DNA from: Utricularia gibba | Taxonomy: Eukaryota; Plantae; Magnoliophyta | Direction: 5' to 3' | NCBI GenBank assembly: GCA_002189035.1 | Contig: NEEC01000190.1 | Coordinates: 1 to 33,730, forward strand | Length of the DNA stretch: 33,730 nt | Part shown: in pieces, positions 1 to 33,730 of the stretch | Numbering within the stretch: the first letter of the stretch is position 1 | Layout: each line of letters begins with the position of its first letter | Notes under the pieces: model-generated | Told to the model about the DNA's origin: nothing | The model's database searches: none | Seen by the model: only the letters and a program-made list of their open reading frames with translations | Translations under genes and position numbers: made by a program

Positions 1-276
1 GGTGCAGCACCAATAAGAAACTAAAGGAATATTCATCAGCACTATTAGGATTCAGTCAAGTAATTTAAGAACCCCAATACAAGATTTTTAATAAAATCAA
101 GTTCATTATTAAATCTTGTGAAATTAAAACGCTGATGCAACTATAAATATAATAAGAACCTTTTCCAATTCTTGAGTCTTGATGACATCCAATTCAGTGG
201 GACCACCAGTTGAGATTGGCTCTGATAGTCCAACACGAGTTGCAGTGGACAAATTACTCTGCCCCGGGCTCCCCAT
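1..276 (-). CDS. PAPS1: Nuclear poly(A) polymerase 1, 5' part (gene continues off the left edge)
   Basis: Exon 276-160 reads MGSPGQSNLSTATRVGLSEPISTGGPTELDVIKTQELEK followed by a GT donor. This matches the plant PAPS1 N-terminal motif G(V/L)SEPISxGGPTExDVIKTxELEK. The next exon starts at 20 after an AG acceptor (FLIGAA...). Too short for the ORF track. Confidence 0.85.
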
Positions 277-1790
277 CAACAATATGAGCGCAACAAAATT
301 TGCACTCTCCTCACACCAGCCGATGAAGATAAACAGGGGCAGAACTACCAGTAAACAAAATTTCTTTTTTCTTATTTTCAGTTCATGTTGTCAATGAACT
401 CAAAAAATTCCCGAATTACAGAATCTCAATAGCTATCAGTACACTACACTATCAACTCAAAATAAAGAAAGAGATTATTCCTTGATTTTCATTAGATTAC
501 ACATGATCAACAACCGAGTACAAAAAAATCGGTGAATCCAACCGAAGATTACGGAAGAAAAAACTCTTCCCGTATGAATCTTTTCTCCTGGTTACACACT
601 CTTTGCGATATGATTCTAATCAACTTGTACAGAATCGATAACCCGTCTCAGAAACAACATATTGTTCCCAAATCCGCTGACTTTCTTGTGTAAGTGTTTG
701 GATCTTCTGATAAAATGCAATCCCTAAACATTCAGTTGCCGAAATTATCAATAAAATCAAGTAATTCATGCAAAAAATGTAGAAGATGTGATGGCAGAGG
801 AATGCGAATGACGGGCTTACGGCGGAAGGTCCAGAGAAAGACGCGGCCGCGAGCAGGCGGAGAAGTTGGAAGCGTCTTGTGATTCGAAGGACCGGCGCGT
901 AGTGGTAAATGGATAGCGATTGTTTTTATGGGCTGTCTGCCATTGGGTTCTTTTCGGAAAATTTAAAACTACAGGGACTGTTTTGCCATGGCTTAAAAAT
1001 ACAGGGACTTCAAATTACAATTCATCATACGTGGCATGAACTCCTAATTTAAATCGTGAATATTTATTATGATTTATTACCCTCATTTCGAATTTATCCA
1101 TATTTATTAATATTCATATTTTATATAAATAAGTTCTTAATTTAATCCTTATAATCAATGACTATTGTTTTTCAAGTGAAAATTTATATAACCCTAGCTC
1201 AAATAAGTATAATAAAATTTTGATAAAAAAGAATGTAAATTGATATTTATTTTAACACACCATTTCTGGGCACTAGTCATGGTCCCACATATATGACACG
1301 TATTTTTGGACGGATTGGGAAAGAGGCGAGGAGGATAAATATGGAAAAAGCCAGGTAGTCAACAGGGCAAAATGGGAACAAAACAAGGCGTTGATATGAG
1401 AATTGACGGCTCGGGGAATTTCAACGCAGGCCACGAATATTATAATATAATAAATAAAATAAATTTATTCCCACCTCATCACTTGTCACTCTCCACATCC
1501 CACTACCCCTCTGCTCTGTCGGCCCAAAACCAAAATTACAATCACAATATTTTATTCATAAAATAATATTTAAAAAATATGTACCACTAAAGAACAATCA
1601 AACGTCTTTGTTCTCTCTTACAAGTAACCTCCATGTCACAAACCCTAACAATGACCAATCGATGAATCGAACTTGGGCTTTTATGGGCCCATTAATCACG
1701 TGTATTAATGTAATCCTTTTTCATACATCATGCTTATCCACTAGGGGTTCTAACGTATCATGGGTGTGTGTTATAAAAATGGTTTTATAA

Positions 1791-1937
1791 TAGGGTATTA
1801 GAATGTTTAATCATAGTATAATTGAGTATTCATACATTAAATGTATATAATGTTTGATATTCGAGAATATAAATTTGAGTATGTAAGTATTATAGATATA
1901 ATTAGTATCTACTATACCCAAACTATCAAATACCCTA
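1791..1937. mobile_element. Possible degenerate MITE (about 147 bp, AT-rich, imperfect terminal inverted repeats)
   Basis: Left end TAGGGTATTAGAATGTTT; right end reverse complement TAGGGTATTTGATAGTTT. No clean target-site duplication (TAA vs CTA). Confidence 0.3.
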
Positions 1938-2244
1938 CTAATGTTAATGGTAATGAGGTCATTAAGAAGAAATGCACGTGTGCATGGGATGTAATGTCAT
2001 GGAGGTTGGCTGAAGAAAGTCAATGTGATGTTCAGGTCAGCCATGGAGCAGCTTTCCTCGGGAAGTGGGAAGGGCAGAGGGGGCAGATCAGATTGGTAGA
2101 AGCAGGAACAAGTATGAAGGAAAAACTGTGGACACGCGTCGTCAGCGACACGTCGCTTTTACCTCCCGTGTCCCAAAAATTCTCTCAATAAAAACTCTCA
2201 CACCCCCAAGTTCGTATTCCTGCATCAGCAGATACCAGGTCGCC

Positions 2245-3436
2245 ATGGAGGAGGCACAAGGAAGCTGCTTCCACTGCTTTGCACGATGCCTGCGGATGGG
2301 ATCATCGCCGATCCTCCACTGCCGCTGCGAGTGCGTTAACTTATGGATAGGATGAAGTTTCAGGAGGGTGAAAATAGCTCACTTGTTTGCCATACATTTT
2401 CTTTTTGGTTGTAGGAGGAAGTGGGGATTAGTGGCTGCAAGATGGAGCCCCACGCCGGAGCAGCTGCAGTTCCTGGAAGACCTGTACAGACACGGATCAC
2501 GACTCCGTCCGCGGATCAAATCCGCCACATCGTTGGGAAGCTCCGTCGATTCGGGAGAATCGAAGGGAAGAACGTCTTCTACTGGTTTCAGAACCATAAG
2601 GCCAGGGAAAAGCAGCGGAAGCGCCGCCGTCTGGAGTTTCTGCTTCACCACCAGGGTATGTATTGTTCACTTGCACTACTTATTCCTCCCTTTCCTCTGT
2701 AAAGGACCAGCATCTTTGTGCTATTTCCAGGATCACATCAATTTCCCACAGCATCGTTTGCTCAATCACTGGGGACACTGCCTTTCAAGGTAAACTGTAG
2801 GGAACACTGAGCACTGTGTGCGATTGGTGGGTAAAGGGTAATGGGTTTTAGTGATTATCCATGTAATGCAGGGGATCAGTAGAGTAGTGTACAGTGAATG
2901 ATGATGTGAGTTAACAACAACGCACAGAACACGACATCTGACTTGAAAACTGGGGATTAGGACATAAGACAGAGGCAAAATTATAGGCTAATCATCTGTA
3001 GGCCAAAAGATGATGACTTTAATGCAAGGAATGGAAAGCTGGAAACAACACTTTTTTTTGGTTTTGCAAGAGGACCTGGGAAAGCTGCAGCACTTCATGG
3101 TTTCTGTAGTTTATTAAGAATTTATTGGGAAAGTGCACAAATATTTACTCACCTTTGTCTTCTTCTGCTTTGACTATTGATATGAAAATCCAGTATCCAG
3201 TTCCAGCGTCAATGGATGATTTGATTAAGACAGCGGAAAGCAGTGCACCTAGTTGGCCGTTGGATTTGGAGTCGTCTTCCTTTATGTTCACCAAAAGCTT
3301 CTCTGCACAAAAAGTCTTTGGCTGTGAAAATGGAAACTCGTTTGAATTTGAAAGCTGTTCAGACAATTCAGGGGAAGTCAAGGACACTCAGACACTAGAC
3401 CTTTTTCCAACCAAAAACTTGTGCTTATCCGGCTGA
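2245..3436 (+). CDS. WOX: WUSCHEL-related homeobox protein, WUS clade (WOX1/WOX6-like), multi-exon, apparent frameshift in the homeodomain
   Basis: Exons about 2245-2330, 2415-2655, 2731-2789, and a last exon ending about 3436 or later. Homeodomain [62 protein letters not shown] is split by a missing base near 2493. WUS box TQTLDLFP near 3390-3410. The last-exon acceptor is uncertain. Confidence 0.9.
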
Positions 3437-3880
3437 TGGCAAAGAGGAGGGGAAAGCCTTCTGAGAACAGCGAGGCTACAGCCGAGTCAATTCTTTGTTC
3501 TTTCCACTAGAGAGATCTAGTCCAGGAAGCCAAAACTATGTATTTCCTAGTAATTTCAACAATGTAACAGCTTTCATTGAAGAGTCCCCAGTGCAGTTTA
3601 CTATCTAAAAAAGAGAACAACCGTTGCACAGATATCAAAGTTTTTGAGAAATTGCAGAAGCATCGAATTTGAAGCTAACAGTAAGATCCTGTGGATTATA
3701 GAATAGATCATTGAGAAAATGATGTGATCATAGATAACAAACTGAGACTGTTTCGATACATGACGAAGTCACAACAGAGTGTGTGTCTATGAAGCGTGAA
3801 GCAAATTACTTTTTGAAGATAAACAAGTTAATGGAGGATGCAAAGACTTCTGCCTGGTTGCAGTCAACTCCCTTGAGAAC

Positions 3881-5372
3881 TCACGAAGCATACAGAGGTT
3901 CAGGGTTCACAGATCTTCGAATCCTGGAAGCCGAAGGAATGATTCCAATCAACACCAAAAGACATAGAAGAAAAAAGGCACTCTTTTCCAATGACTTACC
4001 AATTGTCCTCAAGCCATTTGCAGCCATCAGTATCAACCACATGCAAGCTGTATGCATGCCGAGAGCTTGAAGATTTGTTCTCAAAGCTGTATAAGGAATA
4101 TACAGGATTTTCTATGAAAAAATGATTACACGGGGGTGAAAATTTGTTGGACACATACCTCTGATGGATGAGGTCCCCATGAATGACAACCAAGGATCCA
4201 GCTCTCACTTCAATTGGGATAAAATCTTTCTTTTCATACGATGGAGATGGCTTATCAAAGTGAACTCCTGTTTCATCTCTGATGAATCTCCTCACGAGTC
4301 CATCTGAAACAACATTTGGAACAATGCTAAGGTTGCACGAAGATGAGAATGTATATGCAAAAATGAGCAGCACGGTACTTCGGTGGGATCCTGGAATAGC
4401 CCAGAGGCAACCGTTTGATATCGTGGCATCTTCCAGAGCAAGCCAGAGTCCAGTGCAAGTGGGAGGGTCCGTGTACAGAAATGAATTGTCCTGGTGAGGA
4501 ACAACTTCACCACCAATTCCAGGTTGCTGAAATAAAGGTATCTTAGAAACACTTTCCTCACCAGAAAATTCAAGAGGATCAGGTTCGTCATACCTTGAAT
4601 ATGTACATAGACTGAATCACTACAGGCCTCCTGTAACCCAGCGAGTACAGTATACTTGTAAATTTCTCGGAGCTTGAAAAGCTTTTGAAAACTGGTCATT
4701 TTCATGCAATGCTGCAATAAACAAGTAGATAAGATAAATTTAACATGGACTCATTTTGTACACACAATGACTATACAGCGATAAGCAATATTCAAAAGAT
4801 TGTAGAAGCAAACCATGTCCAACTTTGTTAATGGATAGTTGTTTTGGTTGCTTCAACTTCCCATCATCATCAAATGCATTTTCTGCCAACATCAGGCAGC
4901 ACTGCGCGTAAGGACTCCATAAAGAAACGTGAAGTTTCAATTCATTGAAACTGGTCGCAAGGACGCCACATCCTCATAAACCATACTTTTTACCCCTAAA
5001 CAAAACGGAATCAATAGCATTTCATTTACAAAAATCTCACATACCTTCAAAAAAAGACGGAGATCTTCTCAGCACTTTCGAAAAAAATAATCGTCAGTCC
5101 TGCATACCTGAACCCAATAAAGGATAACACCTCAGATAAGTCGAGTATTAGCGACGGATTTACTTAAGAAAACTCCAGTTATTTCATTTTACCTGGTTTT
5201 TTGTGGAGAAGATAGAAGCTTTACTTGAACAATCAAACATACTGACTATTTCATCCATTTTCGACCTCAGCAAGTTCACTTCCTCCATACTGGCGAAAGA
5301 TTCCAACACCAAGTACCCCTCAGAATCGAAAAACTTGAGCTGGGTTGGGTCGAGGCTTCCCAGAGTCGCCAT
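3881..5372 (-). CDS. PAHX: Phytanoyl-CoA dioxygenase (PhyH family, 2OG-Fe(II))
   Basis: Exon peptides [141 protein letters not shown]. Confidence 0.93.
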
Positions 5373-5375
5373 CAT

Positions 5376-5730
5376 CCAATTTCCCTTCTTTTGGATGCAA
5401 ATCAATTGGGTTTGGAACTCTATAGAGGAGAAGACAAATTGGCCTCGGGATACCAGTCATCCACGTTCCAACATTTGATGTTAGCATGCGAATAATTCCA
5501 AGATAAAACTTCGCAAGCTCTCAACTTGGCAAATAATATAGAAGATTATATATGGCTGAGATTAGTGGATTGGAGACCCATTGGGCCTGGACGGAAAATA
5601 GCTCAAGGGCATACTAGGGCTGGGCCACCGGCACAAAACGGCGATGTACGGGATAGTTGGTTGCATCTGCACCGCCGATCGCACCTGAAGAAGAGGAAAG
5701 TGATTCGCGAATTCAAGTTGGTTGCAGACG
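5376..5730. promoter_or_regulatory. Short bidirectional promoter region (PAHX / NHL gene) with two site II elements
   Basis: Divergent ATGs about 355 bp apart; TGGGCC at 5582-5587 and 5621-5626 (site II consensus TGGGCY). Confidence 0.4.
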
Positions 5731-6771
5731 ATGGTGAACAAATTCGTCGTCGTTCTCGTCTTCCTGATCACTCAGATTCATTGCCGAAACCACCACGTCA
5801 TTGATTTCAGGTGGACGGATCTCTCTCCGGGGCGCTTCACGTGGGACCCCAAATCCGAGCACTTCATCGTCGCCTCCATCCGCCGCTCCCAACTGATCTC
5901 CGTATCTGACGCCGGGGTTGTCTCGTCCCTCCTGCTACCCTCCGATTCGGGTTCGCTGCCGTCCGATTCCTCCTTCCGGAGTGTCTCTCTCGATCCTCGA
6001 CACCATCGCCTTCTAGCCGTCATCCGCCGCGACTCCCCTCCGTACTCGGCTATCACCGCCTATGACTTGCCTTCTTTCACCCTCCGCTTCATCGCACCGC
6101 TGGACGATCTCCTCCCGTCAACCGTCGCGGCGAATGACGTCTCGGTGGATTACTCCGGGAATGCGTACGTCACAGATTCCGCCAACGACGTCATCTACAA
6201 AGTCACCGAGCAAGGCGAGGCGACAATCTTGTCCAGATCAGTGGCGTTCAAATCCCTAAAATCGGGCCTAAACGGCGTCGTTTACAATCCCAAGGGGTAT
6301 CTTCTTGTTGCCAAATCAGACTCCGGTAAGCTATTCAAGGTCAACACCGACGATGGTCGCGAAGGCGGTGACCCTGAACAAGGAGTTACCAATTGTTGAA
6401 AATGGGGGTATCTCCTTGAGGAAGAACGGCATCGTATCGGTGTTGTCCCGGAGAATAAGGTGTACTTCATCAAGAGCGACGACAGCTGGAGTGCAGGTGC
6501 TGTGATCGACGAAACCAAACTCGACGGAGAAAGACAAGGCACGGCGGTGGCAGCCGGAGCGGAGAACAGGGTGTACGTTTTGTATGGGCATGTGGGCGAT
6601 GGGGTTTCTGAAAGAGATGAATTCAGCATAGCAGAGGCGGTCGCAGAATCAGAGAGGAAAGAAGAGAACGTGTGGATTTACGTGGCGATTGGTTTGGGAT
6701 TGGCGTATTTCGCCTTCTGGAGATTTCAAATGAAGCAGCTTGCACAAAATATGAACAAGAAAACCTCTTGA
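5731..6771 (+). CDS. NHL / SMP-30-gluconolactonase-like (calcium-dependent phosphotriesterase superfamily) beta-propeller protein with signal peptide and C-terminal TM helix; intronless; two apparent frameshifts
   Basis: MVNKFVVVLVFLITQIHC signal peptide; ANDVSVDYSGNAYVTDS and GLNGVVYNPKGYLLVAKSDSGKLFKV motifs. The frame shifts near 6358 and 6447, then ends VWIYVAIGLGLAYFAFWRFQMKQLAQNMNKKTS*. Confidence 0.85.
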
Positions 6772-7282
6772 TCTTGCTTCGTTTTCTTCTCACCATAGCA
6801 TCCTCTTGTTTCCTGCGATTGCATATCGTCTTCGCTGTTGTACCTGAACTGAAACTGATGAAATTTACTGTGCTCGGTAATGTACAGTAACTTTTTATTA
6901 AACAGTTTTTTAACAGTAACTGTTAAAAATTATATCTTAACTGTATAAATCATAAAATTTTTATGATTTATTATAAATTTGGTTATCACAAGATTTTATT
7001 TATAGCCGTTTCGTATATACTTTTGGGCCGAAGTTCCATTTAATATACAACTAATATACATATACATGTTGAATTTTTGTAAACAGTTCAAATAAATTGT
7101 ATATTTAAAATCATAATTATTGAATAAGAGGTAATTAATGAACTATTAATAATTATAGCTAAGAATTATGAATATATTTGGAGATTTAAATTAGTATGAA
7201 TGTATAATGTATTCATTTATTATTTTGAATAATTGCATAAGTTATATAATATTTAAATTATGTATATCTATATGATGGTAAA

Positions 7283-7374
7283 ATATATATATATAAAATA
7301 TATATATATATATATATATTTTAAACATAAACCTCATCTAAAATCTAATTAAATATTATATATATATATATATA
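7283..7374. repeat. (AT)n microsatellites
   Basis: AT runs at about 7283-7294, 7298-7319 and 7357-7374. Confidence 0.9.
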
Positions 7375-7602
7375 ATTTAAAACATGAACCGCCTACTAAA
7401 AGCGCCTCCACTCCCAAGCCCTAATTCTGTCAGGCAAATCGTGGAAGATGAATCGGACGATCAGATTTCTTCGTTGGGATGATAAAACCTAGCCATACGT
7501 GAAAGGGTTGTCATCCTTTGAGATCCCAATCAATCGTTGAAAAGTACATATTGGCGTTTACTGGATTTTTACTAACCAATTGCTTGGATTGCACTTGAGG
7601 CT

Positions 7603-8452
7603 ATGACTGCAGCCTACACGGAGTCTTACGAGCAGGCTAAGATTATGGTTTCCTCGGCCGTTTCTTCTTCCCCTTGTTTAGCAGTGAGCCTCACCCAGGA
7701 TGATTTGAAGAAGATTGCTGCTTACAAGGCTGTGGAGTATGTTGAATCTGGTATGGTTGTGGGGCTAGGCACAGGCTCCACTGCAAAGCATGCTGTAGAG
7801 AGAATTGGGCAGCTTCTGAAACAGGGGAAGCTGAAGGATATCGTGGGATACCTACTTCAACGATAACTCACCAGCAAGCTGTTTCCTTGGGCATTCCATT
7901 ATCTGATCTTGATTCACATCCCGTGGTTGATTTAGCTATTGATGGGGCAGATGAGGTTGACCCTTTTATGAATTTGGTTAAGGGGCGAGGGGGTTCTTTG
8001 TTGAGGGAGAAAATGGTGGAGTCAGCAAGCAGGAGATTCATTGTCATAGTCGATGAATCGAAGTTGGTCAATTATGTAGGGGGGAGCGGACTGCCATGCC
8101 CGTGGAGGTTATTCCCTTCTGTTGGAAGCATTCTTTGAACAGGCTTGTTGCTTTGTTTCGTGATGCAGGCTGTGTTGGGAAGTTGAGAAAATCTTCTGAA
8201 ACTGGGCAGCCATATGTGACTGACAATGGGAACTACATCATTGACTTGTACTTTCAAAGAGTGATTGGTGACCTTAATGAAGCAAGTGATGCAATTTTGA
8301 GGCTTCCTGGAATTGTTGAGCATGGGATGTTCATCGGCTTGGCGACCTCTTTGATCGTTGCTGGTGTTGATGGTATCACTGTGAAGACTAAAATTGGGAA
8401 TGAATTGCAGGAAGATGCCTTTTGTTACAATGACTTGAGGAATAGATTCTGA
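7603..8452 (+). CDS. RPI: Ribose-5-phosphate isomerase A, cytosolic type; intronless; two apparent frameshifts
   Basis: QDDLKKIAAYKAVEYVESGMVVGLGTGSTA, LAIDGADEVDP..NLVKGRGGSLLREKMVE, PVEVIPFCW, YVTDNGNYIIDLYF, PGIVEHGMFIG. Frames shift near 7850 and 8090. Confidence 0.95.
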
Positions 8453-9070
8453 TATCTACGCTTAGCATCAATGTCACCATCCATTGAGGATGAAAATTTT
8501 GGATTGGATCAACCAATTATCTAGTGTCTGTATCAGGATGAACGTGGAGCCTTCTATTACTACTAAGTTCTTTGAATTTTGCTTTGCGTGAGGGCATTGA
8601 TTTCTCATTGACTGATATGATAACACAGTGATGAAACATACATTTTGTTTGCTAGTGGTTGATGAAGAAAGTCATTATCTTAACATGGTCCATGTTTATC
8701 ATCATATCCAGTGAAATCTTTTAGGTGGTGTTGAAGATTGGATAATGATTGCTGGTGTATAATTTATATAGATACTACTCAACATGCTATTACACTATAG
8801 CTGCATATCCTTAAACTTGAATCTTATAGAAAGTATATATATTCATGGATCTATAGACATCCTTTTTCGAACTTCACACCTTCTTTATGTTTACTTCCGA
8901 TGTATCCGATCTGATACACCTCTACATGAACTACCTACATCACCTTCAAGCTCCATACGTTTTCTTTAGGTTCTTCTGTCTTGTTTGGTTTTGTGTATAG
9001 CTGCCTGCTTCTTTAACAGCAGCAGCATTCAGCTAGTAGATTAACTCCATTTGTTTGCACCTTTGGCCTG

Positions 9071-10340
9071 CTATTGTATTGCAATAATGTGCTGCTGTTG
9101 CGGATGATTCACCAAGTCATCTTCTTCAGCAGATGCAGGTTGGTAGAGACTAAGACTTGCCTGTAAGTCAACAAAAGCACATTGTCATCTTGTTGCAAGG
9201 CGATTCAGGCTGCGTTCACATCTATCACCGAATGTAGGGACTGTAGCTAGGCTTTACCTGTTGATCCCGTTGCGCTAGAAAGGAGATCATTGTTTTCAGT
9301 ATTATGCATACAGACAAAAGAATCCCAGTAATTCCCAGCATCAAGATCTGTATTTGACAAACGATTAAAGTCAATACTGCAGCGCTTTTCTCACAATTTC
9401 TACTCTTGAAGAAGCTAACTTCTTACCATGAACAATGGAAAAGTGTAGCTCTCGGCTGGATCCCCAACAAGAAGAGTGTGTCCCAGGATTAGCAGAGCCA
9501 TGAACTGAAGAAAACCAATCGTACAGTTAATTAGATGGATTAGATATTGCATTCATCAAAGCTATCAGTTCAGGACATAGAAACTTACTATTGTGGCCAC
9601 TGCACGGCATAATACTGTTCTGCGTGATGATGAAGAGATGGCGTAGTTGCTGTCATCCATATCAATAAAAGTTGGATCTGTTGAGACCATTGCGATGATT
9701 TCCTGATTGTCCACATTTCTTCTGACGATTCTCCAGTTTCTCCTGAAAGGAACCAACAGATGCTGGTGAAAAGAAAGAAAAAAGAACTACATGCTCCATG
9801 TCTATACAGACATGAAAAGGTGAACTACCTGAATTCCATCGGATACCGAAACAGAGGGGAGGTGCAACATATCCAGGCTTGAATTGCTGGAAAACACATA
9901 TGAATCAGGAAGAGTCGAATATTTCGATGAAACAGAAATCTCTGAAGCACACGCTTACCTGATGACATATTTCACAAGTTGTATTCCCCTTCTCGTTGCA
10001 CCACTTCTGTACACATCTCCTGTGAGCAAACTGGAAAGAAAAACCATGGAAATCAAGATGAGCAGCGAAGTTCATCTCAGAGTTAGAAAGCAGCAAAACG
10101 TACCTTTAAGCTCCCCGAGCAGGAACACGGAGCTTCCATGCGTGAAACCGCGTCTTCATCAAGACATATCCTGCACTCAGCTAGCTTACTAGGCGACGAA
10201 CAGTTTTCCGAGAATTCGGCATCGGAATCGGTGATCGTGGCAGAAGCTGCCTGTTTTAGCATGTTCCCACTTCGGATTGCAGCCTCTAGCGTCGACTCCG
10301 TGAGCAAACGATCAACTAGAAAAACGAAATGATCCCCCAT
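9071..10340 (-). CDS. RING-CH (RINGv/MARCH-like) E3 ubiquitin ligase with C-terminal TM segments
   Basis: [22 protein letters not shown]; [20 protein letters not shown]|[24 protein letters not shown]; later exons [60 protein letters not shown] (TAG at 9071-9073). Confidence 0.9.
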
Positions 10341-12195
10341 GGCAAGAGAATTTGGCAAGCTCCTGGCTCTGGTTGTCTGGTTCTGTTTATAGTTATCAAC
10401 CACCAAAGAGATCGAATCAACAAAGATGTGCTAGAAGCCGCCAATTTGTAAAGATAAGAATAAAGCTACAGAAACATTTGATTAAAAAAAACAATAAAAA
10501 CGGGAACACGGAAAAGTATTCAGCAGCCAATACCGAACATAACAGTCAATTCTGGGGCTTTCATCTCAATAAAAAGCATAAACCCAACAAGAAAACAAGA
10601 GAACCCACATCGAAATATGTAGTCTTTGAAGAAACACCGATCGAAAGAGGCAATCTTTAGCCAGAAACGATGAGATAGTTGGCATTCGAGAGAATATTCG
10701 AAAAGGGGTTGTTCAAAAGAGACTTACACACGAGGGATTCGGATATCTGAAAGCTAAGAAAAGTTTGTTTTCCTCGTAAAGCAAGAGATCGAGTGTCGCT
10801 TCTAGGAATTCAAGAATCAATTGATGTCCCAAAACGCAGAATGGTGTGCCGATGTATATATATACGTGTAAACTGTATTGCTAACTATGCAAAACGCGGT
10901 GGCAGAGAAGACACAATAGACGTTTCCCTTGAAAACCAGTAGAAAAGAAAACTTCAACACGTAGAAAGAAAGATAACGTCTTTTCTGCCACACCCACGAT
11001 TTCTATCAACCGCCACTCCGCTGCTCCAGGGCCACTACCCAAACCGATGACGATTTTCAGAGTTTTTTTTCTCATAATAATACTTAAAATATTTATTTAT
11101 TTTTAATTATTAATTCCTTGATTAAGAGCCCATTTACTCTTTCCTGATTATTGCACAGAACATTAATTTTCAATAATTAATTATTTGGAGAAATATTAAG
11201 AAAATAGTTTTTAAAAGGAAAGGTCAAAGCGTCAACGGGAGGTTTGACTCATGGGCAGCCCCAAAAAAGGATCCCTCCCCCACGGGGAATGGGTCAGCTC
11301 AGCCCCCGTCACATCCACACGCTTAAAATCAAATTTTCTTGCTATTTTAAAATAAAAAATTCAAATAAATATAAACTTTTTTTTTTGTTCGGGTCGGGCA
11401 TGATGGGATTCGGGTGGGGCTCGTCAGTCTTGTCTCAGTAATGGACAGCCTCAGCCTTGTTTGAGAAGGATTCTTGTCGTCTTTGTGTAATAATTATTAT
11501 CCAATGTCAATTTTAATAATTATTATAATTAATATCCCGTTTTGGATCATGTGGAAAACGTGGAGAAGATTTTCAAAGGGTAAAGTGGTCCATCTAATCC
11601 AATAGCTAACCTGGCCGGCTACCGGGTGACGTATTTATTTATTATTATTTTCCAATTCGGATAATTTAAAAGTTAGGTGAATTAACATAAAAAATGTTGT
11701 GTCATACATAATCCATCCCGTTGACGAACCGCCACGTGTACGTCCACCCAAAATGGTAGATTTGTTGGCGTAACTCCCAATCAGAAACTGGTTTGGTTGG
11801 TTTTGACTTTTTTTACCCATTTAATGATTTGGTTTTGTGGTTTGGTTTGGCTGGTAATCCTCCACTAAACCAATTTGTGTGGTTTGGGTTTGGTTCGACC
11901 CGACCCGATTCGTTTTGATCCATGGATGTGCAGCCTGTGCTCATTCATTCATCTTTATGGTGGCACGTTTGTGTGCAGAATCACATTGCACACGCACAAC
12001 TTGCAGGTCAATTGTGTCAGTTTTCAGAACAACTCAGGTGAGTTGTGTGTTCTCAAACCTTGTTGAGTGTTAATGGTGCATTGGTTGATTTCGTGAGAAT
12101 GACAGTAGCTTTTATTCATGTAGCAAGGATTGAATCAGAAGCCAGAGCTGAATATCTCTGTCTCTGTTTCAACTCCGAAGACCAGAGAAGAATGC

Positions 12196-14884
12196 TCAGG
12201 CGACAGGCTTCAAAATGTACATCTTGCAGGAATGTGGATCAAGTGTTGCTGTCAGCTTACCCACAAACCTCTGTTTCAGCGTCTCGTGCTGCCAACGCGA
12301 CAACAATCCACCAAAAGGGAGTTATCAACAGGAAGGAGATGGATTAGTGTGGGGAGCTGCTGGAGGGGGTTGGTTACCTTCCACAAGTCTCTTGCGACTA
12401 CAGAGCTCTTGACGGGGATGCCGATATCGTCCCAGTGAGCAGTGATGGTGTACGGGAGGAGAGCTCGATTCAGGAGCACAACTACCACTCTGTAGTCAGA
12501 CAGAGGCCCTGCCCAAACCTGTAAACTGGGAGTTGAGTTTCAAGGATCGTTTTGGAGGCCATGAATAACATGACTTGCCTCGAGATCGCCCTCCATTCGG
12601 ACCTTCTTAGCTTGAACCCCCAGCTTGTCTGCAACAAGAATGATTATTATGGATGAGGATGAACAGAGGAAGAGCAGGCAGCTGCTATTCAGAGAAGTGG
12701 TTTTGCTTGTACCCTGGTTAACTGCTATAACCTCCTTATTTCCAATGATTTCCACAGTGTCCTTAGTCATGTTTCGCACGTCGCAACCAATCAGCAGAGG
12801 AGCCTGGCATGAAAGATGAAAAGGATGAAACAGAGAACACAGATGCGGTGGAGTCTACTCCAGTAAACTGTACACAGACCTTGGATATTGCCCATAGGCT
12901 GAAATGGACTATGTATTCATCCTTGGACATCCCTCCGTTTCCAACCTCAAGCATGTCAGGATCTGCAATGAATCTGTGTTTAAGTAATGTGTTCCAAAAT
13001 GTTTGATTCATCTATAAGGCCAACCATTCCAGCCACCAGGCCTTGCGTAGTCTGCATAGACTTCATTCTGATCAGCTCTGGAGACCATGCTGTTGCAGGA
13101 TCATCAGATTGGAAGAAGAGAGCCGCTCATGATCAGATTCTACCAAGCAACCTCTGTATGTTTTCAAAGGTAAAAGGCACATCCATACCTGTCCCAGTTA
13201 TCAGCAATGTCATTCGTGGTTCTCCAACTGTTTCCAATGTTGGCACCCCACAGAGCAGGATGCATGTCTCCCCTGTCGTTGAACAGAAGTGAGATGCGAG
13301 AAGGGGTAAAAAATGCAGGCTGTGTAGTAAGCGAGAATCACCATTCACAGAGAGAGAAAAAGATTGGCCTCCCTGTTTTCATCAGGGCCCTTGTCATCAC
13401 GGGATATCTGCATATCCAAATGCACAGATAGACATTTGAATGAAGAACAGATCCAGGAGCTCAAATCTTTTTAATGAGTACAGAGAGTCTGGCATTGCAA
13501 ACAGAAATTCTGTACCTTATGATAGGCTTGATTTCTTTGTTGTTGCAGTTGTCATACTTCAAGTAATCTATACCCTGAAAGACAGTATCATGCAGAAGGG
13601 AAGTCAGTTCTGTGGGTGGAGATTCTTGCAATAAAATCTAGGGATGAAGTTCCGGTTTCCAAACCACAAACTGCAATACAGCAATCGATAACAGAATTTG
13701 CAACACAACGATCCTTACCCAAGATGCGAAGGTGCTTGCATCTTGTTCTTCATGTCCAAGTGAGCCAGGCATTGTCTTGCTGCAGGTGTAAGTTCTGCCA
13801 AAGGAAAAGAAAACACAGTAAGAACAGTCACTCTACCTGAGAGATTCCAATGAACAGCTGAAGTTATCTAGTTTGAAGCCTGATATCAAACACAAAGTTG
13901 AATTTAGATTACCCTGCGTCTGAATATATCCCGAGCTTAAGCCCCTTGCTATGAACATAATCAGCCAATGCCTTCATTCCAGAAGGAAAGGTAGTCTTCC
14001 TTGGGACAAGATTGCCCTGAGAGTGAATTTCCATGAATCAGGAGCTAAAACATTGGACATATATCACAGTTGTTCGATTATTCGAATGAACCAAACCTTG
14101 TCATCACGAAAAATCTCGGCCCAGCAGTCATCTGGGAACAAAGAATACCAGCATTCATGACAAGGAAATGTGGAAACAATTTCCAAACTCTAAGAACATA
14201 CCAATATTGACGTAGACATAACCGAGCTTCGAAAGCCCAGTAGAAACCAAAGCATCCGCTGACCAAAACAAAATCGTTGTGTTGGAACAAGTAATGAAAA
14301 GGATATAGCAAGGGAACTTCCCCTGTTGCGAAAGACGATTTGAATACAAGAGGCTCCAGAAGATGTCGCAAACCTGTTTCTCTGATCATCTTTTCGTCAA
14401 CGTGACACGCAAAATGATTCCAACTGTTCCACCTGAAAAGTGAAACCCCAGCAAAGGCAAAATAAGAAGAGATTATCCTTTCCTCAACGACAAGATCACA
14501 ATAACATTAAGAGAACAGAGTATGCAATGGATAAAAATGATTTCCAAAGCCAGAAAGATGAGGAACACTAGCAAAATCTGGCAGACCCCAGAAAACAGTT
14601 TCCAGAAACATCATTTTCAACAAATGGATGGATGACAAACAAAAAGTACATCGGCGTAATAAAAACCATCGCACAGTCATGATTCTGCACAACCCAGAAC
14701 ACAGTTCACCCCAAATAGAAAAAAGATAAGAAAAAGGTGCCCACCCCATTTGAGGAGTGGCCGCAAGCCCATTTGCCAACAAACTTCTTCTACTCAAAAA
14801 ATCTCCATCTTGGGAATGAACAGCAACAGCTAATGCGATCAACACAAGAAGTAGAAGCGATGAACCTCTTCGCAGATCCCCCAT
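12196..14884 (-). CDS. AGAL1: Alpha-galactosidase (GH27), AGAL1-like, many exons
   Basis: Signal peptide then [16 protein letters not shown]|W; [21 protein letters not shown]; [22 protein letters not shown]; [17 protein letters not shown]; [28 protein letters not shown]; [10 protein letters not shown]; VVARDLWK|[30 protein letters not shown]. Confidence 0.93.
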
Positions 14885-16219
14885 ACCCAACTGGTCGGAC
14901 ACACAGAAAACAAAAGAGAAGGCGACAGAAAGTAGCTCACGAGAAGCCGTAAGAATATTGAAAACAAAATTGAGAAACGTGACTGGTATATATCATCCCC
15001 AAGAGTACACACTGCACTGCGATCAGTGGTCCATTAGAAGTCATGGATGAGATCAATCAATGGTGCTGATTTGAAACAGAAGATTGATTCGATCCATAGC
15101 GTCGTATCAGGCAGGATGATTGTTGCATTTCCCATTTAAAAAATATGCTCTGCATTGACTTCTGGAAGGAATTTTGGATTAGGCCTTAGGTGTCAGCACC
15201 ACAATCATTAGGAAAGAATTTTCGGAATGTGCCCGCTTTTCATCTTCAGTCGCGCAAGGCAATCATCACTCTTCTTGGATCCACGTGAGGAGTCCCGAAG
15301 GACACGTGCTCCAGGATCAACGGAGAAGATGAAGATAAATACATATAAATGCATCAAAACAATAGCATAATTCAATAATATATTGTATGTATTTATTAAT
15401 ATGATTTAACATTATTACTCTAAATTTATATTAATTAGTAAAAAATAAAACATAATTAAAAATTATATATTTTTCTTTTCTATACCAAAAGTCTAACCCA
15501 AAGATTTGGGATATCTTATTGTATCAATCATGAGAAACGATAGATATTCTGATTTTTAAAATAATAAATTTATTTTTTAATTGATGATATTAAATATGAA
15601 TATTACATTAAATCATAAAATAAATATAGCAAGTATGAACTATAATTAAGATAACCTTAAAGTGTTGCTTGGTATATAGTTTTTATTATTTAAATATCTA
15701 TATATTAATAATAATATATATTTAATAAACTAGTTTAACAATTGCATGCATATTTTAAAAAATATAAAAATACTTAACGTTTTTGTTGAAAAATTCAAAA
15801 ATTTAATTATTTATTTTAAATATAAAATAAAATAATTTATTTATCTATTTTATTGATAAACTGACTTGATCACTTGTGCATTGTGGTGTTCTTTTTTTAA
15901 AAAAAAATTACTTTATTCATGTTTGATGTTTGTATTTTTTAATCATAAGATTTTCATGATTGTTGGAATATGTAATTTTGGCAGATTTATTGATTTTTTT
16001 CTATTTTTTATTATTTATAATTAATAAAATCATGAAGAAGTAATCTATATTTTAATGAAAACCTGATTATATTTAACACTAATGAAAACTGATTATACTA
16101 TATAATATTTTAATTATATTATATTACATGGCAACATTTACTAGTTTACAGTGATATCCGTATTTCATTACTAATCCTAATGTTTCCATATTTCAGCGGA
16201 AGTGAGGCATCTGAATCCC

Positions 16220-16227
16220 TATAAAAA
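16220..16227 (+). promoter_or_regulatory. TATA box of the PAM2-RING gene (also present in copy B at 25044-25051, minus strand)
   Basis: GGCATCTGAATCCCTATAAAAAG is conserved in both copies, about 70 bp upstream of ATG 16293, within otherwise diverged promoters. Confidence 0.6.
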
Positions 16228-16292
16228 GGGTTGTTTTCGTGAGAGTAATTCTTCAGACTACTCTAACCCCCTCTTGCCGACTTGTTTTTCCA

Positions 16293-17156
16293 ATGGATCG
16301 CCTGGCCGCTCCTTTCGTGTCTGCGCCTTTCCCGATGAATATCCATGCTCCTCCATACGTGCCACTAAGTTTGAGGGAGTTCATACTTCCACAGATTTTC
16401 GAAGCTCCTCAGGGGTTGGATCCCCTGGCCCCTCCTTCCGTGCCTGCGACTTTCCCGATGAATATCCATGCTCCTCCATACGTGCCACTAAGTTTGAGGG
16501 AGTTCATACTTCCACAGATTTTCGAAGCTCCTTACGGGTTGGATCCCCTGGCCCCTCCTGTCGTGCCTGCTCCTTTCCCGATGAATATCCATGCTCCTCC
16601 ATACGTGACATCAAGTTTCACACAGTCCGTCGTTCCACAGATTTCCGAAGCTACTTACGGGTTGAATCCCGACGCTCCACCCTTCGTGCCACGTTTCAGA
16701 GGCTTTTGGTGCTATGTGATGTTTCCTCGTAGTGAGAGTATTTCCTCCGATGAAGAACTGGAGGTTCTGGACAAACCCATCGTTGAGGGCAATGAGGTTG
16801 GTTCGAACCAGAGGAGCAGCGAGACGGAGGACGCGGCCTTCGCGGAGGAGATCGAGGAGGATGAACCTGCGCATGACGAACATCAAGAAAGGTTACTGAG
16901 GAGGTATCAGAGGATACTAATGGAGAGCATGACACTGAAGAACAATTGGGAAATTGAAGCCATTGATGAAGAGGGGCAGTCCAACATCTGCGTCGTTTGT
17001 CAGGAGGGCCTCTGCGACGACGACGGCGGCATGATCGGAATCCTGGACTGCCAACATGAGTTTCATTCCGCATGCATCAAAAAATGGCTGGAAGCTAAGG
17101 ACAAATGCCCCCTCTGTCGCGCAAGAGTCAAGGTTTCTCTGAACCGTCGTCGTTGA
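16293..17156 (+). CDS. Intronless RING-H2 E3 ubiquitin ligase (287 aa) with an N-terminal tandem PAM2-like motif array and an acidic linker; copy A, intact
   Basis: C-terminal CVVCQEGLCDDDGGMIGILDCQHEFHSACIKKWLEAKDKCPLC is a C3H2C3 RING-H2. The N-terminus has LNPDAPPFVP, MNIHAPPYVP, LDPLAPPxVP repeats. ATG 16293 is preferred over the track's GTG 16239 because that GTG is not conserved in copy B. Confidence 0.88.
   Translation: MDRLAAPFVSAPFPMNIHAPPYVPLSLREFILPQIFEAPQGLDPLAPPSVPATFPMNIHAPPYVPLSLREFILPQIFEAPYGLDPLAPPVVPAPFPMNIHAPPYVTSSFTQSVVPQISEATYGLNPDAPPFVPRFRGFWCYVMFPRSESISSDEELEVLDKPIVEGNEVGSNQRSSETEDAAFAEEIEEDEPAHDEHQERLLRRYQRILMESMTLKNNWEIEAIDEEGQSNICVVCQEGLCDDDGGMIGILDCQHEFHSACIKKWLEAKDKCPLCRARVKVSLNRRR
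16329..16697 (+). repeat. Coding tandem repeat, 3 x 123 bp (41 aa)
   Basis: Units start at 16329, 16452 and 16575, each beginning TTCCCGATGAATATCCATGCTCCTCCATACGTG. Units 1 and 2 are nearly identical; unit 3 is diverged. Confidence 0.95.
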
Positions 17157-17413
17157 TCACCTTGTTCATCTGAATGCCCTGTCAGCACCTTTGTATCTTG
17201 GATCCAGATTGCAATGAATATTAGAGAATGTTCACTTTGGCATTGCATTGAATTGTTTCCTTTTTTTATTTTTCAATCCGTTATATTTTTCTCAACGCTT
17301 CGCGGCAACCAGAAGAATCGATGGGGCCAGCTTCGGTTTCCTTTCAGTAGTATAAATTGATTTGACCGAAGGAGTAGTGAAATTAGAACAGGTGAGATAT
17401 TTATCGATCAACT

Positions 17414-17978
17414 ACGGCGGCTTTGAGCGTTTCCCCGGTCTTGACTTCTCCGCGAGACGACGCTACGCAGCTATACCGCGCGTTCAAAGGTGATGCGCAA
17501 CTCTTCTTCTTTAATTCTGCTATCAGGAGATTTTATTTCGTTGTTTGTGTTAGAAATTTGAATGCTGAAGGTCAATTGTGTTGTTCTAGGTTTCGGTTGC
17601 GATAAGGAGGCCGCTATCAACGTTCTTGCTCATCGGGATGCGGCGCAGCGGCAGCTGATCGAAAACGAGTACAGAATGATGTACTCTGAGGAGCTTTCGA
17701 ATCACCTTGCGAAAGAACTCCACGGCGATCTCGAGGTACGGTGATGGAAATGGAATCAGCGACTTTGAATGTGTTTTTTAATCTTGAATCGTTGGTTGAG
17801 TTTTTTTTTTTTTTCGTATTCAGACTTCAGAGAGCGTTTTTGATGTGTTGTCTGATCCGGCTTCGCGTGATGCGATCATTTTGAGGAAGAGTTTATCTGG
17901 TGAAATAATTAATCTAAAAACTGCTACTGAATCATATATATGCTCCCGCAGTTGTGCGCAGCTTCAACTCTTGAAGCA
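17414..17978 (+). pseudogene. Truncated annexin D5 5' fragment (exons 1-3 partial)
   Basis: Homologous to 23531-22975. The start codon is ACG instead of ATG, there is a 1-nt loss in exon 3 (ATGTGTTG vs ATGTGGTTG), and the sequence breaks off at 17978. A TATAAAT box is retained at 17351-17357. Confidence 0.9.
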
Positions 17979-17979
17979 C

Positions 17980-18320
17980 AACATACATTCCATGTGGGAA
18001 ACACAAGATACAGCCGACATGAGGTGGTGGCTATGGAGTGGCTGGTGCAAGAGGTTCTCAATTTCGAGTGCTTCTTACCAACCTCATACACCTTCTTATG
18101 GTAACATACAACTTTAGAATTCATATCGCTACAGTAAATTATAAGTGGGTACGTGCAATTGGGATTGTTCATTTTTCTAACAGGTTCTATTTAAAAGCTG
18201 CTAGAGCGAATGAATCGGTTGAAAAGACCGCCCATTACTTGGCGGTTCTTACACTTCTGGGTCAGCAGCTTCTCTGCTATTGGCCTTCAACTGTTGCTGC
18301 CGGTCTTGTTATTCTTGCCT
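17980..18320 (+). pseudogene. Internal cyclin SDS fragment (exon-intron-exon) fused out of frame to the annexin fragment
   Basis: Matches the reverse complement of 27376-27036: [27 protein letters not shown] | intron | [45 protein letters not shown]. Confidence 0.92.
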
Positions 18321-18929
18321 AAAAAGCAATAGCATTTCATCTTCCCACACCACTCAGGTAACAAATCGATCTAAGTACCCAATCCGGATTAAAGAAAAGC
18401 AACCGATTTTTCAAGAGATTATAAGTAAAACTACCGTAATTAGGGCAGTGGAGGCTTCGAAGCACAGTGATTGTGATCATTGAGGTGGGAACGTTGTACC
18501 CGATGCAATGTAAGGGGCAACCGCGTCACCGGCAGCCCACGAGACTGACCGTGCCGGTGATTAGATGGCCGCCGGCGGTGACTGGGGGATGTAGTGTACC
18601 AAAAATGACGGGTTTATCCATCACCGAGAGACTTCGAAGTAGAAGTACGCGAACTGCAGGGGGATTCAATTTTGACTTCCTGCAATTTTTTATTGGTGAA
18701 GTGTTATTTATATTTCAATAGCATTTAAATAAATGAAAAAAATCCACAAATAGACATATTTAATAAACTTAAAGGTATGAATATCATAGGCCTGATTCGT
18801 GTATCATAAATCGGGACATGAAATGAAACACAACACCACACAAGAGAAGGAAGCAGCAACAGACACTTTCTTTCGACATGAAACGAAACCACAACTTCGA
18901 CGCAGAAAACACCGAGAACAAAACGTGGA

Positions 18930-19959
18930 TCATTGCACGAGCTTGGCCATTCCGAAGGCAGCCGCAGAAGCAATCGCCCCAATGGCCGTAGTCTCCAGCG
19001 CGCTCTTGAACGGCCTGCCGCCGGTGAAGCAGCCCTTGATGTAGCCGAAGACGAGCAGCGCGACGAGCGTCAGCACGACGGAGGCGAAGACGGCATCCCC
19101 GCTTGTAGTGAAGAGCATGTAAGGGAGGAGGGGGAATATCCCCCCACAATGTAGGCTATGGCTATTGTCGCTGCACTTTGGACAGCTCTATGCGGAACTG
19201 GCTTCTCCAGTCCCAACTCAAATCTGCACAAGTCATGAACTTGAGTTGTAAATTCACAGTATCAGGGGGCTATAGATTTTGTGACAGGGGACTGAAAGCA
19301 GCATGAAAAGAAAAGGTGTTGAATACCCATTCTGCAGACAATGAGAGGTGCCCATCTCCCCCAAAATCCCCAAAATAAAAACAAGTACTCACTTCATCAT
19401 AAAATCAACCCATGCTTTTGGGTTCTTTCTGAGAGAATTCACCACTGGAGTATACTCATGAGGCTGGACGCCATAGGCGGCCAAAATTTCTGCAACCTCA
19501 GCAGCTTCTGCAACTCAACAACAACAAAAAAAACTTCATTCCACATGCATTTTAAAAATTATTTTATTGATAGGGAGACCTGTATCAGGCACTGTGATGA
19601 TCTCCTCTTCTTCCCTTTCCTGCTCTCTCATGTAGTGGTCCTCTTCGCTCTTGGCCGCAAGGTAGCTGCCCACACCGCACAATGAAGAGTGGGGAACGAG
19701 GCATCACTATCAAAAAAACCAAGTGCTGGAATGAATGTATACCCTCCGAGACCCATGGAGATGGCGCCCGCGGCGACCTCCGCCAGCCCGGCGGTGAGAA
19801 TCAGAGACGGCGAGACCTTGGCGCCGGAGAGACCGCGGCGAGGGCGAAGGGCACAGTGAGGCCATCGGAGACTCCGATGATCACATCGCGCACGACCTGG
19901 TTCGCCGTGAAGTGCTTCTCCTCATGGTGGTCGAGTAGCGAACGGTCCACTTGATCCAT
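18930..19959 (-). CDS. VIT1: Vacuolar iron transporter 1 (VIT1/CCC1 family), 4 exons, two apparent frameshifts
   Basis: MDQVDRSLLDHHEEKHFTANQVVRDVIIGVSDGLTVPFALAAG//LSGA..AEVAAGAISMGLGG|YLAAKSEEDHY..|EAAEVAEIL..|FELGLEKP..SALETTAIGAIASAAAFGMAKLVQ*. Frameshifts near 19835 and 19140. An upstream in-frame ATG at 20025 sits directly against a TATA-like sequence, so it is less likely. Confidence 0.93.
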
Positions 19960-20507
19960 TCCCCTCCGATCACGTTGCGACTTTTGGAAGGGGAAGGCTC
20001 CATGCCTCCATGGGCGGCACGCCATTATATAGACCTCCGAAATTCCTTATAAACTATTAAATTATATAATTAAATATGGATTTATTAAATTATAGTTTAA
20101 TTGAACCCAAAATATTATCCTTATTTTTTAATACAAAATTGCATAAAAATATTCCCTTACTATAAACTTAGAAAAATAATTAATCGGAACAATTACATGA
20201 AATAAACCAAAGTAAATTGAAAGTAATGAAATCATTAATTAAAAAATATTATATTATCGGTTTTATTTAAAGTTAGTTATCTTATTAAGTTTTAAGTCTG
20301 GTCAATAAAAAGATAAATCCACGTCAAGCAAGCGTTGTCATGACAACCTTTTTATTAAAAATAAATAAATAAATATTAAATGGATTGAAAAAGGCCGTGA
20401 CAAGGGATGTGTGGGTTGGGCGTCCCATAGCCTCCTGGTAAGTGCAGGAGCACGTGCTGCATTGCTTCACTCTCTCCCTAACTCACAACACACAACACAC
20501 ATCCCCT

Positions 20508-20538
20508 GGGTTCGGGTCGGGTTCGGGTTCGGGTTCGG
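20508..20538 (+). repeat. (GGGTTC)n hexamer run
   Basis: GGGTTCGGGTCGGGTTCGGGTTCGGGTTCGG. Confidence 0.8.
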
Positions 20539-20545
20539 TTGGTGG

Positions 20546-21550
20546 TGTAACGCCCTGACCAAAATCAGGCACGAATAGTGTACCGGAAGTAATTAAGTAG
20601 AATGATTATACAAATTCTATACCAAATATTTTTTCGAATAAAGAAAGAATTTTCTTGATAATTATTTTTCAATTAAGTATGTTTTATTTTTTCATAATAA
20701 ATTATTATTTAAGAAAGTGTTTACATAAATATGAAAATAACTTAAAATTATGAGGGTTGAGAGCTAAATTATATAATATCGTACAAATATTACATGAATG
20801 GTTATAGTTGATAGGATAATTGCGTGGTGGTATGTAGATGGTAGTTGTGTGAGGTTAAAATTGTCAGTTCAAAGCAGGTGAATGAATGTCAAAGTAAGTA
20901 GTTGAAAGAAAAGGATGGCGTCCTCTCGTATTCATGTGCTACGGTTAAAATAACAACAAAAACAATGATGATTATTATGGATAGGTGGTGAAGTGTGATG
21001 ATGTGTGTGTGTGTTGTTGTATTAAAATGATGATAATTTCAGAAGAACAAGTGAATGAAATGGGGGTTGGTGATGCTGTAAGGCCGACGCGACTGGTCCC
21101 ATCAGCTTAGCTTTTAACTTCATGGGAGTGTGTGCGGTGCACGACGGGCTACGTGGACGCCCCGTTGGTCGCGTCTTGCAGCCTGCCGCGTCGACAACAG
21201 AGTGCCGTCATCGGTGGAGACAACGCCCTCTTCGCCAATCAGCTGCGATCATGAAACGGGGACCCTTGGGAACAATACGACAATCCTGTTGATGAGATTG
21301 AAAATCACGGCAGAATGGGGAGTTGTGTTTGATGAAATTTGTAGGCGTGTGAATGTGGGTGGGACGCACCGCACGCCCCAGTTCGTGTGCGGTGGGGGCC
21401 GCAGATCGATATTGTTCCCTTTGTCTCCGGGAGCAAATTCTCAGTCCCTCGCATCCACCGGAAGGGACGGCGCGCAGCGCTACCGTTGGCGGGCACACGG
21501 ATTTTGGGGATTTTGGTTGTATTTTGCAACAACCACAACACCCACTATTA
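20546..21550 (+). mobile_element. Probable truncated Ty3/gypsy (Tekay/Del-like) LTR remnant; right boundary uncertain
   Basis: Begins TGTAACGCCC, a typical Tekay/Del LTR 5' terminus. An AT-rich tract follows, then a GC-rich tract with repeated GTGCGGTG/CACCGCAC motifs. No matching ...GTTACA 3' end or TSD was found. Confidence 0.45.
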
Positions 21551-22102
21551 AAATCGATCAATTTAGATTCAATTCTTTTTATAACATGTAGAATTGATAT
21601 TAATAAGTTATAAAAATAATTATCTAAAGTAAAGATTGAATCGAATTTAATCATGAATTTAAAGAAATAAATTATGTAAACAATAAAATTAAAAATGGCT
21701 CAATTAATGGAGTCCAAAAATAAATCACACTACTGGTTTTTCCTTCTATCTTAACACCAAGGATAAAAAAAAAAAGAATAAGAACGATTCTCCATAATGG
21801 ATATCTGGATTCTTGCATTTGAGATTTCTCTTGTGTTAAAACAAAAACATACAAAATATCGTTTCTATGGAAGATTTCAAACAAGGTGGTGCAATCAGCA
21901 ATACTAAATATACCATGCGAAGGATTAGTTAGACAGCGGATTTGGTCTTATATTACAAACCCAAGGCGCATCACCGAAGTAAAGAAGCAGAAAAGATGCC
22001 TGGCACGACCTATCATCATGCTCATATTGCCCAATTTTTTTCTAGGAACATGCAGAAGAGGAAGAAGCATGAACGTTAGAGGGGTCATCACCCGGGAGCC
22101 GT

Positions 22103-23531
22103 TCAGCGATACGTCGGCCCCAAAAGTGAAAGAAGGAATGCCCTGTAATGGCTGGATGTTTCTGCGTGAACTGCATCATTTAGTGGCGTGTGATACTTCT
22201 TTTGGTACTCTGCTTTTATGTACTGCATGTCGATCTCTGTTCTGGTCACTATGACTCTTGTGAGAGTGGATTCATCAGTTCCAATGCCCTTCATTGAGTG
22301 ATGCAGCAACTGTGGAATTTGCAGGAGAAATTCAGCATCATGAGGAATATATGTAAGATGTATAACACTGAAACACCCTTCAAGCAAGTGCAGAGAGGTG
22401 CAGTTCGGTCAATACCTTTGCGAAGTACTTGGCAGGATTCAGAGCACATTGCAAAATTGTCAATAGGGCGAACTCGAAGAGGCCTGATGTTTCCCTTTTA
22501 ACTGCCTGAAGGAGACGACGTGTTTAATGTGTGGTATATGAATCAATTCGTGGGAGATCGTAACGAGCCTACCTTTTTCAGAGAGCGGCCGTACATTGAG
22601 TGATAAGCAGAAGCCACGGCAGCCAAACGTCCAGGACTAGACTCGGAAAATATGTGTATGAATGTTTTCTCATCGGTTCCCAGCCTCCTTTCTCCAGCTT
22701 TGTAGAGTGACTTCGCATCGTGCTCTGCTCCTGCCCTGTCCACAATTGGACCTTCAAAGCGTACTTTACTGACGTAAGCCAGAAGCAACTGCAGCATTGG
22801 TGATGCTAGGACAATCAGTGAGTGATTATATTACGCAGCACAAGGATAACCATCAAATATGCTTTCATGTTCTGGTATCATAGCAAGACGAGAATAATGA
22901 CCTTTTTCAAATCACCGGTTATTTGACACTCAATGTCTTGTTCAAGATGAAGATGAAATCTAGTAACGTATATCTGCTTCAAGTGTTGAAGCTGCGCAGA
23001 GCTGCGGGAGCATATGACTTCAGTAGCAGTTTTTAGATTAATTATTTCACCAGATAAACTCTTCCTCAAAATGATTGCATCACGCGAGGCCGGATCAGAC
23101 AACCACATCAAAATCGCTCTCTGAATACGAAAAAAAAACTCAACCAACGATTCAAGATAAAAAAAAAAAAAACACATTCAAAGCCGCTGATTCCATTTCC
23201 ATCACCGTACCTCGAGATCGCCGTGGAGTTCTTTCGCAAGGCGATTCGAAAGCTCCTCAGAGTAAATCATTCTGTACTCGTTTTCGATCAGCTGCCGCTG
23301 CGCCGCATCCCGATGAGCAAGAATGTTGATAACGGCCTCCTTATCGCAACCGAAACCTAGAACAACACAATTGATTTTCAGCATCCAAATTTCCAACACA
23401 AACAACAAAATAAAATCTCCTGATAGCAGAATTAAAGAAGAAGAGTTCTGCGTCACCCTTGAAAGCGCGGTATAGCTGCGTAGCGTCGTCTCTAGGAGAA
23501 GTCAAGACCGGGGAACGCTCAAAGTCGCCAT
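22103..23531 (-). CDS. ANN5: Annexin D5-like, full-length, one apparent homopolymer frameshift in exon 1
   Basis: [25 protein letters not shown]|[35 protein letters not shown]|[29 protein letters not shown]|[27 protein letters not shown]..|[46 protein letters not shown]. Confidence 0.93.
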
Positions 23532-23634
23532 AGTTGATCGATAGATATCTCACCTGTTCTAATTTCACAACTCCTCTAGTCAAATCAATTTATAGTACTC
23601 AAAGGAAACCGAAGCTGGGCCCCATCGTTCTTCT

Positions 23635-23990
23635 GGTCGGACGCGTTCGTTAGGATGTGACGTGTAACGCGTACGATAAAAATATAATATCATGGTTTTG
23701 AATTTTCTTCTTTTTTTTTGGCGTACGACATACAAAGGTGCCAAACCATTTGCGAAATATATATTTTATTAAAAATAAATATGTTTATAAAATTTTCAAA
23801 AAAAAACCCCCGTTCAATTTATATTCAGTTTTGCTATCCAATTCTATTCCAAGAAAATTGGAAAAGTTAAAAATACTTTACATTTTTTAAAGCCTAAAAA
23901 AATGTGACCGAAGGAGTTGTTTTAAAAAATAAATTAGGTCGCGAAGCGTTCGTAAGAATGTGACGTGTGACGAGTACGAGAAAAATATAA
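23635..23990. repeat. Pair of about 53-bp imperfect direct repeats (23635-23687, 23937-23990) between the RING gene and the annexin promoter
   Basis: GGTCGGACGCGTTCGTTAGGATGTGACGTGTAACGCGTACGATAAAAATATAA vs GGTCGCGAAGCGTTCGTAAGAATGTGACGTGTGACGAGTACGAGAAAAATATAA. Confidence 0.85.
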
Positions 23991-24124
23991 CGGATTGAAA
24001 AATAAAAAGGAAGCAATTCAATGCGAGTGACATTCTCTAAGATTCATTGGATTCTGATCCAATACAAAGGTGCTGACAGGGCATTCAGATGAACAGAAGG
24101 ATTCAATTCAAGCAAATCAGGTGA

Positions 24125-24974
24125 TCAACGACGACGGTTCAGAGAAACCTTGACTCTTGCGCGACAGAGGGGGCATTTGTCCTTAGCTTCCAGCCATTTT
24201 TTGATGCATGCGGAATGAAACTCATGTTGGCAGTCCAGGATTCCGATCATGCCGCCGTCGTCGTCGCAGAGGCCCTCCTGACAAACGACGCAGATGTTGG
24301 ACTGCCCCTCTTCATCAATGGCTTCAATTTCCCAATTGTTCTTCAGTGTCATGCTCTCCATTAGTATCCTCTGATACCTCCTCAGTAACCTTTCTTGATG
24401 TTCGTCATGCGCAGGTTCATCCTCCTCGATCTCCTCCGCGAAGGCCGCGTCCTCCGTCTCGCTGCTCCTCTGGTTCGAACCAACTCATTGCCCTCAACGA
24501 TGGGTTTGTCCAGAACCTCCAGTTCTTCATCGGAGGAAATACTCTCACTACGAGGAAACATCACATAGCACCAAAAGCCTCTGAAACGTGGCACGAAGGG
24601 TGGAGCGTCGGATTCAACCCGTAAGTAGCTTCGGAAATCTGTGGACGACGGACTGTGTGAAACTTGATGTCACGTATGGAGGAGCATGGATATTCATCGG
24701 GAAAGAGCAGGCACGACAGGGGCCAGGGATCCAACCCGTAAGGAGCTTCGAAAATCTGGAAGTATGAACTCCCTCAAACTTAGTGGCACGTATGGAGGAG
24801 CATGGATATTCATCGGAAAGTCGCAGCACGGAAGGAGGGCCAGGGGATCCAACCCTGAGGAGCTTCGAAAATCTGTGGAAGTATGAACTCCCTCAAACTT
24901 AGTGGCACGTATGGAGGAGCATGGATATTCATCGGGAAAGGCGCAGACACGAAAGGAGCGGCCAGGCGATCCAT
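24125..24974 (-). CDS. PAM2-repeat RING-H2 E3 ligase, copy B; frame broken only by short deletions (probably consensus errors, possibly a pseudogene)
   Basis: 850 nt vs 864 nt in copy A. The 14 missing bases fall in 11 events, all shortening homopolymers or short repeats. No substitutions were found by eye. The C-terminal 78 aa are identical in the ORF track. Confidence 0.8.
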
Positions 24975-26730
24975 TGGAAAAACAAGTCGGCAAGAGGGGG
25001 GCTGTTAGTCTGTGTGAAGAATTACTTTAACGAAAACAACCTCTTTTTATAGGGATTCAGATGCCCTGAAATATGGAAACATTCTGATTTGTAATCAGAT
25101 ATAGATATTACTCTAAACTAGGAAATGTTGCCATGTAACATGATATGATTAAAATATTATATATAAATCAGTGTTAAGTAGGCTGTAGTTCTATATAAAG
25201 ATTAATTATTCATGATTTTATCAAGTATAAATAATAATAAAAAACCATAATTACATATTCCAACATTCATGAAAATCTTCTGATTAACAAATACAATCAT
25301 AAAAAATAAACAAAGGAACTTCAAAGAATATCACAACGCACAGGTGATCAACAATAAATATATCAACAAAATAGATAAATAAAATATTTATTTATATTTA
25401 AAATAAATAATTTAAAATTTGAATTTTTCAACAAAAAAGTGAGTTTTAAAATACTAAACTCAAAGTATTTATATTTATTTTGTATAATACTTATGTATTG
25501 TTAAACTAGTTTATCAAATATATATTATTATTGATATATAGATATTTAAATAATAAAATTATCAACCATACACCACTTTAAGGTTATCTTAGTTATATTT
25601 TATACTTGCTATATTTATTTTATGTTTTAATGTTATAATCATATTTAATATCATCAATTGAAAGATAAAACTTATTATTATAAAAATCAGAATATTTATC
25701 GTTTTTCATGGTTAATATAAAAAGATGTTCCAAATCTTTGGGTTTAGACTTTTTGTGTAGAAGATAAAAATATATAATTTTTAATTATGTTTAAAAATGT
25801 TTTTTATTAATTAATAGACTTTAAATTTATTAAATATGTTTATTTGTAGATTTTTTTCATTTATTTAAATGCTTGCGATATAAATGACGCTTTACCAATA
25901 AAAAATTGCAGTAAGTCAAAATTGAATCCCCTGCAGTTCGCATACTTCTACTTCCGAGTCTCTCGGTGATGGGTAAATCCATCATTTTTCGTACACTACA
26001 TCCCACAGTCACCGCCGGCGGCCATCTAATCACCGGCACAGTCAGTCTCGTCGGCTCCGGTGACACGGTTGCCCCTTCCATTCCGTCTGGTATAACGTTC
26101 CCACCTCCCTGATCACAATCGCTGTGCTTCGAAGTCTAAACTGCCCTAATTACGGTAGTTTTACTTATATTCTCTGACAGATCGGTTGCTTTTTCTTTAA
26201 TATGGATTGGTTAGTTAGATCGATTGTTACCTGCGTGGTGTGGGAAGATGAAATGCTATTGCTTTTTACGGTACTTCGGAGAGCGGGATTTGCGTATGGG
26301 ACTGCAATGTATTTCTGAAGCTTTTGGAGGTACATGTCTTCTTCAACTTGTTGCTATTACCGGATGCCCTATCCGCTGCCGTGGTTCCTCACCATGCTTT
26401 TTAGTGAAATTTTAGAGCATTCAGTTCTTCTCTGATTCGCTTGTAATTTTCAATTTCAGGAATGTTGCAAAACAACCAGCAGAGGGTAGATTAGGTAAAG
26501 AATTCAAACAAAGAAGAGTAATAACATTCCTGGTATCTAATAGCTTCCTTTTCCATATTATTATATTAGCTAAAGAATGTGCTTATGGATTGCATATCAT
26601 CTTTAAATGAATCGCCAACGGACATTTTATGATCGTTGCTTCCTACACATAAAAAGAATGGCAGATGGTGTGTACCTGGTCCCGAAACCAGTCTCATGAA
26701 TGCCGTGGAAAGATGGAAACGCACTGTCAA

Positions 26731-28882
26731 TCAGATGTACTTCACCAACCACTCCATGCTCTGTGTAACAATCTTAAGTTAAGCCATTTGGATTGTGAGC
26801 ATACCAGCAAAGAATGACGTATAAACTGGATCATTGATTACCTTTATGCAGTTAGGTAGATCATCATCTTTCTGTCTTGCATGAATCTGTATTGCCAGTT
26901 TGAAAGTTTAGAAAACATTTACGGTTTCATCTCCGAAGTTGTGCTTTCTCTTAAATTGATGTGCGAAATCACAATATTGTATGGTGCGTACCGCTGTTAC
27001 CCTGTTGCATGATGCATCTTGTTTCATGGCAATTGAGGCAAGGATAACAAGACCGGCAGCAACAGTAGAAGGCCAATAGCAGAGAAGCTGCTGACCCAGA
27101 AGTGTAAGAACCGCCAAGTAATGGGCGGTCTTTTCAACCGATTCATTCGCTCTAGCAGCTTTTAAATAGAACCTGTTACACAAATGAACAATCCCAATTG
27201 CACGTAGCCACTTATAATTTACTGTAGCGATATGAATTCTAAAGTTGTACGTTACCATAAGAAGGTGTATGAGGTTGGTAAGAAGCACTCGAAATTGAGA
27301 ACCTCTTGCACCAGCCACTCCATAGCCACCACCTCACATCGGCTGTATCTTGTGTTTCCCACATGGAATGTATGTTTCCTTACGCTGCCATTTATCACAC
27401 AAACTAACCATTCAACAGTGACATGATCCACCAAATTTGGCCAACGTAAATGCCTAGTACCAGTTGTAGGGCTGATTTTCTTCTAATCTGATTGCTAGAG
27501 TGAGGCATGCAATGGCAGCGATTTGAAGATTTCTCACACTTTTGAAGTATCCTTTGCTAAGGAATCTATCAAGTAGATTGACCCCTAAAAATATGGTCTC
27601 CTTTTGAAGCTCCTGGAGGGTAGCTTGCTGAAAGAACAAATTAAAAAAAAAAAAAAAAACTTCAGTTGGATCAGGAAACAATATGAAAAAACCTACAATC
27701 AGAAGTAGAGTTAGCTTCAGTGACCTCAACAATCCAATGAACCATGTGCAGCCGCTGTTCGACGATGAATTTACCGCATTCAAGTGCGCTGTACTTCTCT
27801 ACGTAGTTGTGAACATATCTTTTCCTCCTCTCCCGTTTCCTAATCATTCTGTATTGTTCTTCCTCCTCTACATCTTCTAGGCCCAGATCCTAGATTCCCG
27901 AATTGCAAATAATTTTCTTATGAAGAAGATCAATATCTGCTAACGAGATCAAAAACAGAGTCCTTACATCCATATGCAGAGAATCATGCTGTTCACTTTC
28001 TTGTGAAGCGAAATTAGATCTATTGAACTGCGTTTTAAACAGCATGAGCATTTCATAAGTCGGTGAAGAACTCTCTGAAGACTTTTCAGAAAACTGACTT
28101 CCAGAAGCATAACTCCAAAATGACGGCGTATAATCTGAACTATCGAAACATGATTCCGATGAAAGATTTGGTATCTTCGACGATAAGGTGCTGTTCTCAT
28201 TCTCAGCCTCATCGGCACTGTAAATTCCTTCATTGGGCAAGTTCTCAGAGCAAGCCAAATCAAGGTTGAATCCAACAATACCTTGAATTCTTGTATCTTC
28301 GCCCGTCACAGTTTCACCGATTCTGGATACCGCGTCGTTACCAAGTGAATTCTCATTTTCAGAATCCGAATCATTAAATTCCCGATATGAATCGTTCTGA
28401 ACTTCAACGATGATCCGATTTTCCGTTTCCGTTCCCGACGTGACGTCTCCGACGGAGCATGGGACACTTCAGATTTCGAAAGCTGCTCTATTGCGCATCA
28501 GATTCGCTCACATCCTCATTCTTAAGCTTCAATGAAAATTCTAGGATTGATCTAGAATGCGATTCCAGGCACGAATTCTACTAGCGACGATTGATCGCGC
28601 ACCCGGTTCTCGTAGCACTTTATCCTGGAGTAAGATCGCGTAATGAGTCGAGGACACCGATCATCTCTTCGGCGATACACTCGATACGCAGGATACTTCG
28701 CTTACTTCCGTAGCATGCGAATTGATGCCAGCATTTCGAACGATGGGCGCAATGCGAAACTGCCTCCGGCGACGGACGGATCGGAGGCGTTTCGTGGTGA
28801 AACTCAGAAATTGATTTGATTTGACTCTTCTTTGTTTCACAGTAGTCGTAGTCGCAGTCTCTGTGAGGAGCTTGCGTTTCAT
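26731..28882 (-). CDS. SDS: Cyclin SDS (SOLO DANCERS), meiotic cyclin; apparent frameshifts in exon 1
   Basis: N-terminus [30 protein letters not shown]; LITRSYSR; [37 protein letters not shown]; cyclin box [49 protein letters not shown]; C-terminus [15 protein letters not shown]|SMEWLVKYI*. An alternative upstream in-frame ATG lies at 28942. Confidence 0.92.
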
Positions 28883-29083
28883 CGGTAAACGAGAGACTGG
28901 TATAAGATTTTCAGGTGCAGGAGACTTTCGCGAGGTGCGCATGTTTGAAACTGGAAGTACTTTGTATGGAACGGTTCAGAAACTGCGTGAAAGTTATTTA
29001 TACCAACCTGCTCGTGGGCCCCACATACACTCTCTACAGTTATTATTGATGGTTCCATATATATTTTTACATTGAAATATATG

Positions 29084-30294
29084 TTATATTATATAAAATC
29101 CGAAAAAAGAACACATCAGAAAATCAGACGTGTTCCTCGTCAGCAGACGTGGCAGGAATAGAAGCAGCGCCACTTTCTCACCTTCATTTGATTGCTCTGG
29201 AGCAGGCGCAACATTCTCTTTTTGCTGAGCTTCTTTCTTCTGCTCCTCAGCAAGCTTCTCCAAGGTCATGGCACCCACATCCTCCGCCGCCTTCGATACG
29301 GCTCAAACGCATTCGTAACCACGAAGCCCCACTCGAGACATACGGATTGATGAGGATCGCCGACCCGGCGTCAGTCGCCTTCTGCTCGGCGGCAGCCAGA
29401 GCCGATTTGGTAATCCCGGAAACTTGGTACTTCTCATCCATCTCCTTCACCTTCTCATTCACCATCGTGGTCCCGATGCTCAGCTTCTCGCTCAGACCGA
29501 TCCTGCGATCGATCGACGCCACCGTCGATGTCGCGTTCGATATCAACTGGTGCCTCTGGTCGAACGACTTCGCCCTGTTCAGTGCATCCTTCCCTAATGC
29601 GTACCCCTTGCCAGCATTGTACTCACCGTTTCCTCAGCCTTCTTTACTACTGAACCAGAGTCCCCTGTTTTCGGACTTTGCTCCTCCTGTACTGGAATAG
29701 TTTACTAGACCATTCATCCAAATCTATCAGGACGAGACACACACAATACAACTCACCGAGAAGATGGGCACTGCGTTTGGAGGAAGCTGATACTCCTTGT
29801 CAGGAGTAATGGACACCCTGAGACCAGATATAACTGCCCCCTGGAGGATTAAAGGTTATCCTATTTGCGCCTGCTGAGTGATTAAGCAAGGATGCCTACC
29901 GTCAAAAGGGCTGCGGTTTCTGCTTCCTGAACTTCCCTGAAGGTAACATAAGCAAGCTGCGTAGCATCGCTTTCCCTGCAAAACTTGAAAGCTTTTGGTG
30001 CGTGCTGATTTTCACTCTGATCGTATATTTCCAGCGATTTACCTCTGCATCTCTATGTATTGAATTGTCCCTGAGAAGGTGAAGAACTCGAAGACATCTC
30101 TCTCTGATACTTGTTCGGATATGTTACTCACCCTTATCGTCTTAGTCTGCGAATGCGATCCATAATCGAAATGGCTTATCCGTCCATCAAGAAGGCTTTT
30201 GATCGTGGCTTTCAACTGACCTGGGGATGCTGATTTTCCAATCCGCAGGAGGTGCCGGTGGATTCCCTTCTCCTTTTTTCTCCTCCTGATCCAT
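29084..30294 (-). CDS. RRM protein, BPA1 (binding partner of ACD11)-like; 3' end uncertain
   Basis: MDQEEKKGEGNPPAPPADWKISIP|TKTIRVSNISEQVSERDVFEFFTFSGTIQYIEMQR; AAYVTFREVQE..A..LSGA; GYALGKDALNRAKSFDQRHQLISNATSTVASIDRRIGLSEKLSIGTTMVNEKVKEMDEKYQVSGITKSALAAAEQK..YVSSGASW. Frameshift near 29315. A possible donor AAG/GTGAG near 29180 may add a short last exon. Confidence 0.85.
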
Positions 30295-31119
30295 TTCTGC
30301 AGCAAAATCTTGTTGCTCTCGGCGTGCCAGCGAAAACTGTTTCCGATGGAATGAAAAAGCTGGTTTCTGGCTCTGCAATGGAAATAGAAGCGGGGGATTT
30401 ACCGAAGTTCTCGATGTATAATGCTGTTCCGATGGCTCGGACTTCACGGTGGGGAGTGGATGGTCGCGTTTAGCGGCATTTCCAGTTCTGATTTTAGAGC
30501 AACCTGACGATACATAATTACAAAGAATTCTTGGAAAATTATATTTTTTTAGTTCTAAAATGAATATTCGATTTGGTATTCGGGTTATCTAATTTACTGT
30601 GCAATTACTTATTCATTTAATTTTGAATGTGGTTTCCTCGGGTTCCTGACTTCCAACTGTTTGTACAAATGCCTGAAAGCGGTTTCTTCAGATCTCATCC
30701 ACCACTCTGTCTTCCATCTAACTTGGTTTTGATTTGGGTTCTGCTGTTGTTGCCGGAAAGCTGTGTTCTGAAACAGGTAACCAGCTTCCGACCAAGTTCT
30801 TTCATGTGGGTCGGGTTGTTTTTACTTAACCAATTTAATATCTCGCCATTTTGGTTGGATCCTGAGCATGAAGATCTTGTACTGTATATATTCTTCTGAA
30901 TTTGGAGCGTCAGTTGAATGAGAAAAAACAATCTGGGTTTTGATGAGCATGATTACATCCAAAACTGGAAATTGAACCGAAATCATACAACTGGTTTGGA
31001 ATACAGTTGTAAAACCCAGAAAACTTCAGGACATGCTGCTACAGAGCACTGAACTAACTTTTTTGCAAGAAATTTTACCTTATGCTCATCTGATGCACAA
31101 ACCTGAGAAGGAGAGAGAT

Positions 31120-33142
31120 TCATAGCAGCATTCAGCAATTTGGACAGCATTAAGAGCAGCACCCTTGCGTATTTGGTCACCACAAACAAAGATGTCCAGC
31201 CTGATCCAAGAGAAATGCAAATTAGATCACAACAAAAAGTGGTATATAATTATTTTCCACAACCGAAAATGCAGGATGCATGTCATGCCATGCATTTAGT
31301 CGAATGAAGGGGAAATCCTGGAACGCGGGTGCCTACCCATAGTTTCCATCCTGTGACACATCTTGCCGTATTCTTCCTACTGCAACCTCATCTTTGTTTG
31401 AGACTTGTAACGGTGTAGGGAAGAGGTTAGCTGCTCGGTCATCGATAATGACCACACCAGGGGCTTCACTTAGGATCTCTCGTGCTGCTTCCTGGCGAAG
31501 AACAACAGTAACCATTTAGCTCATGCATCAAAATAGGTGGTGGGGGTGTTGGGAGGCTTCAGTAAAGGTTTCAACCACTAAAAACAAGTGCTTCCATCTG
31601 TGCTACTACATAAAAATTTACACTTACCGCATCTAAAGGATTCTCGAATTGAAGATTTACACTCTCTGCATGCGCACGCATAACAGGTACTCTGATGCAG
31701 GTGGCAGTTACTTTAACATCTTTATCATTCTGCAGCGTAGATTCCAAAATTGTTTGATACAATAACCATTGTGTGCCTGTAGTCGATTCTTACAGAAATC
31801 CAAACCAAAAAGCTTACCCAAATCTTTCTTGTTTCCTTGACTAATTTCATCTCTTCTTCATTGTAACCATTTGAAAGCACAGGCGCATTATGTGAGAACA
31901 AGTTAAATGCATACTGCAGAACAACGTATTTTATTGGAAATGGTTTATAGAAGTTTCCAAAACTCAAATGTGAAAGAAAAACCTGTTGTTTAAAGATTTT
32001 ACAGGTAGGCTCCTTCCTTCTAGAACCTGTAAGAGGCTGCGTCATTTCACAGATCTAATAAAGGGGAGAACAGAACAAGAGGAACTCATTTACCTCACGT
32101 GTCTGTTGTTCGAGCTCTTCCATAGCAGCAGCTCCTGCACCACTAGCTGCTTGGTAGGTACTTACAACCATGCGCTTTACCTGCGAGAAAAACCGAACTA
32201 CAGCTCAGAATACAACTAATAGTGATCGAAATCAAATCCAAAATGTCTGCCACCACGGCTTCAAAACAAGTATAAATTGGACCTCAGATCTAACTCAAAA
32301 ACAAAAAGGATGACTAAACCGTCAGAATATTCTTGAAACCCATAAAAATTATGTAACAAGAATAGTGTCCCAAGCACTTGAAAAAACAGATATACGAAAA
32401 ACGTATGTCACTCATTTAAGATGAAAGAACAATTGCAAGGTAAGAATCAATCTTTGACAAAGGTATATTCTTCAAAGTCGTCTACCTTTCTGTAAGCGAT
32501 ATGTTTCATCGTCGCGACGATTATTTCTCCATCACAAACAAGAAATGAAACAAACAAGCAGCTTATAAAAATCCTTACTTTAGCACGCCGATGCAATGGG
32601 GTGGCAGCCATTAGACAAATGATGGTAGAGCAATTTGGATTTGCAATGAGCGCTCCCTTGCGTCCCGAGACCTTGATACCTTCCATGGCTTCAGGATTCA
32701 CCTCTGGTATCACCAGGGGAACCCCCTCATCCATCCTGAATGCAGAGCTATTATCCACAACAATGGTGCCCTTGGCAACCGCTACAGGGCCGAACTTTTT
32801 GCTTATACTTCCACCAGCGCTAAAAAGAGCAATGTCAACATCGTCAAAGCTGTCTTCAGTCAGTTCTTCCACAGTGTAGTTTCTGCCTTCGTAAGTCATG
32901 GGTTTACCAGCTGATCTACTCGATGCCAGAAGCTTGAGGGATCTGTAAGGAAAGTTGCGGTCGGAGATTACGGAGAGGAACTCTTGGCCGACAGCACCGG
33001 TGACTCCAACTATGGCGACGGAGGGGCCATCCTCTCGGAGTGACATACGAACGGAGAACGGATTGCGCAGGGGTCGAGCAGAGCATCCAATGGATCGCCT
33101 GGAAACCGCGTTGAGAAATGGCTGATGATTGAATGCCAGCAT
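31120..33142 (-). CDS. ASD: Aspartate-semialdehyde dehydrogenase, plastid-targeted, 7 exons
   Basis: [119 protein letters not shown]. 1-nt homopolymer losses near 32015 and 31130. Confidence 0.96.
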
Positions 33143-33730
33143 GAGTCTCCATCCCTGGCGGCGTGGCGACGGCGGTAGGGTTCAGAATCTAAATGAAAGG
33201 CTGTGAGTAAGCATGTAAGGAAGGAGCTGTTATACATGTTGGGTCAAGGCGAAAAATGAAGAATTTCAAAAATATTGGGTCGAAAATGGGAGTTACCGGA
33301 AGAATGTGATCAAAGTCGCAACGGCTCCGAAAAAGCACTCAGTAATCTCACCGTCTTCTGTCACCTTACGGTTTGGGTTCGCGACTCGCAAGCTTGTGCT
33401 GAATCCAAATTATTGAGATGTCTTCCGGGCTGATACTCCAAGACAACGGAGGCGGCGCGCTTTCAGCCGCCGCATCCGGCGCCCCCCTCTCGCTCATCAG
33501 TTTTCTTGGATCCACTGCTCAGTAGCGGGCAGCAGCATCGATGCCCGTATGCGAGACTGCAGCCCGTTTTCTTGAGTAACCTAGGCTGATGGGAGATACT
33601 CGAAGCCCGCTGTTGCACTCATATGCCGTTATTTTGAGGGTCGTAATGCTGCTTTGAACTAACAAGGAAAAAATCAATCTCCCGATTAGGATTTGGGTTC
33701 GTGGGTATGCTTTTCAGCGTCTGGCGCATA

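Follow-up and report, generated by a model that had tools for sequence, protein, structure and literature searches.

A rotated and inverted copy of a 4.4-kb cyclin–RING–annexin segment in Utricularia gibba as a candidate product of a circular DNA intermediate

Circle-mediated duplications and related rearrangements

In human and cattle, duplications that passed through a circle are recognised by their rotated block order (PMC7188851, PMC7450558). Duplications of the abcdefghij to efghijabcd type appear as two parallel dot-plot lines with the copy located away from its donor, the copies differ by a few percent, and the circle is deduced from topology alone; their authors report that a new copy of a coding gene arose in none of them. 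The A-B/C-D to B-A/D-C pairs of Chicote et al. 2020 (PMC7450558) and the KIT translocations underlying colour-sidedness in cattle (Durkin et al. 2012, cited in PMC7450558 and PMC12235870) combine flipped block order and non-tandem position with a fusion that has either 0–2 nt of microhomology or one inserted nucleotide; a little sequence is lost where the circle opened, and the breakpoints are devoid of homology. Two further types of events leave partly similar products. FoSTeS/MMBIR rearrangements can place an inverted copy a few kb from the template, with microhomology or filler at the junctions and the donor unchanged, and capture by Pack-MULEs or Helitrons moves fragments of neighbouring genes and yields chimeric, dead-end reading frames. 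Germline re-entry of DNA circles has left documented footprints in cattle, human and yeast, and such footprints seem hardly documented in plants; the words reintegration and permutation are absent from a 2026 plant eccDNA review.

The locus described here lies on contig NEEC01000190.1 of Utricularia gibba, in a stretch of 33,730 nt that was analysed as a whole (the window). It contains a donor segment (B) and a copy (A) with the features of the circle signature, namely two parallel diagonals, the order B-A/D-C, fused donor ends and one opening point, and would be a further example of this already known kind of event. The differences concern scale and setting: the published abcdefghij to efghijabcd units measure 20–130 kb, whereas the unit in this plant is 4.4 kb long, inverted and only 4.2 kb from its donor. 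The direction of transfer is clear from truncated exons, unlike in those cases, and a whole gene was duplicated together with its upstream region. The breakpoints of the Chicote and KIT cases lie in interspersed repeats, those found here in exons and an A+T-rich spacer. Moreover, in the former cases the copy lies far from its donor or on another chromosome, so that local inversions cannot account for it, while the proximity and inversion of A and B leave a serial path to the same product. With donor and copy in one window, an unambiguous direction and all junctions read, the locus is a clean, base-resolved candidate.

Structure, direction and junctions of the duplication

Self-blastn and a repeat search of the window recovered four inverted A/B blocks (Table 1; E-values 1e-166 to 0), which confirms the inverted, circularly permuted duplication of a ~4.4-kb segment proposed in the initial annotation. 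Beyond these blocks, the window shows homology only among the 123-nt repeats inside the RING gene. Read on the minus strand, B runs from 27376 to 22975, and A, on the opposite strand, consists of 25816 to 22975 followed by 27376 to 25819; it is one full turn of B in which every part occurs once. Arm 1 holds the spacer upstream of the RING gene, the gene itself, the intergenic region and the annexin 5' part, and arm 2 comprises the 3' part of the SDS-like cyclin, starting 7–8 nt into an exon, and the downstream spacer "X".

Table 1. Features of the duplication, its donor genes and its acceptor site (window coordinates).
Feature	Position	Strand	Evidence and remarks
Donor B	22975..27376 (4,402 nt)	-	order: cyclin 3' part, spacer, RING, intergenic, annexin 5' part
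Copy A, arm 1	15429..17978	+	reverse complement of B 25816-22975; blastn and MAFFT
Copy A, arm 2	17980..18774	+	reverse complement of B 27376-27033 and 26268-25819
Block 1	A 15429-17293 = B 25816-23978	inverted	87.4% (self-blastn)
Block 2	A 17308-17978 = B 23637-22975	inverted	91.0% (self-blastn)
Block 3	A 17980-18323 = B 27376-27033	inverted	97.4% (self-blastn)
Block 4	A 18320-18774 = B 26268-25819	inverted	89.9% (self-blastn)
Closing junction	17979	+	single C between annexin-side ..GAAGCA and cyclin-side AACATAC..; three-way alignment
Opening point	25816..25819	-	left end of A = B 25816, right end of A = B 25819
Annexin, complete, donor locus	22103..23583	-	Pfam Annexin on four exon ORFs; four annexin repeats
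SDS-like cyclin, complete, donor locus	26727..28942	-	Pfam Cyclin_N and Cyclin_C, frame analysis, colinearity with L005 and L006
Acceptor left flank	14903..15428 (526 nt)	-	upstream of alpha-galactosidase start codon (14902); ORF and Melibiase_2
Acceptor right flank	18775..18932	-	VIT1 3' flank; stop codon 18930-18932, 156 nt from A
RING-H2 gene of A	16293..17156	+	287 aa from ATG; 305 aa from upstream GTG
Substitution-free tract, A side	16267..17161 (895 nt)	+	from 26 nt before ATG to 5 nt after stop
Substitution-free tract, B side	24119..25000	-	alignment; about 10 gaps of 1-4 bases
768-nt segment in B, absent from A at 18319/18320	26269..27036	-	1-4 nt microhomology
326 nt (299 + 27) in B, absent from A at 17293-17305	23640..23977	-	blastn, MAFFT

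Both ends of B fall within exons of genes that are complete, which identifies B as the donor and A as its derivative. The boundary at 22975 falls within annexin repeat 2, and the annexin part of A is cut in the exon of that repeat; the Pfam Annexin match in B (positions 2–64 of 66) spans the boundary, and the fragment in A gives no match. At the other end, 27376 is located 7–8 nt into the cyclin exon 27253–27382. This exon is colinear with the orthologue at locus L005, whose exons also match B at 26830–26897 and 26727–26770; the best relative of the SDS-like cyclin is a cyclin of 579 aa. Annexin and cyclin run on intact past both ends of B, and the direction originally assigned is correct. The reverse polarity, with A as the ancestral copy, was rejected, as it would demand an exact rebuilding of two exons in B. 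An origin via RNA was likewise rejected, as A retains introns, promoters and intergenic DNA.

At the closing junction, the outer ends of B are joined head to tail (17978|C|17980) with 0–2 nt of microhomology, and the junction text ..TTGAAGCA-C-AACATACATTCC.. quoted in the initial annotation is found at 17971–17991. The C at 17979 was either added as filler or substituted later. The opening point lies in a spacer of 78–85% A+T between the cyclin 3' end and the RING gene, where two nucleotides (B 25817–25818) are the only donor bases absent at the outer ends of A. These ends are indeed adjacent in the donor (25816/25819), as had been proposed; the left end itself moves from 15421 to 15429, where secure homology begins. 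The terminal TAAATTTA/TAAACTTA reported as shared, an overlap of 8 nt, does not exceed chance in its 85% A+T context (anchored extension against shuffles, P about 0.93).

The placement of the insertion between two unrelated flanks, the promoter of alpha-galactosidase and the 3' end of VIT1, is borne out by the alpha-galactosidase ORF with its Melibiase_2 domain and by the VIT1 stop codon. Terminal inverted repeats at the ends of A or of the donor (P = 0.19–0.79 against shuffles) and a target-site duplication around A (P = 0.36–0.67) were at chance level. Helitron-type ends (5'-TC...CTRR-3' with a hairpin) were not found at the termini of A, and an Rfam search of the window gave no match. Relatives were sought with the full RING protein, its C-terminal half, the last exon of VIT1 and the exact products of five window ORFs; neither a close relative nor an empty acceptor site was found in the protein, contig and metagenome collections searched, and metagenome scans with the RING protein and with the 29-nt junction yielded no close relative. 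The VIT1 exon had its best match, at 74%, in Genlisea aurea, and at the Genlisea locus and other VIT1 loci the neighbour is a heat-shock factor and not alpha-galactosidase. The nearest orthologues of the SDS-like cyclin (L005 and L006) are ~75% identical and not syntenic, with no RING, annexin or VIT1 gene within 10 kb of either.

The junctions were checked in contigs from four public runs (X1, X2, X4 and X5), which represent at least two other genotypes. X2 bridges 15429, X4 bridges 17979, and X1 and X5 bridge 18774, in each case with over 31 nt to either side. The left junction is spanned only by X2, whose contig (15036–16439) crosses 15428/15429 without a mismatch; X2 does not differ from the window and may come from the very sample that was assembled. 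A 1531-nt contig of X4 extends 172 nt to the left and 340 nt to the right of 17979, and a contig of X2 reaches only 19 nt to its right. At 18774/18775, the X1 contig covers 18703–19400 with 0 mismatches and the X5 contig 18681–18818. A misassembly, which the initial annotation had proposed to exclude by junction-spanning reads, is ruled out because independent contigs span all three junctions. Of the words sampled from 17162–18774, RNA runs contained only about 0.2, and these may stem from A or from B.

A separate head-to-tail joint, 17165|13614, connects the 3' end of the RING gene to the middle of alpha-galactosidase with TGT microhomology and occurs in X1, X4 and X5.

Possible routes to the permuted copy

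The simplest explanation of A by a single event is a circular DNA intermediate, to which we assign a probability of about 0.5; the data establish the topology, the direction, the junctions and the later changes, and we infer the circle and the mode of its formation. A 4,402-nt stretch of the ancestral cyclin (SDS-like)–RING–annexin array would have closed into a circle by end joining of 27376 in the cyclin exon to 22975 in the annexin exon, with at most 2 nt of microhomology. A sister chromatid or a replication product could have supplied this circle directly; alternatively, it could have popped out by recombination from a short-lived tandem duplication, a route that would explain the intact donor. 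After a single opening with a loss of ~2 nt (25816/25819, in the A+T-rich spacer that precedes the RING gene), it may have been ligated or copied, inverted, into a break located 4.2 kb from the donor, in the interval that separates the promoter of alpha-galactosidase from the 3' end of VIT1. What resulted is a second RING gene, preceded by 864 nt of its own upstream sequence, and behind it a dead annexin-5'/cyclin-3' fusion. Subsequently, the inverted copies diverged by ~10%, A lost 768 and 326 nt, and the RING coding tract, probably together with part of the cyclin fragment, was homogenised by gene conversion. If two segments had been copied by a non-circular process, the odds of the ends of A meeting at one donor point would be roughly 20 in several thousand, according to our estimate. 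The initial eccDNA reading is thus retained in its topology, direction and insertion site, and its circle becomes one candidate route, as non-circular paths give an identical product: the proximity and inverted orientation of A and B mean that serial rearrangement or template switching can yield it as well. It also counts against the circle that neither the circle itself nor an empty site or intermediate arrangement was recovered.

Serial rearrangement with no free circle was missed initially, when template switching was named as the sole alternative; the short distance and the inverted orientation of the two copies make it possible. Firstly, a tandem duplication of 22975–27376 would create the annexin-5'|cyclin-3' joint in place. 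Secondly, an inversion would break one of the two units in its spacer (25816/25819) and the chromosome in the intergenic region where the 3' end of VIT1 faces the promoter of alpha-galactosidase. Finally, recombination between the inverted RING-containing repeats would flip the intervening segment. Derived symbolically from the block order, this path generates the same three novel junctions and a product identical base for base, and it places both ends of A on a single spacer breakpoint automatically, with no need for coincidence. The 895-nt substitution-free inverted tract points to recent recombination between A and B, which the flip requires, and the 17165|13614 joint in X1, X4 and X5 suggests kb-scale tandem-type duplications around the locus. 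However, three separate events would each have had to arise and spread in the lineage, compared with one compound event, and no intermediate arrangement was seen in the window or the four runs. Small non-homologous inversions are, in addition, much rarer than tandem duplications. We consider this path rather unlikely, but it carries a caution for genome scans: rotated order alone is no proof of a circle if donor and copy are close and inverted, because tandem duplication, inversion and a repeat-mediated flip give the same sequence.

We judge template switching (MMBIR/FoSTeS), a single replicative event with no closed circle, to be unlikely to a similar degree. A broken or stalled 3' end at the intergenic region between alpha-galactosidase and VIT1 would prime on the opposite strand at B 25816, copy to 22975, switch to 27376, copy to 25819 and return to the acceptor. 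An inverted copy 4.2 kb from its template is in the typical range of this process, the junctions show 0–3 nt of microhomology and possibly a 1-nt filler, and the donor is intact; a replicative interaction at insertion has also been invoked by Chicote et al. (PMC7450558). Yet FoSTeS/MMBIR does not predict exactly one turn of the donor with an exit within 2 nt of the entry. This is an unexplained coincidence barring a special lesion at 25817/25818; a break in the A+T-rich spacer, or a barrier to the fork there, would put entry and exit at one point. Furthermore, synthesis primed by microhomology would have had to cover 2.8 and 1.6 kb, which is long for this process. Template switching and end joining are not told apart by the junction sequences.

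Alternatively, both ends of a broken acceptor might have primed at one palindromic A+T site of the donor, copied outwards and been joined at 17979. The opening point does contain a perfect palindrome, TAAATTTA, and plants are known to copy filler DNA into breaks, but the TAAATTTA match is at chance level and two independent microhomology primings within 3 nt would be needed, each followed by kb-long synthesis. We know of no described precedent of such size and regard this two-ended break-repair synthesis as highly improbable. Lastly, an assembly chimera or a Pack-MULE- or Helitron-like cargo is largely refuted already: homopolymer deletions do occur in the assembly, but the junctions are crossed by contigs of four runs, the copies differ by ~10%, unlike an assembly duplicate, and A showed none of the terminal inverted repeats, target-site duplication or Helitron ends of captured DNA, its cargo being one contiguous rotated stretch with introns and promoters.

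Subsequent changes and the RING gene

Because the non-coding divergence between A and B is 0.07–0.16 (about 10% overall), A is old. Divergence is uneven among the blocks (0.024 to 0.164), which we attribute to conversion and composition, although a more complicated history may lie behind it. The junction noted initially at 18320 is a later deletion of 768 nt in A that lies outside the original event; the missing segment contains the last cyclin exons. A contig of X4 has about 770 extra nt exactly at 18320, and this sample appears to carry the 768 nt still. The 326-nt loss in A is most likely a repeat-mediated deletion, the segment being flanked in B by 54-nt direct repeats (23635–23687 and 23937–23990).

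The RING-H2 gene of A matches Pfam zf-RING_2 (6.9e-11) and PAM2 (9.1e-5), and its 123-nt tandem repeats carry PAM2-like motifs. At this locus a complete gene was copied with its own upstream sequence, of which A keeps 864 nt. It might even be imagined that the PAM2-RING gene spreads in this genome on small DNA circles that form repeatedly, with B giving rise to A and the 17165|13614 joint marking a further permuted copy that came from the A locus and was inserted elsewhere. We hold this to be quite improbable; if true, it would give plants an equivalent of the serial translocations via circular intermediates in cattle and a route for multiplying a complete gene with its promoter.

Within the substitution-free tract, A and B show 3 apparent mismatches in 881 aligned nt, all next to gaps (p = 0.003, compared with 0.07–0.15 in the flanks), and the k-mer depth of the RING tract is ~2x that of the flanks in X1 and X4. 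A tract of 895 nt so sharply bounded inside diverged duplicates is best read as a trace of gene conversion. The RING gene had been described as intact, which holds for the open frame in A; in B as assembled the frame is interrupted. The gaps of the B tract are mostly single bases missing from short one-letter runs, and the frameshifts are probably homopolymer errors of the assembly. Unpolished errors of this type can give one member of an identical gene pair the look of a pseudogene. Across position 16796 of A, the undeleted form is the only one assembled in X1, X2 and X4.

Structure of the inverted, permuted duplication

Comparison of the window with itself (repeat search and blastn) found a single large inverted duplication and no other sizeable repeat. 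It is circularly permuted, as described in the initial annotation: the donor, B (4,402 nt), runs from 27376 to 22975 on the minus strand, and the derived copy, A, contains 25816 to 22975 followed by 27376 to 25819, with each part of the donor represented once and the order rotated. The closing junction in A joins both outer ends of the donor, position 17978 being followed by a single C and then by 17980; sequence and alignment bear out the earlier reading at this point. The outer ends of A had also been said to adjoin in the donor, and this stands, as they correspond to B 25816 and B 25819, in the A+T-rich spacer between the cyclin 3' end and the RING gene. The left coordinate proposed for A, 15421, is not secure; it takes in a TAAATTTA found ahead of the right end as well, and anchored extension of this match was no better than in shuffles (P ~0.93) in sequence of 85% A+T. 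On the secure reading of the opening point, donor nucleotides 25817–25818 (2 nt) are absent from A; duplication of 8 nt together with loss of 5 nt is a conceivable alternative.

Genes, alignment blocks, junction-spanning contigs and A–B divergence. Genes were mapped by Pfam scans of exon-sized ORFs and reading of frames; X1, X2, X4 and X5 are public sequencing runs whose Logan contigs were aligned to window 15000–19400; divergence per block is Jukes-Cantor.
Feature	Position	Strand	Value	Basis
alpha-Galactosidase	start codon at 14902	-		Melibiase_2
Copy A	15429–18774	+		blastn blocks
VIT1	about 19957 to 18930	-		VIT1 match, frame reading
Annexin, four repeats	23583–22103	-		Annexin matches on four exon ORFs
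RING-H2, PAM2 match, 123-nt repeats (B copy)	about 24975–24125	-		zf-RING_2, PAM2
Cyclin with Cyclin_N and Cyclin_C	28942 to about 26727	-		Cyclin_N, Cyclin_C
Inverted block	A 15429–17293 = B 25816–23978		87.4% over 1,925 columns	blastn self-comparison
Inverted block	A 17308–17978 = B 23637–22975		91.0%	blastn self-comparison
Inverted block	A 17980–18323 = B 27376–27033		97.4%	blastn self-comparison
Inverted block	A 18320–18774 = B 26268–25819		89.9%	blastn self-comparison
Junction	15428/15429		no mismatch	X2 contig, 1,404 nt
Junction	17979		172 nt left, 340 nt right	X4 contig, 1,531 nt
Junction	17979		only 19 nt right; not counted	X2 contig, 196 nt
Junction	18774/18775		no mismatch	X1 contig, 706 nt
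Junction	18774/18775		5 differences	X5 contig, 139 nt
RING upstream spacer			0.164	divergence
RING tract	A 16267–17161 / B 25000–24119		0.003	divergence
RING 3' flank			0.106	divergence
Annexin part			0.074	divergence
Cyclin fragment			0.024	divergence
Downstream spacer			0.115	divergence

Gene content identifies B as the donor and A as the derived copy. Boundary 22975 cuts an ORF near residue 67; residues 33–95 of this ORF match the Annexin profile (positions 2–64 of 66), and in B the annexin gene runs on beyond it with repeats 3 and 4. Boundary 27376 lies 7–8 nt within a cyclin exon that is preceded by a GT..AG intron, with the Cyclin_N exon directly upstream, and that is colinear with the orthologue at L005, a locus with a nearest SDS-like cyclin in another genome (window 27253–27382 = L005 12942–12813). 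The truncated annexin and cyclin pieces in A are joined out of frame and gave no match in the Pfam scan. The opposite direction, with A as the source of B, was rejected because it would require two exons to be restored to the base. In a library of 1.8 billion proteins, the closest relative of the donor-locus cyclin was a 579-aa cyclin, aligned at its C-terminal end; we take the gene to be SDS, with which, as represented by the Arabidopsis protein, length and exon layout agree.

A 90-aa open frame (17845–18117, +) spans the 17979 junction; it connects the annexin repeat-2 fragment out of frame with the cyclin fragment and has no Pfam match. RNA runs contain roughly one fifth of the words sampled from 17162–18774.

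Junction-spanning reads had been suggested as a check for misassembly. Contigs bridge 15428/15429 (X2), 17979 (X4) and 18774/18775 (X1, X5), and an assembly artefact was rejected. X2 and X1 match the window almost completely and may come from the genotype that was assembled. X4 and X5, at ~3–4% difference from the window, therefore represent other genotypes or haplotypes. Support is weakest for the left junction, which X2 alone spans; the X4 and X5 contigs end at 15426 and 15412, respectively. Adjoining the acceptor site, 54 nt of the alpha-galactosidase promoter (15124–15177) are replaced by 22 other letters in X1, X4 and X5, which constitutes a small structural polymorphism.

Possible routes to the permuted order

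Circle-mediated duplication in human and cattle has been inferred from rotated order, microhomology at the fusion, one opening point and a copy placed out of tandem with its donor (PMC7188851; PMC7450558), and the A/B locus shares this topology. A circular intermediate would in one step give copied parts that sum to exactly one turn, and if recombination released the circle from a tandem duplication that was short-lived, the intact donor would be accounted for as well. We assign this family of circle explanations a probability of about 0.5, and not a higher one because the copies here are inverted and only 4.2 kb apart, whereas those of the published cases lie far apart or on other chromosomes. 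For the ~4.4-kb eccDNA intermediate of the initial annotation this means that the topology does match the accepted signature, but that serial rearrangement and template switching give the same product. As a circle-mediated event, the locus would be a well-resolved new case of a known kind, unusual in occurring in a plant, in its small size and in having duplicated an entire gene together with the region upstream. A literature search of a limited collection, which is no proof of novelty, found no plant example of circle-mediated permuted duplication, and a 2026 review of plant eccDNA makes no mention of reintegration or permutation.

A serial path of tandem duplication, inversion and recombination between inverted repeats is rated clearly lower than the circle, because three events are needed instead of one. 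With S for the cyclin 3' part plus spacer, P for the RING upstream region, R for RING, N for the annexin 5' part, M for the block between A and B that holds VIT1, and a prime for reverse orientation, the tandem duplication would yield cyclin5'-S-P-R-N/S-P-R-N-annexin3'-M'-aGal'. Inversion of the segment between the S/P point in unit two and the M'/aGal' boundary would then produce inverted P-R-N repeats, and a single recombination between these would give exactly the present order. The same three junctions result, both ends of A fall on one spacer breakpoint, and the identical RING tract is evidence of recombination between A and B. Template switching, in our estimate just as improbable as the serial path, is compatible with how far apart the copies lie, with their orientation and with the microhomology; a special lesion in the spacer would be needed for entry and exit to coincide. 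Synthesis outward from both ends of one break is very unlikely, and an artefact or transposon capture even more so; terminal repeat and target duplication tests found no transposon hallmarks at A/B.

Later deletions, divergence and gene conversion

Copy A lacks 768 nt of the donor (B 26269–27036) that contain the last exons of the cyclin, with 1–4 nt of microhomology at the joint. Precisely at 18320, the X4 contig spanning 17979 has ~770 unplaced letters, beyond which its sequence is A-specific with no mismatch. This makes it most likely that A was complete initially and that the 768-nt deletion is polymorphic; there is a small chance that this contig is chimeric. A further 326 nt (B 23640–23977) are missing from A, and 54-nt direct repeats flank this stretch in B, which would fit a repeat-mediated deletion. 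One X5 contig omits 163 nt within the cyclin fragment of A (18086–18250), with ends CT..AC as for an opposite-strand intron; this is either a deletion allele or, if the run contains RNA, a trace of antisense splicing.

In the RING tract, the three 'mismatches' between the copies all adjoin gaps. The tract is sharply delimited, reaching from 26 nt ahead of the ATG to 5 nt past the stop, and its k-mer depth in X1 and X4 is ~2x the flanking value. These features are those of ectopic gene conversion between inverted copies. The cyclin fragment, with 100 identical nt (18178–18277 in A, 27178–27079 in B), probably holds a second conversion tract. Plant sequences accumulate ~7e-9 substitutions per site per year, a rate that may differ in this lineage, and divergences of 0.10–0.16 would accordingly date the duplication to several million years ago.

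The only differences of B from A in the RING tract are some ten gaps of 1–4 bases, mostly single bases missing from short one-letter runs. Errors of this kind occur elsewhere in the assembly, where VIT1 has frameshifts within conserved exons; at 19139, a C inserted in all of X1, X4 and X5, at full depth, restores the frame. Contigs from X1, X2 and X4 that cross A 16796 show the undeleted form only, so that both copies of RING probably have an open frame and the same sequence. The donor RING as a pseudogene is probably not real, and any apparent pseudogene of this assembly calls for confirmation by reads. Another VIT1 frameshift is located at ~19830, between the FALAA and GLSGA motifs.

RING repeats and the joint of 17165 with 13614

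The RING gene contains three 123-nt tandem repeats (16294–16670 in A, 24610–24973 in B) encoding repeated PAM2-like motifs, one of which matches Pfam PAM2 at 9.1e-5. Depth in X5 is 3–6x that of the flanks, and additional loose ends occur at 17162 and 16799; both observations agree with further RING copies.

In X1, X4 and X5 contigs, 17165 is joined to ~13614 (+) with TGT microhomology at the joint. Beyond the end of RING, matched up to 17165, these contigs carry 30+ further letters that agree with window 13614–13643, the antisense of an alpha-galactosidase exon, at 28/30 positions. This head-to-tail joint of a 3.55-kb unit (13614–17165) could mean that the unit was duplicated in tandem at a sister locus, that another permuted copy exists elsewhere, or that a circle is present.

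Follow-up and report, generated by a model that had tools for sequence, protein, structure and literature searches.

The window analysed here is a stretch of 33,730 nucleotides from Utricularia gibba (contig NEEC01000190.1 of assembly GCA_002189035.1). At 16293..17156 on its forward strand lies a single-exon coding sequence of 287 aa plus a stop codon, and the encoded product, hereafter the window protein, combines a PAM2-like repeat array, an acidic linker and a C-terminal RING-H2 finger. The ORF translation is open over all 287 codons with zero internal stops. A TATA-like box, tataaaaa, is found on the same strand at 16220..16227, 66 nt before the ATG. It falls within an alignment block conserved between this coding sequence, copy A, and an inverted second copy, copy B, and may have a promoter role. 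Copy B lies at 24125..24974 on the reverse strand and is out of frame, since it lacks 14 bases spread over 10 sites within the stretch equivalent to 16412-16796; the 5' region, with its TATA-like box, is conserved between the two copies. The neighbouring genes are tightly packed and are ordinary plant nuclear genes, encoding an annexin, a cyclin, ribose-5-phosphate isomerase, a PhyH protein and aspartate-semialdehyde dehydrogenase.

Gene model and family copies

Public contigs from independent DNA runs with the same organism label, and from one 'plant metagenome' run, were compared with copy A. They were identical to it, with 0 differences, over 16013-16361, 16250-16439, 16456-16558, 16578-16828 and 16584-17162, and this exact match indicates that the intact frame is no accident of assembly. 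In addition, an RNA-library contig of a paralogue, X8, runs from a 5' leader into ATG-GAT in the same frame as at 16293, with a loose end at 16451, which supports the single-exon gene model. A second open frame does pass through the repeat (16202-16732), and the adjacent copy B carries base losses of the long-read type, as would be expected if the gene were an assembly artefact or a repeat read in an arbitrary frame. However, the contigs that match copy A exactly are short-read contigs from independent runs, the frame of 16293 is the only one of the open frames that continues into the RING, and the paralogue contig has the same ATG and frame; we therefore regard an artefact as highly improbable.

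DNA and RNA contigs show that the family is multi-copy in the genome. Its members include sequences with a 6-nt loss at 17015 and with one repeat unit fewer, through an exact 123-nt skip, and their 3' UTRs diverge from 17165 onward. A second RNA-library contig, X7 (781 nt), represents an in-frame paralogue that is about 95% identical over 16452-17165 and whose indels total 9 and 6 nt, both multiples of three. In the X8 paralogue, a 42-nt loss takes out the sixth motif of the array, and the frame is broken by an 80-nt deletion together with a stop codon. No contig from the RNA runs (X7, X8) matched copy A at 95% likeness; at 85% likeness the X7 and X8 contigs were recognised as paralogues with 3' UTRs differing from that of copy A. 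The paralogues are transcribed, and copy A itself has no RNA contig in X7 or X8; DNA can contaminate RNA libraries. The gene family is young, multi-copy, lineage-restricted and partly decaying, with copy A as an intact member.

Architecture of the window protein

The array is encoded by a tandem repeat at 16294..16670 (forward strand), in which a unit of 123 nt (41 aa) occurs 3.1 times (Tandem Repeats Finder score 593, 90% matches), and a repeat search independent of Tandem Repeats Finder placed three in-register copies in it. Each 41-aa unit consists, in order, of an 'a' motif (L-D/N-P-x-A-P-P-x-V-P), 4 residues, a 'b' motif (MNIHAPPYVP) and a hydrophobic spacer of 17 residues; proline accounts for 23% of residues 1-135. 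The original prediction described seven alternating N-terminal motifs, and all seven decapeptides were found in the translation, beginning at residues 1, 15, 42, 56, 83, 97 and 124. Since they amount to 3.1 copies of one two-motif unit, they do not represent seven independent occurrences.

All seven motifs are read on the forward strand. Motif 1 (MDRLAAPFVS; 16293..16322) forms the extreme N-terminus and keeps Phe10, with Asn4, Pro/Val5 and Pro12 missing. The 'b' type is represented by motif 2 (MNIHAPPYVP; 16335..16364), with Met3, Ile5 and Tyr10, by motif 4 (MNIHAPPYVP; 16458..16487), which is identical in the X7 paralogue, and by motif 6 (MNIHAPPYVT; 16581..16610), which has Thr12 in copy A and Pro12 in X7 and is the motif deleted in X8 by the 42-nt loss, in itself in-frame. 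Motif 3 (LDPLAPPSVP; 16416..16445) and motif 5 (LDPLAPPVVP; 16539..16568) are of the 'a' type with Ser10 and Val10, respectively, and the latter residue is Phe in both X7 and X8 (GTC>TTC at 16560). Motif 7 (LNPDAPPFVP; 16662..16691) is a canonical PAM2 and has the same amino acids in X7 and X8. The N-terminus is probably without a fixed fold; AlphaFold2 run without an alignment gave a mean pLDDT of 37.8, with the RING also below 50, and is silent on order or disorder of the protein.

In the whole protein, the Pfam PAM2 model (PF07145) matched once, scoring 22.4 bits over residues 121-135 (cut-off 20). The scan was also run motif by motif, on peptides of 20-21 aa each; motif 7, as its own 21-aa peptide, scored 29.1 bits (E 6.1e-7) with a model that is 18 positions long, and motifs 1-6 gave zero matches even at E<=10. 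The structure-based PAM2 pattern reads Phi3-x-(P/V)5-x-A7-x-x-F10-x-P12, position 10 being the single most important residue (PMC2854688), and Trp is tolerated at this position in LARP4/4B (PMC7356810). Only motif 7 satisfies the pattern, agreeing at all six graded positions. The 'b' motifs 2 and 4 keep positions 3, 7 and 12 and depart from it at Ile5 and Tyr10, motif 6 keeps positions 3 and 7 and departs at Ile5, Tyr10 and Thr12, motifs 3 and 5 have no aromatic residue at position 10, and motif 1 deviates at positions 5 and 12. The spacing of hydrophobic residue 3, Ala7, aromatic residue 10 and Pro12 is present in four of the seven motifs here and in five in the paralogues. The array may accordingly be described as one canonical PAM2, three conservative variants (Met3, Tyr10) and three putatively weakened sites, which arose by a tandem duplication of recent date.

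The predicted count of about seven PAM2-like motifs thus holds for motif 7, which passes both Pfam and the structural pattern, and is overstated for the array because Pfam does not recognise motifs 1-6 as PAM2. By analogy with makorins, such a failure does not prove that the six motifs are without function, since PABP binding by makorins requires a PAM2 that is itself off-consensus and could be modelled only with a custom profile. No documentation of Tyr10 as a functional PAM2 residue was found in PMC2854688, PMC7356810 or PMC4574140, and the text of PMC4574140 contains no statement of a Tyr-containing CID5/CID6 PAM2 variant, to which MNIHAPPYVP had originally been likened. When residues 1-140 were submitted to ESM Atlas, a PAM2 cluster ranked first with a weak score of 0.49, which we treat as a lead and not as evidence. 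Searched against PDB sequences, in a library without chains under 20 residues, the PAM2 peptide gave chance matches only. Class-I WW-domain ligands were ruled out as a reading of the repeats, as the protein contains no PPxY.

The array is followed by an acidic, Ser/Glu-rich linker (16698..16982, forward strand; residues 136-230) with a net charge of -17, which holds the majority of paralogue substitutions and indels. The RING-H2 (C3H2C3) finger is encoded at 16986..17120 on the same strand (residues 232-276) and was recognised by Pfam zf-RING_2 (6.9e-11; 42.7 bits, cut-off 27.3) and zf-rbx1 (1.2e-10; 41.8 bits, cut-off 31). Its eight zinc ligands, C233, C236, C253, H255, H258, C261, C272 and C275, have canonical spacing, the E2-contact residues Val234, Trp265 and Pro273 are present, and Arg276 directly follows the final Cys, an arrangement also seen in RNF38. 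Judged by sequence, the RING-H2 is real and complete. The acidic linker and C3H2C3 RING of the original prediction are both borne out by these features, and the PAM2 and RING profile search suggested with it placed both families above their Pfam cut-offs, PAM2 by motif 7 only. Among solved structures, the best-matching RINGs were those of RNF38 (5.7e-11), ARK2C/RNF165, RLIM and Arkadia, with E values from 5.7e-11 to 2e-7. The RING-H2 fingers of RNF38, Arkadia, ARK2C and RLIM are active monomeric E3 domains, and they match the window protein in ligand pattern and in ending with C-P-x-C-R. The likeness is, however, confined to the finger of about 55 residues, and these animal proteins have other substrate-binding regions.

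In 5.8 billion protein clusters, searched by word index, the full-length protein had zero matches at E<=1e-3 and residues 1-140 had zero at E<=10, and residues 116-287 gave four weak RING-only matches, none of which carries PF07145. An exhaustive phmmer search of 1.84 billion representatives returned 6149 matches, of which the best 150 align with the RING part only (residues about 190-285), and a loose PAM2 regular expression found nothing in these best 150 relatives. Top phmmer matches that aligned in several stretches were ruled out as PAM2 arrays, being multi-RING proteins. ESM Atlas assigned the whole protein to generic RING clusters with scores of 0.88 or less, and an exact look-up of the protein sequence in public assemblies found it not on record. 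A search for the architecture across databases had been proposed from the start, and among the 1.84 billion representatives it found no relative sharing the N-terminus or the architecture.

The closest RINGs among the matches listed belong to proteins of Paulownia (KAI3454604), Buddleja (KAG8382509) and Sesamum (KAK4430340), and some are annotated MBR2. Such Lamiales MBR2-like proteins are 47-61% identical to the window protein over residues about 193-278, and like it they carry the finger at the C-terminus of a protein of about 200-290 aa and begin it with an unusual C-x-V-C-Q-D/E-x-L-C. The finger of the window protein starts with C-V-V-C-Q-E-G-L-C, and the signature occurs in 16 of the best 150 phmmer matches. 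In contrast, the N-termini of the Lamiales proteins are unrelated to that of the window protein, and the G-L-S-E preceding their finger is absent from it. Because the nearest fingers with the unusual signature are Lamiales proteins where named, the RING appears to derive from a Lamiales-type clade.

Motif constraint, neutrality and competing explanations

Repeat units 2 and 3 differ at 2 of their 20 motif residues and at 10 of the 21 residues outside motifs (Fisher p=0.015). When the arrays of X7 and copy A are compared, each of the four synonymous changes falls in a motif, and the seven spacer changes are all non-synonymous (p=0.021). X7 has just two amino-acid changes within motifs, V90F and T106P (motifs 5 and 6), both towards the PAM2 consensus, and in X8 one of nine amino-acid changes lies in a motif, namely V90F (p=0.03). 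These results suggest that motif cores change less than spacers (p about 0.015-0.03), the counts being small and the sequences kin by recent duplication. Over the coding sequence, copy A and X7 differ by 21 non-synonymous changes per 551 sites and 7 synonymous changes per 151 sites, which gives a dN/dS of about 0.8 based on 28 of 32 substitutions, and the non-synonymous to synonymous differences between repeat units are 7:0, 16:1 and 12:1. Phe10 was lost twice in copy A by a single-base change, TTC to TCC and TTC to GTC, which argues against selection at every site. The pattern is consistent with a disordered protein whose short motifs and zinc ligands alone matter; drift towards decay is also compatible with it.

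Docking on PABP is plausible, and we consider an E3 ligase that docks on PABP to be the best explanation overall, with about an even chance of being correct. A C-terminal RING-H2 finger of the small MBR2-like type known from Lamiales would have gained a new proline-rich N-terminus, with the 41-aa N-terminal unit amplified 3.1 times. The canonical LNPDAPPFVP would dock the protein on the MLLE domain of PABP, the variant motifs could provide weak extra contacts and thereby raise local concentration or rebinding on PABP-coated poly(A) tails, and the RING would recruit an E2, leading to ubiquitination of PABP or of a neighbouring mRNP protein. The sequence data establish the anatomy, the identity of one PAM2 and of the RING at the level of Pfam, the relative conservation of motif cores, the transcription of paralogues and the lack of the architecture elsewhere; MLLE binding, any role of motifs 1-6, activity as a ligase, the choice of substrate and expression of copy A are inferred. 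The constraint on motif cores, the Pfam score of motif 7, the complete RING, the paralogue contigs in RNA libraries and the precedents of makorins and Upa2 count in favour of docking, whereas the loss of Phe10, the near-neutral dN/dS, the Pfam failure of six of the seven motifs, the lack of an RNA contig of copy A in X7 or X8 and the broken X8 count against it, as does the finding that all four PAM2 motifs of Upa2 are dispensable for the phenotype examined.

The main rival to docking is evolutionary flotsam, that is, a young and effectively neutral birth-and-death copy whose array and ligase have no maintained function and whose frame would be open only owing to its youth. The dN/dS against the in-frame paralogue X7, the almost exclusively non-synonymous differences between repeat units and the two copy A motifs without Phe10 all point this way, together with the broken state of a transcribed paralogue (X8), the lack of N-terminal or architectural relatives outside this genome among 1.84 billion representatives and the lack of a copy A transcript among the X7 and X8 RNA contigs. 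Against it, changes accumulate in the spacers and the linker and leave motif cores, the canonical PAM2 and every RING ligand untouched, the X7 indels total multiples of three, and copies A and B both retain the TATA-like box and the 5' region; we find this explanation somewhat doubtful. Another explanation is a functional RING-H2 ligase that uses its proline-rich repeats to bind a non-PABP partner, the PAM2 likeness being incidental except perhaps in motif 7. This would account for the six motifs that Pfam does not match, and the common core A-P-P-x-V-P, rich in proline, could suit other proline-recognition modules. The best-conserved motif, 'b', carries Tyr10 in place of Phe or Trp, as this explanation would allow. 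It sits less well with the spacing of hydrophobic 3, aromatic 10, Ala7 and Pro12 kept in four motifs, and in five in the paralogues, with the 29 bits of motif 7 on an 18-position model, with the lack of a class-I WW ligand and with the PAM2 cluster that ESM Atlas ranked first, if weakly (0.49), for residues 1-140, and we judge it unlikely. Returning to docking on PABP, confinement of the family to one genome in the databases and its almost neutral evolution mean that its physiological weight may be small.

Relation to CID proteins, makorins and Upa2

Plant PABP partners fall into four CID classes, A-D, none of which has a RING; their domains are the PAE1, acidic and TF regions of the ERD15 type, Lsm with LsmAD, CUE with or without SMR, and two RRMs (PMC4574140). 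These plant proteins are defined by an MLLE-binding PAM2, and CID3/4 have two tandem PAM2 reiterations (PMC4574140). In CID proteins of the ERD15 type, the PAM2 is N-terminal and an acidic region comes after it, the same order as in the window protein. Like motif 7, the motif of ERD15 follows the pattern LNPxAPxFxP. The window protein nevertheless fits no CID class, as Pfam gives RING-type families and PAM2 only. A survey of the plant RING repertoire (PMC6118397), in the text and supplements searched, makes no mention of PAM2, PABP or MLLE, and a literature search found no described Utricularia RING family and no plant PAM2-bearing E3. The combination of PAM2 and RING is thus undescribed in plants as far as the database searches, PMC4574140 and PMC6118397 extend, and the original statement that no plant RING-H2 family with a tandem PAM2 array is known stands across the same sources. 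Should the window protein bind MLLE, it would represent a further CID class.

Makorins, to which the protein had been compared at the outset, are a valid functional precedent for PAM2 plus RING, as they carry a PABP-docking PAM2 and a RING E3 on one polypeptide. MKRN1 depends on its PAM2 for PABPC1/4 binding and for its place in mRNPs, and it is an E3 that acts on mRNP and ribosomal proteins. MKRN3 ubiquitinates PABPC1/3/4 (PMC8053111, PMC8217967). Animal makorins connect PABP with the quality control of ribosomes and with control over the translation of specific mRNAs. In a makorin, one off-consensus PAM2 occurs together with RNA-binding C3H zinc fingers and an internal C3HC4 RING, whereas the window protein has no CCCH finger by Pfam, a C-terminal RING-H2 and a tandem motif array. 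As there is no sequence relationship beyond the generic RING, the window protein follows a makorin-like logic and is not a member of the makorin family. A tentative extension, which we hold to be possible but short of probable, is that the makorin solution was reached independently in a lineage of carnivorous plants, probably Lentibulariaceae, by joining an MBR2-like RING-H2 to PAM2 and then amplifying the motif in tandem, with occupancy set by the number of PABP molecules on the poly(A) tail. The window protein would then be the first plant ligase to dock directly on the MLLE domain of PABP and would define a fifth plant CID class, with copy number and motif number still evolving. If true, this would be a convergent assembly of a short docking motif and a catalytic domain from unrelated parts.

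The closest parallel for several PAM2 motifs in one protein is Upa2 of Ustilago maydis, whose four working PAM2 motifs have been called exceptional, most proteins having one and eRF3 and Tob two. Its motifs provide a platform for several PABP molecules, as proposed here for the array, and all four are dispensable for the phenotype examined. Upa2 differs in being a scaffold of 2121 aa with no ligase domain, with dispersed motifs and no tandem DNA repeat. The tandem array would offer a natural series for asking whether binding to PABP-coated tails is tuned by how many PAM2 sites a protein has. Taken together, these comparisons suggest that the window protein may join the PAM2 and RING logic of makorins and an Upa2-like multivalency on a different scaffold.

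Inverted duplication around the RING gene

Repeat comparison within the window identified an inverted segmental duplication between 15495-18662 and 23019-27376, in which the order of the parts was changed. The stretch 15495-17931 matches 25744-23019, reversed and colinear, and 17980-18662 matches 27376-25928, which lies on the opposite side from the rest of the duplicated segment. The RING gene was included in this segment together with fragments of annexin and cyclin genes, with an annexin match at 17562-17741 and a Cyclin_C match at 26911-27318. Plant gene spacing across 1-33730 was very compact: the 33 kb hold PhyH, ribose-5-phosphate isomerase, annexin, cyclin, and aspartate-semialdehyde dehydrogenase, along with a fragment that was recognized by eye as a WOX-like homeobox. 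This compactness and the metadata of the sequencing runs would fit a Lamiales plant with a small genome, such as Utricularia gibba.

Base losses in the second copy of the RING coding sequence

The inverted second copy of the RING coding sequence, copy B (24125-24974, minus strand), was aligned against the first, copy A (16293-17156, plus strand). In this alignment, 847 of 850 aligned bases were identical, and the three mismatches all flanked one 4-nt gap, leaving no true substitution in copy B, while the sequence flanking the two copies was only 87-90% identical. Copy B is short by 14 bases relative to copy A, absent at 10 places, mostly short single-base runs, all of them in the part that corresponds to 16412-16796 of copy A, and its reading frame is broken because these bases are missing. 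Deletions without any substitution make copy B look more like an unpolished long-read consensus than like a decaying gene. None of the copy B deletions was seen in the DNA contigs of three sequencing runs aligned to copy A. If the deletions are errors, the genome would contain two identical inverted genes, implying recent gene conversion.

Variation of the repeat array, RING finger and acidic linker

A DNA contig from a public run labeled 'plant metagenome' (X2) skipped exactly 123 nt, one repeat unit, within 16556-16680, indicating that the number of repeat units differs among copies or individuals. Across the whole repeat, another frame is open on the plus strand (16202-16732, 176 aa) and ends without reaching the RING; an additional open frame is expected of a low-complexity tandem repeat. 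Paralogues in runs X1, X7, and X8 lacked 6 nt at 17015, within a GAC-GAC-GAC run, which shortens an Asp tract in the loop joining zinc ligands two and three of the RING; this length change falls inside the RING finger and stays in-frame. Family-related sequence in runs X1, X4, and X8 matched the acidic-linker segment alone (16799-16978, ~86% identity), and this linker-only relative occurs in an RNA library. The sequence on either side of the match is unrelated, and the pattern suggests that pieces of the gene have been reused as modules.
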